Shown: positions 1-64,000 of the stretch, in pieces
Layout of the letters: each line of letters begins with the position of its first letter
Numbering within the stretch: the first letter of the stretch is position 1
Assembly: GCA_016192945.1 (NCBI GenBank)
Contig: JACPTE010000034.1
Coordinates: 956 to 64,955 of the forward strand
Length of the DNA stretch: 64,000 nucleotides
Reading direction: 5' to 3'
Source of the DNA: Candidatus Woesearchaeota archaeon
GTDB lineage: Archaea > Nanobdellota > Nanobdellia > Woesearchaeales > UBA10216
Position numbers and translations under genes: made by a program
Notes under the pieces: model-generated
What the model saw: only the letters and a program-made list of their open reading frames with translations
Told to the model about the DNA's origin: nothing
Databases searched by the model: none

Positions 1-111
1 TATAAATATAACTCCCCCATGGTCCCTTCTGGAATGAGCCCAGCCGCATAACACTGCCTTTTTTCCAGCAAACTTAGCGCTCAAATCACCGCACGTGTGC
101 GTCCTTAGCAT
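1..111 (-). CDS. possible 5' part of a leaderless gene running off the window start (hypothetical)
   Basis: Minus-strand ATG at 111..109 with an open frame to position 1; AT-rich TATA-like AAATATAAAG about 22 nt upstream at 132..141; no similarity recognised. Confidence 0.2.
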
Positions 112-204
112 AAAATCCGAGTACTGCCACAAGCTTTATATTTCTTTTGCAACAAAATTTAAAAAGCGAGTAAGACCTAAAGCGTCTTATACCCAGTAAT
201 CCAG

Positions 205-642
205 ATGCAAATGTTTTTAACCTTGCCTATAAATTATGGTTGGATGCTTAAGACTAAAAAAGATACTCAACAAGGCAATGCGTATGCATGGATTTCTCTA
301 ATTTCAGGAATTTTAAGCTTGTTTTCGATTCCTCTTCTTCCATTTTTTTCACTTTCTTTAGTTTTTATGATTGAGTTCATTAACCGTTCACAACACTTAG
401 CTCAGGATATGTTATTTGTTAGTTTGTTGGTGGTCATTATTAGTGCTCTTATATCTTTAATTTTATTTCTCTTGCCTGTAATTGCAATAATTTCAGGCAT
501 CATTGCTATTTTGAAATATGGTTCTAATCGTGAATTGGGCGGCTTGGGGAAAGCAGTAAATGGAATAGTTCTAGGTGCAGCTGTTATAGTACTTTTAATC
601 TTAATTTATTCTAGTGTAACAAAAATGAATTGGATAATGTAA
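205..642 (+). CDS. small membrane protein with glycine-zipper TM helices (DUF4190-like); AT-rich gene
   Basis: 145 aa with three hydrophobic helices bearing GxxxG/small-residue repeats; local GC is well below the window average. Confidence 0.45.
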   Translation: MQMFLTLPINYGWMLKTKKDTQQGNAYAWISLISGILSLFSIPLLPFFSLSLVFMIEFINRSQHLAQDMLFVSLLVVIISALISLILFLLPVIAIISGIIAILKYGSNRELGGLGKAVNGIVLGAAVIVLLILIYSSVTKMNWIM

Positions 643-652
643 AAGATTAAGT

Positions 653-2380
653 TCAATATTCCTCAAGCGTTGACAAGTCTCCTACAGGCAATCCAAGTTC
701 CCTTGCTTTCAGGACACGCCTCATTATCTTGCCGCTTCTTGTCTTTGGCAGGGAATCTACGAATGCAATCTCTCTCGGATATGCGTGGCCTGCAAGTTTT
801 ACCTTTATGTAGTCCTTTATCTCGCTTTCCAGCTCTGCAGACGGGCTGAAGCCAGGCCTCAGCTTTACAAATGCCTTGATTATCTCACCCCTTAAAGCAT
901 CTGGCTTTCCTATGACCCCTGCCTCTGCTATTGCCCTGTGCTCTATAAGGGCTGATTCAACCTCAAAAGGGCCAACACGCTCTCCAGCGGTCTTTATAAC
1001 ATCATCAGCCCTTCCAATAAACCAGAAATAGCCATCCTTGTCAACTCTTGCCCTGTCACCTGAGATGTACCATCCGTTCCTGAAATACTCATTGTATTTC
1101 GGAAGGTTATTCCATATTGCCTTCATCATAGAGGGCCATCCTGGCTTTATCGCGAGATTGCCCTCAGCTCCTTGCGGAAGAATCCTGCCTTCATCATCCA
1201 CTATCGCGGCAGTAACCCCTGGGAATGGCTTTCCCATTGAGCCAAGCTTTATGTCCAGCACAGGATAATTTGCTATGAGGATTCCCCCTGTTTCTGTCTG
1301 CCACCAGTTGTCATGGAAGGGAAGCCCAAAAGCCTTCAAGCCCCACCTTATTGCCTCGGGGTTGAGCGGCTCCCCAACACTGCACAAGTGCCTTAAGCTG
1401 CCAATATTGCATTTCTTGTAGGCATCGCCTGCCTGCATCAGCATCCTGATTGCTGTAGGGGCAGTATACCATACATTTACCTTGTATTTTTCTATTATGC
1501 TGTACCATTTTTCAGGGTCAAACCTTCCTTCATAAATAACTGATGTCGCCCCGTTGCTCCATGTGCCCAGAATCTCATATGCTATCCCAGTCACCCACCC
1601 GGGATCTGCAGTGCACCAGTAAACATCATCATCCTGTATGTCCAGCACCCATTTGGCTGTTATGTGCTCATGAATAACTGCCTTGTGGCAGTGCATGACC
1701 CCTTTCGGCTTTCCTGTTGTTCCTGAAGTGTAAAGCATGAATGCATAATCATCAGGCTCCATCCTTGCAATTTCGTATGAAGCAGGCATCTTTTCAGCTT
1801 CAGAGTAGCTGACAACACCATCTCCTGAATGGACTGAATCAGTCACTATCACTGTCTTCAGTTCAGGAAGCTCACCCATAACAGAGTCAACCCTCTTCTT
1901 CAATTCAGAATTAGTGATTAGGCATTTTGCGCCGCTGTCCTTGAGCCTGTCCTTTATAGCAGAAGGGCCGAATGCAGAGAACATAGTGCCTGCTATCGCC
2001 CCTGTCTTGAGTATCCCTATAAAGCTGATGTAAAGCTCCGGAACCCTTGGAAGAAAGATGAACACCCTGTCTCCCTTCCTTACCCCGCATTTTACAAGCA
2101 GGTTTGCGAACCTGTCAGATTCCTCCTTAAGGTCCAGGAAAGTGAAATCCGCGGTTTCCCTTTCCCCAGCCCAGTGCAGGGCTATCTTGTTTTTCCTCCA
2201 CCCTGCTGCATGCCTGTCTATGGCGTTATACGCTGCATTGACCTTGCCTTCCCAGTAATCAAGCTCCTTTTCCATGAAATCCTGGCTGAAATTCCCGTAC
2301 ATCAGCTCATAATCCTGGAGGTTTGGGGCTTTTTTCAGCTCTGGAGGGCTTTTCCTGAAGATTTCCTCTTCCATAATCAT
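653..2380 (-). CDS. acs: acetyl-CoA synthetase (AMP-forming acetate--CoA ligase)
   Basis: 575 aa; AMP-binding signature YTSGTTGKPKGV; WYxTGD core; C-terminal GRxDDVIxxxGxRV motif typical of Acs. Confidence 0.85.
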   Translation of the reverse strand: MIMEEEIFRKSPPELKKAPNLQDYELMYGNFSQDFMEKELDYWEGKVNAAYNAIDRHAAGWRKNKIALHWAGERETADFTFLDLKEESDRFANLLVKCGVRKGDRVFIFLPRVPELYISFIGILKTGAIAGTMFSAFGPSAIKDRLKDSGAKCLITNSELKKRVDSVMGELPELKTVIVTDSVHSGDGVVSYSEAEKMPASYEIARMEPDDYAFMLYTSGTTGKPKGVMHCHKAVIHEHITAKWVLDIQDDDVYWCTADPGWVTGIAYEILGTWSNGATSVIYEGRFDPEKWYSIIEKYKVNVWYTAPTAIRMLMQAGDAYKKCNIGSLRHLCSVGEPLNPEAIRWGLKAFGLPFHDNWWQTETGGILIANYPVLDIKLGSMGKPFPGVTAAIVDDEGRILPQGAEGNLAIKPGWPSMMKAIWNNLPKYNEYFRNGWYISGDRARVDKDGYFWFIGRADDVIKTAGERVGPFEVESALIEHRAIAEAGVIGKPDALRGEIIKAFVKLRPGFSPSAELESEIKDYIKVKLAGHAYPREIAFVDSLPKTRSGKIMRRVLKARELGLPVGDLSTLEEY

Positions 2381-2439
2381 TCATTCTCCTGATAATTTTA
2401 TAAATTTTGCCAAAAACTCCAGCAAACCCAAAAAGCAAA

Positions 2440-2449
2440 ATTTAAATAC
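2440..2449 (+). promoter_or_regulatory. TATA-like box (TTTAAATACT) in the acs/trmB divergent intergenic region
   Basis: AT-rich octamer about 70 nt upstream of the trmB ATG in a 138-bp divergent spacer. Confidence 0.25.
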
Positions 2450-2518
2450 TAGCAGGTGTTTGGTGGTATTACTATTGTGTAGTGCATATGTGTTATCATT
2501 CCCTTAGGAGGCTTATCT

Positions 2519-3340
2519 ATGATTGTCAAGGAGGAATTTTTAAGCAAGTTAAGAACATACTTTTCCTTAAACCTTTACGAGGTCAAGATTTGGACTGCGC
2601 TTCTTTCAAGAGGGGTTTCAACTGCAGGGGAGCTTTCTGACATAGCCAATGTCCCCAGGTCAAGGAGCTATGATGTCCTTGAAAGCCTTGAGAAGAAGGG
2701 GTTTGTCGTGATGAAATTCGGCAAGCCGATAAAATACCTCGCAATCCCGCCTCAGGATGTTGTTGAGCGCGTCAAGAAGCACATGAGGAGCGAGGCCGAG
2801 CGCAAAATAAAAAGGCTTGAGGACCTGAAGAACACAGAAGTGCTCAACGAACTCAAGTCACTGCACACGCAGGGCCTGGAGCTGGTAGAGCCAACAGACC
2901 TGTCAGGCTCGCTCAAGGGAAGGCATAACCTCTATAATCACTTAGACCTCATGATAAAGAACGCAGAGAAATCGGTTACAATAATGACAACATCCCAGGG
3001 CCTGATGAGGAAAATTGAAGGACTCAAGCCAACCCTGGAGAAAGTGAAGAAGAGGGGCGTTAAGATAAGGATAGCCGCCCCCATAACGAAAGACACAAAA
3101 AGCGTGATTAATGACATCGCAGATGTTGCAGAAATCAGGCACACAGACGGCAAGGCAAGATTCTGCATAATTGACGGGAAAGAGCTGATGTTCATGGTGA
3201 TGGATGACAATGACGTTCACCCAACTTATGATGTCGGTATATGGGTGAACACCCCATTCTTCGCATCAGCCCTTGAAAACCTCTTCAACCAGAACTGGGA
3301 TGACATGAAGCCAGCTGCAGATGTTGCCAAGAAGCTTTAA
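2519..3340 (+). CDS. TrmB-family sugar-responsive transcriptional regulator
   Basis: N-terminal wHTH (LYEVKIWTALLSRGVSTAGELSDIANVPRSRSYDVLESLEKKGFV) plus C-terminal TrmB effector-like domain; GGAGG 8 nt upstream; divergent from acs. Confidence 0.65.
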   Translation: MIVKEEFLSKLRTYFSLNLYEVKIWTALLSRGVSTAGELSDIANVPRSRSYDVLESLEKKGFVVMKFGKPIKYLAIPPQDVVERVKKHMRSEAERKIKRLEDLKNTEVLNELKSLHTQGLELVEPTDLSGSLKGRHNLYNHLDLMIKNAEKSVTIMTTSQGLMRKIEGLKPTLEKVKKRGVKIRIAAPITKDTKSVINDIADVAEIRHTDGKARFCIIDGKELMFMVMDDNDVHPTYDVGIWVNTPFFASALENLFNQNWDDMKPAADVAKKL

Positions 3341-3379
3341 TCGTTAATTATTTAAGAAAGCCATATTCACTGTTTTTCC

Positions 3380-4147
3380 ATGCCAGCCCATGATGATAAA
3401 GAAACTCTTTCATTGCTTGAAAATTTTCTTAAACTGAATAATGCAGTGAATAAGAGTGTAGCAGCTCCAGAGAAGCAAATGCCCAAAATCTATTCGCTTT
3501 TCTGCAGCGATTCAAGGATGGATTCATCCTTGCTTGTTGCCAACCCTGCCAACCACATGTTTGTCACAAGGAACATAGGCAACCAGGCGATAGGCTCCAT
3601 CGGCTCTGTGGATTACCCAATAAGCCACCTGGATTCAATCAAGCTTGCAATGGTAATAGGCCATTTGAATTGCGGCGCTGTTGCTGCAGCATACAATTCC
3701 TCAAGGAGCTTAAATCCGGAATCTGCTGGAAACGATTTTGACGCCATTGTTTCAAAAACATTAGAGAAGGCAAAGGGGTTAAGAAAGGCATACATTCATT
3801 CTGAAGGAGAGGATGCGATAAGTGAAGAGCTGGCACCAATGTCCATGTTTTTTTCCAACGCAGCCCATATAATAGGGAATGATGAGCACCAATTCCTGCC
3901 GAGGCATGCTGCAGCCAATGTCCACTTCCAGATAGCCTGCATGCTTGAGATAGGCGAGCTGAGAACCAAAGTTGAGCAGGGAAAACTGGTTCTCGGGGGA
4001 GCAATATATGACTTATTCGGAAGATACGGGCCTGTAGGCAGCTTGTATCTTATCAACATAAACGGGAACAGGGATATTGGGAAAACCAGCATTCTGGACA
4101 GCATTCGCCCAAGGCTAAGGGCACCCTCTTACCCAATGAAGTTTTAA
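3380..4147 (+). CDS. beta-class carbonic anhydrase-like protein with C-terminal extension
   Basis: Zinc-ligand motifs CSDSR (FCSDSRMD) and HxxCG (IGHLNCGAV) in the spacing expected for beta-CA; about 100 extra C-terminal residues. Confidence 0.4.
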   Translation: MPAHDDKETLSLLENFLKLNNAVNKSVAAPEKQMPKIYSLFCSDSRMDSSLLVANPANHMFVTRNIGNQAIGSIGSVDYPISHLDSIKLAMVIGHLNCGAVAAAYNSSRSLNPESAGNDFDAIVSKTLEKAKGLRKAYIHSEGEDAISEELAPMSMFFSNAAHIIGNDEHQFLPRHAAANVHFQIACMLEIGELRTKVEQGKLVLGGAIYDLFGRYGPVGSLYLININGNRDIGKTSILDSIRPRLRAPSYPMKF

Positions 4148-4187
4148 TGCGATACCTTTAAATAAGCTCATTTTCCGCTACAGCCTC

Positions 4188-5714
4188 ATGGCTGAAGACC
4201 TTGATAAAGTCATTTCATCCCTGCATCCATTGGAAAGGAAAATACTGCCTTTAGTTGATAAAAACAGCAATGTCAGCAGGATAGTGAAGGACTCCGGGCT
4301 TTCTGAAACAGAAGTAAACAGAGCGGTGCAATGGCTCAGGAGCAAGCGACTGGTTGATGTCAACGAGAGCTTTAAAGAGGTTGTGGAGCTTGATTCCAAT
4401 GGGCAGAGATACCTGAAGGAGCTTATGCCTGAAAGAAGGTTCTATGAATGCCTGAAAGCCACAGGAAAAGCAAAGCTGTCAGAAATAAAAAAAAGCGCCA
4501 GGCTTTCAGATGACGAGTTCAATATCTGCATAGGGATTCTGAAGAGGCTTAATGCTGTTGAGGTGAAAAAAGACAGGGAGATAACGATTGCCCTGACTGA
4601 GCACTGGAAAAAGCTTGAACATGCAGGGTTTGAATCTGAAAGCTTCCTCAAAAAAGAGTTTCCAGTTGATGTTTCACAATTGTCCATTCCTGAAAAAAAT
4701 TCCCTTGGTGGGTTGAAATCAAGGAAGAACATCGTGAAGGTATCCTTGCTGAAAGACACTGCGGTTAGCATTACTGCATTAGGGAGGGATATCCTAAGGA
4801 GAGGCATAAAAACAGACATAGTTGACCGCTTAACACCAGAAATCCTGAAATCAGGGGCATGGAAGGGCAGGGATTTCAGGAGGTATGACCTTCTGGCGCC
4901 AGTCCCAAGGATAACCGGTGGGAGAAAGCAGCACTACAGGAGGTTCCTTGAGAATGTAAGGGAGAAATTCATATCACTAGGATTTACAGAGATGACAGGC
5001 CCGATAGTTGAGACAGAGTTCTGGAACATGGACGCCCTGTACATGCCGCAGTTCCACTCTGCAAGAGACATCCATGACGCATATTACGTCAAAGAGCCAA
5101 AATACTCTGATTCGCTTCCAAGTGAGTTTGTGATGAAAGTGAAATATGCGCATGAGCTCGGGATTTCAGGCAGCACAGGATGGCGCTATGATTTTGATGT
5201 CAAAAGGACGCACAGGCACGTCCTCAGGTCACAGGACACATCAATCTCACCAAGGACGCTGTCCCTCCCAAGCCTCAATATACCCGGAAAATACTTTCAG
5301 ATGGTAAGATGCTTCAGGTATGATGTAATTGACTCAACGCACCTCGCAGACTTCAACCAGATAGGCGGCTTTGTAGTTGAAGAGGGGATTAACCTAAGGC
5401 ACCTTATAGGGCTGCTGAAGATGTTTGCACGGGAATTCGCTGACACTGACAAAATAAAGGTAGTTCCAGCCTATTTCCCTTTCACAGAGCCATCTGCCGC
5501 ACTTTATGCAAAGCACCCTGAAATGGGCTGGATTGAGCTTGGCGGGAGCGGGATTTTCAGGCCTGAAATGACAAACCCGCTGGGAGTCAAAGTGCCAGTT
5601 ATAGCATGGGGAATAGGCGTTGAAAGGGTTGCCATGTTCAAGCTTGGGCTCAAGGACATCAGGCAGCTGTTCAGCCACGACCTTGAATTTTTAAGGACAA
5701 TAAAGGTGGTTTAG
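4188..5714 (+). CDS. pheS: phenylalanine--tRNA ligase alpha subunit (archaeal type)
   Basis: 508 aa; class II core motifs (FRPEMTNPLG, GWIELGGSGIFRPEM, GIGVERVAMF); TATA CTTTAAATAAG 24 nt upstream; leaderless. Confidence 0.9.
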   Translation: MAEDLDKVISSLHPLERKILPLVDKNSNVSRIVKDSGLSETEVNRAVQWLRSKRLVDVNESFKEVVELDSNGQRYLKELMPERRFYECLKATGKAKLSEIKKSARLSDDEFNICIGILKRLNAVEVKKDREITIALTEHWKKLEHAGFESESFLKKEFPVDVSQLSIPEKNSLGGLKSRKNIVKVSLLKDTAVSITALGRDILRRGIKTDIVDRLTPEILKSGAWKGRDFRRYDLLAPVPRITGGRKQHYRRFLENVREKFISLGFTEMTGPIVETEFWNMDALYMPQFHSARDIHDAYYVKEPKYSDSLPSEFVMKVKYAHELGISGSTGWRYDFDVKRTHRHVLRSQDTSISPRTLSLPSLNIPGKYFQMVRCFRYDVIDSTHLADFNQIGGFVVEEGINLRHLIGLLKMFAREFADTDKIKVVPAYFPFTEPSAALYAKHPEMGWIELGGSGIFRPEMTNPLGVKVPVIAWGIGVERVAMFKLGLKDIRQLFSHDLEFLRTIKVV

Positions 5715-5744
5715 ATTCCAACAATAAGCTTTTCACTGAAGGAC

Positions 5745-7391
5745 TTGAACAGGCTGGTAGGAAAAAGCATCACTCCAGAATCCCTTGCCGAGCTGGCACA
5801 CTACTGCAAGGGAGATTTCTCAGGTTATGACAAGTCAACAGATGAGGTTTCTATAGAGCTTGACGACACGAATCTCCCATATCTATGGAGCGTTGAGGGC
5901 ATAGCAAGGCTTCTCAGGGGAGTGCTCAGGATTCAGAAGGGAATCCCAAAAATAAAAATCATTAATGGCAATTATGAAGTCAGGGTTGATAAAACCGCTG
6001 TCGGGGTCAGGCCTTACATAGCTGCTTTTGTGGCAAAGGGCAGGAAAATTGATGACACCCTGCTAAAGCAGCTGGTCCAGCTCCAGGAAAAGTTTTGCGA
6101 CGGATATGGAAGAAAACGCCAGAAGGCATCAATAGGGCTTTATTCATACAAGCGGATAAAATTCCCTGTACACTACAAAGCAGTTGAGCCTTCTTCAGCC
6201 AGCTTTGTTCCGTTAGGAATGCAAAAAAAGCTCAGCCTCGCACAGATTCTGGAAGAGCATCCCAAGGGCAGGGAATACAAGTGGATTCTTGATGGGCTCA
6301 AAAAATATCCCTTGCTGGTTGATGACAAGGGGGATGTGCTGAGCTTCCCTCCAATAATAAACTCAGACTTCATAGGAAAACTCGAAACAGGGGATTCTGA
6401 CATCTTTTTTGAGATCACAGGAACTGATGAGCAGGCAATCATGCTTGCCACCAACATATTTGCATACGCACTCTCTGAAAGGGGATTTGAGCTCTTTTCA
6501 GTCAAAATAAGCTACCCTGAAAGAAATGTTTCCTCTCCATCACCAGCCACTAAAAAAATCAGGATAAGCAGAAAAGATGTGGAAGGCCTGCTTGGTCTGA
6601 AGCTGAAGGAGCCTGAAATCAGGGAGCTTGCTGAGAGAGCAGGATTCGGATTCAACAACTACACCATAACCATCCCGCCTTACAGGGAAGATATAATGCA
6701 CCCGTTTGACGTAATAGAGGACATTGCAATAATCTACGGGTTTGGAAATATCCTGCCTCAGGAACTGGAGAGCTACACAATCGGCCAGAAGCTGCCTATA
6801 GTGGATTTCATTGACAGGATAAGGGAGCTTGCCATAGGAATAGGGTATCAGGAAGTGATGAGCCCAATACTCTCAAATAAAAACACGCTATACACTAAAA
6901 TGAACAGCCCTGATACGGGCACTGTTGAAATAGAAAACCCGATGTCAGAGCTGTTTTCAGCCATTAGAAGCTGGCTCTCCCCAATACTCCTGGAAATGCT
7001 TTCAAAAAACAAGCATGTTGATTTCCCCCAGAAAGTGTTTGAGCAGGGGCTGGTTACAGTGAGAAGCGGGAACAAAATAAGCGATTACGAAAAGATGGCC
7101 CTCATGTCATCCCATTCAACTGCCGATTACACAGAGTCAAAGCAAGCTGTTGAGCTTTTGATGAGGCAGCTCGGGATAAAGTATTCCATAACGGAAAAGG
7201 AGCACAAATCATTCATAAAAGGAAGGTCTGCCTCCCTGATAGTTGCAGGAAGGGAAGTTGGCATTTTCGGGGAAATAAATCCTGCCGTCCTTTCAAACTG
7301 GGGCATTGAGATGCCTGTTTCAGCAGTTGAGATTAACATATCTGATTTGTACGAGACTGATGAAAAGGCTGGAAAAAGGCAGAAAATGTAG
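5745..7391 (+). CDS. pheT: phenylalanine--tRNA ligase beta subunit (archaeal type)
   Basis: 548 aa with B3/B4 and B5 domain signatures; directly follows the pheS stop. The track start is TTG; the frame is open from 5715 with no ATG/GTG, so the true start is uncertain. Confidence 0.85.
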   Translation: MNRLVGKSITPESLAELAHYCKGDFSGYDKSTDEVSIELDDTNLPYLWSVEGIARLLRGVLRIQKGIPKIKIINGNYEVRVDKTAVGVRPYIAAFVAKGRKIDDTLLKQLVQLQEKFCDGYGRKRQKASIGLYSYKRIKFPVHYKAVEPSSASFVPLGMQKKLSLAQILEEHPKGREYKWILDGLKKYPLLVDDKGDVLSFPPIINSDFIGKLETGDSDIFFEITGTDEQAIMLATNIFAYALSERGFELFSVKISYPERNVSSPSPATKKIRISRKDVEGLLGLKLKEPEIRELAERAGFGFNNYTITIPPYREDIMHPFDVIEDIAIIYGFGNILPQELESYTIGQKLPIVDFIDRIRELAIGIGYQEVMSPILSNKNTLYTKMNSPDTGTVEIENPMSELFSAIRSWLSPILLEMLSKNKHVDFPQKVFEQGLVTVRSGNKISDYEKMALMSSHSTADYTESKQAVELLMRQLGIKYSITEKEHKSFIKGRSASLIVAGREVGIFGEINPAVLSNWGIEMPVSAVEINISDLYETDEKAGKRQKM

Positions 7392-7393
7392 AA

Positions 7394-7627
7394 TTATTTG
7401 ACGATTATCCCGTGCTTCGCAAGTTCAGACTTGACTTCCTCATGTGTTGCATTGCGGTTTATCTTTATTGAGATGTCCAAGGGCTCAAGATGCCTTATGT
7501 TGCACTTCTTCCTCCTGAGATCCCCATCAATAACTGCATAGTTGTCATTAATAAGGTCAATCACAGCTCCCTTCTTCCCGGCATCCCTGCCTGCTGTTTT
7601 CACACAGACCCTGCCAAGCTCAATCAT
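7394..7627 (-). CDS. rpl14e: 50S ribosomal protein L14e
   Basis: KOW-type L14e signature MIELGRVCVKTAGRDAGKKGAVID; start taken at internal ATG 7627, which forms an ATGA overlap with the L34e stop. Confidence 0.8.
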   Translation of the reverse strand: MIELGRVCVKTAGRDAGKKGAVIDLINDNYAVIDGDLRRKKCNIRHLEPLDISIKINRNATHEEVKSELAKHGIIVK

Positions 7628-7890
7628 ATTCTTGCAGCCTCTGTAATCCTCTTTCTGGAACATCTGCTGCACAGAACCCCACCATAAGGCCTCTCAGGCC
7701 TCTTCTTTGTCTTCGGGGTTGATGCAAGCCTTGACGGCCTTAGCCTTGGGATTCCCATCAGCTCGCTTCCGCATCCAGAGCAGCATAACTTTTTTGGAAG
7801 CCTGAGAGCATAAGCCCTCACAGTCCTTCCACCAGGAGTCCTCTTCTGGGACCTCCTGAAAGTCCTGGATTTCTGCTTTGACGGCCTCAT
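7624..7890 (-). CDS. rpl34e: 50S ribosomal protein L34e
   Basis: Basic protein with C4 zinc ribbon (CSGCG...CSRC) and the L34e N-terminal motif RTFRRSQKRTPGGR. Confidence 0.8.
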   Translation of the reverse strand: MRPSKQKSRTFRRSQKRTPGGRTVRAYALRLPKKLCCSGCGSELMGIPRLRPSRLASTPKTKKRPERPYGGVLCSRCSRKRITEAARI

Positions 7891-7937
7891 GTTTTAAGTG
7901 AAAATCGGTTGGTTTAAAAAGCTTTTTGGTGGCACTC

Positions 7938-8711
7938 CTAATACACTTTCAGCAGCGACCTCAGGGCCATGCTGAATAAAAGAGAGAGCATTATGTATGC
8001 TGCAAGCCATCCTGGAGTCCACCCGAATATGCTTATCTCACCAAACGGATGAAGAGGCTTGTTGCCTATCCGGATTTCCCTGAGCATGCTGTCGCTTTTT
8101 ATGGGATACCTGTCTCCTGTGTTGATTCCCAAGAAGCTCTTTTCCTTTTCCAGGACAGGGTCCTTGTATGCCCAGATTTTGGTTATTGCTATTTCCCTGC
8201 TGTAATGCTCGCTGTTGTAATTGTATGCAAGTTCGTAGTCCCCTTCCTTCCCCTTCAAGCTCCATACTACTTTATCTTCAACCTTCTGCTTTGAGCTGTT
8301 AAGAATCTGAACACCATCCGTTGCCTCAAGCTCAATCTCCCCTGTCGCGCCTTTCTCAAAGAAAGCAGTTGTTGTGAATTCCACATCAGGAGCTATCTGC
8401 TGGTATGCAAGGTTGGCCTGCATCCATCCAAGGATTATCAGGGCGGGTATCATTGTTATCAGCATTGGCTTCATGGAAAGCCTGAACTGGTCCATTGTCC
8501 TTTCCATAAGCCTGCGGTTTACATCCCCCATCTTTTTAGGGTCCTTGGCTGCCTTCATCTCAGCCCTGAGATTGGTTATGTCATTCTTCAGGTCTTTCAT
8601 CTTTTTCTGGTCTGTTGTGAACCTGTAGATTAGCGTAATTACAAAAGAAACTGCCAGAGATACTACTGCTATTGAAAGCATCGGGCTTATTGAAAAGAAC
8701 TGAAACAACAT
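7938..8711 (-). CDS. DUF106-family membrane protein (archaeal YidC/Oxa1-like insertase candidate) with C-terminal extension
   Basis: Three TM helices with a charged coiled segment after TM1 (KKMKDLKNDITNLRAEMKAAKD); conserved position immediately downstream of secY. Confidence 0.5.
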   Translation of the reverse strand: MLFQFFSISPMLSIAVVSLAVSFVITLIYRFTTDQKKMKDLKNDITNLRAEMKAAKDPKKMGDVNRRLMERTMDQFRLSMKPMLITMIPALIILGWMQANLAYQQIAPDVEFTTTAFFEKGATGEIELEATDGVQILNSSKQKVEDKVVWSLKGKEGDYELAYNYNSEHYSREIAITKIWAYKDPVLEKEKSFLGINTGDRYPIKSDSMLREIRIGNKPLHPFGEISIFGWTPGWLAAYIMLSLLFSMALRSLLKVY

Positions 8712-10115
8712 TTATTCACCCATGAACTTCCTGAACAACGGATTCATATCCATGGCGTGCTGCTTGGCTATGTCCTCGTAAAGCTTGTAGATTATCATCA
8801 CTGTCAAGAGCAGGCCTGTGCCGCTTGTAAGCGCACCGGATATGTCTGCAGAAGCGCTCAGGAATCCTACAGTAATCGCGCCCATTACAGTAAGCGGAGT
8901 TATGTACCTGTTGAGGAGGCTTTCAAGCACTCTTTCATCCCGCCTGAAACCAGGTATCTGCAAGCCTGAGTTCACCATCTGCTTAGCCTGGCTTCTGGCA
9001 TCCATTCCGGCAGTCCTCATCCAGAATATTGAGAAAATTATTGAGCCTGCTATGAAAAACAGGATATATGCAACTGCATGCGCAATATCCAGAAAGCTCA
9101 AATTTCCCCGTATTATGAGCGAAATCAACCTGGGGGGATATAACCACAGGATAATGCCTGAATCAGGCGTAGAGCCTGCGAAAGTCCCTAATGCAGCCCT
9201 TCCCAGCAATGGAAGGCTTACATTTTCAAGCAGCCTTGCAAAAAGCTGCACATTTGCCAGAAGCGCTGCAACAAGTATTACCGGTATGTTGCTGGTGTAG
9301 ATGAATGAAAGCGGCCATCTGATACCGTGCCCTCTTATCCTTCCAAAAGATAAGGGAATCTCAACCTTCATTGACTGGGCGTAAACAGCTATCACAAATA
9401 TGAGGACTGTAGCCGCTATTTCTGAGATGTTGAGCATCACATCCTGCAGGTTTCCCTGCTGAAGCTGGAATATTATCCCAGGTATGGCGCCTACAGGGAC
9501 TCCTCCTGAACGGGAATCAAAAAAAAGCTGGCCTGCTGTTGTCATGGGGCTTATGAGCCTTACTACCAGCGTCTTTGAAACCCCTGCTGCTATGAAAAGG
9601 CTTATTCCAGAGCCAAACCCCCATTTGGAAACCACCTCATCCATGAACATTATCAGTATCCCTCCAAGGAACAGCTGGAATATTATTATCAGAGGGCTTA
9701 TGCCTGAGGCAGGAGCCAGTCCCCCTGTAAGCACATAGACCACAGCCTCAAAAAACACAAATATGATGGACATAAGCTTCTGGAGGCCCTGGAACTCTTT
9801 CTTGCCCTCTTGAGTGGTCAGGTCAAATTTCAGCACGCCAGCACCGTTAAGCAGCTGCAGAAGGATTGATGCTGTGACCAGGGGCCCTATACCCAATGAT
9901 ATCACTGAACCGAATTCTGCACCAAGGATTATTGACAGAAACTCAAACTGGGAGAGGCCATTCTTTCCAAGCCCGTACAAAGGCACGAGGCCCAGTGCAA
10001 AAAAAACCACCAGGATTATCAATGTCCACTTGAGCTTCTCCTTGAACGAAAGCTTCTTCTCAAGCGGCTTTGCCACTTCAGGAAGATTAAATATTATTCT
10101 CTTGTATAATGACAT
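8712..10115 (-). CDS. secY: preprotein translocase subunit SecY
   Basis: 467 aa, 10 TM; SecY motifs (GLGPLVTASILLQLL, GISLFIAAG); position after L15. Confidence 0.9.
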   Translation of the reverse strand: MSLYKRIIFNLPEVAKPLEKKLSFKEKLKWTLIILVVFFALGLVPLYGLGKNGLSQFEFLSIILGAEFGSVISLGIGPLVTASILLQLLNGAGVLKFDLTTQEGKKEFQGLQKLMSIIFVFFEAVVYVLTGGLAPASGISPLIIIFQLFLGGILIMFMDEVVSKWGFGSGISLFIAAGVSKTLVVRLISPMTTAGQLFFDSRSGGVPVGAIPGIIFQLQQGNLQDVMLNISEIAATVLIFVIAVYAQSMKVEIPLSFGRIRGHGIRWPLSFIYTSNIPVILVAALLANVQLFARLLENVSLPLLGRAALGTFAGSTPDSGIILWLYPPRLISLIIRGNLSFLDIAHAVAYILFFIAGSIIFSIFWMRTAGMDARSQAKQMVNSGLQIPGFRRDERVLESLLNRYITPLTVMGAITVGFLSASADISGALTSGTGLLLTVMIIYKLYEDIAKQHAMDMNPLFRKFMGE

Positions 10116-10137
10116 AATCTTGCGCTCTTTAGTTCAT

Positions 10138-10578
10138 TCATTTACTGGCGGTTTTTTGAGCAATCACTTCGCCTCCTGCAGCCTTGACAGACTCAGCCGC
10201 CCTTGCAGAGGCTGACTCAACTGTTATGACCATCTTCCTTGTAACTTTCCCAGTTCCAAGGAGCTTATTGTAACCAGCCTGATTGAGGTCTATTATATAC
10301 TTTCCGCCTTCTTCTTTTGCATTGAACTTCTCAAGATGCTGCTCTACATAAGACACGTTCACTGGAACTACCTCTGGCTTATTATGGGTTCTGAATCCAC
10401 CCCTTCCAAAGTAGTCCTTTTTCCATATGGACGGCTTTTTGCTGTCAGCCCTCTTGCCTGTCCCAGCCATGCCTGAGCCGCCCTTATGGCCAGAGCCCCT
10501 GTGCTTCTTCATGGAGCCCCATCCGTGTGTATGCGAGCCCCTCATCCTTGATGATTTTTTCCTTCGGTTTACAGTCAT
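10138..10578 (-). CDS. rpl15: 50S ribosomal protein L15 (uL15)
   Basis: RGSHTHGWG...GSGHKGGSGMAG glycine-rich uL15 N-terminus. Confidence 0.85.
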   Translation of the reverse strand: MTVNRRKKSSRMRGSHTHGWGSMKKHRGSGHKGGSGMAGTGKRADSKKPSIWKKDYFGRGGFRTHNKPEVVPVNVSYVEQHLEKFNAKEEGGKYIIDLNQAGYNKLLGTGKVTRKMVITVESASARAAESVKAAGGEVIAQKTASK

Positions 10579-10579
10579 T

Positions 10580-10915
10580 TTAAAGCCCTATTGACCTGAT
10601 GAGTATTTTCTGGATTGCTTCCTTCTGGTTTCCTGTGTTCCTGTTCTTCCTTTTGCTCATGCCCAGCCTCTTGAACCTTCCAACATGCCTCAGCTTGATG
10701 AACCCTGATTTCGGGAGCTTCTCCGCAAATCCAGGTTCCAGTTCCCCCCAGGCAACATAGTCCTTTACCTTTTTAAGCATTCCCAATGATTCTGGCTTGC
10801 TGTCAATTATCGTGCAGTAATTCCTCCTGTAAAGCTTCAGCATGCGAAACGTATCGTTTATTTCGCTGCTGGCGTTGACCGGCCCCCTTACCCTGATTAT
10901 TGCTATCTTTTTCAT
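10580..10915 (-). CDS. rpl30: 50S ribosomal protein L30 (uL30)
   Basis: IAIIRVRGPVNAS...TFRMLKL uL30 fold signature; operon position between S5 and L15. Confidence 0.8.
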   Translation of the reverse strand: MKKIAIIRVRGPVNASSEINDTFRMLKLYRRNYCTIIDSKPESLGMLKKVKDYVAWGELEPGFAEKLPKSGFIKLRHVGRFKRLGMSKRKNRNTGNQKEAIQKILIRSIGL

Positions 10916-10917
10916 TT

Positions 10918-11709
10918 TTATGCCACAGCACGATGCCCTTCTACAGCCCCAAGAGATTCAACATACTTTTCAGGAAGCTTTGTAGAAACCAATTTTGAAA
11001 GGGCGCTTTCACATGCCTTTATGAGATTGTTTGTAGTCCTTGTCTGCCCAATTGTTTTTGACCATACATCCCTTATTCCGGCGATTTCAAGAATCTTCTG
11101 GCACTCTCCCTGGACAACAAGCCCGGTTCCCTTTGGAGCAGGCATCAGCATAAGCTTTACAGAGCCGCATTTCCCAACGACCTTGAATGGTATGCTATGG
11201 GGCTCCTTGCATCCGCACTGCCAGCTCCCGCACCCGCGCCTTATCTTAATAACTTTCAGCTTTGCATTCCTTATTGCCTTCTCCCTGGCAGGCACTGTTT
11301 CCCTGCTTTTTCCATACCCTATTCCCACAAAGCCGTTCTTGTTCCCTACGACAACGCACGTTGAAAAGCTGGGCTTGTTGCCCTCCTTTGTCTTTTTCTG
11401 AGTCTGCTTGAAAACCCTTCTCTGGCCCCCTCCGAATTTTCCCTTGGCCTGCCCTATCATCATCAGTTCTGCAGACAGGTTGTCAAGCAGCGCATCAACT
11501 ATCTCAGGCTCAAGTATCCTCTCGCCAGAGTCTATTATCTCATCTATGCTTGCTATCCTGCCGTCCTTTACCTTCTTGCCCATCCCTGTTTTTGGAACCC
11601 ATTTTTCTGAGGCGAAAGATTTTTTGGATACTTCAGCTATCTTCTCCTCCTCAACAGGCGTTACGAGTATCTCTGTTTCAGCTTCTTCTTTCTTGTCCAT
11701 TTTATTCAT
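10918..11709 (-). CDS. rps5: 30S ribosomal protein S5 (uS5) with acidic N-terminal extension
   Basis: dsRBD plus S5 C-terminal domain (GRRFSFKVVVVVGNKNGFVGIGYGKS); operon position. Confidence 0.85.
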   Translation of the reverse strand: MNKMDKKEEAETEILVTPVEEEKIAEVSKKSFASEKWVPKTGMGKKVKDGRIASIDEIIDSGERILEPEIVDALLDNLSAELMMIGQAKGKFGGGQRRVFKQTQKKTKEGNKPSFSTCVVVGNKNGFVGIGYGKSRETVPAREKAIRNAKLKVIKIRRGCGSWQCGCKEPHSIPFKVVGKCGSVKLMLMPAPKGTGLVVQGECQKILEIAGIRDVWSKTIGQTRTTNNLIKACESALSKLVSTKLPEKYVESLGAVEGHRAVA

Positions 11710-12205
11710 TCCCCTGCATCAGTTTTGTTTTCACAGATGCAATGTCATCAGATATGCCTGAAGCCTTTATGTGCTTTCCAGTGAGGCGTTCCTCCACCGG
11801 GAAAACTGATGGGTCATGGTTAATTGCAACCCCTGCATCAACAAGCCCCTTCAGGGCTGCATAAATCCTTCCGCCTTTTGAATGGACGCTGCTGCCTATG
11901 TCCAGCACGCCTTCATTAATTCCCTTCTTCCTGGCAGCTATCCCTGCCATATAGCCTGTCAGGTATGATGTGGATATGTTGGCGCCGTGGCTCCACCCGT
12001 ATTTTTTCAAGGAGCTTGAATATGCGCTTAACAGAAGAATGTCACCATTGCTGCCCGGGGTTGCTATCTGCACTATCATCCTTTTCAAGGTCTTTCTTAT
12101 TATGACTCTCGGCCTTCCCGAAAGGAGCAGGCATGCCCTTTTTTTGTAGTCAGTCTTCCCTTCCCTTTTCCTCCTGAATTGGGTTGCGTACCTTGTGTTT
12201 TTCAT
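11702..12205 (-). CDS. rpl18: 50S ribosomal protein L18 (uL18)
   Basis: N-terminal FRRKREGKTDYKKR and PRVIIRKTLKRMIVQI match uL18. Confidence 0.85.
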   Translation of the reverse strand: MKNTRYATQFRRKREGKTDYKKRACLLLSGRPRVIIRKTLKRMIVQIATPGSNGDILLLSAYSSSLKKYGWSHGANISTSYLTGYMAGIAARKKGINEGVLDIGSSVHSKGGRIYAALKGLVDAGVAINHDPSVFPVEERLTGKHIKASGISDDIASVKTKLMQGNE

Positions 12206-12654
12206 TTTTGTTTTTCTATAAACAGCTTTTGCTCATTGATATACAGCTTGATGTGCCTCTTGTTCCTGAAAAACCCGCCTTTTGCCTTTTTGTAGAGATC
12301 CTTGAATGTCTGGCCGGATACAAGGGACTTTGCCCTTATTTCCATAAGGAATCTCCTCTGGAGCCTTATGCGGCTCATCCACGCCTTTTTTGACGGGAGC
12401 CTTGATGTAGGCTTTCCCTTCCTGCTTCCAGGACCCTTATGCCTTCCCTTCCTTCTTTGGCGCATATTCTCCCTTACCCTTGCCCTGGATATCCCCCTTG
12501 CAGGAATTTTTTTGATTACACCCTCGCTGATAAGCTGCCTGACATCTGAATTAGTGATTGCTTCCTTTATGTCAGCAAGCCTTGATGTGTCAAGCTTAAC
12601 CCTTTTAGGCGAGCATTTCATTATTCCTGAAGCAAGCCTCTTCTGGAGCATCAT
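12202..12654 (-). CDS. rpl19e: 50S ribosomal protein L19e
   Basis: MLQKRLASGIMKCSPKRVKLD and RRKGRHKGPGSRKG signatures; 4-nt overlaps with neighbouring genes. Confidence 0.85.
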   Translation of the reverse strand: MMLQKRLASGIMKCSPKRVKLDTSRLADIKEAITNSDVRQLISEGVIKKIPARGISRARVRENMRQRRKGRHKGPGSRKGKPTSRLPSKKAWMSRIRLQRRFLMEIRAKSLVSGQTFKDLYKKAKGGFFRNKRHIKLYINEQKLFIEKQK

Positions 12655-13229
12655 ATTTCCCTCTTTGTGAGCAGCCTGTCTTTTTCCCTCTTTTCTTCCA
12701 TAGCCCTTTCCTCTTCTGACTTTTCAGGATGCTGTTCCTTTTCATCCCGCTTAATTGCCTGCGGCTTTTCCCTGATGGCTTTCTTCTTCTCAAGCTTCTC
12801 TTTTTCAGCTTTCTGCCTTGCCAATTTTCTTGAATCAAGCTTTTTTATGAGGGCATCCTGCTTTGAATTAACCACTTTTACGCCCTTCTGCTCTGCTGCC
12901 TTCAGGATTTCAAGCCTCTTCCTTATTCCGACGCCGTGGCTTATAACTGCAACCTCGCTTTCCACCTTAATCATGCCAATCTGCCCGGTGTTTGAAACTA
13001 AAACCCTTCGCTTCCCATTCCTGTCTAAGTGCCTTACCAGCTTTGGGGAGCCGTATCCTATTTCAACATGCCTTGGATGGCCTGCTTTCCTCATCCTCAT
13101 TTTTGAGTGGATGCCCCTGGGCCTCCTCCATTTCCTTGGAAGCTCTTTTCTCCTGTGAAAATCCTGTATCAGGAAAACAGGCTTTTTTGACTTGATGCCC
13201 TTTCTTACCTCAAGAAGCCTGGCTGTCAT
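12651..13229 (-). CDS. rpl32e: 50S ribosomal protein L32e with K/E-rich C-terminal tail
   Basis: WRRPRGIHSKMR...GYGSPK L32e core. Confidence 0.8.
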   Translation of the reverse strand: MTARLLEVRKGIKSKKPVFLIQDFHRRKELPRKWRRPRGIHSKMRMRKAGHPRHVEIGYGSPKLVRHLDRNGKRRVLVSNTGQIGMIKVESEVAVISHGVGIRKRLEILKAAEQKGVKVVNSKQDALIKKLDSRKLARQKAEKEKLEKKKAIREKPQAIKRDEKEQHPEKSEEERAMEEKREKDRLLTKREI

Positions 13230-13795
13230 CTTATCTCCTTCCCATCCTTGCTGGTTATGTATATGCCGTCCATGAACACTCTCCGGTCAAAATTGTTTCT
13301 CCGCGTCATTGTTTCAACTGATGCTGCAAATTGGGATGCTGCCTCCTTGTTTACAGATTCTATGACAACTTCCTGCCCATCTATCTTTACCTTCACTTCA
13401 GGGCATATCTTAATCTTCCTGGGGTATTTCTCCCCGAAAAAATTCTTTACAACAAATTCGTTTCCTGCAACAGCTACACTCATTGGAAAGTGGCCTGAGC
13501 AGATTTTCATCCTGTACAAGTGCCCTTCAGTAACCCCTTTTATGTAATTCCTGATGTGAGCCTTCAATGAGCCTATGGCCTTCCTGGACCTCTTGTTGCC
13601 TTTTGAGCTTTCAATCAGGATGGAGGCGCCTTCCACGCCTATCTTAAGCCCGGTGGCTGGTATTTTCTTGCGCAGCTCACCTTTCGGGCCTTTCATTGAA
13701 AGGAACGAGGAATTATAATCTGCGCTGACATTTTCTGGCAGCTCTATCCTATCAACCTGATTTTTATTTTCCATCTCAGTAGCAGTATGATACAA
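13226..13795 (-). CDS. rpl6: 50S ribosomal protein L6 (uL6)
   Basis: Two uL6 repeats; operon position between S8 and L32e. Confidence 0.85.
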   Translation of the reverse strand: MYHTATEMENKNQVDRIELPENVSADYNSSFLSMKGPKGELRKKIPATGLKIGVEGASILIESSKGNKRSRKAIGSLKAHIRNYIKGVTEGHLYRMKICSGHFPMSVAVAGNEFVVKNFFGEKYPRKIKICPEVKVKIDGQEVVIESVNKEAASQFAASVETMTRRNNFDRRVFMDGIYITSKDGKEIR

Positions 13796-14165
13796 GGCGC
13801 CCTCCTATGCCCTGCTTCTTTGCCTCCTTGTGGGTCATCAATCCTTTCTGGGTTGAGACTATTATAAGGCCGAAATCCTTTGCCGGAAGGTATGTTTTTT
13901 CAAACCTCTCAAAATCCCCCTTTTTCACAGGAAACCTGGGCATTATGGCCCCGCACTTGTTTATTGTCCCGATTAGCTGAACAGTGAATCTTGAGCCCCT
14001 GCTTTCCTTCTTCTCAGCAACATCACCAACATACCCGTTCTCTGCCATTATCCTCAGCACTTCACGTATTGTTTTTGATGTTGGCATAATCTCACAAGAG
14101 CCTTTTCCTGCCTTTTGGCAGTTAAGCACTTTTGACAGAGCATTTGATAACGTGTTGTTTAGCAT
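13776..14165 (-). CDS. rps8: 30S ribosomal protein S8 (uS8)
   Basis: N-terminal LSNALSKVLNCQKAGK and C-terminal GGRLVSYCY typical of uS8. Confidence 0.85.
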   Translation of the reverse strand: MLNNTLSNALSKVLNCQKAGKGSCEIMPTSKTIREVLRIMAENGYVGDVAEKKESRGSRFTVQLIGTINKCGAIMPRFPVKKGDFERFEKTYLPAKDFGLIIVSTQKGLMTHKEAKKQGIGGRLVSYCY

Positions 14166-14166
14166 T

Positions 14167-14397
14167 TTAGGTGTATTTCTTGAACCCCACTTTTGTAGCT
14201 ATCTCCCTGAAGCATCTCCTGCACACGTGCAAGCCATACTTGCTTATGTGCCCCCTCGTGTTGCCGCACCTCACGCAATTCTTGATGCCCCTTCCGAACT
14301 CCCTCTCCTTGGGCTTGTTGTTCTTCAAGAACCTCGCCAGCTTTATAGGCTTTCCCTTTATCTGCTTCAACGCCTTTTTATAACTGCTTACAGTCAT
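14167..14397 (-). CDS. rps14: 30S ribosomal protein S14 type Z (uS14)
   Basis: Zinc ribbon CVRCGN...CRRCFRE; operon position between L5 and S8. Confidence 0.8.
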   Translation of the reverse strand: MTVSSYKKALKQIKGKPIKLARFLKNNKPKEREFGRGIKNCVRCGNTRGHISKYGLHVCRRCFREIATKVGFKKYT

Positions 14398-14900
14398 TCC
14401 TTCCCACCTATTGATGTATTGAATTCCTTTTTCATAAATGCAATCGCCTCATCTTTTTTTACCCTGTGCCTTGCAGGTATGCTCCTCTTCTGATTCTTGC
14501 GCCTTTTAATCCTGTATCCCTGCCTTTCCATCGTTATTGTGGCCTGCAGCCCCATGATGCCTATCTTCGGGTCGTAGTTTACGCCTGGTATGTCAATGTA
14601 CTCGTGTATCCCGAATGAGACGCTCCCCTCACCATCAAACTGGCTTTCTTCAAGCAGGTTATCCTTTGCCTGAAGCAATCTCTTTATCAGTTCAATTGCA
14701 GGAGACTTCCTTATCGTAAGCTTGCAGCCAATAGGAAGCCCAAGCCTCAGGCCCCAGTTAGGGATTCTCTTCTTTGATGTAGTTTTTATTGGGTCAAGCC
14801 CTGTGATGTTCTTCAGCAGCTTCATGCCTTTCTCAAGCTTATCCTGCTCCTTTCCTGTTCCAATGTTCAGCGTCAGCTTTTCTATCCGTATACCAACCAT
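14394..14900 (-). CDS. rpl5: 50S ribosomal protein L5 (uL5)
   Basis: uL5 core (GIHEYIDIPGVNYDPKIGIMG). Confidence 0.85.
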   Translation of the reverse strand: MVGIRIEKLTLNIGTGKEQDKLEKGMKLLKNITGLDPIKTTSKKRIPNWGLRLGLPIGCKLTIRKSPAIELIKRLLQAKDNLLEESQFDGEGSVSFGIHEYIDIPGVNYDPKIGIMGLQATITMERQGYRIKRRKNQKRSIPARHRVKKDEAIAFMKKEFNTSIGGKE

Positions 14901-14901
14901 T

Positions 14902-15594
14902 TTACTCCTTTATGCTTACCTCTGGTTTTTCCTTTCCAATGGCAAATGCAAATTTCCTCATTGTTTCCACAACCTCTCCGCCAATCTTTATTGCAAGAGT
15001 TTTTCCCCTAATGTCCTCCACCATTCCAACAGAGCCAGTGTGCTTTCCCCCGACAAGGTAAACCAATGATTTTTTCTCCAGGGGAATGCTCTCCACCATT
15101 TCCTGACCAGGAAGCTTCATCAGGATGCTGTCCCCTGTTCTGTAGGCATCTTTCTTTTCAGCCAGCATCACCCTTCCGTCATGCAGCCCAACCTGAATAA
15201 CTCCGTTCTTTATTGTAGTTTTCCTGTCTATCCTGCAAATCTTCAATCCAGATTCTGCTGCTGGAATCCTTATCAGTGAAAGCTTCCCTCTTGCGTCAAT
15301 AACCATCCTGTAAGAGTCCCCTGTTTCAGGGATGCTGAGCGTGTCCATGAGCCCCACAAGATACTTTTCCTCTTTCACTCTTTTTCCATCAACAAACATT
15401 TCCCTGCCCTTTATAATGGCTTTAGCTTCCTTGGCTGTTCCAGCCATTTTTAATATGTCCCTGATTATGATGTTAAGGGGCATTCCCCTTTCCTTTTTGT
15501 GGCTTCCTGGAAGCGGCCTTGTCACAAACTTAGCAGTTTTCCTCGCAACCCTCCAGGATTTTGGGGCAGCCAGCCTTTTCATGTGCTTCTTCAT
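14902..15594 (-). CDS. rps4e: 30S ribosomal protein S4e
   Basis: N-terminal MKKHMKRLAAPKSWRVARK and KOW segment typical of S4e. Confidence 0.85.
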   Translation of the reverse strand: MKKHMKRLAAPKSWRVARKTAKFVTRPLPGSHKKERGMPLNIIIRDILKMAGTAKEAKAIIKGREMFVDGKRVKEEKYLVGLMDTLSIPETGDSYRMVIDARGKLSLIRIPAAESGLKICRIDRKTTIKNGVIQVGLHDGRVMLAEKKDAYRTGDSILMKLPGQEMVESIPLEKKSLVYLVGGKHTGSVGMVEDIRGKTLAIKIGGEVVETMRKFAFAIGKEKPEVSIKE

Positions 15595-15956
15595 TTCATT
15601 CTCCTCTTGTCATCCATGTTAAGCTCGGTTATCATCAGGTTTGATGCGTGAATCATGTAGAATGATTTTGAGCCATCTTCCTTCTTCCTTTCAATGCCTG
15701 CTATCTGCGCTTTTTCTTCCTTTACCATTATTCTCTCAACTTTCCCTGTTTTTCCCCTGAACTGGCCCCGCATTACTTTCGCAGTGTCCCCTTTTCTCAG
15801 CTCCATGGAGCGTGTCTTTAGCTTGGATTTCAGCTCTTTTGAAAGGTGAGCTGACAAAAACCGCCTCTTGATGTGCAGCGGGGCATTGGCCCTGTACTTC
15901 CTCTGTTTTCCTGCTTTTCCGCTTGAAATCCAGCTTGATGAAAATTCCCTGTTCAT
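15591..15956 (-). CDS. rpl24: 50S ribosomal protein L24 (uL24)
   Basis: KOW motif (KGDTAKVMRGQFRGKTGKV). Confidence 0.8.
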   Translation of the reverse strand: MNREFSSSWISSGKAGKQRKYRANAPLHIKRRFLSAHLSKELKSKLKTRSMELRKGDTAKVMRGQFRGKTGKVERIMVKEEKAQIAGIERKKEDGSKSFYMIHASNLMITELNMDDKRRMK

Positions 15957-15963
15957 TTTTGAC

Positions 15964-16365
15964 CTACACTATGATATTTGCAACCTTTGCTACGCCAGGC
16001 CACCTTTCTGTTGCTTCCTTGGCAATCGGTCCCTTGAAAATCGTTCCCTTAGGGTTGCCCTTGTCATCCTTCAATACTACGGCTGCGTTGTCTTCAAACT
16101 TTATTCTCATCCCGTCAATTCTCCTGTATTCCTTTTTTTGCCTTACCAAAACAGCAAAGACCACCTGTTTCCTCATCTCAGGATTTCCCTTCCTTACAGA
16201 TGCCAGAAGCAAATCCCCAACCCCGCAAGAGGGCTTCCTTCCCTTCACTGTCTTTGAGCCCTTTACAGAGATTATCCTGATTATCTTTGCGCCAGAATTG
16301 TCGCATGTATGAATCAGGCTCCCGTGGTTTATTGGCCTGGTTATCTTTCCTTTTAACGCTTGCAT
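15964..16365 (-). CDS. rpl14: 50S ribosomal protein L14 (uL14)
   Basis: CDNSGAKIIRIISVKGS signature. Confidence 0.85.
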   Translation of the reverse strand: MQALKGKITRPINHGSLIHTCDNSGAKIIRIISVKGSKTVKGRKPSCGVGDLLLASVRKGNPEMRKQVVFAVLVRQKKEYRRIDGMRIKFEDNAAVVLKDDKGNPKGTIFKGPIAKEATERWPGVAKVANIIV

Positions 16366-16366
16366 T

Positions 16367-16717
16367 TTAGTATTTTCTCACAATTACGAATTTTTTTGTC
16401 TTGCTCAGCGGCCTGCATTCCATTATCACCGCCTTATCACCCTCTTTTGCAGATATGCAGTCCGGGTTATGAACTTTAATGCTTGTCAGCCTCTTCTCGT
16501 ATCTCTGGTATTTCCTTATGAACTCCCTTCTTTCAAGGGCGAAACCAGCAGTTTTCCTCATCTTTGCAGAGACTATTGAGCCTGCAAAGGTTTTCCCCCT
16601 CACTTTCAAGGTTCCGTGGAAAGGGCAGTTTATGTCATTGCATGCAGCCTTAGGAAATGGAATGCCCATCCCTATTCCGGGCTCTTTCCCTGATTCGCCT
16701 GTTTTTGTCTTTTCCAT
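16367..16717 (-). CDS. rps17: 30S ribosomal protein S17 (uS17)
   Basis: OB-fold S17 signature (GKTFAGSIVSAKMRKTAGFALERRE...KFVIVRK). Confidence 0.8.
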   Translation of the reverse strand: MEKTKTGESGKEPGIGMGIPFPKAACNDINCPFHGTLKVRGKTFAGSIVSAKMRKTAGFALERREFIRKYQRYEKRLTSIKVHNPDCISAKEGDKAVIMECRPLSKTKKFVIVRKY

Positions 16718-16743
16718 TTGCGATTTTCCCCTTTTGAGCAGGA

Positions 16744-17046
16744 TTATTCTATTGTGCTTGGGGCGAATCCCATTGCAATAAGGTGCTTCTTGACCTTATT
16801 CTTGTGATCTCCCTGAAGCTCTATTTTTCCTTCCTTGACTGTTCCGCCGCACGCCAGCTCTGATTTAAGGCTCTTTGCAACTTCCTTAATGTCTATTTCC
16901 TTCGTGTTCAAGCCTTCAACAATTGTGCTTGTTTTTCCGAATTTCTTGTTTTCCAGGTAAACCCTTATCTGCTGGCTTTCCTTGGCTATCGATTCGCAAA
17001 CACAGATGGGCTTTGGCAACCCGCACCGTGGGCATATTTCGTTCAT
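16744..17046 (-). CDS. translation initiation factor SUI1 (aIF1)
   Basis: N-terminal Zn knuckle (CPRCGLPKPICVC) plus SUI1 domain (IRVYLENKKFGKTSTIVEG...CGGTVKEGKIELQGDH). Confidence 0.75.
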   Translation of the reverse strand: MNEICPRCGLPKPICVCESIAKESQQIRVYLENKKFGKTSTIVEGLNTKEIDIKEVAKSLKSELACGGTVKEGKIELQGDHKNKVKKHLIAMGFAPSTIE

Positions 17047-17246
17047 CCTTTTTTTGTTTCCTCCTTCCTACTCAAATTAGTCAATATCCTTGCTATTGTT
17101 TTCTTAACCTGCCGTATCTGGCCAGGGCTTTTTGGAACTGTCCCTGTAGCTACCTGGGCGTTGCTCTTCATAAGCTCCTTCCTGAGCTCAGTCAGTTTCG
17201 CCCTTGACTCTTCCTTTCCCAGCGTCGCTATCTCCTTCTTTTTCAT
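17043..17246 (-). CDS. rpl29: 50S ribosomal protein L29 (uL29)
   Basis: KEESRAKLTELRKELMKSNAQVATG helix-rich uL29; start taken at internal ATG 17246; overlaps the S3 tail out of frame. Confidence 0.75.
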   Translation of the reverse strand: MKKKEIATLGKEESRAKLTELRKELMKSNAQVATGTVPKSPGQIRQVKKTIARILTNLSRKEETKKG

Positions 17247-17889
17247 CTTTCTGCTCCTTTTCCCCCTTAACCTCTTCAATGACCTCTATCTTCTCTTTAA
17301 GTATTCCTATATGGTCGGGCAGCACAACTCCTGGAGGCATTATTGCAACCTTTATTCCTATCACGCCTGACTTCAGCTTCGCAGTTCCATACGCCTTGCG
17401 GACCTGCTCAACAGCTATGTCCCCGCACTTCTTCAGATAACCTGCATAAACCCTCCAGCTCCTGGCCCTTGCGCTAGGCACCTTTCCTGACAATTTTATC
17501 TCTATGCCCATCGCGCCAGCGTTAATTGCGTCTTCCATAGTCTTGTGCATTATTCCCTTGAATCTCTTTGAGCCGAATTTTTCAAGCGACCCAGCTATCC
17601 TTTCAGCGACAACCTGCGCATCAAGATTTATGTCAGGAACCTCGCTTAGCTCTATCTGGGGATTGTCCAGGTTGAATTTTTTCTTGAGCGCTTTTGTAAG
17701 CTTGCTTATGTTCTGGCCCTTTCTTCCTACAACCAGGCCTGGCTTTGAGGTGAATACTGTTATCTTTTCCCCGAGAGGCGTCCTTACCATCTTTGCGTGG
17801 CTCAAGCCAACGTTCTTAAGGCTTTCAGATATGAATTCCTGTATCCTGTATTCCTTCATCCTTTGAGATACGAATTCCCGTTCAATCAT
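17188..17889 (-). CDS. rps3: 30S ribosomal protein S3 (uS3) with K/E-rich C-terminal tail
   Basis: KH domain and S3 C-terminal domain; operon position. Confidence 0.85.
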   Translation of the reverse strand: MIEREFVSQRMKEYRIQEFISESLKNVGLSHAKMVRTPLGEKITVFTSKPGLVVGRKGQNISKLTKALKKKFNLDNPQIELSEVPDINLDAQVVAERIAGSLEKFGSKRFKGIMHKTMEDAINAGAMGIEIKLSGKVPSARARSWRVYAGYLKKCGDIAVEQVRKAYGTAKLKSGVIGIKVAIMPPGVVLPDHIGILKEKIEVIEEVKGEKEQKDEKEGDSDAGKGRVKGETD

Positions 17890-18376
17890 TTTTCCTGCCC
17901 TTTATTCCTGCATTTTCTTCAGGAGTTCGTGAGGATTTTCCTTGTTCAGCCTCCTCAACAGCAACTTCAAGGTGCGTTCTTTTCAAAAGCCGCCTCCTTT
18001 TCCTTCCATAATGGAAGCTTTTTGCCCCCTTGCTCGCCCTTATGTGGCTTATCACAAGATTCGGTGCCTGAAGCCCCTTTTGCTCTGCATTCGCCCTGAC
18101 GTTTTCCAGGAGCTTGATTATTTCTGCACAAGTCTTCATCGGATACCTTCCTGTGCCCATTCCCTTCCTGTGGCCTGTGCCGCCCTTGTTGAACCTCCTG
18201 TACGGAACTGCCTGCTTTCCATCAACAACCATGCCCAGCGTCCTGATGGCCCTCTGCAGGTTTTTCCCCCTAATCATGTTGCATATCTCCACTGTTTTCT
18301 TCATGGAGACTGGCAATGACAAGGCAGAGGCCTTTGCCATTTTCTCTGACGCCTTTATTGAGTATCTATAGTCCAT
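17882..18376 (-). CDS. rpl22: 50S ribosomal protein L22 (uL22)
   Basis: uL22 fold signature, operon position between S19 and S3. Confidence 0.8.
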   Translation of the reverse strand: MDYRYSIKASEKMAKASALSLPVSMKKTVEICNMIRGKNLQRAIRTLGMVVDGKQAVPYRRFNKGGTGHRKGMGTGRYPMKTCAEIIKLLENVRANAEQKGLQAPNLVISHIRASKGAKSFHYGRKRRRLLKRTHLEVAVEEAEQGKSSRTPEENAGIKGRKND

Positions 18377-18380
18377 TTTA

Positions 18381-18764
18381 TCACTTGACTGATAATGATG
18401 CGCTGCTCCTTGTAGCCCCTATTCCCGGAGCGTGATGAGACACTTTCTTTCTGGTGAAAACAAATTCCCCAAGATAGTGGCCTATCATCTCAGGCACTAT
18501 AATGACAGCTACAAACTCCTTCCCATTATGCACGCGCAGTGTCTTATTGACCATATCTGGAAGGATTATCATATCCCTGCAGTGTGTCTTTATTACCTGC
18601 TTGTTTCCCTTTACCCTTTCCATCACTTTTTTCTGCTGCACTGTAAGCCCCCTCTTCAGGCTTCTTCTCTGCCTTGATGTGAGCAGGTCCTGAAATTCCT
18701 TAAGCCCCATTTTCTGGAGATCTTCCAATGTTTTCCCCTTGAACGTGAATTCTTTCCTTGCCAT
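18381..18764 (-). CDS. rps19: 30S ribosomal protein S19 (uS19)
   Basis: C-terminal GHYLGEFVFTRKKVSHHAPGIGATRSS uS19 signature. Confidence 0.85.
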   Translation of the reverse strand: MARKEFTFKGKTLEDLQKMGLKEFQDLLTSRQRRSLKRGLTVQQKKVMERVKGNKQVIKTHCRDMIILPDMVNKTLRVHNGKEFVAVIIVPEMIGHYLGEFVFTRKKVSHHAPGIGATRSSASLSVK

Positions 18765-18765
18765 T

Positions 18766-19473
18766 TTACTTCCTTCCAGTTCTCCTAGGCCTTATCAGGC
18801 CCACCTTTGCCCCTGGAGGGGCATCCCTCCTGGCAATTGTGACTTTTCCTTTCTTTGATGTTCTTGAGCCTCCGAAAGGATGGTCAACCGCATTCATTGC
18901 CAATGCGCTTACGCTTGGATAGAGCTTGTTCCTCACATCCATCCTGTGCCATTTTCTCCCTGCCTTCAGGAACGGCTTTTCTGTCCTTCCTGAGCCTGCA
19001 ACCACGCCTACAGAGGCCCTGCATTCCGGGCTGAATTCCCTTACCTTCTGCGAGGGAAGCATTACCTGTATCAGGCCCCCGTTTTTTGACTGTATCTTTG
19101 CGAATGTGCCTGAAGACCTTACGAATTTCCCGCCATCACCAGGCTTGCTTTCAATGTTGAATACTGTCGTTCCTTCAGGCATGTTTTTCAGGGCCAATAT
19201 ATTACCCTCTTTTACATCAGCTTCAATTCCATGCTCTATAAAATCACCTGTTCTCATCCCGTGAGGGGCTATAAGCAGGGTTTCTTCCTGCCCGAACACT
19301 ACCTTTGCAATCGGGGCAGTGTGCCCTGTTGAGTGCAGTATGTCAACCACCCTTCCGGTTTCCTTCTGCAATGGAATATGCCTGTATTTTACGTCCCCTA
19401 TGAAATTGAAGCTTGGCGACCTGTAGGTAATGCTTCCCTTTCCACGCTTCTGCTGAGTCAGGTTTTTTCCCAT
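18766..19473 (-). CDS. rpl2: 50S ribosomal protein L2 (uL2)
   Basis: AMNAVDHPFGGS and the N-terminal RNA-binding segment of uL2. Confidence 0.9.
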   Translation of the reverse strand: MGKNLTQQKRGKGSITYRSPSFNFIGDVKYRHIPLQKETGRVVDILHSTGHTAPIAKVVFGQEETLLIAPHGMRTGDFIEHGIEADVKEGNILALKNMPEGTTVFNIESKPGDGGKFVRSSGTFAKIQSKNGGLIQVMLPSQKVREFSPECRASVGVVAGSGRTEKPFLKAGRKWHRMDVRNKLYPSVSALAMNAVDHPFGGSRTSKKGKVTIARRDAPPGAKVGLIRPRRTGRK

Positions 19474-19482
19474 TTTATGCGA

Positions 19483-19743
19483 CTACATCAACCCCAGTTG
19501 GGTTGCTATCTCTATTGCCGGCGTTTCAGGCTTCAGCTTTATGTAGGCCCTTTTTTTGCCCTTGCTTGTTACAAAAGTCCTGATGCTCTCAACCTTCACC
19601 TTGAATATCTTCTCAACAGACTCCTTGACATCCCTTTTTGATGCCTTGTTGTCTATCACAAACATCAGCTTGTTTTCAGCCTCCATAAGCCTTATGCCCT
19701 TCTCGGTTGAGAGCGGATATTTTATTGCCTTGAATGGTTCCAT
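19483..19743 (-). CDS. rpl23: 50S ribosomal protein L23 (uL23)
   Basis: YPLSTEKGIRLMEAENKLMFVID signature. Confidence 0.8.
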   Translation of the reverse strand: MEPFKAIKYPLSTEKGIRLMEAENKLMFVIDNKASKRDVKESVEKIFKVKVESIRTFVTSKGKKRAYIKLKPETPAIEIATQLGLM

Positions 19744-19755
19744 TTTTCAAAATGC

Positions 19756-20568
19756 CTACATGAACAGCTTTTCCTTTTCCAGCCTTTCAATTGCCAGTTC
19801 AGTGAATACTGCAATTCTTCCAGGAGCGGCCCCAGGAGCCAAAAGCTCTGCATTCACCTTGTCCACTTCAACAACATCAATTCCCCTTATGTTTCTTGCT
19901 GACTTTGCAAGGTCGCATTTTTTTGAAACTACAAGCAGCAATCCCTTTTTTATGATGTACTTGCGACCCCTTTTCTTGCCTTTCCCGGACCTTATTTTCC
20001 TTTCCCTTGTCCTTTCCAGCTCCCCTGCAAATCCCATTGACAGGAGGGCGCTGATGACTTCCCTTGTTTTTTTCAAAGACTCAATGCTGCTTGTTATTGC
20101 GAAGGGATAGCCTTCCGGAGCCCTGTGTCCCCTTCCCGCCACAACCTGAACATCTAAAGTGGCTGCCATTGCAGACCTTATCGCCTTTCGGTTCTCCTTT
20201 TTGTTTATTTTCTTAGCCCATATTTTTTCTGCCTTCGGGGGATGTGCCCTCCTTCCGCCTACTGTTCCCGGGGCGAATGCGCCTGCCCATATAAACCTTC
20301 TTCCCCTCCTGCTCATAGTCTTCCTTGGAACCCTTGATATGCCTATGCCATAAGAGCCCTTGTAGTTCCTCCGTCTTCTGGATATCTTTGCAGACTGCCT
20401 TTTTCCAGCTTCAGGCGATGCTCCATACGGTTGCCTCCTGTTAGCCTGAAGCGCCATGACAGCCCTTTTTATTATGCCTGGGTTCACAGGCTCTGAAAAC
20501 TGGGGCGGCAACTCCATCTGGCCTTTTTTCACATTCCCATCCATAATTGGAAGTTTCATCCTATGCAC
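19756..20568 (-). CDS. rpl4: 50S ribosomal protein L4 (uL4, L1e type)
   Basis: Archaeal/eukaryotic L4 signatures (RRGRRFIWAGAFAPG, KIRSGKGKKRGRKY). Confidence 0.85.
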   Translation of the reverse strand: MHRMKLPIMDGNVKKGQMELPPQFSEPVNPGIIKRAVMALQANRRQPYGASPEAGKRQSAKISRRRRNYKGSYGIGISRVPRKTMSRRGRRFIWAGAFAPGTVGGRRAHPPKAEKIWAKKINKKENRKAIRSAMAATLDVQVVAGRGHRAPEGYPFAITSSIESLKKTREVISALLSMGFAGELERTRERKIRSGKGKKRGRKYIIKKGLLLVVSKKCDLAKSARNIRGIDVVEVDKVNAELLAPGAAPGRIAVFTELAIERLEKEKLFM

Positions 20569-21550
20569 CCTGCTTTGACTGCAGGCTTAAGTAAGCTATC
20601 TGGGGGGCGTGCTCAGGCAAAATCCTGTTTTTCCTTGAGGCGCATATCATCTTTACAAGCCTCTTTTTTGCGCCCTGAACAGAGCCCTTGAGCAGCAGAT
20701 ATGTTGTTTTCACATCCCCATAATGCGGAAATCCCCCGCCAACCCTTATCCCATTCAGGTCTTCAGAAATCCTGATTATCCACTTATTCCTTTCCATCCT
20801 GTTGTGATATCCCATCTGGCCTGCATGTGCAACTGTCCAGCTCCTGTTCCCAGTCCACGGACCGAGATTCCCCGGCCCCCTATTCCCCTTTTCTGACTTG
20901 TGCGGCCTCAATGTAACTCCAAATCTCTTGACAGGGCCCTGAAACCCCTTCCCCCTTGTTACTGCGTAAATGTCCACCTGCTGCCCCTCTTTCAGAATGT
21001 CCTGCACTTTGATATCCTTTCCCAAAGCCTGCTTTGCATAATTGAATTGCTCCCTGACACTGCCGCCTATGGCGAGCTCAAACAGCTCAGGCCTCTTTTT
21101 TCCAACCCTTGCAAGCTTTGGCTGTGTATAAACATTAACCCTTATCTCCGAGAAATCATCAATCTTGCTTTCATACTCCCCAAGTTTTGACTCGTCTGCC
21201 TTCCTGGGCAGGTTTACCTTTGCAGAAAGCTCAGGATCAGCCTTTGCGAAGAATTCTGAAACCAGCTTTAAGCCATAAGGGGTTTTTTTGTAGAAGCGGA
21301 TTGAAGCGACCTTAATCGGGGGGCACTCAACAACAGTAACAGGAGTGAAAACCTCGTTGCCCTTTGTGTGGGAAGCAGGCCTGTTGTCAATAACCAATGC
21401 ATGAGTCATCCCAACCTTATAGCCTGCAAACCCAAGCAGCCGGGCATCCTTGACTTTAGGGAAATGCCTAACCCTGCTATAAGGCCTTGAAGCCTTTTTC
21501 CTCGGCCAAAATTGGAGGCTGCCATGCCTCGGGTTTCTTGTTGTTGCCAT
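20561..21550 (-). CDS. rpl3: 50S ribosomal protein L3 (uL3)
   Basis: Start taken at internal ATG 21550 (MATTRNPRHGSLQFWPRKKA, matching archaeal L3 N-termini); the upstream 31 codons of the track ORF are judged spurious. Confidence 0.85.
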   Translation of the reverse strand: MATTRNPRHGSLQFWPRKKASRPYSRVRHFPKVKDARLLGFAGYKVGMTHALVIDNRPASHTKGNEVFTPVTVVECPPIKVASIRFYKKTPYGLKLVSEFFAKADPELSAKVNLPRKADESKLGEYESKIDDFSEIRVNVYTQPKLARVGKKRPELFELAIGGSVREQFNYAKQALGKDIKVQDILKEGQQVDIYAVTRGKGFQGPVKRFGVTLRPHKSEKGNRGPGNLGPWTGNRSWTVAHAGQMGYHNRMERNKWIIRISEDLNGIRVGGGFPHYGDVKTTYLLLKGSVQGAKKRLVKMICASRKNRILPEHAPQIAYLSLQSKQGA

Positions 21551-21722
21551 AGTCCTGCATACAAAACAACTTCTATCTGTACACGCCAATAATCCTGGTG
21601 TAAAAAGCCTTTTCCTAGAACCCTTTCTTAGAACAAGGCGCAATGCCGAGAAAACCCAGACACGCCCGGTGCTTGGGCCAGATTGGATTCCAATCCGGGA
21701 TTCTTTTTCAGGCTCTTAATAA

Positions 21723-21744
21723 TATCTAACAGCTCTGTTAGATA
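21723..21744. repeat. perfect palindrome TATCTAACAG-CT-CTGTTAGATA just downstream of the MFS gene stop
   Basis: 10-bp arms with 2-bp spacer; a second imperfect palindrome CCAGATTGGA-T-TCCAATCCGG lies at 21678..21698. Confidence 0.4.
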
Positions 21745-21766
21745 CCTTATTGGTAAAATCCGAGAA

Positions 21767-23011
21767 TTATGGCTTATTTATAAAGGTTTGCCCTGCCTCC
21801 TGAAGCGGCCTTAGAACAAAGAAAGAGGCCATTATTATTATCAGAAGAATCCCCATAGCAATCCTGTAAGCAGCAATCTTGCCCAAACCCTCAAACAATA
21901 GAATGACAAAGCCCCACATTAGCGGCCCTGTAATCGCAGAGAACCTGCTTACCATACCATAAATTCCGAAGAATTCGCCAGTCCTCCCACCAGGAGAAAG
22001 CTCAAGCATAAGAACCCTTTCACTGGAATAAATAAACCCTTCTGCAATGCCTAAAATGAAACAAGCAGGCCACATGAGCCACCTGTCTGTAACATTAATG
22101 ACAGTGATTATCCCAAATGAAGCTATTCCAAGGAGCAACCCTGCCTGAAGCATTTTTTTAGCACCTATCCTGCCTATCATACTTCCTGAAACCACGGAGC
22201 CTGCAAGGGCAGCTATCATCGTAATAGCTGCAAAAAACCTGAAATCATTGTCAGGCATATCCATAATAACTGCCGCATAAAGGGCAATAAAAATCTGGAA
22301 AGTGTTTGCAGCATCATTATAAAGAAACCTGGCAATGAAAAGCCTGAAAATTCCAGGATAATCCCTGAGGGACTTAAGCGTCCTTACAGATTTGTGAAAA
22401 TTGGCTTTGGCAATTGCAATAAAAGTGCCCTTCCTTAGAACAGGAGAATTTTCCCTTACAAAAAGAAAGCATGGAATTGCAAACAGAAGAAAAAACAACG
22501 ATGTAGGGAGAAATGCATTTGCCCTATTCCCGCTTACAAAAAGCCCAATCAAAAAGATGCCTATTCCAAAACCTGCAAAATTTGTTGCCATGCCAATCCC
22601 AGACACCATTCCCCTGTTTTTTTTACTGCTCACAGAAGAGAGAAGTGAATCGTAAAAAACAGCTCCTGCAGTAAATCCATATACAGACAGGGCAAAAGAA
22701 AACAAGGCAAGAGCATGGTTCCTGGTGGCCAGGAGTGCTGTAAATACAACACACAAAATCGTGAAAAAAATCAGGAAGGGCTTCTTTTTTCCATAATGGT
22801 CTGATATGGCGCCAAGCCACGGGGCAGTAAGGACGAGAAGAAGATTTGCAGCAGCGTATGCCATGCTTATGTAAATCTCCTTCCCTCCAAGGTCCTTAAC
22901 AAAATATAATGCAAAATACAATGTGAGAATATTGATTGAATACAAAGAATTTGCAAAGTCAAAAAGAGCCCAGCTGCCTATCCTGACATTCTTCAATAAA
23001 CCTTCTGCCAC
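21767..23011 (-). CDS. MFS-family transporter
   Basis: 414 aa, about 12 TM helices with a central loop; MFS motif-A-like GRIGAKK after TM8. Confidence 0.6.
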   Translation of the reverse strand: MAEGLLKNVRIGSWALFDFANSLYSINILTLYFALYFVKDLGGKEIYISMAYAAANLLLVLTAPWLGAISDHYGKKKPFLIFFTILCVVFTALLATRNHALALFSFALSVYGFTAGAVFYDSLLSSVSSKKNRGMVSGIGMATNFAGFGIGIFLIGLFVSGNRANAFLPTSLFFLLFAIPCFLFVRENSPVLRKGTFIAIAKANFHKSVRTLKSLRDYPGIFRLFIARFLYNDAANTFQIFIALYAAVIMDMPDNDFRFFAAITMIAALAGSVVSGSMIGRIGAKKMLQAGLLLGIASFGIITVINVTDRWLMWPACFILGIAEGFIYSSERVLMLELSPGGRTGEFFGIYGMVSRFSAITGPLMWGFVILLFEGLGKIAAYRIAMGILLIIIMASFFVLRPLQEAGQTFINKP

Positions 23012-23042
23012 AATAATGATTAAATTGTAGAATATATAATTT

Positions 23043-24368
23043 TTACCCCTGTTTCCCCCTCCTCTTGGAAAACACTACCGGGTTTTTGCATCGGCTGCAG
23101 ATAGACTCGTCGCATTTTATGCCCATGTCAGAGTAGTAGCCTGTGTTGCTGCAGTTTGGAGGCGGCGCCTTCTTCCGTTTTTCCCTGTGGTACATCAGCT
23201 GCCCCTCAACATACGGCCCGCCCAATGGGGGCTTGTTCTTGCTATTCCATTCATTCACCAAGCTTTCAATATCCTTGTATTCCCAGCCAACGCTTGAAAG
23301 GAAGTTCAGCAGGATGAACAGGGCTCGCTTCCTTCCGTCTTCCATTCCAAGCATTATCTTCTGTATGCAGGGCGGCCAATTCTCCTGCAATACAGCGCCT
23401 TCCGGGGCATCAAATCTCTGGCTCCTCGCTTCCTGAGCCTGCCTTATTTTTGCAGCAGAGCTTTCCATGTAGAACCAATATGCCTGGTCAAAAAGCTCCT
23501 TTGCATCATTCAGCCTTGCCTTTTCCCTGTCCAGGAACCTGTATTCTGATACAGAAACATTTTCAGGAGCAGCATCCGGCTTTTCAAACCCCATTATCCC
23601 CTTAGGGCTTATGGGGAGGGAAACAAGCCCTGACTTTTCATGCAGGCTGTAAGGCATCCTGTAAAGGTGCCTCGTGGATATCAATACTGTGTCTATGTTA
23701 AGGAAGGATTCTATGTATCCTGAAATCTTATCCTGAACCTGCTGCTCTGTATCAGAGTGCTTTATCCTGAATTCCTCAGTCAGATGCTTTCCTGTCCTGG
23801 CTATTACCTGCGAGATGTTTTTTTCCATCTCCATAAGCCTGTTTTTGACGTTCCTCTTGATGAGATGCCTGATGTATCCGGCAGCATACCTTGCAGCATC
23901 AGGGAAAAGAAGCCTTGTTTCCCTGCCGCTTATCTCAGGAGGAAATGAGCCGAATGGAACGCCTATGTGGAACCCCTTATTTCCGCTGAACTTCACGCTT
24001 ATTGACTCCAACCCCAAGGCATCCAGTTTCCTGACTATTTCATCTGCAGCAATCTTAGAATACTCAAGCAATGCGCAGTCAACATCAAGCACCAGGTCCC
24101 AGCCAATCCTCAAATCATCTGCCTCAGCCTTCTCCATCATAGTGCTGAGCCTTAACGGATTGCTCCAAAGCTCCTCTGAGGCGTGAAATGATGTTGCGCC
24201 CCTCTGCGCAAGCTCAAGAACCTCGCCAGGATATTTAAGCACATCAGGCCTGTGCCCGAAACTGTCGCCGAACCTCGCCACAGCCTCCTTAGACTCGGCA
24301 CTATATATTATCTCTGCCTGGATATCCTCCCGCTTATAGTGCCTTATGGCAGTGCCTATTCCAATCAT
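23043..24368 (-). CDS. priS: DNA primase small (catalytic) subunit PriS with C-terminal Cys-rich tail
   Basis: Archaeo-eukaryotic primase motifs DLVLDVD (motif I) and FSGNKGFHIGVPF (SGxxGxH); C-terminal CSNTG...CDESICSRCKNP zinc-ribbon-like segment. Confidence 0.6.
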   Translation of the reverse strand: MIGIGTAIRHYKREDIQAEIIYSAESKEAVARFGDSFGHRPDVLKYPGEVLELAQRGATSFHASEELWSNPLRLSTMMEKAEADDLRIGWDLVLDVDCALLEYSKIAADEIVRKLDALGLESISVKFSGNKGFHIGVPFGSFPPEISGRETRLLFPDAARYAAGYIRHLIKRNVKNRLMEMEKNISQVIARTGKHLTEEFRIKHSDTEQQVQDKISGYIESFLNIDTVLISTRHLYRMPYSLHEKSGLVSLPISPKGIMGFEKPDAAPENVSVSEYRFLDREKARLNDAKELFDQAYWFYMESSAAKIRQAQEARSQRFDAPEGAVLQENWPPCIQKIMLGMEDGRKRALFILLNFLSSVGWEYKDIESLVNEWNSKNKPPLGGPYVEGQLMYHREKRKKAPPPNCSNTGYYSDMGIKCDESICSRCKNPVVFSKRRGKQG

Positions 24369-24389
24369 GGAGCCAGCGTATGGATGATA

Positions 24390-24397
24390 TTATATAA
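24390..24397. promoter_or_regulatory. palindromic TATA box TTATATAA shared by divergent leaderless priS and Toprim genes
   Basis: Octamer centre lies 25.5 nt from the A of the priS ATG (24368) and 26.5 nt from the A of the Toprim ATG (24420). Confidence 0.5.
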
Positions 24398-24419
24398 TAG
24401 TTATGGCACGCGATACCCT

Positions 24420-24773
24420 ATGGCAAAACAGGATGCTGGACAGCTGCTGAATGAGCAGGTAGGGCGGCTTTCAAATGTCGGGGTAGTGATAGTTGAGGGG
24501 AAAAAAGACAAGATAGCCCTTGAAAAACTCGGGGTTAAGAATATCATTACAATATCAAAGCCGCTGTACCTGGTGATAGACGAAGCTGCTGCAAAGGCTG
24601 CGGATGCAGCAATACTTACAGACCTGGACAGGGAAGGCAGGAAATTATACAGCAGGCTTTCTTCAGGGCTCCAAATGCAGGGGGTTGCAATAGATAACTC
24701 ATTCAGGAATTTCCTGTTCAGGAAAACAAAGCTCAGGCAGATAGAAGGGATATATGACTATTTTTATCGCTAA
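24420..24773 (+). CDS. small Toprim-domain protein (COG1658-like small primase-like protein)
   Basis: 117 aa from internal ATG 24420; Toprim catalytic E (VVIVEGKKD) and DxD (ILTDLDREG); the upstream part of the track ORF overlaps the promoter. Confidence 0.5.
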   Translation: MAKQDAGQLLNEQVGRLSNVGVVIVEGKKDKIALEKLGVKNIITISKPLYLVIDEAAAKAADAAILTDLDREGRKLYSRLSSGLQMQGVAIDNSFRNFLFRKTKLRQIEGIYDYFYR

Positions 24774-24803
24774 ATTTTTATACCAGTAAAATATGCCCTG
24801 TTT

Positions 24804-25652
24804 ATGTCTCTTGGAAACCAGATAAAGACAGTGATACTGCTCGGGATACTGACAGGAATACTACTCGGGTTCGGATACTTTGTTGGAGGGCAGGGAGGGC
24901 TGCTGGTTGCATTGATTTTCTCAATCGCCCTGAATTTCGGGATGTACTGGTTCTCTGACAGGATAGTGCTCGCAATTTATGGAGCCAAGCCTGCAGAAGA
25001 AAATGAATACCCCAAGCTCCACAAGATTGTTGACGAGGTGTCCAGGGCTGCAAAAATACCCAAGCCCAGGGTCTATATAATCCCTTCACAGGCTGCAAAC
25101 GCATTTGCCACAGGAAGAAGCCCGAGCCACGCAGCTGTTGCCTGCACGCAGGGAATAATGGGATTGCTTAGCGAGGATGAGCTCAGGGGAGTAATCTCGC
25201 ACGAGATAAGCCATGTGAGAAACAGGGATGTTCTGATAACAACCATCGCAGCCACAATAGCTGGCGTAATAAGCTACCTTGCCAATATTGTGCAGTGGAC
25301 AGCCATATTTGGAGGAAGGGATGAAGACGGCAGGGGAAACATACTCGGGCTGCTGATTCTTGCCATACTAACCCCCATAATAGCGCTGATAATACAGCTC
25401 GCCATATCAAGAAGCCGCGAGTTCCTGGCAGACGAAACAGGCGCGAGGACAATAAGGGATTCAAAAGGCCTTGCCTCAGCCCTCCAGAAGCTTGAGGCAG
25501 AGTCACAGAAAAAACCATTAAGGATGGGCAGCGAGGCAACTGCAAGCCTTTTCATTGTCAACCCATTCAGGGGAGGAGGCCTTTTAGCTCTCCTGTCAAC
25601 CCATCCCCCGCTTCAGGCCAGAATTAAAAGGCTGCACGAGATGAAGATTTAA
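24804..25652 (+). CDS. htpX: HtpX-like M48 zinc metalloprotease
   Basis: 4 TM helices; HEISHVRNRD zinc motif; downstream E (EFLADE); C-terminal HPPLQARI typical of HtpX. Confidence 0.8.
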   Translation: MSLGNQIKTVILLGILTGILLGFGYFVGGQGGLLVALIFSIALNFGMYWFSDRIVLAIYGAKPAEENEYPKLHKIVDEVSRAAKIPKPRVYIIPSQAANAFATGRSPSHAAVACTQGIMGLLSEDELRGVISHEISHVRNRDVLITTIAATIAGVISYLANIVQWTAIFGGRDEDGRGNILGLLILAILTPIIALIIQLAISRSREFLADETGARTIRDSKGLASALQKLEAESQKKPLRMGSEATASLFIVNPFRGGGLLALLSTHPPLQARIKRLHEMKI

Positions 25653-25669
25653 ACACAGCCTGCGAATGC

Positions 25670-27874
25670 TTATCCATCATACTCTGAATCAAGAACCCTC
25701 CTTATCTCCTGAGCTTTCTTGTCACCGATAAGCTCCACCCTCTTAAGCTCTTCTTCAGAAGCGTTGACTATGTTCCTTACAGTCCTGAATTCCCTCAGCA
25801 GAGGCTTTGCAAGGCCCGTTCCTATTGTAGGGAAGCTTGAGATAATGTACTCCTGCTGCTCCCTGACAGATGATGGCTTGCCTTTATGCGGGGTGAAATC
25901 ATTTTTGCCATCTTCCTGCTCCCTCTTTGCAATTGCCATTATAAGCGCTGCTGTTTCAAGCCCGTTTTTTGAGCTCAATATAGGAATCCCGTAGCTCACT
26001 GCTATGGTTGCCAGCATTCCCCTTATGGCATTTGCGTTTACATTCCTGATGCTGAAAATATCTTCTGCGCCTTCAATTATGACTACAGGCCTTTCAAAGC
26101 TTTTTCTCAAATCCTTCATCTGGGTAAGGAGCCTTCCGTCAATGATTGAGTCAACAAAATCCCCTGTTTTCTTCACCTCTATCCCAGCCCTGCTGCTGCA
26201 CACATAATCAGCAGACTCAAGCCTTTGAAGGATAATCTCCGCACTTTCAGACAGCTGCTTTAGAACCTGGGAGCCCTGCTCCCTTGAATCCGCATAGATT
26301 GTTGTTTTTTTCGTGAACCTGTCAAGAGTCTGCTCATTAACTTGCCTTTTACCAGCCTGAACGCCCATTTCATATGGCATGCTTTCCTTCAGCTTACCGA
26401 TGCTGTAGTTCATCTTCTTTTCCTTGTGAAAGGCAACCCACCTGAATGCCTCATCCATAGTGCCTTTTGCCACCAGCACTATAACCCTCCCCTTTTCCTG
26501 CCTTCCGGTCCTGCCCCTCCTCTGGATATGCCTTATCCCAGAGGGTATAGGCTCATAGAATATCACCAGGTCAACCCGCGGTATGTCAAGCCCCTCCTCA
26601 CCTATTGAAGTTGCGCACAGCGCATTGAATTTCCCATCCCTGAAATCATCCAGCATTGCCTTCTGCTCTTTCTGGCTCATGCCTGTATCACCTTTTTTTG
26701 CCTGCCCGACAAAAACACGGGCGGATATTTTCTCAACCCTGTTAAGCTCAGAGGCAATCTTGACAGCAGAATCCCTGTACTGGGTGAAAATGAGCAGTTT
26801 CACATCCCCCTTTTTTGAGATTTCATCTCCGACAATATAGCACAGCTTCCCAAGCTTCGGGTGCTCTGCTCCCTTATCATACAGGATTCCTGTTTTCTGA
26901 ATTGCCAACCTGAAGTCCGGGTCATTTCCAAGGTTTTTGGATGCCCTGCTTTTTTGAGACTCTGAAGAAAACCTCTCAAAATACCTTTGAAGCGGGCTTA
27001 TGCCCTGCGTTTCCAACAGCTCCAGGGCATGATATGCCTTTATGGTCTCTGCTATCATTGATATCGCTGCCCACAAGACAGGGGTTTTCTCGCCCTGGGC
27101 TATCCTTCCATGGAGGCCTGCCTGAACTGACAGAAGCTCCTTTTTGCTCGGCTTTTCAGTTTTCACAACCCCCCACTCAGCCAATTTCCCAATCCTCCCC
27201 TTCAGAATGCTTGCCAGCAGCTTCCTGATTTCCAGAATTTCATCTGTCAGCTCAACTTCAACCCATTCAAACTCAATCTCCCTGATGTAATCGCGCACAT
27301 CAGGGTCTGAATATGTCCTTGCCTCTATTGCCTCAAGGTGAAGGTTGGAGCATAGTTCCCTGATGGACTGCATGTCGCTTCCAGGAGAGGCAGTCAGGGC
27401 AAGAATCCTCCCATGCCTTGCTGATTTATGATACCTGTCTGCAATCCACACATAGCTGTAGTTTCCAACAGCCCTGTGCGCCTCATCAATCCCAAGAAGG
27501 CTTACGTCATCCAGGCTTATCCTGCCTGATATCAAATCGTTCTCAAGCCCCTGCGGAGTGCTGAAAATAATCGTTGACATGCTCCACAGCTCAGCCCTTT
27601 TTTCAGGCGCTATAAACCCTGTCAGGATGCACATCTTCTCAGGGCTTATCTCAAAATGCTCATTGAACACGCTGAAATACTGGTCTATCAACGGCCTTGT
27701 AGGGCCCAAAAAAAGAACCTTTGAATCAGGATATTGCGACAGCCTGTGGGATGCCAGCATCAGGAAAATATTGGTCTTTCCCATGCCAGTAGGAAGCACA
27801 ACAAGGGTGTTCTTCAGTGTGCAGGTGGCAAATATTGCTTCTTGGTAAAGCCTCGGCTGGAAATTCCTTATCAT
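25670..27874 (-). CDS. hef: Hef helicase-nuclease (SF2 helicase, ERCC4 nuclease, HhH2)
   Basis: Helicase motifs I (PTGMGKT) and II (DEAH); HRxGRTGR; C-terminal ERCC4 nuclease (YADSREQ...ERK) and HhH2 (GLAKPLLREF...IGDKKAQEI). Start at internal ATG 27874 (PRLYQE six residues in). Confidence 0.75.
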   Translation of the reverse strand: MIRNFQPRLYQEAIFATCTLKNTLVVLPTGMGKTNIFLMLASHRLSQYPDSKVLFLGPTRPLIDQYFSVFNEHFEISPEKMCILTGFIAPEKRAELWSMSTIIFSTPQGLENDLISGRISLDDVSLLGIDEAHRAVGNYSYVWIADRYHKSARHGRILALTASPGSDMQSIRELCSNLHLEAIEARTYSDPDVRDYIREIEFEWVEVELTDEILEIRKLLASILKGRIGKLAEWGVVKTEKPSKKELLSVQAGLHGRIAQGEKTPVLWAAISMIAETIKAYHALELLETQGISPLQRYFERFSSESQKSRASKNLGNDPDFRLAIQKTGILYDKGAEHPKLGKLCYIVGDEISKKGDVKLLIFTQYRDSAVKIASELNRVEKISARVFVGQAKKGDTGMSQKEQKAMLDDFRDGKFNALCATSIGEEGLDIPRVDLVIFYEPIPSGIRHIQRRGRTGRQEKGRVIVLVAKGTMDEAFRWVAFHKEKKMNYSIGKLKESMPYEMGVQAGKRQVNEQTLDRFTKKTTIYADSREQGSQVLKQLSESAEIILQRLESADYVCSSRAGIEVKKTGDFVDSIIDGRLLTQMKDLRKSFERPVVIIEGAEDIFSIRNVNANAIRGMLATIAVSYGIPILSSKNGLETAALIMAIAKREQEDGKNDFTPHKGKPSSVREQQEYIISSFPTIGTGLAKPLLREFRTVRNIVNASEEELKRVELIGDKKAQEIRRVLDSEYDG

Positions 27875-27916
27875 GGCGCCTGCGAAGGAAAGTGAATATA
27901 TAATTCTTATCAAGCA

Positions 27917-28261
27917 TCATGCCTTAAGCAGCTTCCTGCTAAATGCCTGGTATGACGCCATGTTGCCTGCTATAAAGATAACGGCAAGAATCCACTGATT
28001 TGCAGCCCTGTTCCCTGCGAGGTATCCTATCACAAAACCCCCTGAGAGTATTACATAATGAGTCAAAAAGTCCCTCTTATAGTTGTACAAGAAGGTCCCT
28101 GAAACCAGGCTCAACAGGAAGAGCACAACATAGCTCACCAGTACGCTCTTGATGAGATATCCTATTAGGGCTCCTGCTGCTATTAAAACTATGAAAGATA
28201 CCTCTACCCATGCACCGAGTATTTCAAAGCCCTTCTTTCCATTGGCGAAATCCAGGCTCAT
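27917..28261 (-). CDS. small membrane protein (hypothetical, 3-4 TM)
   Basis: 114 aa, hydrophobic helices, directly upstream of and co-directional with hef. Confidence 0.3.
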   Translation of the reverse strand: MSLDFANGKKGFEILGAWVEVSFIVLIAAGALIGYLIKSVLVSYVVLFLLSLVSGTFLYNYKRDFLTHYVILSGGFVIGYLAGNRAANQWILAVIFIAGNMASYQAFSRKLLKA

Positions 28262-28322
28262 TAGCAGGAAATACTTATTACGGCATTGTTAATTTATAAA
28301 TCTTTTCCAGAATTCCCAGATA

Positions 28323-29060
28323 TCACAGGTGCTTCTCTATCAGGAAGTAAAATCCGAGCCACAAGACAAGGGCAGCCAGGATTGCCCCAAGAGCCACAAC
28401 CCACCATGCAAAGCCCTTCCACATGAATATTGATATCCCAATCATCGCCCCGTATGAGAGAAAGTAGAGCCACCTGCTTGTGTACAGGACCTGAGGCCCA
28501 TCAAGGCCAGGGATTGGCAGCATGTTTGTAAGCGCAAAAATGATGTTTACAAGAACTATCTTGCTGGTAAGCTCAGGGGGCAGGAACTCAAACGTCTTGA
28601 AGAGAATGGCAACGAGCATATTTGCAACAGGGCCCATAAGCGAGACTGTGCCGAGATGAAAATAGCCGAGCTGATACCTGAAATAGCCAAGCCTGTGCTT
28701 CTCCAGCATATTCAGCATCACGCCGCTGTAAGCAAGGAATACTATCTTGCCGTATGACATCACGCTAAGAACCAGGCCCGCAATCAAACCATAAAAGAAA
28801 GGCTTGAAAATGACCTTGTAGCCCTGTTCCAGCCCAATCAGCCTATGGGCAGTCTCATGGGCCAGGACAGCTATTGTCACAGCCACCAGGCATATAAGCA
28901 GGTTCCCCATCCAAAGGCTGAACACAAAAGTATCACGCCCATCATTAAAGCCCACTATGAATGCCATTACAGGTATTGAGATAAGAAGCCACTTAAGCTC
29001 ATTGCTGCTGAATGCAAAATACCGCTTTACCTTATCTATCCAGTTATAAGGGTCAATCAC
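28323..29060 (-). CDS. M50-family (site-2 protease-like) intramembrane metalloprotease
   Basis: HETAHRL (HExxH) within a TM helix and NMLPIPGLDG (LDG motif) in a later helix. Confidence 0.6.
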   Translation of the reverse strand: MIDPYNWIDKVKRYFAFSSNELKWLLISIPVMAFIVGFNDGRDTFVFSLWMGNLLICLVAVTIAVLAHETAHRLIGLEQGYKVIFKPFFYGLIAGLVLSVMSYGKIVFLAYSGVMLNMLEKHRLGYFRYQLGYFHLGTVSLMGPVANMLVAILFKTFEFLPPELTSKIVLVNIIFALTNMLPIPGLDGPQVLYTSRWLYFLSYGAMIGISIFMWKGFAWWVVALGAILAALVLWLGFYFLIEKHL

Positions 29061-29105
29061 AAAACATCACTGCAAGGCTCATGGCTTCCGGGTTTTTAAA
29101 TCCTT

Positions 29106-29113
29106 CTTTTTCG
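29106..29113. repeat. left 8-bp target-site duplication CTTTTTCG
   Basis: Identical octamer abuts the right TIR at 32391..32398. Confidence 0.65.
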
Positions 29114-29126
29114 TGGGCTGTTAAGT
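29114..29126. repeat. left terminal inverted repeat TGGGCTGTTAAGT
   Basis: Exact reverse complement of 32378..32390; GGGCTGTT core resembles IS26 IR GGCACTGTT. Confidence 0.7.
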
Positions 29127-29200
29127 TGTCTGGATATAGCGGGGCTTTATTCCGATAATTTAGTGGTCAAAAATCAATATTTTGATTGGAGGCTGGAAAG

Positions 29201-29323
29201 ATGAAAAATGACAAAGATTTAAATATACTCGGTAGTGATGAACCAATTGAAATGGTGAGAAGGAAACCGAAAAGGAGAAGAAAAATAAGAAGAGGATTGT
29301 TTGATGTTATTTTCAGATGGTAG
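29201..29323 (+). CDS. small basic protein (40 aa, MKNDKDLNILGSDEPIEMVRRKPKRRRKIRRGLFDVIFRW), hypothetical
   Basis: ATG preceded by GGAGG about 12 nt upstream; Arg/Lys-rich C-terminal half; lies just inside the left TIR; not in the ORF track (under 60 aa). Confidence 0.25.
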   Translation: MKNDKDLNILGSDEPIEMVRRKPKRRRKIRRGLFDVIFRW

Positions 29324-29329
29324 ATAAAC

Positions 29330-29863
29330 GTGAAAATTAACATCATTAAAGAATTTGAATATTATAAAGATTCTGTTAATGATGTTAGGTTGCTTCTTAA
29401 AACTAATTATGGTGTTATTTATGATGATTTTGATGAACCTTTTAATAAATTAATTCGGAAAGCAAAATATTCACGAATTTCGGGGAAAGATTTGTCAGAA
29501 ATTAAAGAATTATGTTTTGATTATTGGGAAAATTTGATTAAAGAAGTATCTTTCCCTATGAAAGATAGAATAAAATCCGTCAAAACTAAAAATCAAAGTT
29601 TTTTAGATATTTTGTTGAAAATTCAAGAAATTGAAAAAGATGTAGAAAAAAATCCTCACACTATTGAGGAATATCAACAGATATACGAAAATACGATAGA
29701 TTTAGCCTTAAAATTGAGTGATAGATTAGAAGTTGAGAAATTTCAAAATAAGCGGTATTGGCAAGGAATTTGGTTAAGTGGCTTAACAGGAACGATAATA
29801 GGGTTAATCATAGGATACCTTTTAAATATCTTAGTGATTATTCTTTCATCAATATACAGATGA
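29330..29863 (+). CDS. hypothetical protein with C-terminal TM anchor (element cargo)
   Basis: 177 aa, GTG start, very AT-rich codon usage, single C-terminal hydrophobic helix; no family recognised. Confidence 0.4.
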   Translation: MKINIIKEFEYYKDSVNDVRLLLKTNYGVIYDDFDEPFNKLIRKAKYSRISGKDLSEIKELCFDYWENLIKEVSFPMKDRIKSVKTKNQSFLDILLKIQEIEKDVEKNPHTIEEYQQIYENTIDLALKLSDRLEVEKFQNKRYWQGIWLSGLTGTIIGLIIGYLLNILVIILSSIYR

Positions 29864-30739
29864 CTTAATCAATCCTAACCATCTGTTTATTCCTGTTTCT
29901 ATTTTTACTCCTGCTAATTCGCAGGGCACTTTTCCTATTGTCGTATGACTTTCAATATAGTTGTGTTGTATTATTATTCCTTGCATCAGTATCGGCGCAC
30001 TCCACAGAGCTTTCAATCCTCTAAAGTCATCAACTCTGTCTTTTATTTTGCTAAATACTGTTTCTATCCTTACATTATGCTTTCCTGTTTTGCTGACATT
30101 GTTTACCCTGTGTTCAACTGTCAATGCTCCCTTTATTCCTATTTTGTTTGTGTAAAATAGTTTGTGCATTGCTTTTGGGTAGAATTGTGCAGCATCTGAC
30201 TGAATATATTTCAGCTTACCATACGCAGTCGTTCTCTTTAGGAAAATTATTGCTTCATTCACACTCTGATTTAGTGGTCTCTATAAGGTTGCGTTTATGT
30301 ATCGTGTTCTCCAATCAACAGAACACCAAAACTTATCCCCACCTTTCTTTTTTGTGTTGTAACCTCTTGGAATGTCTGTTTCATCAACATAAAGCTCCCC
30401 GCTTAATTCAGGCTTCAAAGTTTCTACAAACTTGGTTACTTTAAGGACATACTTTCTGCACCAATCCAAGACGCTTACGTGGCTTGTTTTGATGCCTTCA
30501 TGCCTTCTGTAGTGGTTTCTTACCTTTCGGCTTGAAAGGTTGCTGAAATACAAATCTATGGCTTTGGTTACTACTTGTTCGTTGTTCTTCATCTTCCAGA
30601 AGCCCAAATCCTGAATAAAGGTCTTTTTACATGGTTTGCATAGGTATATCTGTTGTTTGCCCCTATTTTGCGTTGGGCTTACTCCACGCTTTACGACCTT
30701 TGTGCCTTTGCACTTAGGACATTTTATTTGCATTTCCAT
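29849..30739 (-). pseudogene. IS6-family DDE transposase with N-terminal zinc finger, disrupted by a frameshift near 30262..30285
   Basis: N-terminal ORF 30281..30739 has CPKCKG...CKPCKK and DDE D1/D2 context (YVDETDIP...KFWCSVDWRTRYI, aligning with IS26 MDETYVKV...YRAVDSRGRTVDF). C-terminal ORF 29849..30262 continues in another frame (TTAYGKLKYIQSDAAQFYPKAM, aligning with INTDKAPAY). Confidence 0.7.
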
Positions 30740-30744
30740 AGCTA

Positions 30745-30851
30745 TTAGGTATCTAAAGAAGTATATGAATATTCAGATACCTAAAAGATACTAAACCAAA
30801 CTGCATTTTTAGATACCAAAATCTTTATATATTAGTTAGGTATCTAATAGG
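30745..30851. promoter_or_regulatory. array of four TAGGTATCTAA / TTAGATACC operator-like sites flanking the divergent transposase and abrB-like promoters
   Basis: Sites at 30745..30758 (TTAGGTATCTAAAG), 30774..30787 (CAGATACCTAAAAG), 30809..30821 (TTAGATACCAAAA), 30837..30851 (TTAGGTATCTAATAG). Pairs are inverted and bracket TATA-like boxes at about 30760..30768 (transposase) and 30824..30831 (abrB-like). Confidence 0.5.
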
Positions 30852-30854
30852 CTA

Positions 30855-31049
30855 ATGAGGCTTCTATCTCAAAAAAGCAGGGAATACAAAGGCAAAGCAT
30901 ATCACAAGTTCTGGATAGTAGTCCCCAGCAAGCTTTTGCATAAGTTGGGCTGGAAGGCTGGCGACCAATTGGAAGCAGAAGCAAAGAATAATAAACTCGT
31001 TATAACTAAAGAAGACAAAACAAGAGTAGAACTTGTAAAAGCAAAATAG
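30855..31049 (+). CDS. AbrB/SpoVT swapped-hairpin-like small DNA-binding protein (putative element regulator or antitoxin)
   Basis: 64 aa; KFWIVVPSKLLHKLGWKAGDQLEAEAKNNKLVITKED resembles AbrB/MazE-type looped-hinge-helix domains; leaderless, TATA 27 nt upstream. Confidence 0.45.
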   Translation: MRLLSQKSREYKGKAYHKFWIVVPSKLLHKLGWKAGDQLEAEAKNNKLVITKEDKTRVELVKAK

Positions 31050-31050
31050 A

Positions 31051-31314
31051 ATGGAACAAACCAAATTATCAAAATACAAGGTAAAGGATTTAATTGAAAG
31101 ACCAGAAAAAGTACTAGAAGACACAAATCCAGAAGAGTATAGATTATTAACCAACCCCTTACTATCAGAGCACGGAATAAAGAAAGAATTTCAATCATTT
31201 AAGACTAACATTCTTCTTGAAAAACTGTTAAATGACCAATATAGGACATTTTTACTGAGTTTATTTTTTTTAATTGTGGCTTTGGTGACACTATATTTTA
31301 CAATTAAAAAATAA
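31051..31314 (+). CDS. hypothetical small protein with C-terminal TM helix, translationally coupled to the abrB-like gene
   Basis: 87 aa; start 2 nt after the upstream stop; C-terminal hydrophobic helix FLLSLFFLIVALVTLYF. Confidence 0.35.
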   Translation: MEQTKLSKYKVKDLIERPEKVLEDTNPEEYRLLTNPLLSEHGIKKEFQSFKTNILLEKLLNDQYRTFLLSLFFLIVALVTLYFTIKK

Positions 31315-31322
31315 ATGATGTT

Positions 31323-31336
31323 GACTTAACAGCCCA
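31323..31336. repeat. internal third copy of the IR (GACTTAACAGCCCA), same orientation as the right TIR
   Basis: 14/14 identical to 32377..32390. Confidence 0.6.
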
Positions 31337-31412
31337 AAAAGTTGAGTTGAAGAACAGGACAAGATTTAGAATCAGAAAATGAAAGATGGGAAGTTGATTA
31401 TAGTAAGAGGGG

Positions 31413-32069
31413 TTGATATATATGCAGATAAAAGACCTTGTTACTAATAATAAGAAAAGCATCGTTTTTAACATGGACTTATTGGAGAAACCTTATTTGC
31501 AATACATCCAATTAGGAGGTCTGGCTGAGAAAATATTTAGTGATTACTGCCAAAAAAATGGGCTACAAGTTATAGGCATGGGCGAATTTGCCTACCGATT
31601 ACTTCTTTACGGTAGGAATAATGCTCCAAAGGGCGAATTTCCTTGGTACGATCGATATGGAAAAAGAACCTTTAAGAAAAAGAAAATCGACCAGTTTATG
31701 GCTATGTTTACCGAAGAGCAAATAAGATTTTTAGAAGAAAACCATCAATCGTTAGAGTATAGTATAAACAACAAAATCGTAGGTTTGCCTGATTTTTTTG
31801 TGTGGGATGATAATGGAAGGTTTGCATTTATAGAACTTAAATCTGGCTCCTCAACGCTTAGCACAAGACAAAGAAATGTTTTAAAGAAATTAACAGTCCT
31901 CTTCCCAGTATATGTTTGCCATATTTCTTGTGATGTTGTTCTTAAAGATTTACAAATAGAAAATATAGATTTTGGCTTTGTTTCTATTAACAAAGAATTT
32001 GAATTTGACAAGGGTGCTATAGTAGAGGAAAATTTATATGCACAAGCCCACAAAAGAGAAAATAGGTGA
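31413..32069 (+). CDS. VRR-NUC domain (PD-(D/E)XK) nuclease with unknown N-terminal domain
   Basis: GLPDFFVWDDNGRFAFIELKSGSSTLSTRQRNVLKKL matches the VRR-NUC pattern GxPD...hhhE.K....Ls..Q...h..L. Confidence 0.55.
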   Translation: MIYMQIKDLVTNNKKSIVFNMDLLEKPYLQYIQLGGLAEKIFSDYCQKNGLQVIGMGEFAYRLLLYGRNNAPKGEFPWYDRYGKRTFKKKKIDQFMAMFTEEQIRFLEENHQSLEYSINNKIVGLPDFFVWDDNGRFAFIELKSGSSTLSTRQRNVLKKLTVLFPVYVCHISCDVVLKDLQIENIDFGFVSINKEFEFDKGAIVEENLYAQAHKRENR

Positions 32070-32237
32070 TGCGGAGAGGATTGACATGAATGATTTGACC
32101 GAAATGAGCACAGATATTTTAGATGTAAGAATTAAAAAGTTTGAAGCTGATATTAAGAATGTTACACGAAGAGAAGATTGGGATTACTATTTTGACTTAC
32201 TTTGCTGGAAGGCACAACTTAAGAAGATGTTGATGTG

Positions 32238-32360
32238 ATGATAATGAAACCTCAATTTAAAGGGATGCCTAAATGTAGAAAATGTGGCGGGAACACTATG
32301 GCGGTATCTGGCACAAAAACAGAATGCCAAAGTTGCGGATTTGTTCAAAGTTTTGAATAA
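32238..32360 (+). CDS. small zinc-ribbon protein (40 aa, CRKCGG...CQSCG)
   Basis: ATG right after the upstream stop; two CxxC pairs; not in the ORF track (under 60 aa). The listed 32284..32661 ORF is in another frame and antisense to trpS. Confidence 0.3.
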   Translation: MIMKPQFKGMPKCRKCGGNTMAVSGTKTECQSCGFVQSFE

Positions 32361-32377
32361 AAAACAATATCCAATAG

Positions 32378-32390
32378 ACTTAACAGCCCA
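32378..32390. repeat. right terminal inverted repeat ACTTAACAGCCCA
   Basis: Reverse complement of 29114..29126, followed by the TSD. Confidence 0.7.
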
Positions 32391-32398
32391 CTTTTTCG
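32391..32398. repeat. right 8-bp target-site duplication CTTTTTCG
   Basis: Identical to 29106..29113; lies 3 nt from the trpS stop codon. Confidence 0.65.
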
Positions 32399-32400
32399 GT

Positions 32401-33522
32401 TCAGTCTCTTATGATAAACTTATCAAGGACTTTCCTTGCCTTCTCCCTGTTCTCCTGGTGCTTTTTGAGAAATGCAGACAGCTTTTCAATCAGTATCTGC
32501 TTCAGCTCTCCTGTAAGCAAAGCGCCTGTCTTGTAATCATCATAAATATTCCTGAGCTTTTCATCACTCTCCTCAAAAAAGGTGAGCCACTGGTAGCTTA
32601 CGTCAATGTCAGGGTTGCCTCCCTTCCTCCGATGCTCATCTATCGTGTCGCGGCCCCCTGAAAATGCGTAACGCCTTATCTTCCTCTCAGCAATCTCTGG
32701 GGCGTCAGTAGTGTAGATGGCTGTTTCAGCCACTGACGCAGACATCTTCCCCCCAGGCCCTGTCAATGGCGGGAGGAACCTGCAGTGGATAGAGGCTGGC
32801 TTGTAATATCCGAGCTTTGGCGCAATATCCCTCGTGACCCTGAAATGGGCATCCTGGTCTATTGCGTGCGGTATGAGGCATGGCACGTTTTTCCCCTTAA
32901 GCACTGATGGAAGGAATGACGGGACACTCTGGACTGACGTGAAGAAAAGCTGGCCGACATTGTTGCTGTCATTGAAGCCGAATACAGCCTTTGCTGTTGA
33001 CACTGTGAGCTTCCTGGCAACCCTTAGCGACTGCCTGTACAGGGTTTTGGCATAGTCTATATCCGAGAAAATGAACGTCTTTCCCTGCCTGAAGCCAAGA
33101 GCAATAACATCAAGAGCGTTTTCATACGCAAGCTTGTTTACTTCCTCAAGCTCAAGCCTCTCATTGAAAAGGTATTTCTCATCATCAGTCATCTGGAACC
33201 AAAGCTCTGCATCAAACTTGTCCTGAAGCCACTTTGTGAAAATCCAGGGAACAAGGTGGCCGATGTGCGTGTTGCCGCTCGGGCCCCTTCCTGTATAAAG
33301 ATAGAACTTGTTGCCCTTTTCGTACTCATCCAGAATCCAGTTCAGGTCTCGGTGGGAGAAGAAGATTTTCCTTCTCAGGAAGTGGTGCAGCTCTCCGGCG
33401 TGCTTCTTAATCCTCTGAAGAATCTCGTCATTGACAGGCTCTGTCCCGAAATCCTTTATCAGCCGGTTATAGTCTATATCCCCCTCAACTTTCCAGGGGG
33501 TGACTGTGAAGCTCTTTTCCAT
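32401..33522 (-). CDS. trpS: tryptophan--tRNA ligase (archaeal/eukaryotic type)
   Basis: Class I HIGH-like (PSGNTHIGHLVPW) and KMSAS motifs; 25 nt downstream of trpA in the same orientation. Confidence 0.9.
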   Translation of the reverse strand: MEKSFTVTPWKVEGDIDYNRLIKDFGTEPVNDEILQRIKKHAGELHHFLRRKIFFSHRDLNWILDEYEKGNKFYLYTGRGPSGNTHIGHLVPWIFTKWLQDKFDAELWFQMTDDEKYLFNERLELEEVNKLAYENALDVIALGFRQGKTFIFSDIDYAKTLYRQSLRVARKLTVSTAKAVFGFNDSNNVGQLFFTSVQSVPSFLPSVLKGKNVPCLIPHAIDQDAHFRVTRDIAPKLGYYKPASIHCRFLPPLTGPGGKMSASVAETAIYTTDAPEIAERKIRRYAFSGGRDTIDEHRRKGGNPDIDVSYQWLTFFEESDEKLRNIYDDYKTGALLTGELKQILIEKLSAFLKKHQENREKARKVLDKFIIRD

Positions 33523-33546
33523 GCCTGCTAAACCCTTCGCATGTTT

Positions 33547-34314
33547 TTAAATATTATGTATACTTCTTGCAAGGCTTTCCATCCTGTCAATTTCTGGCTT
33601 TAACCCTTCAGATGAGCCTTTTAAAGTGCGCCCTGAATAGATTTCTATTAATGCGCTTCCAACTATTACGCCATCAGCGCCAGCCCCTGCGAATCTTCTG
33701 GCCTGCCCTGCATTTGATATCCCGAAGCCAACATACAGGGTTTTTCCATTGCCTGCAAACTTCCTCATTCTTCTCACAAATTCAAGGCTTTCCTCACTCA
33801 CATCACTCCTCGCTCCTGTTGTCCCATAGGCAGAGACAAGATATGTGTACATCCCCTCATTTTCAATCAGCTCTCCTGCCCTTTCAGGAACTGTGTTAGG
33901 GGCAATCAGCTTGATGATGGATATTCCTCCAGCTTTTGCAACGACTTCTATCTCCCTGTCCTCTCCAAAAGGCAGGTCAGGGATTATCAGCCCCTGGACG
34001 CCAAAATCCTTCATTTTCTTGATGAACCTGCCCCTGCCATATGAATAAACTGTGTTGTAATATGCCATGAAAACAAAGGGGATTAAGATTCCCTCGCTTC
34101 TCAGCTCCCTTACCATCCCAAAAACCATGTCTGTGTTCGTCCCGTTATTCAAAGACCTTATAGATGCCTCCTGTATTGTTTTCCCATCAGCTATCGGGTC
34201 TGAGAACGGTATGCCCAGCTCAATTACTGCTGAATAAGGCTCCATGGCCTTGACAAAAGACTTTGTCATGCTTAAGCTTGGGTCTCCGCAGCATAAATAT
34301 GGCACAAAATTCAT
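33547..34314 (-). CDS. trpA: tryptophan synthase alpha chain
   Basis: 255 aa TIM-barrel TrpA signatures ([13 protein letters not shown]; GFGIS). Confidence 0.9.
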
Positions 34315-35489
34315 ATCAGGCCCTCTATCCTTCCCACATACTCCACATCCTTGTCACCCCTTCCTGAAAGGTTCAGGATTGCAACATCCCCTTTTTTGCA
34401 TTTCCCTGAAAGGACTGGAAGATATGCTATTGCATGCGCAGACTCCAATGCAGGGATTATTCCCTCTGTTGTGCTCAGGAGATGAAACCCTCCAAGGGCG
34501 TCTGAATCACTCACATGAACATACTCAACCCTCCTGGTCGTGCTAAGGTAAGCATGCTCAGGCCCTATGGCAGGGTAATCCAGCCCTGCGGATACTGAAT
34601 GGGTTTCCCTTATCTGGCCGAAGGGGTCCTGAAGCACATAAGTCAGGGAGCCGTGCAAAACCCCTTTTTTTCCATCGCCACTTATCCTTGCAGCATGCCT
34701 TCCTGTTGAAATGCCCTCTCCCCCAGCCTCCACTCCAACCATTTTCACATCCTTATCGTCCATGAAATGGGAAAAGAGCCCTATTGCATTGCTCCCTCCC
34801 CCAACACATGCGACCAGGTAATCAGGAAGCCTGCCCTCCTGCTCAATAACCTGCTTTCTTGCCTCAAGGCCGATAACACTCTGGAAATGCCTGACAATGC
34901 CCGGATAAGGATGCGGCCCCAATGCAGAGCCCAGGACATAGTGAGTGTCATTGCAATTAGTTGTATAATCCCTCAGGGCGTCGTTTATCGCATCCTTCAA
35001 GGTTTTTGAGCCAGAGCTGACTTTTATCACCTTGGCCCCAAGCAGGTTCATCCTGTAAACATTCAGCTTCTGCCTCTCTGCATCCTTGCTTCCCATATAG
35101 ATTTCGCACTCCAATCCAAGCAGTGCAGCCGCTGCCGCAGTTGCAACTCCATGCTGCCCAGCCCCTGTCTCTGCGATAACCCTTTTTTTCCCCATGAATT
35201 TCGCAAGAAGTGCCTGCCCGATTGTATTGTTTATCTTGTGCGCCCCTGTATGCAGAAGGTCTTCCCTTTTTAGGTATACCTTAATATTCCCAAGCCTCCT
35301 GCTCAGGTTCTCAGCAAGATACAGGGGCGTTGGCCTTCCAGCATATCTGGAGAGATAGCTATCCAGCTTAGCCTGAAACTCACTGCTCTTCACTGCCTTT
35401 TCAAAGCAGGTTTCCAACTCCTTCAGCACAGGGACAAGCAGCTCTGGAATGTATGCCCCTCCAAACTCCCCAAATCTTTTTTCAATCAT
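34311..35489 (-). CDS. trpB: tryptophan synthase beta chain
   Basis: PLP-enzyme motif HTGAHKINN and GGGSNAIG. Confidence 0.9.
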
Positions 35490-36250
35490 AGCTTCAGCTC
35501 CCTTATTTTTGCAGCCTTATCATTTGAAAGCCACAAGGATGTTCCCACAAGAATTCCCCTAGCACCTGAAGCCCTCAGGAATTCTGCATCTGTTCTTGAC
35601 CTGATGCCGCTCTCGCTGATTACAGGCTTGGATATATTTGAAAAAGAGCTGAGGATTTCAGGCGTCCTGTTCAGGCTCACTTTCAAGCTCTGCAAATCCC
35701 TGTTATTTATGCCCAGGATGTCTGCCTTTGTAAGCAGCGCCCTTTCCATCTCCCCAGTATCGTAGCATTCAAGCAGGACTTCAAGGCCATAACTGTGGGC
35801 ATACCCTATCATTGCATCAATGTCAAGGTTCAGCCTGCCAGCAACCTTTGCTATTAGAAGAATGCAGTCAGCCCCAATCCCTGATGCTGCCTTTATCTGA
35901 GCATCGCTAATTACAAAGTCCTTGAACAATACAGGAAGCCCTGCCTTTTTTGCAATTGGAATGTTATTCAGATTTCCCTTGAATATTACAGGCTCCACAA
36001 CAACTGAAATCGCATCCGCACCAGCATGCCTGAACTCAAGGGCTGCCTTTTCAACGTCAATATCCACAAACTCATATTCTCCTGCAGGCGATGCGTGCTT
36101 TATCTCTGCAATTATGCTGAAATCATTTAAGTCCAGCCTTTTTCTTAATGAAACTACTGGAGCTGCCCTCTTTTCTGTTCCACATGCTTCATAATATCCG
36201 CTTCTCAGGTTATCCCCTGCCTGCGATATGAACCTGTCAAGTATGTCCAT
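35486..36250 (-). CDS. trpC: indole-3-glycerol phosphate synthase
   Basis: 254 aa IGPS barrel ([11 protein letters not shown]; LLIA); no fused PRAI domain. Confidence 0.85.
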
Positions 36251-37250
36251 CTGAATCCCTCAGCAAATCCAGCTTTTCCATTGCCCTGCCGGAGCCAATT
36301 GATTTTTCAGCCATGCTGATACCCTGCTTTATGCTGGATGCAATCCCGCCAACATATATGGATGCGCCTGCATTAAGCAAAACAACATCCCTCGCAGGGC
36401 CAAGCCCTCCCTTAAGCACGTTTAGTATGATTCCAGCGCTTTCCCTGCAGCTGCCAGCGCATATGCCTTCAATGCGCGCCCTCTTAAATCCGAATTCCTC
36501 AGGGGTTATAATATAGCTTTCAGTCCTGCTGCCAGTGATTTCGCAAATCAGAGTCTGGCTGCTGATGCTAATCTCATCTATGTCACTGGTTGCGAGAATG
36601 GTTTTCTCTGTGCCAAGCTTTACCACAGCCTTTCCCATCTTTTCCATCAATGAGCTGCTGGGAACCCCTATGAGCTGCCTTTGCGCATTTCCAGGATTTG
36701 TCAAAGGGCCGAGCATGTTAAACACTGTCCTGAACCCAAGCTCCCTCCTTACATCGGCAACATTCCTCATTGCAGGATGGAATGATGGCGCGAAAAGGAA
36801 TGCCAGGCCGATGGAGTCAATTTGCCGCTCTGCAGTTTCCCTTCCGCAAATAATGCTGACTCCAAGTTCCTCAAGGACATCAGCACTTCCGCTTCGGCTT
36901 GATGAAGACCTGTTCCCGTGCTTTGCTATCACAGCCCCAGCCCCGGCTGCTACAATTGCAGAGCATGTTGAAATGTTGAAGGTCCCCCTGCCGTCCCCGC
37001 CTGTACCGCAGGTGTCAACCAGATTGGCAGACTTCGGGCTTATCGTTATGGCGCTTTTTTTCATCCTCATGGCAAATGCCGCGATTTCATCCGGCGTTTC
37101 ACCCTTTGCCTTGAGCAGCGACAAAAACGAGGCTATCTGGGAATTGTTAACCCTGCCCTCCATCATCTCCTGAAGCGCAAACCCCGCCTCATCACCTGTC
37201 AATTCCTGCATTTCAACCAGCTTCCCCAAAATATCATCAAATCCAGTCAT
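36237..37250 (-). CDS. trpD: anthranilate phosphoribosyltransferase
   Basis: GTGGDG motif and TrpD fold. Confidence 0.9.
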   Translation of the reverse strand: MTGFDDILGKLVEMQELTGDEAGFALQEMMEGRVNNSQIASFLSLLKAKGETPDEIAAFAMRMKKSAITISPKSANLVDTCGTGGDGRGTFNISTCSAIVAAGAGAVIAKHGNRSSSSRSGSADVLEELGVSIICGRETAERQIDSIGLAFLFAPSFHPAMRNVADVRRELGFRTVFNMLGPLTNPGNAQRQLIGVPSSSLMEKMGKAVVKLGTEKTILATSDIDEISISSQTLICEITGSRTESYIITPEEFGFKRARIEGICAGSCRESAGIILNVLKGGLGPARDVVLLNAGASIYVGGIASSIKQGISMAEKSIGSGRAMEKLDLLRDSDGHT

Positions 37251-37840
37251 CTTCCAGCCCTGCAGAAATTATCCAGTATTTTTTTGCCAGACTCAGTCAT
37301 TATTGACTCAGGATGGAACTGAACCCCGAAGATAGGAAGGTGCCTGTGCTCAACAGACATTATAGCTCCGTCATCCTTGCTCCTTGCTGTTACCCTGAGG
37401 CATCCTGGAAGGGAGGAATCCTCTGCAACAAGCGAATGGTACCTCATCACTCTCAGCGGGCTCTTAATGCCTTTAAACAGGCCTGTTGAATCGTGGCTTA
37501 TCATGCTTGTTTTTCCGTGCATCGGCTTTTCAGCCCTTACCACCCTGCCCCCGAACACGCTGACAATGCCCTGATGACCGAGGCATACGCCAAGAATTGG
37601 GAGCTTTCCATTCAATTCACGAATTACCTCGCTGCAAACCCCAAAATCCCTTTTTATTGACGGGCTTCCAGGACCAGGGGAAATGACTACCAGGCCATAT
37701 TCCCTTCGCAATACCTCTTCAATGGTTATTTCGTTATTCCTGACAACATCAACATCCAATCCAAGCTCCCTGAAAGCCTGGTAGATATTGTAAACAAACG
37801 AGTCATAATTGTCAATAAGCAACAGCCTCTTTTTTGCCAT
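37247..37840 (-). CDS. trpG: anthranilate synthase component II (glutamine amidotransferase)
   Basis: Start at internal ATG 37840 (MAKKRLLLIDNYDSFVYN); class I GATase triad (GVCLGHQ; HPE); 1 nt after the trpE stop. Confidence 0.85.
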   Translation of the reverse strand: MAKKRLLLIDNYDSFVYNIYQAFRELGLDVDVVRNNEITIEEVLRREYGLVVISPGPGSPSIKRDFGVCSEVIRELNGKLPILGVCLGHQGIVSVFGGRVVRAEKPMHGKTSMISHDSTGLFKGIKSPLRVMRYHSLVAEDSSLPGCLRVTARSKDDGAIMSVEHRHLPIFGVQFHPESIMTESGKKILDNFCRAGR

Positions 37841-37841
37841 A

Positions 37842-39179
37842 TCATTCACCACCCATCGCATCCAACAGCGCCCTGACCTTCCTTTCAGACTCATCAAACT
37901 CCCTTTCAGGAACGCTGTCATAAACAATCCCAGCCCCTGCCTGAATATATGCCCTGTTCCCTTTTGCAAAAAGAGTCCTGATTGCAATTGCAAAGTCAGC
38001 GTTCCCATTTGAGGAGAAATACCCAACAGCACCTGCATAAGGACCCCTTGAGCGCCTTTCAACAGCCCTTATTATCTCAACAGCCCTTATCTTCGGGGCG
38101 CCTGACACGGTCCCTGCAGGAAATATTGCCTTGAACGCATCAAATGAGTCCTTCCCCTTTGCGAGCCTCGCAGTAACAAGAGAGGCGATGTGCTGCACGT
38201 GCGAGTATTTGTGGACGTTCATCAGCTCAGGAACCATTACAGTGCCTATATCAGCCACTTTTCCAATGTCATTCCTTGTCAAGTCCACAAGCATTAAATG
38301 CTCTGCCCTTTCCTTCTCGTCGCTTAAAAGGTCTGCTTCCAGCTTCCTGTCTTCTTCAGGCGTTTCCCCCCTTGGCCTTGTCCCTGCAAGGGTTGCATAG
38401 CTCGTTATTCCCCTACCTTCCACGCGAATAAGGTTTTCAGGGCTTGCACCCACTATACTTCTCTCGCCAAACTTAAGGTAATACATATATGGCGAGGGAT
38501 TTATTTTCTTAAGCTTGCTATAAAACCCAATCAGGTCGCCTGAGAAGATGATATCATGCCTCCTTGACAGCACCACCTGGAAAACGTCCCCTGAGATTAT
38601 GCTTTTTTTTGCAGTTTCCACGTTCCTGCAGAACTCAACTTTTGAAAGATTGCACTTCAAGCTCCTGATTTTTAATGGGGCAGTATCCTGAACCCTTTGC
38701 TCAAACAAGCCCATTATGGAGTTAAGCCTGCTTTCCCCTGAATAAGAGTAGACTGCCTTGCCTTTCCTGTGGTCATAAATGACAGCATCATCAAAAATCC
38801 CGAACTCAAAATCAGGAAAGCCCAAATCATCCGCTTCAGCAGGCTTCACCCTTTCAATGCGGCTTATGTAGTCAAATGAGAAATACCCAACAGCACCCCC
38901 GATAAAGCCCTCTGCCTCTGAAGGAGATTTCCTAATTTCTTTCTTCAGAATTTCCAGAGGGTCATCAAACTCAGTTTCATCCCCATTTATTTTCAGGGAC
39001 TTGCCTTTAAGCACTATTGCCTTTTTCGGAGAAAACCCTATAAAGGAGAACCTTGCAAGCCTCTCAGGACCCTCGCAGCTCTCCAGGAGAAAGGCATTCT
39101 CATGGTCTCTTGAGATGGCAGTGAAAAGCTCCAAAGGCGAGATTTTCAGGTCAAGGTCAACAGACTTTGCTTTTCGCAT
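37842..39179 (-). CDS. trpE: anthranilate synthase component I
   Basis: Chorismate-binding domain signatures (GAVGYFS; SGAPK). Confidence 0.9.
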   Translation of the reverse strand: MRKAKSVDLDLKISPLELFTAISRDHENAFLLESCEGPERLARFSFIGFSPKKAIVLKGKSLKINGDETEFDDPLEILKKEIRKSPSEAEGFIGGAVGYFSFDYISRIERVKPAEADDLGFPDFEFGIFDDAVIYDHRKGKAVYSYSGESRLNSIMGLFEQRVQDTAPLKIRSLKCNLSKVEFCRNVETAKKSIISGDVFQVVLSRRHDIIFSGDLIGFYSKLKKINPSPYMYYLKFGERSIVGASPENLIRVEGRGITSYATLAGTRPRGETPEEDRKLEADLLSDEKERAEHLMLVDLTRNDIGKVADIGTVMVPELMNVHKYSHVQHIASLVTARLAKGKDSFDAFKAIFPAGTVSGAPKIRAVEIIRAVERRSRGPYAGAVGYFSSNGNADFAIAIRTLFAKGNRAYIQAGAGIVYDSVPEREFDESERKVRALLDAMGGE

Positions 39180-39389
39180 GCTCAGACGCCCCCTGCACAG
39201 TAGAGCTTTCTTCTCAGGTCATTGAATGAGAATGATTCAGAAGAGTCAGAACTACGCAAAACTTCTAGAACATCCCTGCACGATTTCGGCAGCTTAGGAC
39301 AGCCACCGGCAATCGCCTTTCAACTTCAGGCAGCCTGCCCCAAAGGCAACCACCTGATTTACTTGAACCCATGAATCTCATGAAGATAG

Positions 39390-39392
39390 AGC
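39390..39392 (-). other. ATG of a possible 32-codon leaderless leader ORF (MGSSKSGGCLWGRLP...) upstream of trpE
   Basis: TATA GTATATAAA (minus strand, 39417..39425) about 27 nt upstream; the ORF ends about 100 nt before trpE. Confidence 0.15.
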
Positions 39393-39523
39393 TTGTTTAT
39401 ATACTTTTTGATTTCAAAAATCATTGTAATTGGATTATGTTTTCTGCTTTCTTTTTTGCAGCGCAAATGATTTTTGAACTAGCAAAGGGAGTTTTTCAAA
39501 GTTCTCTATTTGCGTAAATAGGA

Positions 39524-40474
39524 TTAATGCCTTAACGCTTTTTTGCCTATTGCCCTTTTCACAGCAGAAACAATATGCTCTTCGCTCAACCCGTATTTCC
39601 TGTAAAGCTCCTCCGGCTTTCCAGACTCTGCAAAAGTGTCCTTTACAGCAACTTTTTGAACTGGAAGGAAGAATTCAGACTCGTTCAATGCCTCTTCAAC
39701 AGCACTGCCCAGCCCTCCGATAATGCTATGGTCTTCGGCTGTGACAACTGCTTTTGTCTGCCTTGCATGCTTCAGCAGCAATTCCTTGTCCAGAGGCTTT
39801 ATTGATGACATGTTGATGACAGCAGCCTTAATGCCCTCGGATTCAAGCGTGGATGCAGCTTTCAATGATTCAGAAACCATTGTTCCACAGGCGAATATTG
39901 CAGCGTCGCTGCCTTCCCTGACAACATACCCACTGCCGATTTCAAAAACATGAGAGTCATCATACAGGATTGGGACAGGGGCTCTGGACATGCGCATATA
40001 AGCCGGGCCAACATGATTATAGAGGGCAGTTACTGCTTTTTCTGTCTGGATAGCGTCTGATGGAACAAGGACAACCATATTCGGAAGGGCTCGCATGCAT
40101 GCAATATCTGTTATTTCCTGGGCTGTTGGCCCATCTTCCCCGGTAGCAAGACCCGCATGGCTTCCAACCAGCTTAACATTCATTTTTGAATAGCATACTG
40201 AAACAAAAATCTGGTCAAAGGCCCTCCTGACCAGAAAGCAGGCAAAGCTGGATGCAAACGGCTTTTTCCCCTGTGATGCAAGCCCTGCAGCTGCGCAAAC
40301 CATGTCAGCCTCGCTGATTCCCATTGTGAAAAACCTTTCAGGATATTTCTCTCCAAACTGCAAGCTCCTTGTTGAGTCCTGCAAATCAGCGTCAAGCACA
40401 ACTACATCAGCATCTTCCGCTATCTTAAGGAGGCCCTTTCCGTACCCATCCCTTATTGCTGCTGCCTTTTCCAT
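39524..40474 (-). CDS. tktC: transketolase, C-terminal section (split archaeal type)
   Basis: Pyrimidine-binding and C-terminal transketolase domains; start at internal ATG 40474, 1 nt after the tktN stop. Confidence 0.85.
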   Translation of the reverse strand: MEKAAAIRDGYGKGLLKIAEDADVVVLDADLQDSTRSLQFGEKYPERFFTMGISEADMVCAAAGLASQGKKPFASSFACFLVRRAFDQIFVSVCYSKMNVKLVGSHAGLATGEDGPTAQEITDIACMRALPNMVVLVPSDAIQTEKAVTALYNHVGPAYMRMSRAPVPILYDDSHVFEIGSGYVVREGSDAAIFACGTMVSESLKAASTLESEGIKAAVINMSSIKPLDKELLLKHARQTKAVVTAEDHSIIGGLGSAVEEALNESEFFLPVQKVAVKDTFAESGKPEELYRKYGLSEEHIVSAVKRAIGKKALRH

Positions 40475-40475
40475 A

Positions 40476-41300
40476 TCAGTCAGCCTCAATCTCTGCCAAG
40501 GCAAGCTTCAGCTGCTCAGCGTTAGGTGCTTTTCCGTGCCATGAGGAAACCCCCTCCATGAATGAAACCCCCTTGCCCTTGATGGTTTTTGCAATTATAA
40601 CTTTTGGCTTACCCCTTATCTTCACAGCAAGATCAAACGCATTCATAAGCTCCCTTACATTATGCCCGTCAATCTCTATGGCATGCCATCCGAATGCCTC
40701 AAACTTGTCTGTTAATGGCTCAATCCCCATCAGCTTTTCTGTAGGCCCGTTCTGCTGGAGACCATTCCTGTCAACTATTGCGATGACATTGTCCAGCTTG
40801 TAATGGGATGCTGACTTCGCAGCCTCCCATACCTGCCCTTCCTGGAGCTCCCCATCCCCCAGAATAACATAAACATTGTAGGCTTTGCTGTCCAACTTCC
40901 CTGCAAGCGCCATACCGTTCCCAACAGACAATCCCTGGCCAAGGCTGCCTGTGCATATCTCCACACCAGGCGTATATATGCTCGCGTGACCCTGAAGCCT
41001 GGAGTTCAGCTGCCTGTATGTCACAAGCTCCTCTCTCGGGAAAAACCCGGCCTCTGCCATTGCAGCATAAAGCCCGGGAGTTGCATGGCCCTTGCTCATC
41101 ACAAACCTGTCCCTCCCATCCCATTTAAGGTTTCTCGTGTCATACCTCATCTGATAAAAGAAAAGAACTGAAAGAATCTCAGCGCATGAAAGGCTTCCTC
41201 CAGGATGGCCTGAGCCAGCCCTGTTAATCATTATCAGGCTCTGCTTCCTGATTTCATTTGCTATCATGCTCAACTTATCAGCGCTTTTTTCCATCTGCAT
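40476..41300 (-). CDS. tktN: transketolase, N-terminal section (TPP-binding)
   Basis: TPP-binding motif GDGELQEG; own TATA (TTATAAAATATAAATTT on minus strand, 41318..41335). Confidence 0.85.
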   Translation of the reverse strand: MQMEKSADKLSMIANEIRKQSLIMINRAGSGHPGGSLSCAEILSVLFFYQMRYDTRNLKWDGRDRFVMSKGHATPGLYAAMAEAGFFPREELVTYRQLNSRLQGHASIYTPGVEICTGSLGQGLSVGNGMALAGKLDSKAYNVYVILGDGELQEGQVWEAAKSASHYKLDNVIAIVDRNGLQQNGPTEKLMGIEPLTDKFEAFGWHAIEIDGHNVRELMNAFDLAVKIRGKPKVIIAKTIKGKGVSFMEGVSSWHGKAPNAEQLKLALAEIEAD

Positions 41301-41345
41301 AACAAACTGGTGTAAAATTTATATTTTATAATCTTTTTCATTCAG

Positions 41346-42170
41346 TCATTCAGGTTTAGTCGGGTAGCACCCAAGCACCCTCATAAACGTAGTGTTCCTT
41401 TCCAGCTCGCTGACTGAATCACTCACTGGCTTTTCTTCAACATCCCCTATGAAGTCAATATAAAAAAAGTATTCCCACTGCCTGCCCCTGACAGGCCTTG
41501 AGGCAATCTTTGTAAGGTTTATCCGGTTTTTTGCAAATCCCCCAAGGCATTTATACAGGGCTCCAGGGACATGCCTTGCCATGAACACCAGGGATGTCTT
41601 TTTTTCCATTTCAGGCGAGTCCCCCCATATTTTTTTGCCTATTATGAAAAACCTTGTTGTGTTGTTCCTGGAACCCTGAATCCCCTTTTTCAGGACTTTC
41701 ATCCTGTAAATATCCGCAGCAAGACAGCTTGCCACTGCTGCATTTTCCATCTTTCCACTTTCCTTTACAATCCCAACAGCCCCTGCAGTGTCGTAAACAG
41801 CTATCTTCTCTGCATTCAGGCTGTTGAGAAACCCCTCTGATTGGGCCAGTGCCTGAATGTGGGAGTAAACCTTTTTTATGTCTTTCAGCCTGGCATTTTT
41901 CTGGCCTATCAGGCAGTGCTCCACTTTCAGGAAAACCTCCCCTGTTATTGAAAGCCTGCTTTCAAGCAGCAAATCATAGTTCTCCAATATGTCGCCTGCT
42001 GTTGAGTTCTCAATCGGGATTATCCCGAATTCGGCTTTGCCTCCAGATACTATGCCAAATACTTCCCTGAATGTCCTTGAAGGGATTGTCCTTATACCTT
42101 TTGGGAATGCCTTGTATGCCGCCATCTCGCTGTATGCGCCATGCTCTCCCTGGAATGCCACGCTTACCAC
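41346..42170 (-). CDS. pheA: prephenate dehydratase
   Basis: PDT domain with TRF motif (NNTTRFFIIG) and C-terminal ACT domain. Confidence 0.8.
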   Translation of the reverse strand: MVSVAFQGEHGAYSEMAAYKAFPKGIRTIPSRTFREVFGIVSGGKAEFGIIPIENSTAGDILENYDLLLESRLSITGEVFLKVEHCLIGQKNARLKDIKKVYSHIQALAQSEGFLNSLNAEKIAVYDTAGAVGIVKESGKMENAAVASCLAADIYRMKVLKKGIQGSRNNTTRFFIIGKKIWGDSPEMEKKTSLVFMARHVPGALYKCLGGFAKNRINLTKIASRPVRGRQWEYFFYIDFIGDVEEKPVSDSVSELERNTTFMRVLGCYPTKPE

Positions 42171-42892
42171 GATTTGCTCACCTTTTGCATTGTTCTTATG
42201 AACTTCCTTATGACTGGCCCTGAAAACCTGTTATATGCGTTCATATCATTGAATAGCTGCATTGTGTCGTTAGTTACGTGGTCGCTAATCATTACAAGCC
42301 TCCTGTAGCCCAGGGTGTCTATTTCCTGGCTTCTTATCCCTGCCTTTGATAACGCCCTCCCAATGCTGTGCACCAGGCTTAGCGCGTTAGCTATTTTCCT
42401 GTCGTGGTTTGACGGGTTGGTGATAATAACCTTTAAACCAAATTTTTTCATCCACCTCCTTACAGAAGACAGCCTGCGTGGCTTTATCCTGACAGGGCAG
42501 ACAACTATCTTCCTATTTTCAGCATCCATAAAGCTGTCAGGGCCGAACAACGGATGCGTGGCTATGATGTCCACCTGTTTTGGAAGCAGCTTTTTCATAA
42601 TTCTTGCAGGGTATTCCTTTACAGAGCACACGTCCATTACAATAGAGCCCTTTTTAACATAAGGCTTTATCCTGATGATTGAATTCCTCAACTTGGATAT
42701 CGGAACGCACAAGACCACTATGTCTGATGAAGCCGCTACACTCAATGAGGCCATCGCAATCCCCAGCTTCCTGGCTGCTTTCCTTTTATCAGCAGTGTCA
42801 TATGCTGCTATTCTGAAGCGCCTTTTCAGCTTAGCTGCGGCCAGCTTTCCAAACCTTCCCAGTCCGATTATGCCTAATGTTTTTTTATTCAT
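42164..42892 (-). CDS. tyrA: prephenate dehydrogenase
   Basis: N-terminal Rossmann GLGRFG; TyrA-family core. Confidence 0.75.
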   Translation of the reverse strand: MNKKTLGIIGLGRFGKLAAAKLKRRFRIAAYDTADKRKAARKLGIAMASLSVAASSDIVVLCVPISKLRNSIIRIKPYVKKGSIVMDVCSVKEYPARIMKKLLPKQVDIIATHPLFGPDSFMDAENRKIVVCPVRIKPRRLSSVRRWMKKFGLKVIITNPSNHDRKIANALSLVHSIGRALSKAGIRSQEIDTLGYRRLVMISDHVTNDTMQLFNDMNAYNRFSGPVIRKFIRTMQKVSKSW

Positions 42893-43949
42893 ATGCCTTC
42901 TGCCTCAGCAAGTGGTCCATAATTACGAGGGCTACCATCGCCTCTACAACAGGCACAGCCCTTGGGCAAAGGCACGGGTCAAACCTGCCTTCAACCATCA
43001 ATTTTGCATCCCTGCCTGACCTGCTCAATGTTTTCTGCTCCTTCCTTATTGATGAAGTGGGCTTTATTGCAGCCCTTACTATTATTTCCTGCCCGCTTGA
43101 AATCCCTCCAAGAACGCCCCCTGCGTGGTTTGAGAGGAATCCCCTTTCTGAGAGCTCATCATTTGATTCAGAGCCCTTCATCTCAGCAACCCTGAAGCCA
43201 TCGCCTATCTCAATTCCCTTTACAGCCCCTATGCTCATTACTGCCTTTGCAATGTCTGCGCTGAGCTTGTCAAATGTTGGCTCTCCAAGCCCTGCCGGGA
43301 CATTTTTAGCAGTCACTTCAACAACTCCCCCTATGGAATCCCCCTCAGCCTTCAGCTGCAGGATGAGCTTTTCCATCTCCCCTGCCTTTTTGGAGCTGGC
43401 TGCCCTCACAGGGTTCTTTTCAATCTCCCCGTAGTCAATTTCGTTCTCTTCAATCCTTATTTTTCCAACCTGCCTTGTGAATCCGGTGATGCTGATTCCA
43501 TGCTTTTCAAGGATTTTTCTTGCGATTGCTGCGGCAGCCACCCTTCCAACCTGCTCCCTTGCAGAGCTTCTTCCACCCCCTCTCCAGTCCCTTATCCCGT
43601 ACTTCTTCTCATAGGTGTAGTCTGCATGGCCTGGCCTGTAAAGCTCCTTGAACTTCTCGTATTTGCTTGAGTCAATGTCCTCGTTCATGACCATAATGGA
43701 TATTGGCGCTCCTGTTGTCCTGCCTTCAAAAACACCAGACATTATCTCTGCCCTGTCTGGCTCATTTCTTGGTGTAGTCACTGAGCTTTGGCCTGGCCTT
43801 CGCCTGTCAAGTTCCTTCTGGATGTCCTTCTCGCTTAGTTCTATATTTGGCGGGCACCCGTCCACAACCACACCTACAGCCTTTCCATGAGACTCTCCCC
43901 ATGTAGTCAGCCTGAACAAATTTCCGAATGTGCTTGTCATTTTTTCCAC
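42885..43949 (-). CDS. aroC: chorismate synthase
   Basis: FGNLFRLTTWGESHG N-terminus and conserved chorismate synthase signatures. Confidence 0.9.
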   Translation of the reverse strand: MEKMTSTFGNLFRLTTWGESHGKAVGVVVDGCPPNIELSEKDIQKELDRRRPGQSSVTTPRNEPDRAEIMSGVFEGRTTGAPISIMVMNEDIDSSKYEKFKELYRPGHADYTYEKKYGIRDWRGGGRSSAREQVGRVAAAAIARKILEKHGISITGFTRQVGKIRIEENEIDYGEIEKNPVRAASSKKAGEMEKLILQLKAEGDSIGGVVEVTAKNVPAGLGEPTFDKLSADIAKAVMSIGAVKGIEIGDGFRVAEMKGSESNDELSERGFLSNHAGGVLGGISSGQEIIVRAAIKPTSSIRKEQKTLSRSGRDAKLMVEGRFDPCLCPRAVPVVEAMVALVIMDHLLRQKAYE

Positions 43950-44443
43950 TTTCCAATTGCCAGCAAGGCAATCATCCCAGCTGCGTGAGATGGCGTGATT
44001 TCTGTTGTGTCAACAACTGCGTCTGCCATCCCAAGATACTTTTTCTCCCTCTTCTTTATTACCTCTCCTATTTCCCTCAATGAGCCCTTTCCGGTAATGG
44101 AGGGCCTGCCTGACTTTTTTATCCTTGACTTTATTGCGCCGGGCGATGCTGTTAAAAGTATTACAAGGCTTTTCTTCCTGATTTTTATCCTGTTCTCTGT
44201 GAGGCCTCCTCCGCCGACAGATATCACCGAGTTATTTTTCCTCATTGCAGACTTTATCTCCCTTGACTCAAGTTCCCTGAATCCCTTCCATCCGAACTTT
44301 TCAACTATTTCAGGTATTTTCATCCCTGCTGATTTTTCAATGCTGCTGTCAGTGTCTATGAGCCGCATTTTGAGCCTTTTGCAAAGCAGCCTGCCAACTG
44401 CCGTTTTCCCGGTGCCCCTGTAGCCTGTCAGCATTATGTTCAT
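43937..44443 (-). CDS. aroK: shikimate kinase, P-loop AroK type (bacterial-like)
   Basis: Start at internal ATG 44443 (MNIMLTGYRGTGKTAVGRLL Walker A); about 170 aa; 1 nt after the aroA stop. Confidence 0.7.
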   Translation of the reverse strand: MNIMLTGYRGTGKTAVGRLLCKRLKMRLIDTDSSIEKSAGMKIPEIVEKFGWKGFRELESREIKSAMRKNNSVISVGGGGLTENRIKIRKKSLVILLTASPGAIKSRIKKSGRPSITGKGSLREIGEVIKKREKKYLGMADAVVDTTEITPSHAAGMIALLAIGKWKK

Positions 44444-44444
44444 T

Positions 44445-45698
44445 TTAACTGCGTAATTTCCCCAGCACTTCAAAAAAATCAGGAAATGTCTTTGAAACGC
44501 ATTCAGCGCCCCTTATCCTTATGCCCCTGCATGCAAGCCCTGCAATCGCGAAGCTCATAGCCATCCTGTGGTCGTTGTATGTTTCAATATCAGCGCTTTT
44601 CAGGGATGATGGAGCTATAACCCACCCATCAGCAAGCTCATCCACATCAGCCCCTATCTTCCTGAGCTCTATGGCAGTTGCCCTTATCCTGTCTGTTTCC
44701 TTTATCCTGAGGTTCCTGATGTTTCTTATTGTTGTTTTTCCCTTTGCAAATGCAGCTACAACAGCAAGCGTTTGGGCAGCGTCTGGCATGCTGTTCATGT
44801 CTATATCTATCCCATTAAGCTCATTGCCCCTGACTTCCACCCAGCCATCACCCCTCTTCACATAGCAGCCCATTTTCCCAAGAGCTGACAAGAACCCTGC
44901 ATCAGCCTGCCTGCTCTTCGGGTTTAGCCCTGTTACCCTTACCCTTCCCTTTGTCACTGCTGCTGCAGCAAAAAAATATGAGGCATTGCTGTAATCCCCC
45001 TCAACCAGGTATTCCCTTCCCCTGTATAGCTGTCCAGAGCCAACAGTGAATCGCTTATATCCTGAATTCCTTGCAGCAACCCCAAATGCCCCCATCATGT
45101 CAACAGTCATGTCAATGTACGGCTTTGATGTCATTTCACCAATCACACGAACTTCCACATCCCTTTCAGCAAACGGGGAGACCATCATTATGGCGCTTGT
45201 GAACTGGCTGCTTAATGCGCCATTTATTGAAGCATTCCCGCCCTTCAGCCTGCCTGAAACAATAACAGGAGGATACCCGTTTTTTGCAGTCACTTCTGCT
45301 CCAAGCTGGTTCAGGCTTTCTGCCAAGTCGCCTATTGGCCTCTTTCTCATCCGCTTGTCGCCGTCAATTACCACACTGCCGCCAGCCAATGTTGCTGCAG
45401 CTGCCATGAACCTCATTGTTGTGCCTGAATTGCCTGTGAAAATCTTTTTTCCAGGCTTGCTTAACCTGCCTCCAGTTCCTGTCACGTTCATCATGCTATT
45501 TCTTCCAGATATGTGAACTCCCATCTGCTGAAGCGCGAGCTTCATGTGAGCTACATCATCACATTCAAGGCAGTTTTTCAGAGTTGTCCTTCCCTCTGCA
45601 AGCGCAGCTATCAAAAGCGCCCTGTTTGTGCAGCTCCTTGATTTTGGGCATTCAAGCTCAGCATCCAGCTTATTAATTGGGCTTACAGCGACTTCCAT
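44445..45698 (-). CDS. aroA: 3-phosphoshikimate 1-carboxyvinyltransferase (EPSP synthase)
   Basis: Start at internal ATG 45698; KSRSCTNRALLIAALAEG signature and two-domain EPSPS fold. Confidence 0.85.
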   Translation of the reverse strand: MEVAVSPINKLDAELECPKSRSCTNRALLIAALAEGRTTLKNCLECDDVAHMKLALQQMGVHISGRNSMMNVTGTGGRLSKPGKKIFTGNSGTTMRFMAAAATLAGGSVVIDGDKRMRKRPIGDLAESLNQLGAEVTAKNGYPPVIVSGRLKGGNASINGALSSQFTSAIMMVSPFAERDVEVRVIGEMTSKPYIDMTVDMMGAFGVAARNSGYKRFTVGSGQLYRGREYLVEGDYSNASYFFAAAAVTKGRVRVTGLNPKSRQADAGFLSALGKMGCYVKRGDGWVEVRGNELNGIDIDMNSMPDAAQTLAVVAAFAKGKTTIRNIRNLRIKETDRIRATAIELRKIGADVDELADGWVIAPSSLKSADIETYNDHRMAMSFAIAGLACRGIRIRGAECVSKTFPDFFEVLGKLRS

Positions 45699-47137
45699 AG
45701 GAATTCCCTCATCATGCCTTCTGGAGCTTTCATCCCGGTCCAAAGCTCAAACTGGCCAAGAGCCTGGTAAAATAGCATTGAAATCCCATCAACAGTTTCA
45801 CATCCCATCTCCCTTGCTTCCCTTAAAAGCCTTGTTTCAACCGGCTTGTACACTATGTCCATCACAATATTTTTCAGGAACTGCTTTCCAACAGGCGTTT
45901 CAGAGTCATTTGGGGACATTCCAACTGATGTGCAGTTTATCAGGATGTCATAGCCTGTTTCAGCCAGCTTACCAATAGCACCGTATCTGCAACCTGTCCT
46001 GCCTGCCAGCTCTTTTGCCTTCTCAATAGTCCTGTTCAGTATTGTAATCCTGCATTTTTCCCTTGAAAGCTCAAATGCAATAGCCTTTGCAGCCCCTCCT
46101 GCTCCAATGATTACAACATCCTTTCCTGCCAGGCTGGTCTTTTCTTTCAGCGCCAGCTTTGCACCCATTCCATCAGTGTTGTATCCCTTCAGCCTTCCGC
46201 CTCTTACGACTACTGTGTTGACAGCCCCTATTAATCCTGCTGCCTCATCCAGCTCATCAAGGTATTGCATTACCTCTTCCTTGTATGGGGTTGTGACTGA
46301 AAACCCCCTGATGTTGATTTTTTTAATTTCTTTCATGAACTTTCCAAGGTCATCAACCTCAAGCCTCAGCTGAACATTGTTCAGTCCGAGCCTCTGGTAT
46401 GTTGGATTGAACAGGAAAATCCCCCTGCTGTATTTTGCAGGCCGCCCAACTGTTCCATAAATCCCTGTTTTTTCATCCAGCCTGTCAGCACAATATACGC
46501 TCCTCATCATTCCAGCTGTCAGCTGTCCTGGCGCAGATTCCTTTCCCTGCTCAGCAGACGCGTATGTGAGAAAGCCTCCAAAAACCCTGTATAAAATCCT
46601 GCTTATTTCACCTTTTTCGCCCATGCATACTGCAATGATTTTTTTCCCTTCTGCACGGGATTTTTTTGCAATTTCAATCAGCCTTATGTTGTCTGTTATG
46701 TCATTGGCGAAGGTTGCTATCTTCACTATGTCGCAGCCTGTTTCTATTATTTTCACGTATATGCCATTCAGGTCATCAGGAGTTTCAGAGAGGTTATGAT
46801 ATGAAACTATTATGCATGATTTTCCCTTCTTCCTAACCAGCTCAGCTATGCTTTCCGTGCCAGAGCTTAGCTCAATGTCTATGTAGTCTGCCCCGAGGCT
46901 TATCGCCTCGCCCAGCATTGCCAACCGGCCTTCTTCAGAGCCTTCAAAAAGCCCCCCCTCGCTTTTTTTCCGGTTCGTGACAATCTTCGGCTTTTTCGTG
47001 CTTTTCAGGAGCTTCCTCATATCAGGATTTTTCACCATGTCAATCCTCAGCTCCAGAATATCTGCCTGTTTTTCAGCATGCCTTATCATTTCAACAGCTT
47101 CATCATTTGTACTTGCGGTAATGGGTATGCATATCAT
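45683..47137 (-). CDS. aroDE: bifunctional 3-dehydroquinate dehydratase (type I) / shikimate dehydrogenase fusion
   Basis: N-terminal type I DHQase (ICIPITAST...ELRIDM...CIIVSYH); C-terminal shikimate dehydrogenase with Rossmann GAGGAAKAIAFEL. Confidence 0.8.
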   Translation of the reverse strand: MICIPITASTNDEAVEMIRHAEKQADILELRIDMVKNPDMRKLLKSTKKPKIVTNRKKSEGGLFEGSEEGRLAMLGEAISLGADYIDIELSSGTESIAELVRKKGKSCIIVSYHNLSETPDDLNGIYVKIIETGCDIVKIATFANDITDNIRLIEIAKKSRAEGKKIIAVCMGEKGEISRILYRVFGGFLTYASAEQGKESAPGQLTAGMMRSVYCADRLDEKTGIYGTVGRPAKYSRGIFLFNPTYQRLGLNNVQLRLEVDDLGKFMKEIKKINIRGFSVTTPYKEEVMQYLDELDEAAGLIGAVNTVVVRGGRLKGYNTDGMGAKLALKEKTSLAGKDVVIIGAGGAAKAIAFELSREKCRITILNRTIEKAKELAGRTGCRYGAIGKLAETGYDILINCTSVGMSPNDSETPVGKQFLKNIVMDIVYKPVETRLLREAREMGCETVDGISMLFYQALGQFELWTGMKAPEGMMREFLWKSL

Positions 47138-47394
47138 TTCCTGCCCTCATATTTCCTGGTCTGGCTGATTATTTCCCTGAATATGGCGAGTGCATATTCC
47201 TCAGGAATTCCCTCATTTCTCGCGGCCTCCTTCACCCCTGAAAGGACATCCTCTTCCCTCTCTTTCTGGAAGACAGGAATTCCAGCCTGCTTTTTCAACC
47301 CTGCAATACGCCCTGCCAGCTCAATCCTTTTTTTCATGAGCTTTATCATGTGATAGTCAACTTCATCAATCTGCCTTCTTAGTTCCTCAAGCAT
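47134..47394 (-). CDS. chorismate mutase (AroQ class, monofunctional)
   Basis: 86 aa all-helical; LRRQIDEVDYHMIKLMKKRIELAGRIAGLK matches AroQ helix 1. Confidence 0.7.
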   Translation of the reverse strand: MLEELRRQIDEVDYHMIKLMKKRIELAGRIAGLKKQAGIPVFQKEREEDVLSGVKEAARNEGIPEEYALAIFREIISQTRKYEGRK

Positions 47395-47398
47395 AATC

Positions 47399-48499
47399 TC
47401 ACCTGTTTTCCCCTATAGCGGCCCTGACTGCCCCAGCATCAACTCTCACTGAGCTGCTGGCTAACTCGCCAATCCTCCTGATTAAGGCATACTCAGCCAC
47501 TCCTTGCCTTGCCTTTTTATCAAGCCTAGCCTTTGATATTATATCTTCAGCACTAATGCCCTCAGGCACCTTAACAGGCAGGCCTGCCATCATCAAGAGA
47601 GAGTTCTGCCTTTCCCTTTCATTCTTTTTAAGGAGCCCCATATTTTCTGAGATTGAGGATTCCACAGCCATGCCTATTGCCACTGCCTGGCCGTGGCTCA
47701 GCCTGTATGAGCTGAGATGCTCTATGGCATGGCCTATCGTATGCCCGTAGTTGAGGGATTTCCTTAACTGCGACTCTTTCTCATCCTGCACTACCACGCT
47801 GACTTTTATCCTGATGCTTCCCACAATAACATCCTCAATAATTCCAGGCTCCCTCTTCAGGATTCTTTTCATGTTTTTTTCAAGAAAATCAAAAAATCCG
47901 GAGTCTTTTATCATGGCGTACTTTATTACCTCTGCGAGCCCGTTTGAAAGCTCCCCATCAGGCAGAGTCTTGATGAAGCCAACATCAACATATACTGCCC
48001 TCGGCTGCCAAAAGGCCCCGATAAGGTTCTTTCCGTGAATTGTGTTCACTCCAGTCTTTCCCCCTATTGAGCTGTCAACTGCAGCCAGCAATGTAGTTGG
48101 AACCTGAACGAACGGGACCCCCCTGTTATAGGTTGATGCAACAAACCCTGCCAAATCGCCCACAACCCCGCCTCCCAAAGCCACTATTACAGTATCCCTC
48201 CCGAACCCCTGCCCAATCATGGAGTCCTCTATCGCAGCCTTTGTTTCCCGCGTCTTCTGCATTTCTCCTGCCAGGAAGCTTATCATTCCTGCATTTGCAG
48301 ATTTGCCTCCAATCGCACCAAGAATATTCTTTCCAAAAAGCCTTTCTGTGTTATTGTCTGCAATAATGCACGCCCTTAATGGCAGCCCCTTTATGTCTTC
48401 AGCAAGCTTACGGATTACTCCTGAGCCTACAAAAATGCTGTAAGAATTGCATTCATTTTTTTCAAAAAGGACGTTAATCGTTTCCATCTGCCTATTCAA
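47399..48499 (-). CDS. aroB: 3-dehydroquinate synthase (bacterial-type, NAD-dependent)
   Basis: GGGVVGDLAGF and VPTTLLAAVDSSIGGKTGVN signatures. Confidence 0.85.
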   Translation of the reverse strand: MNRQMETINVLFEKNECNSYSIFVGSGVIRKLAEDIKGLPLRACIIADNNTERLFGKNILGAIGGKSANAGMISFLAGEMQKTRETKAAIEDSMIGQGFGRDTVIVALGGGVVGDLAGFVASTYNRGVPFVQVPTTLLAAVDSSIGGKTGVNTIHGKNLIGAFWQPRAVYVDVGFIKTLPDGELSNGLAEVIKYAMIKDSGFFDFLEKNMKRILKREPGIIEDVIVGSIRIKVSVVVQDEKESQLRKSLNYGHTIGHAIEHLSSYRLSHGQAVAIGMAVESSISENMGLLKKNERERQNSLLMMAGLPVKVPEGISAEDIISKARLDKKARQGVAEYALIRRIGELASSSVRVDAGAVRAAIGENR

Positions 48500-49523
48500 T
48501 CACCCTGCCTACAGCAGCTGCCACAGCCCTTAACTGAGGCATCAGCTCTGAAAACATTTCTGTTGTTACTGACTGCGGGCCGTCACACAATGCCTTTTCT
48601 GGCTGGTGATGGACCTCTATAAGAAGACCATCTGCCCCTGCGGCAACTCCTGCCTTGGCAAGGCTTCCTACAAACTGCCTGTTGCCTGCTGCATGGCTCG
48701 GGTCAATTATCACAGGCAGGTGAGTCTCCTGTTTCAGCACAGGCACTGCGCCTACGTCAAGCGTGCTCCTCGTTGCAGTCTCAAATGTCCTTATTCCCCT
48801 TTCACAGAGAATAACCCGGTGGTTTCCCTCTTTCATTATGTATTCTGCAGCAAGCATAAGCTCCCTTATCGTAGCGCTCATGCCCCTTTTTATTATAACA
48901 GGCTTATCTATCTTTCCCAATTCCTTAAGCAGGTCAAAATTCTGCATGTTCCTTGCTCCAACCCTCAATATGTCAACATAGTCAGCCACCATAGGCACGT
49001 CCCTTATGTCCATTACCTCTGTTTCCACAATCATCCCTGTCTCCTTCTTTACTTTCCTCATAATCTTAAGTCCTTCCTCCCCAAGGCCCTGGAACTCATA
49101 GGGGCTTGTCCTTGGCTTGAATGCAGAGCCCCTCAAAATCTTCGCCCCAGAGTTCTTGACTGACTTGGCTATTGTAAGAAGCTGCTCATCGCTTTCTATT
49201 GCGCATGGGCCAGCCATCACTACAACTTCATTTCCCCCTATCTCTACATTTCCCACCTTCACCACTGAGCCTTCTGGCATATATTTCCTGCTTGCAATCT
49301 TGAATGGCTTCAGGATGGGAACTACATTTTCAACACCAGGCATTGACCTGAAGCCGTTAACTCCTGTTCCAACAGTGTCGCCTATAACACCTATCACTGT
49401 CCTCTCAGTTCCCCTGTATATGTGGCTCTTCAGCCCATGGGCTTCAATACTCTCAATCACCCTTCCAACATTTTTTTCATCCGCGTTTTGCTCCATTACT
49501 ATTATCATAAATTCCACCTTCAT
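48492..49523 (-). CDS. aroG: 3-deoxy-7-phosphoheptulonate (DAHP) synthase, type I-beta with N-terminal ferredoxin-like regulatory domain
   Basis: KDO8PS/DAHPS I-beta core (AGPCAIES; GARNMQN; AAGADGL) preceded by an ~80-aa small domain; TATA-like ATAAATAT about 20-25 nt upstream. Confidence 0.8.
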
Positions 49524-49785
49524 TGACGTTTGCCTTGATATTTATCCGTGCCCCTGATTTTCCCAAGATTGAAAGCAGAGGACACCATGAAAACTAAAGT
49601 TGCCGCCCGCCTTAGTATGCCAATTTTCAGCGGACTAATCAGAAGCTAAAATAAAAATAGCCAGAGCTAAAGCTGCCTGACCAGAAACTCCTTTTTACTG
49701 ATGCAGCCTTGCTCATGCTATGAGGAGTGTTTGAACTTATATTTAAACTTTTTGAGATGCTGAATCATCTTTCATTTTATGTTAG

Positions 49786-49794
49786 GAAGCTTTA
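49786..49794 (+). promoter_or_regulatory. TATA box (TTTATATAG) for the leaderless presenilin-like gene
   Basis: 27 nt upstream of ATG 49821. Confidence 0.4.
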
Positions 49795-49820
49795 TATAGA
49801 TTTATATTAATTACGCTGTT

Positions 49821-50699
49821 ATGAAGCACAGCCTTGCCGTAACTTCATTCTTGATGTCGCTTTTCCTGCTGACGCAGTTTGTTGGCCTGCTTATTGTTGA
49901 CAGCTATACTGACAAGGAAGCAACAGCACAGACTGGCCAGATAGCCTACAAAAGCCTACCGTACAGCATTGAAAGGCCTGACATCAAGCCAGAGTCGTCA
50001 GTGTGGCTGATTCTGGCCGCAGTAATAGCCGGCACAATAATCATGCTGATACTGATAAGGCTGAAGCAGGTTAACCTGTGGAAACTATGGTTTTTCCTGA
50101 GCGTCCTGCTGACGCTGAGCATAGCCCTGTCATCATTCATAAACCCCCTCTTTGCATTCATAATTGGCCTGGCATTTTCCGCATGGAAAGTATTCAAGCC
50201 AAATGTTTACATCCACAACCTCACAGAGGTTTTTATATACGGAGGCCTTGCCGCAATATTCGTCCCCATACTCAACATTACCTCTGCATTCATACTTCTG
50301 CTGCTTATTTCAGCATATGACATGTTTGCAGTATGGCAGAGCAAGCACATGGTAAAGATGGCGAAATTCCAGACCAGGACAAACCTGTTCTCAGGAATCT
50401 ACATTCCAAGGGGAGAAAGCCCAAAAAAAGCGCTCACCAAAAAGGCGAAACTTGAAGACACAGGGGAATCATCAGGCGGTGCAGTGCTCGGAGGCGGGGA
50501 TATGGGATTCCCGCTCATATTTGCGGGAGTGGTAATGAAGCAGTATGGATTCCTACACTCACTTGTCATACCCACAGCAGCATCTATCGCCCTTCTGGGG
50601 CTGCTCCTGGTTGGGAAGAAGAACAAGTTTTACCCTGCAATGCCATTTATCACTGCAGCATGCTTCATCGGGTATGGCATAGTTGCCTACTCTTTCTGA
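49821..50699 (+). CDS. presenilin / signal-peptide-peptidase family intramembrane aspartyl protease homologue
   Basis: About 8 TM; catalytic YD (ISAYDMFAVW) and GxGD (LGGGDMGFPLIF) in adjacent TM helices; PAL-like motif (FYPAMPF) near the C-terminus. Confidence 0.6.
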   Translation: MKHSLAVTSFLMSLFLLTQFVGLLIVDSYTDKEATAQTGQIAYKSLPYSIERPDIKPESSVWLILAAVIAGTIIMLILIRLKQVNLWKLWFFLSVLLTLSIALSSFINPLFAFIIGLAFSAWKVFKPNVYIHNLTEVFIYGGLAAIFVPILNITSAFILLLLISAYDMFAVWQSKHMVKMAKFQTRTNLFSGIYIPRGESPKKALTKKAKLEDTGESSGGAVLGGGDMGFPLIFAGVVMKQYGFLHSLVIPTAASIALLGLLLVGKKNKFYPAMPFITAACFIGYGIVAYSF

Positions 50700-51355
50700 C
50701 TTACCAACTGTAATATTTCATCCTCGTGACCAGCCCCTACAATTGCCAGTATGCTGGATTCAGGGTTTTCCTGCATTATCCTGATTATGTTGGAAGCCAT
50801 TACTTCATTCCTTTCCTCTATCAAAACCCTGTACATGCTGGGATACTTCCTTTTCACTTCCCCAAGAAGCTTTTTTACCAGCTTTTTTTCAGGGACTTTT
50901 GAGAGGTCTATCTTCTCCTTTTTTGAGAAAGGCGCTGCAAACAAGTCCCTGATTAAGTTAAGCTTCTCTCTCCAAGTGAAGCATCTGGAAAACCTCTGCA
51001 TAGTGATTTCAATATCCCGGTCTATCAAAGCCACTTTTGCATTGCACTCGCTGGCAAGCTGTAGGGCTGCTTTCATCTCAGAGCCAGGAGCCACGCCAAC
51101 ATACTGCCCAAGCTTCCTCTGGAGCCAACCCCCGACAAGCACAAACAGGAAACCTTTCAGCCCTATCCTCCTTATGTCAGAGAAACGAGCCCTTGGCTCA
51201 AGATTATGGACAAGCGCATAAAGCCTTTTCCTGTCAAGCTCAACAGCCACTATTCCCGGCTTAAGCCTTCCAAACGAATCTTTAACTTCCTGTATGCTGT
51301 CCCTTGATATGTGCGAAGTTCCTATTATTGTGAGATTCTTATATTGCATCAGCAT
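50687..51355 (-). CDS. TraB/PrgY family protein (Tiki/TraB superfamily)
   Basis: Start at internal ATG 51355 (MLMQYKNLTIIGTSHISRDS matches the GTAHVS motif); TATA about 25 nt upstream; the 120 upstream codons of the track ORF are judged spurious. Confidence 0.55.
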   Translation of the reverse strand: MLMQYKNLTIIGTSHISRDSIQEVKDSFGRLKPGIVAVELDRKRLYALVHNLEPRARFSDIRRIGLKGFLFVLVGGWLQRKLGQYVGVAPGSEMKAALQLASECNAKVALIDRDIEITMQRFSRCFTWREKLNLIRDLFAAPFSKKEKIDLSKVPEKKLVKKLLGEVKRKYPSMYRVLIEERNEVMASNIIRIMQENPESSILAIVGAGHEDEILQLVSQKE

Positions 51356-51425
51356 TGCTAATGCATATAAGTATAAAAATTTGTATATAACAAAATTTTT
51401 ATAAGGATTAGAGGCACTTTCCACC

Positions 51426-52013
51426 ATGCCATCCAAATCCCAGCAGTTCATGGCGAGGGCAATTATTGAGATTGCAGGAAAGCCGAAGAAATACATAGAG
51501 GATGCCATGAAGCTTGTCCTGGAAAGGCTTAAAAAAGAGGATGGAATAAAGCTGCTTAAGACAAAGACCCACGAGCCACAGCAGCACGGGGATATTTTCA
51601 GCACATTTGCAGAAGTAGAGCTCAGGCTTGAAGATTTTGATTCCATTACTTTTTTCTGCTTTGAGTATCTGCCATCCTCAATAGAGTTCCTTGAGCCAGA
51701 ATCATTCAAAATGGACTCAGTCATGATGAACAGCGTCCTAAACGATATCCTTGGCAGGCTGCATCAGGTTGACCTGAGGCTCAAGGACATCACAGCGGCA
51801 AACATGATGCTTGAGAAGAACTCATATACTCTGCTAAAAAGGTCAGTTGCCCTTATTTTAAGCCAGGGCGAAAGGCGGGTAGAGCAGATATCAGACCTTG
51901 TAGGGGTTGTTCCTGAGCAGCTGAAGCCATTCCTTGAGAGGTTTGTAAAGGAAAAATTTATCAGGAGGGCGGGGGATTGTTACAGCTTATACGATGGAGC
52001 CTTCAGAACTTAA
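51426..52013 (+). CDS. hypothetical protein, possible ScpA-like kleisin (C-terminal winged helix), coupled to scpB
   Basis: 195 aa; overlaps the scpB start by 20 nt; C-terminal LKRSVALILSQGERRVEQISDLVGV is wHTH-like; no direct ScpA motif recognised. Confidence 0.3.
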   Translation: MPSKSQQFMARAIIEIAGKPKKYIEDAMKLVLERLKKEDGIKLLKTKTHEPQQHGDIFSTFAEVELRLEDFDSITFFCFEYLPSSIEFLEPESFKMDSVMMNSVLNDILGRLHQVDLRLKDITAANMMLEKNSYTLLKRSVALILSQGERRVEQISDLVGVVPEQLKPFLERFVKEKFIRRAGDCYSLYDGAFRT

Positions 52014-52584
52014 GAACAAGGTTGAAGCAATCCTGTTTGCAGCGGGAAAGAAGGCCAGCTTGGAATACATTTCAAAGCTTTGCAGGGAGAACAAGGACGA
52101 GGTTCTGAAGGCCCTTCAGGAGCTTAAGTCAGAGTATGAGGCAAAGAATTCTTCCCTTCTCGTATCTGATGAGGGCGATTTCTGGAAAATCACTGTGAGG
52201 GAATCTTACTCTCCGATTGTCAGGAAGATAGTCCCTGAGGCAGAGCTTACCAGGACAATGATTGAGACGCTGGCTGTAATAGCCTGGAAAGCCCCTGTTC
52301 TCCAGTCTGATGTGATAAGGATAAGGACCAACAAGGCCTACGACCACATTGCAGAGATTGAATCAGCAGGGTTCATTTCAAGGGAAAAGCACGGGAGAAC
52401 ACAGATAATAAAGCTAACCCAGCGCTTTTATGACTATTTTGACGTGCACAGCGAGGCAGAAGTCAAGAGCAAGTTCAGAAACATCAACGAAAAGCTTGAA
52501 AAAGAGCAGAAAAATGAAACCGACGATATTGCTAAGGTGCCCGAAGTGCGTCAACAGGATGAATTACCAAAGCAGCAACAATGA
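51994..52584 (+). CDS. scpB: segregation and condensation protein B
   Basis: VEAILFAAGKKASLEYISKL; LAVIAWKAPVLQSDVIRIR; two tandem winged helices aligning with bacterial ScpB. Confidence 0.75.
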   Translation: MEPSELKNKVEAILFAAGKKASLEYISKLCRENKDEVLKALQELKSEYEAKNSSLLVSDEGDFWKITVRESYSPIVRKIVPEAELTRTMIETLAVIAWKAPVLQSDVIRIRTNKAYDHIAEIESAGFISREKHGRTQIIKLTQRFYDYFDVHSEAEVKSKFRNINEKLEKEQKNETDDIAKVPEVRQQDELPKQQQ

Positions 52585-52660
52585 CATAAGGGGAAAGTAC
52601 AAAAGCTGCGTGTACTGCGGGAAAAGCTTCAGGATTGAGAATAATACAGTTCCAGCATAG
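52511..52660 (+). CDS. small zinc-ribbon protein (49 aa, CPKC...CVYCG)
   Basis: Internal ATG of track ORF 52430..52660; overlaps the low-complexity scpB tail out of frame. Confidence 0.25.
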   Translation, partial: KMKPTILLRCPKCVNRMNYQSSNNDIRGKYKSCVYCGKSFRIENNTVPA

Positions 52661-52682
52661 ATTTTTAATGGGCTCAAGTAAA

Positions 52683-53957
52683 TTATCTTGTTCTTTCCGG
52701 ATGTGTGAGGGGATTAAAATAACCCAAATTCACATCTTTTGCGACATTCCAAGGAAAACCATATGTATTGGTTGCTTTATCAGTAATTCTACAGAAGAAA
52801 TCAGCACTATCTGCTATCCTGCGATATAAATCAGGATTTCTTAAATCAAATAAATTTATGACATCCTCAATTTTTAGTGGAAAATTTTTCCTCACCCAAC
52901 GATGAAGTTCTTGTTGGCCCACTCTTCCTGTTCCATTTGTAGTTATGTTTAATCCAACATCCTCCTCCCCTATGTTATACCTTAAACCTACTCTTGCAAA
53001 ATCAGCAAAATTATTTGCTACAATCTGCACAGCAATGTATCTTGCAATAAGTGTTCCAGGTCCAGACGGTTTAGTCGGGTCCTCTCCCCACGGCGAGTCT
53101 TCCATCACCCCATAATTGCCGAAGAAATCACGGTATGGTTTTGCTTCTCTGCTTCCTTCGTCAACACTCCATCCTCCAACATTCCAATCACCTAAACCAT
53201 TTACCTTAATAATTGGCTTGCCTAACCTTATTCCCCTTGTAGCGAAATTTCCAGAATTTAATGCATCCTCGAAATTGCCAATATACGCAGAAATTATTTT
53301 GCTTAATGCATCTCTTAGTTCATCGACTGGCAGTTTTTTATCATGTTGTGCATGGACAGTTATAGAATCAATTGAAACTAATTCCACTCCGTTGTATGAT
53401 GCATCTACTATCACTTTTCCATCAGAGAGTAACCCATCTAATCGAGCTACACCAGACTTCTCTGCCATCCTTTGAGGCAAAATTTGTCCTCCATTTGCAT
53501 ATGTAAAATCGAGCAAATCCCTGACACCACAAGCAATAACTCTTTCAAAAGGAAGAAACATCGGGCCACGTCTATATGCGACAGCAATTGGATTTCCTGA
53601 ATCGCCTGCTTTATGATTTGAGGCAAGCACTTCTGCCTGCGGTTTAAGTCTGGTTAAGTCAACTGCAATTTCATGTGATGTTTCCTTATTGATAATTCTA
53701 TAATAAGTATTTACAATTTTTCCCATTGTGTATAGGTTTCGTTGCTCCAATAAACTACCTGAAACTTCTCCAGAAACGGATACAACAATCCTGTCTTCAG
53801 CAGGCGAATATCCGCCACTAACTCTCAAATCAAACCGGGCAAGCGGGTCAAGTTCCAGTAAGTGTGCACCTATCAAATGCGCAATGACTGCGTCTAGTTC
53901 ATCAGGCTTTCCCCTTCTTCCTGCCTCAAACGTATGAACGATAATTTCATCAATCAT
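52683..53957 (-). CDS. divergent MetK-like protein (S-adenosylmethionine synthetase family, bacterial/eukaryotic type) with altered active-site motifs
   Basis: Aligns along the length of MetK (GKPDELDAVIAHLIGAHLLELDPLARFD vs [34 protein letters not shown] vs GAGDQG; IARYIAVQIVANNFADFARVGLRYNIG vs [33 protein letters not shown]...GFPWNVAKD vs FDLRP...FPWEKTD). GHPDK His is Lys and the GGGAFSGKD loop is not conserved; gene is AT-rich. Confidence 0.6.
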   Translation of the reverse strand: MIDEIIVHTFEAGRRGKPDELDAVIAHLIGAHLLELDPLARFDLRVSGGYSPAEDRIVVSVSGEVSGSLLEQRNLYTMGKIVNTYYRIINKETSHEIAVDLTRLKPQAEVLASNHKAGDSGNPIAVAYRRGPMFLPFERVIACGVRDLLDFTYANGGQILPQRMAEKSGVARLDGLLSDGKVIVDASYNGVELVSIDSITVHAQHDKKLPVDELRDALSKIISAYIGNFEDALNSGNFATRGIRLGKPIIKVNGLGDWNVGGWSVDEGSREAKPYRDFFGNYGVMEDSPWGEDPTKPSGPGTLIARYIAVQIVANNFADFARVGLRYNIGEEDVGLNITTNGTGRVGQQELHRWVRKNFPLKIEDVINLFDLRNPDLYRRIADSADFFCRITDKATNTYGFPWNVAKDVNLGYFNPLTHPERTR

Positions 53958-53979
53958 ATGATATTGGAATCACAACATA

Positions 53980-54012
53980 TTTATATTAATTATCAGCGTA
54001 TTTTATTAAAAA
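53980..54012. promoter_or_regulatory. divergent TATA boxes for the metK-like gene (minus) and the tandem-Lrp gene (plus)
   Basis: ATATTTATATTAAT about 25 nt from ATG 53957 (minus) and TTTTATTAAAAAG about 25 nt from ATG 54035 (plus). Confidence 0.35.
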
Positions 54013-54034
54013 GTGGTAAAATAGGGTCTTTTTT

Positions 54035-55033
54035 ATGGTGAATATTAATAAAAATGCAAATCTTGCCGACCTGAAGATTCTGGCGGCAATTGAGGCAGAT
54101 GCGCGAACACCAATAACAGTGCTTGCAAAAAAAGCAAGAATATCAAGGGCAGTTGCAGAATACAGGCTCAGGAGTCTTGAGAAAAAAGGCGCAATAAGAG
54201 GGTATTATTGCCTTCTTGACCCTTCAAAATTCGGGCTAACAGTATGGAAGCTATGGATATCATTGAGGGGCTCTCAAAGCCAAAAGCAGGAGTTTTACAG
54301 CCACATCCAGAGCAATCCCAGGGTCTGGTGGTATGCGGAATGTGCGGGGACGTATGATGCAGTGATATGCGTGCTTGCAAGGACGGTTCACGGATTCAAC
54401 AACTTTTTTCTTTCCCTACAGGAAAAATACGGCGATAAAATAACAGACTCAGCAATCCTGATTAACGTGAGCTTTGAATACCACACAAGAGGCTACCTGC
54501 TTGGAAGGCAATCAAGCCTAATCCAGACTTCATTCCTCCAGAAGATAAGCAACAGGAAGATACCTGATGGCTGGAATAGCATACTAAAGCCGCTATCCGC
54601 TAATTCAAGGATAAGCTACTCAGAGCTTTCCATGAAAACAGGCAAGAACGCAAAAACCATAAAAAAGGCAATAACAGAGCTGAAGAGGGCGGGGATAATT
54701 GTATATTTCAGGCCGTCCATTGATACGGCAATTCTCGGATACGAGTTCTACAAGGTTCTGGTTTACCTTCACAATTCCCCAGGAGGAATAGTCCCTTCAA
54801 TCGTCCATTGGTGCAGGGCGCAGCAAAACATAACTGCAATGATTTACTGCGTAGGGCCATGGCAGCTGGAGCTTGAAGTTGAAATAGGCTCGTTTGCAAA
54901 CCTGATGAAAATGCTAAGGGAACTGAAAGACAGGTTTCCCGACCTGATAAAAAGCTATGATGCGCTTCTCATTACAAAAGAGGGGAATTACGAGCTTGAC
55001 CTGATGGACAAGATAAGGAAAATAACAGACTAG
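54035..55033 (+). CDS. tandem-duplicated Lrp/AsnC-family regulator (two HTH plus RAM units)
   Basis: Unit 1: LADLKILAAIEADARTPITVLAKKARISRAVAEYRLRSLEKKGAIRGY plus RAM. Unit 2: LSANSRISYSELSMKTGKNAKTIKKAITELKRAGIIVYF plus RAM. Confidence 0.6.
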   Translation: MVNINKNANLADLKILAAIEADARTPITVLAKKARISRAVAEYRLRSLEKKGAIRGYYCLLDPSKFGLTVWKLWISLRGSQSQKQEFYSHIQSNPRVWWYAECAGTYDAVICVLARTVHGFNNFFLSLQEKYGDKITDSAILINVSFEYHTRGYLLGRQSSLIQTSFLQKISNRKIPDGWNSILKPLSANSRISYSELSMKTGKNAKTIKKAITELKRAGIIVYFRPSIDTAILGYEFYKVLVYLHNSPGGIVPSIVHWCRAQQNITAMIYCVGPWQLELEVEIGSFANLMKMLRELKDRFPDLIKSYDALLITKEGNYELDLMDKIRKITD

Positions 55034-55072
55034 GGAAACCTTTATTAAGTATTACCAAGTTGCACTACTTAT

Positions 55073-55924
55073 ATGGATTTGAGGAACATACAGAAAAGCG
55101 GGAATGCCTACTACATTTACCTTCCCTCAGCCTGGTGCAGGCAGAACAAGCTGACAAACTCCTCCCAGGTCCAGCTGGACACATCTTCTGAGGGGAAGCT
55201 GATAGTAAGCCCCAATGTTTCAGACACAAGGGAGGACTCGCTGGTGCTGAATATGCCTGAAAAGGACAGGAGGATAATAAACAAGCTCATTGTTGCATCT
55301 TACCTTAACCCTGTTAAGTCATTCAGGATAAAGCTTGATAATGAGATAAGCTCTCCAGACATACTGGACCACAAGAAGCTGCTTGGCGGTATAGAGCTGG
55401 TTGAGTTCGGCGAAAAGCAAATATCATGCGAGAGCTCTGTTTTTGTTGACGACCCTGACATCCTTCTGAGGACAATGATAAAGAAAATAATCAACATGCT
55501 CCGCATAATGTCATCAGAGAGCCAGGATGAGCTCATAAGCCGCTATGAGGAGGAGATTGACAGGAGCAACATGCTGATTAACAAGTCCGCAATAAGCTCT
55601 TTCATGTTCAGGAGGCATTCAAAGCTGAAGCACATAGACATGTTCTACATAGTAAGAGTGTCAATTTACCTTGAGAGGATGGTTGATTACCTTATTGAGC
55701 TGAAGGGAAGCAGGGCGTTCTTCTCGCAGCTAATGGCTCTCATGAAGGGCCTTGATGGCGTTCTTGAAAACATCCATTTTGCAACAGTAGTTCCATTTGT
55801 CAAGGATGTTTTGAAGATTGGGAAGAGGCAGGATGCCACAGGCATAATCAACAATCTCAACAACATTTCTGACGTTCTGATGGACTGGGCTGTAACCAAC
55901 GAGATTGAAAGGAGAAGAAAATGA
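55073..55924 (+). CDS. AbrB/SpoVT-domain plus PhoU-like domain protein (putative regulator)
   Basis: N-terminal swapped-hairpin-like segment (GNAYYIYLPSAWCRQNKL...GKLIVSP); C-terminal helical repeats of PhoU-like character. Confidence 0.45.
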   Translation: MDLRNIQKSGNAYYIYLPSAWCRQNKLTNSSQVQLDTSSEGKLIVSPNVSDTREDSLVLNMPEKDRRIINKLIVASYLNPVKSFRIKLDNEISSPDILDHKKLLGGIELVEFGEKQISCESSVFVDDPDILLRTMIKKIINMLRIMSSESQDELISRYEEEIDRSNMLINKSAISSFMFRRHSKLKHIDMFYIVRVSIYLERMVDYLIELKGSRAFFSQLMALMKGLDGVLENIHFATVVPFVKDVLKIGKRQDATGIINNLNNISDVLMDWAVTNEIERRRK

Positions 55925-56221
55925 GCGAATCACCTGTTGCAAAGGCATAATAAAATGCTTTGCCAAGTATTTTTCGTATTGCCCTTTTCTCATCCAATCC
56001 ACTTAAATCAACATTAAATCAAGGCATCTTTTCTCCCCATGCATGGAAACAGCCCGTACAATCATTTATTTGCTGGTTTTCGCGATGGGAGTGATTGCCG
56101 GGAGAATAAGCATGGCTGTCCAATATGCGGTGATGTCTGCAAGTGCAGACCGAAAAAGGAAATTATAGCCTGTTTCCAAACCTTTTTAAACTTGCAAAAT
56201 TTCTGATTTGTTGACGGTAAA

Positions 56222-58669
56222 ATGGATTCTGCAGGTGCTTCAAGCCCGGCTGATGGGCAGAGGATTTTAAACAGGGAAATAGACCAGGAGATGAAGGCTT
56301 CTTATCTTGATTATGCCATGTCCGTGCTTATAGCAAGGGCACTTCCTGACGTGAGGGATGGCCTGAAGCCGGTTCACAGGCGAGTCCTATATGCCATGTT
56401 TCACGACTTAGGACTTCTGCACAACAAGCCGTTCAGGAAGAGCGCCAGGATTGTGGGAGACTGTCTTGGAAAATACCATCCGCACTCTGATATCGCTGTT
56501 TACGACACCATGGTCAGGATGGCCCAGGATTTCTCGCTCCGCTATCCGCTTGTGGATGGGCAGGGGAACTGGGGCAGCATTGATGGCGATTCTGCTGCGG
56601 CCATAAGGTACACTGAAGCCAGGCTCTCAAGGATTGCTGAGGAGATTCTTGCCGACATTGACAAGGACACTGTTGAATTCGTCCCTAATTTTGATGCGAG
56701 CCTGAAAGAGCCTGTTGTGATGCCCTCAAGGATACCAAATCTCCTGATAAATGGCTCTTCAGGGATTGCAGTAGGCATGGCTACAAACATACCCCCTCAC
56801 AATTTCGGCGAGGTTGCTGATGCTGTAATCAGCCAGGTAGATAACCCTGAGATAAGCATTGATGGGCTGATGGCATATATCAGCGCGCCTGATTTCCCAA
56901 CAGGGGGAATAATATGCGGTTTGGATGGCGTCAGGGCTGCATACAGGACAGGGAGGGGGCTTGTGACATTAAGGGCGAAGACTGCTGTTGAGCAGGTTAA
57001 GGACAGGCAGCGCATCATTGTAACAGAGATTCCTTTCCAGGTCAACAAGGCAATGCTTATTGAGGAGATTGCATCGCTCACTCACCAGAAGAAGCTGTCA
57101 GGGGTTTCCGACCTCAGGGATGAGAGCGACAGGGATGGACTCAGGATTGTTATTGAGCTGAAAAAGGACACCAACCCGGAAGTCCTCCTGAAGCAGCTTT
57201 TCACCCATACCAAGCTTGAGACCACATTCGGGATTATAATGATTGCACTCGTGAATAACGAACCAAAAACCCTTTCACTCAAGGAAATAATCCAGAGCTT
57301 CATAGACCACAGGTTTGATGTAATCACGAGGCGCACAGGCTTTGAGCTGAACAAGGCATCTGACAAGGCGCATATTCTTGAGGGGATAATAACCGCGCTG
57401 TCCAACATTGACGCAGTCATAAAGCTCATCAAGGAATCAAGGGATGCTGCCAGCGCAAAGGACTCCCTCCTGAAGGCATTCCGCATATCAGAAAAGCAGG
57501 CCCTGGCCATTCTGGACATAAGGCTTCAGCGCCTAGCTTCCCTGGAGCAGGAAAGGCTCAAGGCAGAATACAAAGACCTTCTCGGATTGATAAAGGAGCT
57601 GAAGGAAATCCTTGCCTCTAAAAATAGGGTTTTTGAAATAATAAAAAAAGAGATGATTGAACTCAAGCAGAAGTATGCTGACCATAGAAGAACGTCAATA
57701 GAGGGAAGCATAGATGATGTTGAAGTGGAGGACCTCATTCAGCCAGAGGATGTTGTTGTGACCATAACCCATAAGGGCTATATCAAGAGGCTTTCCCTGG
57801 ATACTTACAAGCAGCAGAAGAGGGGAGGCAGGGGCGTAATAGCTGCTGAAGTGGGGGAACAGGACTTTGTTGAGGACATATTCGCAGCAAATACGCTAAG
57901 CTACATCCTCTTTTTCACAGACAAGGGCTCGGTTCATTGGCTCAAGGTTTACAAGATTCCTGAGGCATCAAGGCTTGCTATGGGCAAGGCAATAATAAAC
58001 CTGCTTGAGCTCAAGGATGAGAAGATTACTGCATTCATCCCTGTGAAGGAATTTGACAGCGGCCACTATCTCATCATGGCAACCAGGAATGGAACAATAA
58101 AAAAGACAGCCCTGGAGGCATATTCAAACCCGAGGAAGGGGGGAATCATTGCAATAACGCTTGATGAGGGTGATGGGCTTATTGGCGTTGAGCTTACAGA
58201 CGGGAAGAAGGACATAATACTTGCAACGAGGAATGGGATGGCAGCCAGGTTTGGAGAGGAGGATGTAAGGCCAACAGGCAGATCAGCCCAGGGAGTGCGG
58301 GGAATCAGGCTGAAGTTCGGCGACCACCTGGTTGGGATGGTCGTAGCCTCTGGTGACAGGACACTCCTGACGCTGACTGAGAACGGGTATGGCAAGAGGA
58401 CTGACATATCTGAATACAGGCTCATAAGCAGGGGCGGCTCTGGAGTAATCAACATCCAGACTTCAGACAGGAACGGGAAGGTCGCTGCCATCAGAACAGT
58501 CTCTGAGAATGAAGACATAATGCTCATCAGCAAGAACGGCATTGTCATAAGGACGCCTGCAAGAGAGATATCAGTCATAGGCAGGAACACCCAGGGAGTC
58601 AGGATAATGCGGCTTGAGGAGAATGACAAGCTGGTATCAGCAGCCATAATACCCGGAGAGAGCAACTAA
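56222..58669 (+). CDS. gyrA: DNA gyrase subunit A
   Basis: [28 protein letters not shown] with active-site Tyr region ([11 protein letters not shown]), GyrA-box-like QRRGGRG, and C-terminal beta-pinwheel repeats. Confidence 0.9.
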
Positions 58670-58678
58670 ACTTTTTTA

Positions 58679-59851
58679 TTGAATGCTTTTCCCCTTATCC
58701 GCATGGAAGGGCTTGTCATAACCCACAGGGGATTTGAGGATGTTGCTGCCCGAGAAGTCAAGGAGCTCATCGGGGCAAAGGCAGAGACTAGGGATTATGC
58801 CGCTGTTTTTGAATTCAGGAACATGCTTGACCTTTGCCTGCTCGCATACAAGTCCCAGTCAGCAATTAAGGTGATTTCCCTTTTCGGGGAGTTTGAGGTT
58901 TCAAAAGATTTTGAAGAGAGCATAACAAGCTTCAGGGGATTCCTCTCAAACACTGACATGTCGGAATGGATTGACGATAATTCTTCCTTCAGGGTAACCT
59001 GCAGCAGGATAGGGGAGCACGGATTCACAAGCCAGGATGTGATGATGGAAGCAGGCCGCATAATAAAGGACAAGACAAACAAAGACATAAACCTTGACAG
59101 CCCTGACGTGATTTTCCACATTCAGATAATAGACCAGTCAGGTTACTTTGGGGTTGACTTCGCAGGTATTGACTTAAGCAAACGGGAATACAGGATTTTC
59201 ACACACCCGGCAGCCCTCAAGGGAACTGTGGCATACGCCCTTCTCAGGGTGGCAGGCTACAAAAAGGGCGATTCGCTGCTTGACCCATTCACCAAGTCAG
59301 GGATAATACCGATTGAGGCTGCATTGATGTCTGCAAATATGCCTGTAAATTACTACAGGAAAGACTCCCTGGCCTTCAGGAATCTAAAGCCACTGGAGAA
59401 TGAGGATTTTGACACCTTTTTCAGGAAAATTGACTCGCAGATTGATGAGGACTCAGGTTTCCCCATTTATGGTTTTGACTCCTCAATGCCAAGCATTTCA
59501 GCATCACAGAAAAACGCAAAGCTGGCTGGCGTGAACAAAAAGGTGAATTTCAGCCGTATTGAGGTTGAGTGGCTTGACACCAAGTTTTCAGAGGGGGAGA
59601 TAGCCAATATTGCCTCAAGCCCGCCTGAGGCTTCAAAAAGAACTGCCTTCAGGTTTGTTGAGAAGCTCTACAAGGAGCTGTTTTACCAGTGTAAGTACAT
59701 ATTGAGTGATAATGGAAAGATGGTTTTCATTGTGCGCGACCCAGAGCTTCTGAAAAAGTCAGGGGAGCAATATGGCTTCAAAGCATCAGGCGAGAGGACT
59801 GTTTTTCTTGGAAAGGAAACCTTGAAAGTAATAGCGCTTGCAAGAAATTAG
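58679..59851 (+). CDS. THUMP-domain RNA (guanine-N2)-methyltransferase (Trm14/RlmL-like)
   Basis: N-terminal THUMP-like domain; class I MTase motif I LLDPFTKSGIIPIEAAL; motif IV-like PIYGFD. Confidence 0.6.
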   Translation: MNAFPLIRMEGLVITHRGFEDVAAREVKELIGAKAETRDYAAVFEFRNMLDLCLLAYKSQSAIKVISLFGEFEVSKDFEESITSFRGFLSNTDMSEWIDDNSSFRVTCSRIGEHGFTSQDVMMEAGRIIKDKTNKDINLDSPDVIFHIQIIDQSGYFGVDFAGIDLSKREYRIFTHPAALKGTVAYALLRVAGYKKGDSLLDPFTKSGIIPIEAALMSANMPVNYYRKDSLAFRNLKPLENEDFDTFFRKIDSQIDEDSGFPIYGFDSSMPSISASQKNAKLAGVNKKVNFSRIEVEWLDTKFSEGEIANIASSPPEASKRTAFRFVEKLYKELFYQCKYILSDNGKMVFIVRDPELLKKSGEQYGFKASGERTVFLGKETLKVIALARN

Positions 59852-60243
59852 CATCCGCTTTTTACAAGGACCACAGCGCATTTGGCATTGCGCATAACGT
59901 ATGTTGAGATGTCATCTGAAATCTTTTGAATGAAATTCTTGTGGCAGTTTGAGCCCAACACTATCAGCTCTGATTTTTCCTCACGGGCAACATCCAGGAT
60001 TATTTCCTTTATATTTTCGCCCTCAACCACCCTCTTCTCATATTCTATGGGCTTTCCCCTCAATTTCACCTTTTTGAGAAACCCCAGGTCATTCTCCAGC
60101 CCAGCCATTGAGAACTCATGCGGAATGCTCGCTATCCTCAGGAATATTATTTTCAGGTCTTTCCCGGAGAGAGAAAGGGCAAGCCTTGTCATTTCTGCAA
60201 TATGCCTCGGGTTGCTTACGCACACAAGCACTCTTGAATACAT
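59848..60243 (-). CDS. universal stress protein UspA family
   Basis: 131 aa; C-terminal ATP-binding motif GSNCHKNFIQKISDDISTYVMRNAKCAVVLV. Confidence 0.75.
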   Translation of the reverse strand: MYSRVLVCVSNPRHIAEMTRLALSLSGKDLKIIFLRIASIPHEFSMAGLENDLGFLKKVKLRGKPIEYEKRVVEGENIKEIILDVAREEKSELIVLGSNCHKNFIQKISDDISTYVMRNAKCAVVLVKSGC

Positions 60244-60433
60244 AAGGGCTGGTTAGCGATATGAATATTTAATTTTATCTGATTTTACAGAAAAATGTAT
60301 TTAGAATTCCCTACAACAATAAAGTTTAAATACGAGTGGATACCATATATTGGGCTGTAAACCAAAAAAACCCCAACAGGTTGTATTTATCGCTCAGGGA
60401 TGAAAACCTTGCGGGGAGAGTGACAGGGAAAAA

Positions 60434-63400
60434 ATGGGATTCGCCTTGATAAGGAAAAGGGATGGGCAGGTTGTCAGGTTTGAAAAGGAAAAGATAGTCA
60501 GCGCCATATTCAGGGCAGTCAAGGCAGTGGGAGGAAGCGACAAAAAAATGGCCTCGCGGCTTGCTGACCAGGTAGTTATCCAACTGGAAAAGGATGCCAA
60601 GAAAGGCGATATCCCCGGTGTTGAGGAGGTTCAGGATTCTGTTGAGAAGGTGCTTATTGAAAGCGGGCATGCCAAGACAGCCAAGGCCTACATACTTTAC
60701 AGGGCCAAGAGGGCTGAGCTCAGGCAGGCAGCTTTGGATGCTGCGCAGCTTGGCGATGAGGAAAAGATTGCCCTGCTTGACATGTTCGCCCACAAGAGCA
60801 AGCTAGCCTCAAAGATAGGGTATGACAGGCTGGAGGCATACAAAAATCTTCTTTTCTACCTGAAAGAGCAGCAGATGGAAGGAAAGCTGCCTGTGCACAC
60901 AGGGGATTATCTGGAGGGGAATGAGCTTGCCACCAATATTTACCAGAAGAAATACTACCTGAAGGACCTCTCAAACAAGCTGATTGAAAAGAGGCCTGAA
61001 GATGTGTTCTCAAGGATGGCTGCCTTCATGGCCGCTGTTGAGCCAACAGAGGAAAAGCAGAGGGAATGGGCTTCACGGTTCTACAGCTCATTGTACGAAG
61101 GGCATTTCCTTCCTGGCGGAAGGGTTATTGCAGGGGCAGGAGACCTTTACAGGCTTAAGACCATGGCAAATTGCTTTGTATCGCTGATAGCCGAGGACAA
61201 CATAGAGTCAATATACAAGGCAGCATACGAGTGCGCCAGGACTTATTCATATGGGGGCGGCATAGGGGTTGACATCTCTGTTTTGAGGCCTAAGGACTCT
61301 GTAGTGCACAACGCAGCTGACAGCTCTACAGGTTCGGTTTCATTCATGGAGCTTTTCTCACTCACCACAGGGCTCATAGGGCAATCAGGCAGGAGAGGAG
61401 CGCTGATGCTGACAATTGACATCAAGAACCCCGACAGCCCGCTGTTCGTTAACGTGAAGAAGACACCTAACTGGGTAACCAACCAGATTGTTGAGCAGTG
61501 CAAATGGTCAGGGCTGTTCAATGACTCCCAGCTCAGGGAAATCCAGAGGCAGGTCAGGGAGAATACCCAGGTAAGGTTTGCCAACATCAGCCTCAAGGTT
61601 TCTGATGAGTTCATGCAGGCAGTTGAGGAGCAGAACAAACATGGCTCAGGCAAGCTGCTTTTGTACCTCAAGGACAGGGATGTCTCAGGGCTGGGCTCAA
61701 TTCAGGGCGGAACAGTACACTACTCCTTCAACATGCCATCAAAGCCGATTGAAAAATATAGCCTGCTAAAGGCATTCAGCAGTATTTCAGAGCTTAATGG
61801 GTTCCTTGCAGAGAACGGCATCGCAGAGCTGCCTGAAAAAGACCTTTCAGACCCTTCAAAGAGGGATGTATTCGGGGACTTTGTAATCCACAAGAGCAGC
61901 GATTTTGATTTTGCAATAAAATATTCAGGGGACTTCATGCTTTATTATAACTCCAGGGAGACAGGGGAGATTAAAAGACTTGTCAAGGCGCGAAAGCTGT
62001 GGAATTCATTCATAGAGGGAAACTACAAGACAGCAGAGCCAGGCCTCATATTCTGGACAACAATGACAAAATACTCCCCATCCAACTATGTCGGGAGGCC
62101 TATTGCAAGCACTAACCCTTGCGTTGCTGCAGACAGCATGGTTCCAACTGAAAACGGTTTGGAGCGGATAGACAGCATCAAAGCAGAGAATATCCTGGTT
62201 GACAGGAGAACTATGGTCAGTGAAAGCGGTTTGCTGGAAATTCAGCAGGGCTGTGAATTTGTGAAGCTTTCAAGCAGGATGAAAACCGGATTCAAGGACT
62301 GCTACAAAATTGAGACAAAGTCAGGCTATGAAGTGACAGCCACCCCAGACCATAAAATACTGACTTCAGAAGGCTGGAGAGAGGTTTCTGAAATAACTGA
62401 AAAGGAATATCTGCTGTTGCAATCAGGGACTGGAAAGTTCAGCCGAGAAAGGAAGCTGCCGTTTGATGTAAATAACGAAATAGTCGGGAAAAATGGGAGA
62501 AAATACAGGCTTAACCTCCCATCAGAATGGAGCAGGGAACTTGGAATGCTGCTCGGATGGGCAGTGGGAGACGGGTTCTATAGCGAAAAATATAACAAAG
62601 CAGGCGTTCAGGTAAGGTCATCAAGCAAATATGTAGTTCAATTCCTGAAGAATCTTGGACTGAAACAGAGCCATGAAGAAAGAGAAGTGCCCTCTGCGAT
62701 TTTTACAGCCCCTGAAGATGCTGTAATGGGGTTCCTTGAAGGCTTGTTCTCATCAGATGGCACTATAGGGCTTTCAGGGAAAGGCAGGAGATATATCAGG
62801 CTTAACTCAAGCTCGCTGAAACTCCTGAAGCAGGTGCAGCTTCTGCTGCTGAACCTTGGCATGAGAAGCTCTATTTATGACCGCTCAACAGTTTCCAAGA
62901 CATTCAGGTATGTCAACAAGCAAGGAGAACTGATAAAATACAGGACATCAGGCGAAAACTATGAGCTGAACATAAGCAAGGCAAATGCAAAAAGATTCAT
63001 TGAAAAAATCATATTCATGCAGGAGAGAAACAGGGAAAAGACCGGAATAATGGCCAGCCACGAGTTTTACAGAGAAACTTTCCTGGACAAAGTCAAGTCT
63101 AAAGAGTTTGTTGGCAAAAAAGAGGTGTGGGACATAACAGAGCCAACCACTCATTCATTCATAGCGAATGGAATAGTCGTGCACAACTGCGGCGAGGTGC
63201 CTCTTGAAGATGGAGGAGCCTGCAATCTCGGCTCAGTGAACCTTTCAAGGTTTGTAAAGAACGGCTACACTGACAAGGCAGAGATAGACTGGGCAGGCAT
63301 AAGGCAGGCTACTGAGCTTGTCACGAGATTCCTTGATAATGTTGTCCTTTGGAACGAAATACTTAATCCACTTGAAAAGCAGAGGAGGGCGGCTTACGAG

Positions 63401-64000
63401 ACAAGGAGGCTCGGATTGGGCGTCATGGGAATTGCAGACATGCTTAATCAGCTGGGGATTGGCTATGACAGCGAGGAAGGCATCAAGATACTGGAAGATA
63501 CAGCAAGGCTTGTTGCAAACACAGCCTATGCTGCATCAGCAGGCCTTGCAGAGGAAAAGGGAGCTTCTCCCATATTTGATTATGAGGCATACAGCAAGGG
63601 AAGATTCTTCCAGGAAAGCCTTTCTGAGGAAACAAGGGAAACAATACGAAAGAAGGGACTGAGAAACATTGCAATCCTTTCAATAGCCCCTACAGGAACA
63701 ATATCCAGCATTGTCCTGGGCTACCGGGTTGGCAGCAGGAACTTCATCGGAGTCAGCGGCGGAATAGAGCCTATTTTTGCGCTTTACTACACCAGAAGGT
63801 CAGAATCTTTTGGAAACCAGCTTTTCAAGGTGTTCCATTCAACACTGGATGCATACATACAGCAACACAGCCTGGCTGATGTTGCACAGAGGACATCCAG
63901 CATTGATGAGCTGAAAAAAGTCCTTCCAGGGCACTTCTTCAGGACAGCCCACTTCATCAACCCTTCAAGAAGGGTAATTATCCAGGGAATATGGCAGAAA
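60434..64000 (+). CDS. nrdJ: class II (adenosylcobalamin-dependent, NrdJ-type) ribonucleoside reductase with N-terminal ATP-cone, interrupted by an intein; 3' end beyond the window
   Basis: Frame open from ATG 60434 to the window end, absent from the track because it has no in-window stop. ATP-cone (LIRKRDGQVVRFEKEKIVSAIFRA); catalytic-site context STNP|C...HN|CGEVPLEDGGACNLGSVNL; downstream class II core. Confidence 0.8.
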   Translation, partial: MGFALIRKRDGQVVRFEKEKIVSAIFRAVKAVGGSDKKMASRLADQVVIQLEKDAKKGDIPGVEEVQDSVEKVLIESGHAKTAKAYILYRAKRAELRQAALDAAQLGDEEKIALLDMFAHKSKLASKIGYDRLEAYKNLLFYLKEQQMEGKLPVHTGDYLEGNELATNIYQKKYYLKDLSNKLIEKRPEDVFSRMAAFMAAVEPTEEKQREWASRFYSSLYEGHFLPGGRVIAGAGDLYRLKTMANCFVSLIAEDNIESIYKAAYECARTYSYGGGIGVDISVLRPKDSVVHNAADSSTGSVSFMELFSLTTGLIGQSGRRGALMLTIDIKNPDSPLFVNVKKTPNWVTNQIVEQCKWSGLFNDSQLREIQRQVRENTQVRFANISLKVSDEFMQAVEEQNKHGSGKLLLYLKDRDVSGLGSIQGGTVHYSFNMPSKPIEKYSLLKAFSSISELNGFLAENGIAELPEKDLSDPSKRDVFGDFVIHKSSDFDFAIKYSGDFMLYYNSRETGEIKRLVKARKLWNSFIEGNYKTAEPGLIFWTTMTKYSPSNYVGRPIASTNPCVAADSMVPTENGLERIDSIKAENILVDRRTMVSESGLLEIQQGCEFVKLSSRMKTGFKDCYKIETKSGYEVTATPDHKILTSEGWREVSEITEKEYLLLQSGTGKFSRERKLPFDVNNEIVGKNGRKYRLNLPSEWSRELGMLLGWAVGDGFYSEKYNKAGVQVRSSSKYVVQFLKNLGLKQSHEEREVPSAIFTAPEDAVMGFLEGLFSSDGTIGLSGKGRRYIRLNSSSLKLLKQVQLLLLNLGMRSSIYDRSTVSKTFRYVNKQGELIKYRTSGENYELNISKANAKRFIEKIIFMQERNREKTGIMASHEFYRETFLDKVKSKEFVGKKEVWDITEPTTHSFIANGIVVHNCGEVPLEDGGACNLGSVNLSRFVKNGYTDKAEIDWAGIRQATELVTRFLDNVVLWNEILNPLEKQRRAAYETRRLGLGVMGIADMLNQLGIGYDSEEGIKILEDTARLVANTAYAASAGLAEEKGASPIFDYEAYSKGRFFQESLSEETRETIRKKGLRNIAILSIAPTGTISSIVLGYRVGSRNFIGVSGGIEPIFALYYTRRSESFGNQLFKVFHSTLDAYIQQHSLADVAQRTSSIDELKKVLPGHFFRTAHFINPSRRVIIQGIWQK
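62120..63187 (+). other. intein (356 aa) with LAGLIDADG homing-endonuclease domain inside the RNR catalytic site
   Basis: Starts with Cys after STNP and ends IVVHN before Cys+1 (CGE); LAGLIDADG blocks LLGWAVGDGFY and MGFLEGLFSSDGTI; extein junction restores the NPCGE motif. Confidence 0.75.

Follow-up and report, generated by a model that had tools for sequence, protein, structure and literature searches.

Evidence for an IS6-like transposon family with a putative repressor gene and varying passengers in DPANN archaea

Introduction

The IS6 family of insertion sequences is recognised by an 8-bp target duplication and a CTGTT core in its terminal repeats, and only one listed member, ISDsp3, carries a passenger gene (PMC7986276). 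The window analysed here, a 64,000-nucleotide stretch of DNA from a Candidatus Woesearchaeota archaeon, contains a segment of 3,277 bp (29114-32390) with such a duplication, a transposase gene and seven further ORFs, whereas IS6 elements are expected to have a single ORF, a length of 0.7-0.9 kb (up to 1.76 kb) and no passengers. Is this segment one mobile element, how is it related to IS6, and can it still move? A preliminary description of the sequence had read it as an IS6-type transposon with cargo. Our analysis indicates that it is very probably one transposon of an IS6-like family of DPANN archaea, in which elements typically associate a putative repressor gene with varying passengers.

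Results

The segment is bounded as a single transposed unit

The features of the segment are the following:

29106..29113, unstranded: target-site duplication, left copy CTTTTTCG, identical to 32391-32398
29114..29137, plus strand: left terminal inverted repeat, with the conserved 13-bp tip TGGGCTGTTAAGT at 29114-29126
29186..29323, plus strand: small basic ORF, 45 aa from TTG (40 aa from ATG at 29204 according to gene callers)
29330..29863, plus strand: 177-aa protein with one C-terminal transmembrane segment; its gene and the transposase gene converge, with 15 nt of overlap at the 3' end of the latter
29849-30739, minus strand: transposase gene, 296 codons, with an InsA-like zinc ribbon, an HTH and an IS6-type DDE domain
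30740..30854, unstranded: divergent control region, 115 bp, with four operator-like sites (core TAGGTATCTA) and two TATA-like boxes
30855..31049, plus strand: AbrB/MazE-fold DNA-binding protein, 64 aa, putative repressor (PF04014, 27.0 bits, cut-off 24.7)
31051..31314, plus strand: protein of 87 aa, hydrophobic at its C-terminus, encoded in one operon with the AbrB-like gene
31324-31336, minus strand: third, internal occurrence of the repeat tip (13 bp), oriented as a right end, without the subterminal GGATAT motif
31413..32069, plus strand: VRR-NUC nuclease of the PD-(D/E)XK type (PF08774, 34.5 bits, cut-off 23.8)
32038..32238, plus strand: 66-aa ORF, called as a gene in independent assemblies
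32235..32360, plus strand: 41-aa CxxC...CxxC zinc-ribbon ORF, with weak zinc-ribbon-like matches in Pfam
32367..32390, minus strand: right terminal inverted repeat, tip at 32378-32390, subterminal ATATCCAATAG
32391..32398, unstranded: target-site duplication, right copy CTTTTTCG, ending 2 nt before the trpS stop codon

The footprint claimed in the preliminary description is confirmed as an insertion by transposition: the tip at 32378-32390 is the exact reverse complement of TGGGCTGTTAAGT, and CTTTTTCG abuts both ends, bracketing the whole unit. The terminal repeat continues imperfectly to 25 nt (84% complementary), and the subterminal part of its left copy, TGTCTGGATAT, is confined to one subgroup of the family described below. 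The exact 13-bp repeat occurs only three times in the 64-kb window (the two ends and the internal copy), and the number of matches with at most 2 mismatches was reached in 0 of 100 shuffles. Logan assemblies of eight sequencing runs independently reproduce both junctions and the internal repeat letter for letter, so the element is not an assembly artefact. Its composition, as previously reported, is AT-rich relative to the flanks, with 33% GC inside and 47% outside (local ranges of 27-39% and 44-54%, respectively), and its ORFs match their earlier description.

The element lies in an intergenic interval of 55 bp that separates the M50 protease gene from the stop codon of trpS (32401-32403, minus strand), and its left duplication is just upstream of a conserved M50 promoter-like motif, AAGGATTTAAAAAC (29092-29105, minus strand). 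Three related species (L010, L011, L014) keep the gene order trpS, M50, p114, Hef without any protein of the element. The search for a strain-level empty site, proposed as a check, found none. No second copy of the exact window element was found. The same repeats bound homologous elements in DPANN metagenomes.

A family with a conserved core and variable arms

We found 681 homologues of the transposase, whose source names are Woesearchaeota or Nanoarchaeota. The homologues in DPANN metagenomes are bounded by the same repeats, with the family consensus TGRGCTGTWAAGT followed by CTGCTGGATATA and the tip TG in every member examined. In 35 other elements from metagenomes, these repeats are flanked by perfect 8-bp duplications that enclose 1,619-6,788 bp, i.e., all exceed their own transposase gene (~0.9 kb), which bears out the claim that the cargo lies inside the mobile unit. 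The conserved core comprises the transposase gene and, in divergent orientation, an AbrB-like gene, with ~116 bp of control region between them, and nucleotide similarity with the closest relative is restricted to this abrB-tnp core. The arms hold variable cargo, including DNA methyltransferases, restriction enzymes, other nucleases and membrane proteins: among 115 ORFs from 41 elements we counted 9 DNA methyltransferases and 6 matches to restriction enzymes, along with trypsin-like/Trypco2 proteins and one NYN protein. More than half of the family ORFs (138/263) are singletons, and in 25 of 40 family elements a membrane segment is predicted in the first ORF past the transposase gene, with ORFs and membrane segments called by simple heuristics. 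The window element is a member of a large IS6-like transposon family whose elements typically have a putative repressor gene and varying passengers, often of restriction-modification. We found no description of an IS6-like family with a repressor gene and passengers in the searchable literature.

The small basic ORF of the window element has no match in Pfam, PADLOC or PHROGs and no relatives in the family loci (0/85), the 177-aa protein is an ORFan whose self-match is the only one in the database, and the 87-aa protein matches no Pfam, PADLOC or PHROGs family. Among the passengers, recurrence in other family elements is limited to the AbrB-like gene and the nuclease. The VRR-NUC protein, which likely starts at the ATG at 31422, retains the catalytic residues D127, E141 and K143 (alignment A3); its fold bears a weak resemblance to HincII and locally matches the VRR-nuc domain of FAN1 and Hjc. 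A homologue with 69% identity is the gene closest to an IR-like end in another element (L177-L179).

The control region is palindromic at its four operator-like sites (30744-30758, 30772-30787, 30808-30823 and 30836-30852), and its layout and length are kept in most family loci. In 68 of 85 family loci, an AbrB-like homologue is encoded in divergent orientation next to the transposase gene; the window protein scores 25.9 bits against TIGR01439. Across family loci the operator core covaries with residues 4-12 of the AbrB N-terminus, a signal drawn from related sequences that shared descent can inflate. We infer that the AbrB-like protein would repress the transposase gene as well as the operon in which it is encoded.

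The transposase is a distant relative of IS6 and is interrupted by a stop codon

The assignment of the transposase to IS6 holds for its catalytic domain, but at a distance. The window protein passes the Pfam model DDE_Tnp_IS240 (PF13610; 27.9 bits, cut-off 27), which is also the precomputed assignment of all of the 120 homologues listed. Its best match is the NCBIfam IS6 model (NF033587), of which it covers positions 4-200 of 202, with 45 bits (45-69 bits when four homologues are included) against a cut-off of 125. In hhalign it aligns with residues 26-203 of the IS26 transposase Tnp26 (E 2.4e-5; 23-26% identity over 171 columns), and the D, D, E and K residues are aligned. The signature of archaeal IS6 members, E--F---K-R, is present as IETVFSKIKDR (residues 225-235), and its E226, F229, K233 and R235 are invariant throughout alignment A1. 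The N-terminus has another affinity: residues 3-71 of A1 match residues 4-67 of E. coli InsA (probability 89.9%, E 1.7e-6), and the score with NF050000 is 27.9 bits against a cut-off of 28. The catalytic domain is not of the InsB type (IS1 InsB, probability 0.2%), and the IS1 model NF033558 gives 26-42 bits against a cut-off of 100. The homologues are single uninterrupted ORFs of ~296 aa, without an insA/insB frameshift.

In the window copy, the frame is interrupted by a TAG at 30281-30283, which is seen in independent assemblies too and had gone unremarked in the preliminary description. It stands at Tyr153 of the homologues, more than 90% of which have Tyr at this position. A near-invariant Ser beside it is changed to Arg, and the remaining invariant residues are all intact. 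In-frame stops are rare in the family (2 of 86 copies), and no other copy has one at this position. The host uses TAG as a stop, since 9 of 47 long host ORFs end in it. Because Tyr153 is replaced by an in-frame TAG and TAG is a stop in the host, the window copy is probably immobile.

An internal end and the possible origin of the nuclease arm

The third copy of the repeat claimed in the preliminary description is exact, and it is also present in an independent contig (L182). It splits the element into two parts, and the likeness of this layout to IS26 translocatable units may be no closer than an analogy. The 2.2-kb core element (29114-31336) was probably extended by 1.05 kb through a second right end lying further out. 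A related scenario is a fusion of two transposons, in which a complete 2.2-kb element acquired the right-hand arm (31337-32390) of another one, whether through a deletion that removed DNA between adjacent copies or because a right end further away was used. We give this fusion somewhat less than an even chance. It is consistent with the exact internal tip, with the 73% likeness of the 40 nt preceding each right-end copy, with pairs of same-orientation ends 0.3-0.5 kb apart in other elements (L109, L119, L143, L120), the first three of which have extra internal ends similar to that of the window element, with ends of different elements that abut at exactly 8 bp (L095, L111, L130), and with the end-proximal position of the nuclease homologue mentioned above. 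On the other hand, the internal copy lacks the GGATAT motif, the interval 31337-32390 has no flanking duplication of its own, and the full 3,277 bp are bracketed by the 8-bp duplication, so the last move was that of the full unit. The scenario concerns the origin of the element and is compatible with its being a single transposon.

Discussion

The observations can be brought together in a model in which a single DDE transposase would recognise the ~25-bp terminal repeats and insert the element with an 8-bp staggered cut. Members of the IS6 family are expected to transpose exclusively by cointegrates (copy-in), which host recombination resolves, and homology with IS26 suggests that the element would insert likewise; the 8-bp abutment of ends of different elements in L095, L111 and L130 may be an indirect hint of this. 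The AbrB-fold protein would bind the four palindromic operators, which bracket the two TATA boxes of the control region, and the arms outside the core carry exchangeable passengers, here the VRR-NUC nuclease, three proteins that are small or membrane-anchored, and two small ones, of which one is a zinc ribbon. The element probably arrived by horizontal transfer from a DPANN lineage of low GC content and landed in the trpS-M50 gap, just upstream of the M50 promoter-like motif. The change of Tyr153 to TAG would have followed insertion, and as a result this copy could now move only with transposase supplied in trans.

Could the element instead represent a family of its own, chimeric between IS1 and IS6 in its ancestry, and perhaps with a cut-and-paste chemistry in place of copy-in? 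The sub-threshold scores with both the IS6 and the IS1 models point in this direction, as do the InsA-homologous N-terminus, the name given by NCBI to the relatives ('IS1/IS6 family transposase'), the fact that only one plasmid record matches (25.7% identity), and the proposal of Harmer and Hall that archaeal and zinc-finger 'IS6' elements be removed from IS6 (PMC6807381). Yet it is Tnp26, not InsB, that the catalytic domain matches, the 8-bp duplication and in-register CTGTT core are IS6 traits, and the homologues have none of the frameshifting of insA/insB. We regard a separate family as unlikely. Far less probable is an integrated small plasmid or virus using the DDE enzyme as an integrase. 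The many tiny ORFans and membrane proteins, the AT-richness, an AbrB-type regulator as found in archaeal viruses and plasmids, and the location of some relatives within larger regions with tyrosine-integrase fragments would fit it, but the 115 cargo ORFs include no capsid, replication or packaging families except a marginal Rep3_N (E 2e-4), the transposase relatives are absent from IMG/VR, PHROGs matches are weak only, and the smallest family elements measure 1.6 kb. Moreover, terminal inverted repeats and 8-bp duplications mark transposition and not site-specific integration.

The stop codon raises a distinct question, namely whether it is a regulatory device, allowing low-level read-through or yielding a truncated 152-aa InsA-like repressor. 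In IS1, InsA acts as a repressor; the truncated product would retain the InsA-like zinc ribbon and the HTH, and the other invariant residues are intact. We nevertheless consider this very unlikely: the rare in-frame stops of the family are at other positions, the host uses TAG as an ordinary stop, a single substitution turns the TAY of the homologues into TAG, and the adjoining near-invariant Ser is also mutated.

A broader proposal has, in our view, about equal chances of being right or wrong: that this is a DPANN-wide, previously unrecognised, repressor-controlled IS6-like family that is a main shuttle of restriction-modification, nuclease and membrane-protein genes, and whose elements grow by capturing DNA as far as a second end further out. 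If so, the shuttle would link DPANN lineages of very different GC content, and the pairs of AbrB and operator would by now fall into classes of distinct specificity that work like immunity groups.

Comparison with known systems

The window element shares with IS26 the HTH-DDE transposase and the 8-bp target duplication, and, aligned in register, TGGGCTGTTAAGT and the IS26 repeat GGCACTGTTGCAAA have CTGTT (positions 5-9) and G7 in common (PMC7986276, PMC6807381); we verified the IS26 repeat on a plasmid. The resemblance of the repeats claimed initially stands for this core and not for the tip, which is GG in the ~14-bp repeat of IS26 and TG in the ~25-bp repeat of the window element. The family also differs from IS26 by the InsA-like zinc ribbon, the AbrB-type regulator gene and the operator array, and by its size, since IS26/IS6 elements are ~0.8 kb long, whereas the DPANN elements span 1.6-6.8 kb with passengers within the repeats in every member examined.

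Archaeal IS6 members are characterised by the signature E--F---K-R and by terminal repeats longer than 14 bp (Harmer and Hall, PMC6807381), both of which are found in the window element. The known archaeal 'IS6' clades (Halobacteria, Thermococcales, Methanococcales, Sulfolobales) are in contrast 0.7-0.75 kb long, with a single gene and without zinc ribbon, regulator or cargo; DPANN archaea are covered in neither IS6 review (PMC7986276, PMC6807381). The long clostridial IS6 members (clade h / VII-VIII) have an N-terminal zinc-finger extension before the HTH-DDE (PMC7986276, PMC6807381), as does, in its type, the window transposase. They come from bacteria and have a single ORF, a length of 1.2-1.8 kb and a transposase of 340-450 aa, against ~296 aa here, where the extra length of the element is cargo and the zinc ribbon is specifically InsA-like.

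With IS1, the homology extends over InsA and the N-terminal zinc ribbon and start of the HTH of the window transposase, while InsB is unrelated to its catalytic domain at the level of sequence profiles. Both elements have a dedicated DNA-binding repressor as their principle of control (a putative one in the window element), but here there is no programmed frameshift and the regulator is a separate AbrB-fold protein. Finally, passengers within the ends, often for restriction-modification or other defence-type functions, are found, as in the DPANN family, in cargo-carrying unit transposons such as Tn7-like elements with defence cargo (PMC8649781) and in transporter insertion sequences (tIS). The DPANN elements are much smaller and have one transposase gene, and we detected no targeting, ATPase or resolvase genes among the listed cargo families. 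The family fits the tIS pattern of passengers that travel between the repeats: in the window element and its 35 relatives the duplications enclose the entire unit, and cargo differs between elements with a shared core.

Structure of the transposon beside trpS

The element of 3,277 bp that lies between trpS and the M50 protease gene had been proposed, in a preliminary description, to be an IS6-type transposon with cargo. Its IS6-type core, its 8-bp duplications and the passenger genes inside its ends support this reading. Its main features are:

29106-29113 and 32391-32398: the octamer CTTTTTCG, duplicated target site
29114-29126 and 32378-32390: terminal inverted repeat, TGGGCTGTTAAGT and its exact reverse complement
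29849-30739, minus strand: DDE transposase gene, 296 codons (PF13610, 27.9 bits vs 27), with an N-terminal zinc ribbon
30855-31049: AbrB/MazE-fold ORF (Pfam, 27.0 bits vs 24.7)
31324-31336: third exact copy of the repeat, in right-end orientation
31413-32069: VRR-NUC nuclease ORF (34.5 bits vs 23.8), catalytic D, E and K intact

The duplication, the inverted repeat and the third copy, all previously reported, were found again when the sequence was read, and the reported AT-richness relative to the flanks was confirmed (GC 27-39% inside, 44-54% outside), a composition foreign to the host. There are no exact copies of the repeat in the 64-kb window beyond the two ends and the internal one, and the observed number of near matches was reached by no shuffle of the window. 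The repeat extends imperfectly to 25 nt. Both junctions and the internal copy recur verbatim in the Logan assemblies of eight sequencing runs from one project, so the structure is real and not an assembly artefact. The internal repeat consists of the 14-nt tip alone, without the subterminal GGATAT motif, and nothing resembling a duplication flanks 31337-32390. The two CTTTTTCG copies lie outside the complete unit, so it was the entire 3,277 bp that moved in the last transposition.

Eight reading frames lie between the repeats. Five of the products had no family match: a basic protein of 40-45 aa, a tail-anchored one of 177 aa, one of 87 aa with a hydrophobic tail, one of 66 aa and a zinc ribbon of 41 aa. 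The sole match of the 177-aa protein among 5.8 billion sequences is itself, in a record that NCBI labels hypothetical protein of a Candidatus Woesearchaeota MAG. Neither PHROGs nor PADLOC returned anything useful on the window cargo, and no defence model matched. A viral origin was rejected, given this PHROGs result and the lack of any transposase relative in IMG/VR. The nuclease has only five relatives, and in one of them (contigs L177-L179) it is the last gene before an end resembling the inverted repeat, which makes it a recurrent cargo of the element's arms. Because its AlphaFold model is moderate (pLDDT 67.5) and its Foldseek matches are weak (HincII, and locally the VRR-nuc domain of FAN1 and Hjc), we identify it as a PD-(D/E)XK nuclease and claim no narrower identity. 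A nuclease with no methyltransferase, accompanied by small membrane and zinc-ribbon proteins, would fit a role in defence or addiction.

The transposase is distantly related to IS6

A search of 5.8 billion proteins recovered 681 relatives of the transposase. The best 120 of these are uninterrupted, share 58-78% identity with it and are 252-328 aa long (mostly about 290-300); where named, they are 'IS1/IS6 family' transposases of Woesearchaeota or Nanoarchaeota. Among NCBIfam models, the IS6 model ranks first (45-69 bits, positions 4-200 of 202), far from its equivalog cut-off of 125 bits, and the IS1 model second (26-42 bits). Profile comparisons aligned residues 68-256 with residues 26-203 of Tnp26 from IS26 (E 2.4e-5; the Tnp26 sequence used was 100% identical to annotated IS26 transposases), pairing DET with DET, TD with SD and IE...K with IE...K. 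They also aligned residues 3-71 with InsA of E. coli IS1 (E 1.7e-6) and gave no match whatsoever to IS1 InsB. As the matches are to InsA at the N-terminus, to Tnp26 in the core and to InsB nowhere, the protein reads as an InsA-like zinc ribbon fused to an IS6-type HTH-DDE core. It contains E--F---K-R, described as the signature of archaeal 'IS6' by Harmer and Hall (PMC6807381). The one match on a PLSDB plasmid is annotated as an IS6 transposase (25.7% identity), and no PDB relative was found by sequence profile. By these comparisons, we regard the transposase as a distant IS6 relative and not as a canonical member.

Related elements move as whole units around a conserved core

We fetched the DNA around transposase homologues and searched it for the repeat. 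The tip TG(A/G)GCTGT(T/A/C)AA(G/C)T lies on either side of the homologues, never near the transposase gene but at some distance from it. At 35 non-redundant loci, a perfect direct repeat of 8 bp encloses the two ends, and its octamer varies by locus; a random pair would match at all eight positions about once in 65,000. The ends define a mobile unit inserted at an 8-bp staggered target. The elements are 1,619-6,788 bp long (median about 2.8 kb) and all AT-rich (24-38% GC, in hosts of 27-49%).

In 68 of 85 loci an AbrB-like gene is divergent from the transposase gene. The start codons of abrB and tnp are nearly always separated by 114-117 bp (up to 128 bp with a different placement of the transposase start), and the layout of the control region is fixed: operator, TATA, operator, spacer, operator, TATA, operator. 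The putative operators are palindromes of 10-12 bp with a core that varies among elements (for example GGTACC, GATACC, GGTTCC, GGGTACCC, GACGTC) and tracks residues 4-12 of the AbrB-like protein.

Operators and matching N-termini of the AbrB-like protein
Operator; AbrB N-terminus
CGGTACCG; QLSK
AGGTTCCT; Q(H/K)GR
GGGTACCC; QKHS
AGATACCT; Q(I/V/K)SREYKG (class of the window element)

Shared descent contributes to this covariation. The closest relative of the window transposase (78% identity) has another operator class and another AbrB N-terminus. From the architecture and the covariation of operators, we infer that the AbrB-like protein is the repressor of the transposon and would act on both promoters, that of the abrB side and that of the transposase.

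The arms around this module are variable. Of the 263 ORFs counted in 42 elements, 138 are singletons, and wide distribution is limited to the transposase and the AbrB-like protein; between the window element and its closest relative, nucleotide similarity is confined to the abrB-tnp core (29859-30977). A Pfam scan of 115 cargo ORFs, each of at least 80 aa, identified nine DNA methyltransferases, restriction enzymes (Tsp45I, MjaI, Bsp6I, two Mrr-type and a type III Res subunit), trypsin-like peptidases with Trypco2, a NYN domain and several DUFs. The larger enzymes are usually upstream of abrB, followed by abrB, tnp and then one to three convergent membrane proteins, a layout to which the window element conforms. 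By a crude hydropathy test, a membrane segment is predicted for the first ORF past tnp in 25 of 40 elements.

Four loci (L109, L119, L143 and L120) have additional ends in the same orientation, 0.3-0.5 kb apart. In three others, right and left ends of different elements lie exactly 8 bp from each other (L095, 1423-1456; L111, 4637-4670; L130, 7652-7685). The abutting neighbour is a remnant end, followed in L130 by host genes, and in L111 and L130 the 8-bp spacer is identical to the duplication of the complete element. These extra and abutting ends suggest growth of the elements through use of an end further out, or through deletion between neighbouring copies. Pseudo-compound structures, with two transposase copies in one locus, were not found in the fetched family loci. 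Two elements (L091 and L092; ENA ERZ23486227, GCA_004196315.1) are surrounded by long arrays of tiny ORFs, along with fragments of tyrosine integrases and a GIY-YIG gene, and are probably inserted inside other mobile elements.

The insertion site appears variable across the lineage

The element is flanked by the trp operon, trpS, and the genes of an M50-type protease, a 114-aa protein and a Hef helicase-nuclease. The TrpS sequences most similar to that of the host (72-84% identity) belong to groundwater MAGs that are labelled Woesearchaeota or Micrarchaeota; the host, with a GC content of about 47%, is therefore a DPANN archaeon. The adjoining tryptophan biosynthesis operon is complete (trpE, G, D, C, B, A; 33547-39179); DPANN-type genomes are usually described as biosynthetically reduced, and a full trp operon is unusual there.

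Three related species (contigs L010, L011 and L014) keep the order trpS, M50, 114-aa protein and Hef, except that L010 ends before Hef, and lack all proteins of the element. Their trpS-M50 gaps measure 1000, 1435 and 357 bp, respectively, and in the first two (L010, 2794-3793; L011, 7870-9304) the spacer holds an AbrB/VapB-like and PIN/VapC-like gene pair. The spot appears to be a variable site for accessory genes across the lineage. The motif AAGGATTTAAAAAC, probably the BRE/TATA of the M50 promoter, is kept about 35-45 nt upstream of the M50 start codon in all three species and in the window, where it occupies 29092-29105 on the minus strand. As this copy directly adjoins the left duplication, the insertion falls within the roughly 55 bp that separate the trpS stop from the likely M50 promoter; the promoter-like motif is left undisrupted. 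Scans of the window with Rfam and for tRNAs gave no hits, so the insertion is not at a tRNA gene.

Exact-protein look-ups with TrpS, M50, a transposase fragment, the nuclease and the 177-aa protein did not recover a strain-level empty site, for which the uninterrupted string is AAATCCTTCTTTTTCGGTTCAGTCTC; all the contigs returned carry the insertion, except L007 (Logan, SRR12113390). This contig encodes an identical M50 protein and departs from the window exactly at the element boundary (window position 29113). Its positions 1-45 are unrelated AT-rich sequence that matches neither the trpS flank nor the repeat. The contig may represent a co-occurring strain with another neighbour or insert at the same spot, or the end of a chimeric contig. 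Five further Logan contigs from several runs (L002, L003, L005, L006, L008) break inside the transposase or nuclease genes and not at the element ends, with additional mismatches close to the contig end in L005. Strain variants or related transposase sequences present in the same community could account for such breaks. Positions 1-19 of another contig, L009, are an untrimmed Nextera/Tn5 mosaic-end adapter (AGATGTGTATAAGAGACAG) and not biology.

The transposase gene carries a nonsense codon

The preliminary description overlooked an in-frame TAG at 30281-30283 (minus strand), which replaces Tyr153 and was seen in two independent assemblies. Across 13 full-length homologues, Tyr is nearly invariant at this position, and the adjoining, nearly invariant Ser is Arg in the window. 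In-frame stops of any kind occur in 2 of 86 family copies. Recoding of TAG was rejected: the codon terminates 9 of the 47 long ORFs of the window and is thus a normal stop in this host. A normal stop at a conserved Tyr, rare among family copies, indicates that the transposase gene was probably inactivated recently in an otherwise intact element. The 3.3-kb AT-rich island beside trpS is explained as a recently acquired transposon, probably now disabled.

Comparison with the IS6 family

Elements of the IS6/IS26 type are known as minimal insertion sequences of a single gene, able to mobilise other genes only when they flank them. Here, an IS6-related transposase is the engine of unit transposons with an operator array, interchangeable cargo and, by our reading, their own repressor. 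By homology with IS26, the elements would transpose by a copy-in route through cointegrates, which host recombination would then resolve. To our knowledge, mobile elements of DPANN archaea are almost unstudied. More widely, the analysis defines a large family of cargo-carrying, apparently repressor-controlled IS6-like transposons in this group. If confirmed, it would provide a route for the exchange of restriction-modification and defence-type genes across lineages of genome-reduced symbiotic archaea, a natural set of matched AbrB-operator specificity variants, and a compact archaeal transposase-and-ends system as a candidate genetic tool.

Searches confined to full-text literature found no description of the family. 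Neither IS6 review mentions such elements (PMC7986276, PMC6807381), and passenger genes, Woesearchaeota and Nanoarchaeota all go unmentioned in a 2026 survey of insertion sequences in archaea (PMC13343696). IS6 elements have 14-bp repeats, 8-bp duplications and lengths mostly of 0.7-0.9 kb, and a single member, ISDsp3, has a passenger gene (PMC7986276). The IS26 repeat (GGCACTGTTGCAAA, verified on a plasmid) and the family repeat share CTGTT at positions 5-9, with G7 in register; the tip is TG in the family repeat and GG in IS26. The window element would work like those of the IS6 family, but it scores below the NCBI equivalog cut-off, departs from the single-gene, cargo-free organisation, and has in addition an InsA-like domain and a putative dedicated repressor.

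Follow-up and report, generated by a model that had tools for sequence, protein, structure and literature searches.

The 64,000-nucleotide stretch of DNA analysed here (the window) raises the question of why a short motif recurs between two divergent genes of a mobile element, and which protein would read it. The spacer between the ATG of a transposase gene (30739, minus strand) and that of a gene for a small AbrB-like protein (30855, plus strand) is 115 bp long (30740-30854) and holds four copies of TTAGGTATCTAA or a one-mismatch variant. The sequence-only reading had counted the motif four times in this spacer, and direct reading confirmed the count, with sites starting at 30745, 30773, 30809 and 30836 (none of them assigned to a strand). 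Putative operator site 1 (30745-30756, TTAGGTATCTAA) sits between the start codon of the transposase and its TATA box, at positions -6 to -17 relative to the start, while putative site 2 (30773-30784, TCAGATACCTAA, in reverse orientation with one mismatch) occupies -34 to -45 and abuts the BRE/TATA region of the transposase promoter. On the other side, putative site 3 (30809-30820, TTAGATACCAAA, also in reverse orientation with one mismatch) lies at -46 to -35 from the abrB-like start, abutting the BRE/TATA region of that promoter, and putative site 4 (30836-30847, TTAGGTATCTAA) lies at -19 to -8. Both TATA boxes are where they had been placed before, each bracketed by a pair of sites: that of the transposase at 30762-30769 (minus strand, TTCATATA as read on that strand) and that of the abrB-like gene at 30824-30831 (plus strand, TTTATATA). 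Their centres are 26.5 and 27.5 nt upstream of the respective start codons, and both mRNAs should therefore be leaderless, with transcription predicted to begin at each ATG or beside it. A scan for sigma-70 promoters and terminators returned nothing in the spacer and is irrelevant for an archaeal host.

The four sites are real and non-random, far above chance. GGTATCTAA occurs four times in the 64-kb window against an expectation of 0.23 (none of 100 shuffles reached four), and three of the four occurrences are inside the spacer. For TAGGTATCT, allowing up to one mismatch, the window has 15 occurrences where 8.6 would be expected, and four of them fall here, inside roughly 100 bp. The individual sites are 12-bp palindromes or near-palindromes, each read as one dimer site whose orientation is without meaning. 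The inverted and everted pairs described earlier are not conserved, and other orientations are found in three related elements (L004, L008 and L017), most site classes being perfect palindromes. The centre-to-centre spacings are 28, 36 and 27 bp, compared with the range of 28-35 bp given before. About three helical turns had been noted, but helical phase does not account for the spacing; across the family it is 25-33 bp and follows the need to bracket the TATA box instead.

The spacer belongs to a 3279-bp transposable element (29113-32391) in a member of the Woesearchaeota (DPANN); a low-GC island, 25-nt terminal inverted repeats and a 6-bp target duplication identify the element as a transposon. 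The locus is contained in the samples SRR12113424, SRR12113425 and SRR12113431. The left terminal inverted repeat (29113-29137, plus strand, GTGGGCTGTTAAGTTGTCTGGATAT, 25 nt) is directly preceded by TTTTTC (29107-29112), and the right, outer repeat (32367-32391, minus strand) is followed by TTTTTC at 32392-32397. A third, internal copy of the terminal-repeat core (31324-31337, minus strand) closes a 2225-bp core element (29113-31337), with no target duplication beside this internal copy. The transposase gene (29849-30739, minus strand) encodes an N-terminal zinc ribbon and an IS6-like DDE domain, and carries one in-frame TAG (30281-30283) where homologues keep a conserved Tyr (TAT/TAC to TAG). 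The simple reading is a nonsense mutation, which leaves the transposase of the window copy broken; pyrrolysine or read-through at this codon was rejected, since the codon substitutes a conserved Tyr. Given this mutation, the circuit in the window copy is probably a relic, though the regulator gene is intact.

The IS6-family label attached to the element earlier survives as a distant relationship. The window protein (TAG read as Tyr) scored 27.4 bits and the intact protein of L004 38.5 bits against Pfam PF13610 (DDE_Tnp_IS240; gathering cut-off 27), and 45.4 and 60.0 bits, respectively, over nearly the whole of the NCBIfam IS6 profile (NF033587), far below its cut-off of 125; the next-best NCBIfam match was IS1 (34-36 bits, cut-off 100), and the N-terminus is of the IS1/IS1595 zinc-binding type. 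The catalytic-domain signature E--F---K-R, which marks the archaeal IS6-like group (clades a-d of Harmer and Hall, PMC6807381), is present as ETVFSKIKDR in the window protein and conserved in homologues. Known IS6 members are 700-900 bp long with a single ORF and 8-bp duplications, only one of them having a passenger gene, and their terminal repeats start with GG and contain an internal cTGTt motif (PMC7986276), although archaeal 'IS6' members often have no GG tips (PMC6807381). The ends of the present family have the CTGT(T) motif and tips other than GG. Unlike archaeal IS6-like elements, however, the family has a minimum size of 2.0-2.25 kb, at least three genes, a 6-bp duplication, an extra N-terminal zinc ribbon and an NCBIfam IS6 score of only 45-60 bits, and the element is thus only distantly IS6-like.

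Related loci, 55 in number and all in DPANN genomes, were retrieved for comparison. Most related elements with upstream sequence combine an IS6-like zinc-ribbon DDE transposase with an AbrB/MazE-like gene and have palindromic sites on both sides of the transposase TATA box; AbrB-like homologues are found inside 36 of about 45 such elements, and in 22 loci the gene is divergent, approximately 95-125 bp from the transposase start. The conservation of the sites, which the sequence-only reading had proposed to check, is borne out: in 15 elements with transposases 57-70% identical to that of the window (tblastn), all four sites and both TATA boxes keep their positions (alignment A1), the columns of the transposase TATA box being invariant or nearly so. 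A G in place of A at position 30767 is seen only in the window copy among the aligned elements. All 12 positions of sites 1 and 4 are identical among elements of the GGTATC class, whose flanking bases drift (alignment A3); site 1 is unchanged in all six class-A elements and has a same-position counterpart across the family, and site 4 is likewise unchanged in class A. Of 46 loci, 34 have a pair of 10-mers (no more than one mismatch) around the TATA box just upstream of the transposase start, compared with 0.7% of shuffled controls. What almost every element keeps, tandem gene orders included, is a site on the stretch that runs from this TATA box to the start codon. L031, L033 and their relatives form a sub-family with just three sites, none of them downstream of the abrB TATA box, implying that autorepression is not universal. 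In L010, L025 and L026 the AbrB gene is not beside the transposase gene, yet the transposase TATA box is flanked by the sites of that AbrB type; the link between sites and regulator outlasts gene rearrangement.

Elements with both terminal repeats measure 2.0-6.8 kb, except for L055 (1421 bp, truncated transposase). The compact ones (1977-2265 bp) contain the transposase, the regulator and at least one cargo gene, with a terminal repeat directly after the AbrB gene. The terminal repeats follow GTG(A/G)GCTGT(A/T)AAGT, with a variable first base (G, A, T or C), and are conserved family-wide; the operator motif is absent from them in the window and in the related elements. A 6-bp target duplication was present at the outer ends in the window (TTTTTC) and in 28 of the 32 related loci with both ends. 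The family, with its conserved ends, 6-bp duplication, regulator gene and variable cargo slot, is apparently a branch, so far undescribed, close to the archaeal IS6-like elements.

The candidate repressor is the 64-aa AbrB/MazE/SpoVT-type protein encoded at 30855-31049 (plus strand). Its probable family assignment rests on a Pfam score just over threshold (27.0 bits for PF04014, MazE_antitoxin, gathering cut-off 24.7); TIGR01439 gave 25.9 bits, below its cut-off of 28.3, and an identical protein is named AbrB/MazE/SpoVT family protein at NCBI. An AF2 model has the order beta-beta-alpha-beta-beta (pLDDT 78). A Foldseek search with the AF2 monomer gave no significant match (the AbrB N-domain 1yfb ranked fourth, E = 0.7), and a PDB sequence search with an AbrB profile returned only spurious G-patch and Mop matches. 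Across the family the AbrB-like proteins are 53-65 aa long, most of them 53 aa and without a C-terminal toxin-binding tail; they have no catalytic part, and Pfam and NCBIfam profiles found no recombinase domain in the 64-aa protein.

At least nine types of site were distinguished (GGTATC; GGTACC with TTAGG, TTCGG or TTGGG flanks; GGAACC; GGTGCCC; GG(C/A)ACCC; CAGGTACATG; TCGGT(A/T)ACCGA), L006 for instance having an operator of the TTGGGTACCCAA class and L011 one of the GGAACC class. Site sequence changes with the AbrB-like protein and not with the transposase, which favours the AbrB-like protein as binder, as the sequence-only reading had proposed. Among 15-16 elements, which are not phylogenetically independent, and with operator classes set by eye, a shared class was predicted by AbrB identity with an AUC of 0.95 and by AbrB residues 1-25 with an AUC of 0.97 (permutation p = 0.0005), compared with 0.58 for the full transposase and 0.49-0.51 for the zinc-ribbon region at its N-terminus. 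A Mantel test, which is unsupervised, agrees: operator distance correlates with AbrB residues 1-25 (rho 0.46, p = 0.0008) and not significantly with the transposase N-terminus (rho 0.11). AbrB and transposase distances are themselves uncorrelated (rho 0.06), so the association of operator and AbrB is not merely whole-element ancestry. These two kinds of test were used instead of neighbour-joining trees of the AbrB and transposase proteins, which were poorly resolved. The variants are symmetric within the palindrome (TTAGG..CCTAA, TTCGG..CCGAA and TTGGG..CCCAA, with residues 8-9 of the protein being SR, SK and H(S/F), respectively), and this symmetry looks like recognition by a dimer. A code relating one residue to one base was discarded: residues 8-9 fit palindrome positions 3 and 10 in divergent-type proteins only, and tandem-type proteins all have DK at residues 8-9 despite differing operators.

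Taken on sequence comparison, the element's own AbrB-type protein probably docks at these sites and most likely keeps both the transposase gene and its own gene off. Each 12-bp copy would bind one dimer of the 64-aa swapped-hairpin protein, which would read it with its N-terminal strand and hairpin; we infer physical binding, dimer stoichiometry and repressive sign alike. The gene-proximal sites 1 and 4 lie between TATA box and start point and the distal sites 2 and 3 abut or overlap BRE/TATA, and from these positions occupancy should block TBP/TFB binding or the recruitment of RNA polymerase. The protein would thus repress transcription of the transposase as well as of its own gene (negative autoregulation), and the predicted outcome is low transposition in a cell already carrying the element and a burst of expression when the element enters a naive cell. 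A more tentative extension, possible though doubtful at present, is that regulator and operators form an immunity module: the AbrB protein of a resident copy would act in trans to repress incoming copies that share its specificity and so control copy number, selection for escape would have split the family into orthogonal specificities, and the cassettes would recombine between transposase backbones, much as the immunity regions of heteroimmune lambdoid phages are exchanged.

The nearest competitor as a binder is the transposase itself, which could occupy the four sites through its N-terminal zinc ribbon/HTH and autoregulate as InsA of IS1 does, the AbrB-like gene being a passenger. Its IS1/IS1595-type zinc-binding N-terminus fits such a role, and in the mosaic of L028 and L033 the swap of regulator and operators took in the first 45 residues of the transposase as well, a single case that does not separate AbrB from zinc ribbon. 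The N-terminal similarity nevertheless fails to predict operator class in either of the tests above, operator classes A, C and E are each found with both of two distinct zinc-ribbon types, and the terminal repeats, which the transposase necessarily recognises, are conserved family-wide in motif-free form, so that we regard transposase binding as unlikely. The same motif-free ends, together with sites that track the AbrB-like protein, speak against the alternatives named in the sequence-only reading (internal inverted repeats, or subterminal repeats bound by the transposase). A reading as terminal or subterminal repeats for transposase binding was rejected, the true ends being at 29113 and 32391. 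Scarcely more probable is that the AbrB-like protein binds without being a simple repressor, acting as an activator from sites 2 and 3, as a dose-dependent switch or as an architectural cofactor of transposition. Sites 2 and 3 are directly upstream of BRE/TATA, and some archaeal regulators activate from such a position; the three-site sub-family has no site downstream of its abrB TATA box, and site pairs can form hairpins or cruciforms enclosing each TATA box (DNA-fold z = -2.5). Against this, the site between the transposase TATA box and start codon is kept in almost every element, and that position is typical of archaeal repressors that block polymerase recruitment; a cofactor of the transpososome would moreover be expected at the ends of the element, whereas the sites are central.

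A role confined to a toxin-antitoxin operator, with the AbrB-like protein as antitoxin of the 87-aa membrane protein encoded at 31051-31314, draws on the Pfam family name (MazE_antitoxin), on the start of orf87 1 nt past the AbrB stop codon and on the precedent of toxin-antitoxin modules embedded in the transposition modules of Tn3-family transposons (PMC7157771). It was rejected as very improbable for want of a conserved partner: orf87 is unique to the window lineage, with no homologue in the 55 loci or in the closest relative (L056), compact elements place a terminal repeat directly after the AbrB gene, the prevailing 53-aa proteins lack the toxin-binding tail, and two of the four sites flank the transposase promoter and not the abrB promoter. 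The comparative data effectively refute the idea that the repeats are a chance or purely structural DNA or RNA feature without a protein partner. AT-richness and a fold better than that of shuffled sequence speak for it; on the other hand, enrichment is strong, position is conserved while sequence shifts class by class, the predicted leaderless transcripts start downstream of the sites, which would therefore not be in the RNA, and Rfam gave no match (nor did ARAGORN find a tRNA) in the window.

Repression of a transposon by its own proteins is a classic bacterial theme (Tn3, IS1, Mu). InsA of IS1 and OrfA of the IS3 family are small element-encoded DNA-binding proteins that lower transposase expression; their coding sequence is the upstream part of the transposase frame, and their binding sites are the terminal repeats. 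The regulator of the present family is in contrast a separate, unrelated gene with internal operators and motif-free terminal repeats. The closer likeness is to TnpR of Tn3, which at res binds several dimer sites in the gap that separates the diverging genes tnpR and tnpA and represses both promoters (PMC7157771); here, too, an element-encoded protein is predicted to bind multiple dimer sites between its own gene and a divergent transposase gene. The likeness is in mode of working only, TnpR being a serine recombinase and res also a recombination site, whereas the protein here is a non-catalytic AbrB/MazE-type domain in an archaeal host with TATA/BRE promoters and an IS6-like, not a Tn3-family, transposase. 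Palindromic operators are bound by MazE-type dimers via the N-terminal strand and hairpin, three dimer sites being present in the 47-bp operator of E. coli mazEF (PMC4333400). The present system has the same Pfam domain family, palindromic operators with several sites over a promoter and a hairpin region that co-varies with the operators; it differs from mazEF in having no conserved toxin partner, in the control predicted for a second, divergent gene (the transposase) and in being part of an insertion sequence.

Small AbrB-like proteins are known from other archaeal settings, among them C68 of the plasmid-virus pSSVx, which binds its own promoter. Sso7c4 of Sulfolobus is likewise a small AbrB-like, swapped-hairpin DNA-binding dimer (PMC3159460). 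Unlike the protein proposed here, neither is known to belong to an insertion sequence or to control a transposase. In the literature on DPANN/Woesearchaeota insertion sequences, on ISMhu11, on AbrB with transposases and on passenger regulators of insertion sequences, no description of this element family was found, nor any account of an insertion sequence in archaea that has a transcription factor dedicated to it and operators in a defined arrangement; as the sequence-only reading had supposed, a dedicated transposition regulator was not found for IS6-type elements either. DPANN archaea have very small genomes and, to our knowledge, genetic manipulation of them is not yet possible, and a widespread DPANN family of this kind would suggest, in concrete and testable terms, how genomes like these keep mobile DNA in check. 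It would also provide a natural series of very small (53-aa) putative repressors with matched 12-bp operators of differing specificity, which could be used for studying the poorly understood DNA recognition by the AbrB fold, or as orthogonal archaeal promoter parts.

The central part of the spacer contains, in addition, a degenerate fifth copy of the motif (30785-30795, AAGATACTAAA, no strand assigned), which is absent from the sequence-only account. At the same position, the relatives L004 and L008 have a full site, TAGATACCTA.

The spacer between the divergent transposase and abrB-like genes measured 115 bp, from the transposase ATG at 30739 (minus strand) to the abrB-like ATG at 30855 (plus strand), as read directly from the sequence. 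Sites 1 (30745-30756) and 4 (30836-30847), both TTAGGTATCTAA, were located at -6 to -17 from the transposase start and -8 to -19 from the abrB start, respectively, and sites 2 (30773-30784, TCAGATACCTAA) and 3 (30809-30820, TTAGATACCAAA), in the reverse form with one mismatch each, at -34 to -45 and -35 to -46 from the same two starts. A decayed fifth copy of the motif was present at 30785-30795. The sequence-only reading had described four motif copies bracketing both promoters, which was confirmed by direct reading and by enrichment: GGTATCTAA occurred four times in the 64-kb window (0.23 expected), three of these within the spacer, and 4 of 15 matches to TAGGTATCT (up to one mismatch) fell inside approximately 100 bp at the spacer. 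Outside the element, a single 11/12 operator match (21737-21748, TTAGATACCTTA), adjoining a short palindrome (TCTAACAG-CT-CTGTTAGA), was roughly at chance level. AT-rich boxes were centred 26.5 nt upstream of the transposase start codon (30769 to 30762, minus strand, TTCATATA) and 27.5 nt upstream of that of abrB (30824-30831, TTTATATA). These are usual TATA-to-start distances in archaea, and both mRNAs should therefore be leaderless. The geometry of sites and starts was close to mirror-symmetric between the two promoters.

The spacer was part of a low-GC island (29-38% GC, compared with 45-52% in the flanks) ending in 25-nt imperfect inverted repeats (29113-29137 and 32367-32391), each flanked by TTTTTC. 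The terminal-repeat core occurred a third time inside this 3279-bp element (31324-31337), dividing it into a 2225-bp core (29113-31337), the standard size for the element family, and a 1054-bp tail (31338-32391) of extra cargo. Encoded in the core were a 177-aa membrane-anchored protein (29330-29863, plus strand), the transposase (29849-30739, minus strand), the 64-aa AbrB/MazE protein (30855-31049, plus strand) and an 87-aa protein with a C-terminal membrane segment (31051-31314, plus strand); the tail encoded a VRR-NUC nuclease (31413-32069, plus strand) and, in two small ORFs (32038-32360, plus strand), proteins of 66 aa and 41 aa, the latter a zinc ribbon. The transposase reading frame was continuous except for one in-frame TAG (30281-30283, minus strand) at the position of a conserved Tyr in homologues (INATLYSP vs INATL*RP in the window), implying a nonsense mutation. 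At 30767 the transposase TATA box of the window (TTCATATA) differed from that of all 14 aligned relatives (TTTATATA), a second sign of decay in the transposase expression unit. Given the nonsense mutation, the window copy is probably immobile, with an intact regulator gene; in its closest relative, L056, the transposase was intact. An identical AbrB protein, from a Candidatus Woesearchaeota archaeon, was found in NCBI, and the window locus had also been assembled from three other sequencing runs.

Scanning one genome per species for transposase relatives yielded 55 loci (near-complete matches 45-70% identical), mostly in DPANN hosts (Woese-, Pace-, Nano-, Nanohal- and Aenigmatarchaeota), eight records being labelled Methanosarcinales and a few merely 'archaeon'. 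In 32 loci the transposase lay between inverted copies of the terminal-repeat core, ACTT(A/T)ACAGC(T/C)CA, and a perfect 6-bp target duplication was found in 28 of these as well as at the outer ends of the window element, which together identify a genuine transposable element family. Repeat-bounded elements spanned 2.0-6.8 kb (compact members approximately 2.0-2.25 kb), except for L055 (1421 bp), which had a truncated transposase. Cargo downstream of the transposase was different in every element, and the family behaves like a cargo-carrying 'transporter IS'. This cargo zone, from the transposase stop codon to the terminal repeat (in L002-L055), included membrane proteins and, in L028, a 353-aa enzyme-like protein. 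Just beyond the terminal repeat of L056 lay a gene for a PemK/MazF-type toxin, preceded by a small gene (4746-5274 of that locus) and unrelated to the AbrB-like regulator.

The element had initially been labelled IS6, which held only in the sense of a distant kinship. With the TAG read as Tyr, the window transposase scored 27.4 bits, and the intact L004 homologue 38.5 bits, against Pfam DDE_Tnp_IS240 (cut-off 27). The best full-length match was NCBIfam IS6 at 45-60 bits, far under the cut-off of 125, compared with 34-36 bits for NCBIfam IS1 (cut-off 100), and the N-terminus matched the IS1/IS1595 zinc-binding domain. The archaeal IS6-type signature E--F---K-R (PMC6807381) was present as ETVFSKIKDR. 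However, IS6 elements are 700-900 bp long with a single ORF, 8-bp duplications and one known passenger-carrying member (PMC7986276), whereas the present family measures 2.0-6.8 kb, carries cargo and generates 6-bp duplications. The family is accordingly not canonical IS6, but a remote relative of archaeal IS6-like elements that differs from them in structure.

An HMM scan located an AbrB-like gene inside the element in 36 of approximately 45 loci with upstream sequence, and in 22 loci it was divergent, approximately 95-125 bp from the transposase start. In an alignment of 15 spacers, neither the four sites nor the two TATA boxes shifted in position, so that the proposed operator layout held up across relatives. 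In the six elements of class A (GGTATC; L056 included), sites 1 and 4 were identical at 12/12 positions while neighbouring bases varied. Pairs of 10-mers (up to one mismatch) flanking a TATA-like box within approximately 50 nt of the transposase start were detected in 34 of 46 loci, compared with 0.7% of shuffled controls. In nine loci the AbrB-like gene was arranged differently, in 'tandem', sharing the strand of the transposase; in several of them (L028, L030, L050, L053) the transposase TATA was still bracketed and another site preceded the regulator gene. One sub-family had three sites, lacking site 4. The bracketed putative transposase TATA box thus appears to be the universal feature.

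The sites fell into five classes: A, TTAGGTATCTAA (window, L001, L004, L008, L017, L056); B, TTAGGTACCTAA (L002, L007); C, TTCGGTACCGAA (L003, L005, L010, L014, L015); D, TTGGGTACCCAA (L006, L019); and E, TTAGG(A/T)(A/T)CCTAA (L011, L012). Site types with tandem regulators were GGTGCCC, GG(C/A)ACCC, CAGGTACATG and TCGGT(A/T)ACCGA. Changes at palindrome positions 3 and 10 were symmetric, as would be expected for a symmetric dimer. Since most classes were perfect palindromes and class-A relatives showed other orientations, the 'inverted' and 'everted' pairs initially distinguished have no conserved meaning. In sites 2 and 3 the half nearer the TATA box tended towards CCGAAA(A/G), probably through overlap with the BRE.

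The N-terminal region of the transposase, which contains the zinc ribbon, is encoded as near to the operators as is the AbrB protein. In a set of 16 elements from classes A-E, a shared operator class was predicted by AbrB identity with an AUC of 0.95 (residues 1-25, 0.97, permutation p = 0.0005; residue 26 to the end, 0.66), compared with 0.58 for the full transposase and 0.49-0.51 for its first 48-70 alignment columns; merging classes B and C left the result unchanged. When orientation-free site distances were compared in an unsupervised Mantel test, rho was 0.46 (p = 0.0008) with AbrB residues 1-25 and a non-significant 0.11 with the transposase N-terminus. Distances between AbrB proteins did not correlate with those between transposases (rho 0.06), indicating that the modules have been reshuffled and that the association reflects more than common descent. 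The transposases of L028 and L033 were mosaic, 97% identical after residue 45 and 48% before it, with different regulators and operators; those of L011 and L012 were likewise mosaic. Classes A, C and E each contained both of two zinc-ribbon types, whose distribution was independent of operator class, and terminal repeats were constant while operators varied. In three loci (L010, L025, L026) the divergent slot was taken by a NikA-like ribbon-helix-helix gene (Pfam PF21983, 27.2 bits), the AbrB gene being 1.3-1.9 kb away from the transposase start; the transposase TATA was still flanked by sites typical of their AbrB type. Residues 8-9 were SR with TTAGG, SK with TTCGG and H(S/F) with TTGGG. The co-varying part of AbrB, the N-terminal strand and hairpin, is the DNA-reading part in MazE and VapB2 structures, and the targets of MazE dimers are palindromic, a 47-bp operator accommodating three sites (PMC4333400). 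The AbrB-like protein matched Pfam PF04014 over threshold, and in its AF2 model (pLDDT 78) the elements followed the order beta-beta-alpha-beta-beta, as in the swapped-hairpin domain; neither Foldseek (structure) nor a PDB sequence search returned a significant match, probably in part because an interleaved dimer was modelled as a monomer. Comparative sequence evidence thus favours the AbrB-like protein, as the sequence-only reading had proposed, as the reader of four conserved, class-specific palindromes that bracket the two putative TATA boxes and co-vary with it.

Archaeal regulators that sit between TATA and start prevent recruitment of the polymerase, and those that cover BRE/TATA keep TBP/TFB off. 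By these positions, the AbrB-like protein would repress the transposase and, in four-site elements, itself, each site probably being bound by one dimer. The operator/repressor interpretation thus gained comparative support, with its site symmetry, family label and decayed copy corrected. Speculatively, expression might burst when an element reaches a naive cell and resident copies might confer immunity in trans, which could explain the many specificity classes. Two elements shared a genome in four cases (L003/L005, L043/L046, L026/L037, L035/L040), with the same regulator and operator type in two genomes and different regulator types in two; such pairs bear on the immunity idea, although the sample is far too small for a test.

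No description of the element family or of an AbrB-controlled insertion sequence was found in the part of the literature that was covered. Control of the IS1 InsA type involves a transposase-derived protein acting at terminal repeats. MazE/AbrB autoregulators are alike in protein family and operator style, but no conserved toxin partner was present in the elements here. Functionally, the nearest parallel is Tn3 TnpR at res, with divergent genes, several dimer sites and both promoters repressed (PMC7157771), although TnpR is a recombinase. In some loci (L037, L038, L040; L010, L025, L026; L009) a different small DNA-binding protein occupied the regulator slot beside the transposase, accompanied by repeated palindromes of its own. 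These occupants included a 48-aa zinc ribbon, the NikA-like protein and an 84-aa protein with a winged-helix protein after it.

Follow-up and report, generated by a model that had tools for sequence, protein, structure and literature searches.

SAM synthetase (MAT, MetK) ranks, to our knowledge, among the most conserved of all enzymes. The bacterial/eukaryotic type (EC 2.5.1.6; TIGR01034; PF00438 + PF02772 + PF02773) is built from three domains, and the 12 catalytic residues that are universal among MATs (H29, D31, E57, E70, Q113, K181, D258, R264, K265, K285, K289 and D291 in the human enzyme) were highly conserved throughout evolution in a survey of 2963 MAT sequences (PMC7271947). Among these, Glu57 serves both as a K+ ligand and as an interface salt-bridge residue, the bridge running across subunits between Arg264 and Glu57* (PMC7271947). 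The archaeal-type MAT (PF01941) has the overall fold and reaction family in common with these enzymes and retains the catalytic His, and the triphosphate contacts vary between bacterial and archaeal MATs (PMC3853416). Here we analyse a MetK-like gene in a 64-kb window, by which we mean the whole stretch of DNA under study. Its product shares the full-length, three-domain fold of the bacterial/eukaryotic enzymes and the overall fold and reaction family of the archaeal type, but carries Lys in place of the catalytic His.

Two other described systems resemble it in part. The eukaryotic paralogue MATX is regarded as a functional MAT. MATX is reported to be, like the MetK-like protein, a divergent MAT paralogue of patchy distribution and suspected lateral spread, and to be largely mutually exclusive with MAT (PMC3923989); the MetK-like protein, in contrast, is found alongside MetK in related genomes and differs in its catalytic residues. 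The AdoMetDC prozyme of trypanosomatids is likewise a paralogue of a SAM-pathway enzyme with altered catalytic residues (PMC6221367). Like prozyme-type partners, the MetK-like protein is encoded beside the active enzyme in several genomes, whereas, unlike such dead partners, its substitutions are invariant and charged, and most copies are unlinked to metK. The reading we favour, to which we assign a probability of about one half, is that the MetK-like protein is a specialised accessory MetK paralogue under separate regulation.

The MetK-like gene and its fold

The MetK-like gene (52683..53957, minus strand) is an uninterrupted ORF from ATG through stop that encodes 424 aa with a complete three-domain MAT fold, and it belongs to a paralogue clade of DPANN archaea and CPR bacteria. 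As a first-pass annotation had stated, it is AT-rich relative to its neighbours: its GC content is 0.398 against a mean of 0.456 for the genes of the window (z -1.4), and its GC3 is 0.273 against 0.506 +/- 0.079 (z -2.9), the AT-richness being concentrated at third codon positions.

Sequence profiles recognise the protein unevenly. For the C domain (PF02773) the score is 55.6 bits, above the cutoff of 25, the central M domain (PF02772) reaches 21.7 bits and stays under its gathering cutoff of 29, and the N domain profile (PF00438) found no match in a Pfam scan. The N and central regions nevertheless align when the MetK-like family is compared with canonical MetKs profile to profile (hhalign probability 100%, E 5e-47, 359 columns, N domain covered), which bears out the end-to-end homology to MetK proposed earlier. 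A sequence search of the PDB returned MAT/MetK matches only (best E 4e-15), and the AF2 model (pLDDT 90.2, pTM 0.91) has a MAT in each of its top 50 Foldseek matches (TMq 0.71-0.76, TMt about 0.84). The C-terminal FDLR...PW motif of MetK is also present, as FDLRNP and FPWN near the C terminus, again as first reported. The archaeal-type profile PF01941 gave no match at E<=1, and on the metK equivalog model TIGR01034 the protein scores 79 bits, short of the curated cutoff of 309.4, with further clade members at 101-105 bits. The protein thus clearly belongs to the MAT superfamily and is of the bacterial/eukaryotic sequence type. MATs of E. coli, human and M. jannaschii served as reference sequences; that of E. 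coli agrees with the PDB alignment, and the M. jannaschii segment matched PF01941 proteins.

Active-site residues

In the MetK-like protein, GKPDE, KAGDSG and MEDSPWGEDPTK stand where MetK has GHPDK, GAGDQG and GGGAFSGKDPSK, and alignment places all three of the motif changes noted in the first-pass annotation. Residue conservation was counted over 117 members of the MetK-like family; in what follows, Ec and Hs denote E. coli and human numbering. The motif GRRGKPDE (aa 13-20; 53898..53921, minus strand) lies in place of xxEGHPDK. Within it, the catalytic His14(Ec)/His29(Hs) corresponds to Lys17 (K in 116 of 117 members), Asp16(Ec) is retained as Asp19 (D in 116 of 117), Lys17(Ec) has become Glu20 (E in 111 of 117), and Arg14 and Arg15 are new with respect to the canonical motif. 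Further on, RFDLRV (aa 41-46; 53820..53837, minus strand) replaces RVACET, and Glu42(Ec)/Glu57(Hs), the K+ ligand and salt-bridge residue (PMC7271947), is changed to Arg45, an arginine in 108 of 117 members.

The segment KPQAEVLASNHKAGDSG (aa 105-121; 53595..53645, minus strand) comprises the Met-binding segment, the gating loop and KAGDSG (aa 116-121). It retains the Met-binding Gln98 as Gln107, Ile102 as Leu111 and, inside KAGDSG, Asp118 as Asp119; its gating loop is 8 residues shorter than in canonical MetK, and an insertion of about 15 residues follows aa 155. In DEGSREAKPYRD (aa 266-277; 53127..53162, minus strand), which takes the place of DCGLTGRKIIVD, Asp238 and Lys245 are kept as Asp266 and Lys273, the latter in 117/117 members, Arg244(Ec)/Arg264(Hs) is replaced by Ala272 (A in 117/117), and Arg270, Glu271 and Arg276 are new. 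The triphosphate loop, described at first as non-canonical, is indeed so: VMEDSPWGEDPTKPSG (aa 284-299; 53061..53108, minus strand) occupies the position of HGGGAFSGKDPSKVDRS, Met-Glu-Asp is found instead of the GGG loop, Lys265 is changed to Glu292 (E in all 117 members) and Asp271 to Ser298 (S in 113), while Lys269 remains, as Lys296, in all 117.

Taken by function, these changes are unevenly distributed. The Met and adenosine contacts, as defined in the literature (PMC3853416), are all retained in the MetK-like protein (Glu64, Gln107, Leu111, Asp179, Trp258, Asp266 and Lys296), and likewise Asp19, Asp119, Lys181 and Lys273. In terms of MetK numbering, Asp16, Glu55, Gln98, Asp118, Asp163, Lys165, Asp238, Lys245 and Lys269 are retained and Ile102 (as Leu) and Phe230 (as Trp) are kept conservatively, whereas His14→Lys, Glu42→Arg, Arg244→Ala, Lys265→Glu, Asp271→Ser and the exchange of the GGG loop for Met-Glu-Asp set the protein apart. 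Among the 12 universal catalytic residues, seven are retained and five replaced. The five replacements all fall within the polyphosphate/cation site and form a near-invariant set, which is accompanied by additional family-specific charged residues (Arg14, Arg15, Arg270, Arg276, Glu286 and Asp287), and the same signature is found across all genomic arrangements and taxa. Of the catalytic residues singled out for alignment in the first-pass annotation, His14 is replaced, and Asp16, Lys165, Asp238 and Lys245 are retained.

Mutagenesis by Taylor and Markham reportedly found His14, Lys265 and Asp271 to be required for normal catalysis by E. coli MetK, and since it is the equivalents of these residues that are exchanged, the MetK-like protein may be non-catalytic. 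We also considered a half-site heterodimer, in which one subunit would keep its residues and the other would have lost them. We rejected this idea because changes fall on either half of the site and because the subunit assignments first assumed disagree with the description based on 1RG9 (PMC3853416).

Distribution, selection and origin

A profile of the MetK-like family, searched against 1.84e9 representatives, separates full-length members, which score from 570 down to about 320 bits, from canonical MetKs, which reach at most 147 bits; the proteins below this gap carry GHPDK/GAGDQG/GGGAFSGKD. The members come from at least 56 distinct loci, most of them in Woesearchaeota, Nanoarchaeota and Micrarchaeota and a small number in CPR bacteria. 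The MetK-like protein is therefore part of a discrete DPANN/CPR clade and is not a one-off degenerate copy, and the single horizontal acquisition suggested at first does not agree with this DPANN-wide distribution. Nor did a check for phage-associated relatives find any: phage records held canonical metK only, at 29% identity or less, with no member of the clade, and IMG/VR held no relative of it. Our literature searches found no description of the clade.

The clade is under purifying selection, with dN/dS between 0.09 and 0.20. The MetK-like protein of the window gives 0.196 against a 77% identical relative (L036), and two further pairs give 0.089 and 0.137; in the one genome pair that has both genes, canonical MetK is at 0.044, about half the MetK-like value of 0.089. 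The site had been called degenerate in the first-pass annotation, but as its substitutions are near-invariant over 117 homologues and dN/dS is this low, it is better regarded as re-designed than as decaying. One could still ask whether the gene is a pseudogene in the making, what is left of a metK that was gained by horizontal transfer and is now decaying, as its low GC3 relative to its neighbours and its missing canonical motifs might indicate. Against this stand the uninterrupted ORF and the confident fold prediction, and the dN/dS together with substituted residues that are the same in 108-117 of 117 homologues effectively refutes it; we give it almost no weight. The MetK-like gene is an intact, selectively maintained gene.

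DPANN canonical MetKs score 110-140 bits on the MetK-like profile and are among the closest canonical sequences (E. coli MetK scores 107), and we infer that the family arose by duplication of a DPANN metK. The cassette in which a MetK-like gene and metK lie together could have originated by insertion instead of duplication. A neighbour-joining (NJ) tree of the family is star-like and did not recover the order of the genomic arrangements. As the GC3 of the window gene is low, a recent replacement of this particular copy is possible.

Canonical MetK in the same lineages

The first-pass annotation had set the gene against an archaeal-type MAT, a contrast that is misplaced for this lineage: a bacterial-type MetK, canonical and highly conserved, is widespread in Woesearchaeota and Nanoarchaeia. 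The clusters found for this enzyme number more than 120, and the named ones among the matches listed are all from Woesearchaeota, Nanoarchaeota or Nanoarchaeia. These canonical enzymes (e.g. L030:11234-12463, P0299 and P0367) come from the same lineage as the MetK-like protein and share with it a regulator of the HTH-CBS type, but they are only about 24% identical to it and they alone carry the canonical motifs. A search for archaeal-type MAT in DPANN with a 63-aa conserved-core query yielded only short PF01941 fragments and no DPANN seed, and tblastn with the M. jannaschii MAT found no match in the window, nor in any of 36 related loci.

Considering the 45 distinct MetK-like loci with enough downstream sequence, canonical metK lies directly 3' of the MetK-like gene and on the same strand in seven (L008, L011/L037, L028, L030, L031, L054 and L059), with spacers down to 6 bp (L008, L011); one further tandem pair is P0111/P0325 (contig of 3510 bp). 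On TIGR01034 the canonical MetKs of the seven loci reach 523-604 bits, and their identity to the E. coli enzyme is 55-64%. In all six of the cassettes for which upstream sequence is available, a gene for an HTH_3 + 2xCBS protein lies directly 5' of the MetK-like gene, and in the two contexts examined where the MetK-like gene is absent, this HTH-CBS gene and canonical metK form a divergent pair. The MetK-like gene is thus found between the HTH-CBS regulator and canonical metK in about 15% of its loci. About 30 of the 45 loci have no canonical metK, tandem Lrp or HTH-CBS gene next door, the copies of CPR and Micrarchaeia are stand-alone, and a dozen long Woesearchaeota contigs with canonical MetK showed no MetK-like gene among the matches listed. 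Since related archaea retain the MetK-like gene beside a normal SAM synthetase, it probably has a different job.

This bears on the simplest functional assignment, that the MetK-like protein is the sole SAM synthetase of its organism, fast-evolved, with co-varied phosphate-site residues and an unchanged reaction. No MAT other than the MetK-like gene was found in the 64-kb window, the gene stands alone with an amino-acid-type regulator, its product retains the Met/adenosine contacts and Asp16, Lys165, Lys245 and Lys269, and triphosphate-binding residues also differ between bacterial and archaeal MATs (PMC3853416). Relatives with the identical signature, however, share an operon-like cassette with canonical MetK, where two enzymes of equal activity would be redundant, which counts against the assignment. 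The His that is Lys here is conserved even in archaeal MATs (PMC3853416), the lineage commonly has the canonical enzyme in a highly conserved form, and 79 bits on TIGR01034 fall far from the cutoff of 309. We consider a sole SAM synthetase quite improbable. The earlier suggestion that the protein has no ordinary SAM synthetase role is probably right, and it is probably not the housekeeping enzyme.

The same tandem arrangement raises the alternative of a non-catalytic (pseudoenzyme) partner, which would bind SAM or Met, assemble with canonical MetK, possibly as a dimer of homodimers, and tune SAM synthesis, by a logic analogous to that of AdoMetDC/prozyme or MATalpha/MATbeta. The seven loci with metK directly downstream at spacers down to 6 bp, the HTH-CBS regulator common to both genes, the loss of five of the 12 catalytic residues including the catalytic His, and the retained ligand pocket would all be compatible with such a partner. 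On the other hand, the replacements are fixed, charged residues (K, R, E, E/D) and not free to drift, which suggests a working polar site; in a tight heterodimer, Arg45 and Ala272 would leave two arginines at one hybrid site and none at the other; and most MetK-like loci lie away from metK, those of CPR and Micrarchaeia being solitary. A partner role thus seems rather unlikely to us.

Proposed function

Returning to a specialised accessory paralogue, a mechanism can be outlined from the sequence and the published salt bridge by geometric reasoning. The MetK-like protein would assemble as its own homodimer, in which Arg45 would supply, across the interface, the guanidinium that is given by Arg264* in normal MATs, and would at the same time take the place of the K+ ion. 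The protein would still bind Met and an adenosine nucleotide, or SAM, and may handle the phosphate/metal part of the substrate differently. The combination of retained Met/adenosine binding and altered phosphate/metal handling points to a specialised, adenosyltransferase-type enzyme that may act in SAM homeostasis. Its expression would be switched here by the divergently encoded, amino-acid-sensing tandem Lrp protein, and in other genomes by the HTH-CBS regulator that it has in common with metK.

One could also speculate that the changes go further, and that on the MAT fold a new reaction or a new use of cofactors has evolved, the site for polyphosphate, Mg2+ and K+ having given way to one built on arginine and glutamate; we hold this idea tentatively and find it rather doubtful. 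Use of another adenosyl donor or leaving group, K+-free catalysis or operation in a SAM-consuming direction would then be possible. Different chemistry on the same scaffold, as a full alternative, would include among its candidates an ADP/other NTP donor or leaving group, cation-independent catalysis, and a SAM-consuming reverse or cleavage reaction. An intact Met/adenosine pocket combined with an entire polyphosphate/metal site exchanged for an invariant charged set would suit it well, as would its maintenance by purifying selection where a very small genome already encodes a normal MetK. Its basis is, however, wholly inferential, no recurring pathway partner appears in the neighbourhood, and literature searches found no precedent in the MAT fold; we judge it unlikely. 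If any of these activities were real, genome-reduced DPANN/CPR symbionts would gain a second, separately regulated route in the economy of SAM, methionine and nucleotides.

The MetK-like clade can be viewed as a natural experiment on the SAM-forming active site, in which fold and Met/adenosine pocket were kept and five residues swapped, and its value is especially high because the protein persists beside a normal MetK in genomes of roughly 1 Mb. It may prove to have a new activity or to represent a MAT regulation of a new kind. That Woesearchaeota and Nanoarchaeia use a MetK of bacterial type, with a CBS-domain protein as its regulator, bears on SAM supply in DPANN and on annotation in which 'MAT domain-containing proteins' are treated as SAM synthetases.

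Regulators and the divergent intergenic region

The divergently transcribed partner proposed at first stands: a tandem (two-module) Lrp/AsnC-type regulator of 332 aa (54035..55033, plus strand), with two HTH_24/AsnC-type modules, is encoded 77 bp from the MetK-like gene. Orthologues with 49-65% identity occupy the same position at five further distinct loci, and the pairing is thus kept in six, with a conserved intergenic region. Clustering of the neighbourhoods gave no recurring partner except the tandem Lrp, HTH-CBS and canonical MetK genes. The intergenic region (53958..54034, 77 bp) is equally long in L002 and has conserved blocks in common with L002, L007 and L014. On the minus strand, a block invariant in four loci contains the TATA-box-like element TATAAATA (53978..53985), 20 nt 5' of the MetK-like ATG; we take it as a putative promoter element of the MetK-like gene, whose mRNA would then be leaderless or have a short leader. 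A second TATA-like element, TATTTTATTA as read on the plus strand (53999..54008), lies in a conserved block 26 nt 5' of the Lrp ATG and is a putative promoter element of the tandem Lrp gene.

A conserved paralogue with the MAT fold

The MetK-like ORF at 52683-53957(-) is intact from ATG to stop, and its 424-aa product has the same sequence (100% identity) as the NCBI protein titled 'methionine adenosyltransferase domain-containing protein [Candidatus Woesearchaeota archaeon]'. By sequence comparison the product falls in the MetK superfamily, yet well under the family thresholds: the C-terminal domain (55.6 bits) is the sole Pfam domain above cutoff, the central domain reaches 21.7 bits where 29 is required, no match is seen to the N-terminal domain, and the TIGR01034 score of 79 bits is below the cutoff of 309. 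A PDB sequence search matched exclusively MAT/MetK entries, aligned over residues ~160-385. The superfamily membership proposed in the first-pass annotation is borne out by comparing an alignment of 63 family sequences with one of 38 canonical MetKs (hhalign probability 100%, E 5e-47, 359 columns, N domain covered), and by an AF2 model built from the former (pLDDT 90.2, pTM 0.91), whose closest PDB structures are all MATs, matched over full length (TMq 0.71-0.76, TMt ~0.8). The protein thus belongs to the MAT structural superfamily, but lies outside the MetK equivalog definition by both HMM cutoff and catalytic residue set; nor is it an archaeal-type MAT.

Far from being a singleton, the gene belongs to a conserved clade, with more than 140 homologue clusters (40-77% identity), the named ones nearly all from Woesearchaeota, Nanoarchaeota/Nanoarchaeia or Micrarchaeia; GTDB genomes and JGI metagenomes, when scanned, yielded 72 loci, 56 of them distinct. 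Run against 1.84 billion representatives, the family profile picks out a discrete group: full-length members score from 570 down to ~320 bits and, below a gap, canonical MetKs with GHPDK, GAGDQG and GGGAFSGKD follow at 147 bits or less. The same search exposed another non-canonical clade of MetKs, less divergent than this one (protein clusters P0158, P0167, P0188; motifs RRAHPD, GGAGDT, PDGK, GVKGKKD, GGSAYGKDxSKxDF). A check for phage-associated relatives had been proposed, and the searches of phage records and IMG/VR found no family member. A few loci come from contigs that are genuinely CPR bacterial, TsaD, TsaE and HU being encoded close by, which implies transfer between DPANN archaea and CPR bacteria. 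The CPR-labelled contigs include L004:5268-6452, L027:10001-11185 and L034:10001-11164 (Dojkabacteria, Peregrinibacteria, Peribacteria), L004 bearing the bacterial markers TsaD, TsaE and HU. Several 'binchicken' MAGs with a DPANN-type MetK-like gene (L006, L007, L025, L031, L033) are titled 'uncultured Methanosarcinales archaeon', which, judging by gene content, looks like placeholder or mis-assigned taxonomy. A literature search found no published description of the clade, a clear and well-supported anomaly within a very conserved enzyme family.

A re-engineered active site

Twelve catalytic residues are highly conserved over 2963 MATs (PMC7271947), and we counted their states in 117 MetK-like family members. 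In E. coli/human numbering, with the window residue in brackets, Asp16/31 (Asp19), Glu55/70 (Glu64), Gln98/113 (Gln107), Lys165/181 (Lys181), Asp238/258 (Asp266), Lys245/265 (Lys273) and Lys269/289 (Lys296) are each kept in 116-117 of the 117. Changed are His14/29 (Lys17; 116 members), Glu42/57 (Arg45; 108), Arg244/264 (Ala272; 117), Lys265/285 (Glu292; 117) and Asp271/291 (Ser298; 113). The motif changes noted at first pass are present (GRRGKPDE versus GHPDK, KAGDSG versus GAGDQG, VMEDSPWGEDPTKPSG versus HGGGAFSGKDPSKVDRS), and of the catalytic positions singled out there His14 is indeed changed, whereas Asp16, Lys165, Lys245 and Asp238 are conserved. Every change falls where the site handles polyphosphate, Mg2+ and K+, a region that differs between bacterial and archaeal MATs too (PMC3853416), and the Met/adenosine contacts named in the same paper are all kept (Asp163 as Asp179, Phe230 as Trp258, Ile102 as Leu111, Asp118 as Asp119). 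The GGG phosphate loop has become Met-Glu-Asp, and Arg14, Arg15, Arg270 and Arg276 are new invariant charged residues of the family.

The substituted residues are themselves near-invariant, and the signature is the same across all genomic arrangements and taxa examined. The window copy compared with a 77% identical relative (L036) gives a dN/dS of 0.196, and two further comparisons give 0.137 and 0.089, the canonical MetK of the genome pair behind the last value giving 0.044; the gene is under purifying selection. The description 'degenerate' is therefore untenable, and a decaying pseudogene is effectively refuted by these ratios (0.089-0.196) together with the near-invariant substitutions: the site is re-engineered, not decayed.

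In MATs, Arg264-Glu57* forms an inter-subunit salt bridge (PMC7271947). The paired replacements Arg45 and Ala272 would shift the interface arginine onto the other subunit with loss of the K+ ligand, and so would speak for a self-contained homodimer rather than tight pairing with MetK as a heterodimer. A role as non-catalytic partner of MetK is unlikely. The nearest conceptual precedents for the protein are prozyme-type paralogues and MATX; MATX, a eukaryotic MAT paralogue, is described as largely mutually exclusive with MAT (PMC3923989). A new Glu/Asp cluster (286, 287, 292) may shift the metal ion position, and the protein would bind either SAM or Met together with an adenosine nucleotide. 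That it is catalytic is a tentative proposition at slightly less than even odds. New chemistry on the MAT scaffold, which overlaps with the view favoured below, seems rather improbable.

Association with canonical MetK and its regulators

In 7 of the 45 distinct loci whose downstream sequence is long enough to tell, a canonical metK follows on the same strand (L008, L011/L037, L028, L030, L031, L054, L059), and a shared 3510-bp contig points to an eighth pair. ORF-to-ORF spacers are at least 6 bp in the five GTDB loci, with alignment gaps of ~230 bp in L054 and ~570 bp in L059. These neighbours carry GHPDK, GAGDQG and GGGAFSGKDPSKVDRS, with 55-64% identity to E. coli MetK and TIGR01034 scores of 523-604 bits. 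Used as queries, they found more than 120 clusters, mostly 81-100% identical to the query, and since the named ones are all 'methionine adenosyltransferase' of Woesearchaeota, Nanoarchaeota or Nanoarchaeia, bacterial-type MetK is most likely the housekeeping MAT of the lineage. The contrast with archaeal-type MAT drawn at first pass is thus inapplicable. Of all canonical sequences, those of DPANN archaea rank with the closest to the MetK-like profile (110-140 bits; E. coli 107), which is compatible with a possible origin by tandem duplication. Short PF01941 archaeal-MAT fragments of 47-111 aa (P0263, P0279, P0282 and others) occur on contigs up to 154 kb and may be split or pseudogenised genes or gene-calling artefacts.

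The MetK-like gene thus co-occurs with true MetK in several genomes, where the two are probably co-regulated, and is associated with ligand-sensing regulators. An HTH_3 plus 2xCBS gene lies directly upstream in 6 of 6 cassettes (regulator, MetK-like gene, canonical metK) having upstream sequence. On clearly archaeal Woesearchaeota contigs the same regulator is divergent from canonical metK with the MetK-like gene absent from the locus (L074:4333-6182, L077:1973-6203, L075, L076, L078), so the ancestral unit looks like this divergent pair, between whose members the MetK-like gene sits in cassettes. Two MetE-like (Meth_synt_2) genes adjoin the regulator just upstream in L077. This suggests that a CBS-domain transcription factor, possibly SAM- or adenosyl-sensing, may control DPANN SAM synthesis.

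Given the MAT fold, kept Met/adenosine pocket, fixed new polyphosphate/cation site and co-occurrence with MetK, we favour an accessory enzyme of adenosyltransferase type that is regulated separately and serves SAM homeostasis, a reading to which we give a probability of about 0.5; that the protein is an accessory paralogue, as opposed to a typical housekeeping MetK, is very probable. Neither a canonical MetK nor an archaeal MAT nor an HTH-CBS gene occurs in the 64-kb window, as would suit a sole SAM synthetase of this organism, but relatives suggest that the organism may also have a canonical MetK, and we regard that alternative as distinctly improbable.

Window neighbourhood and composition

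The divergent tandem Lrp pairing reported earlier holds: a two-module Lrp/AsnC gene (54035-55033(+)) lies 77 bp upstream. The arrangement is found in 6 of 44 informative loci (Lrp identity 49-65%), with a conserved intergenic region, again of 77 bp in L002, whose invariant blocks hold a TATA-like box 20 nt from one ATG and another 26 nt from the other. In L007 (9599-10000) the spacer is 402 bp, against 77-111 bp elsewhere, with the conserved promoter blocks at its Lrp end; a small ORF may lie in the added length. Beyond the cassette and Lrp arrangements, neighbourhood clustering gave no recurring neighbour. The other genes around it in the window serve housekeeping functions (shikimate pathway, signal-peptide peptidase, TraB, ScpB, GyrA, THUMP methyltransferase).

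The gene is AT-rich, as first noted, chiefly at third codon positions (GC3 0.273 versus 0.506 +/- 0.079 for 66 window ORFs, z -2.9), and the adjoining Lrp gene is of normal composition. GC3 is below that of neighbours in 17 of 22 genomes (L001-L033), a mild shift (mean z -0.83) of which the window copy is the strongest case, and otherwise follows the host (0.19-0.67). Codon usage, expression level or repeated transfer may underlie the general shift; the window deviation could reflect recent ORF replacement or gene-specific codon usage. Several very AT-rich ORFs at 29330-32069 and 205-642 (GC 0.26-0.36, GC3 0.21-0.31; window means 0.46 and 0.51; z down to -4.5) may be a foreign island. A candidate 48-aa zinc-ribbon ORF (MKPTILLRCPKCVNRM...CVYCGKSF) at 52514-52660(+) overlaps the scpB 3' end and lies just past the point where the oppositely oriented MetK-like gene stops. 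The TraB/PrgY ORF (50687-51724(-)) has a 130-aa N-terminal extension that is without domain match and overlaps an ORF on the other strand (51426-52013(+)); translation of TraB/PrgY probably begins inside the listed frame, near MLMQYKNLTIIGTSH.
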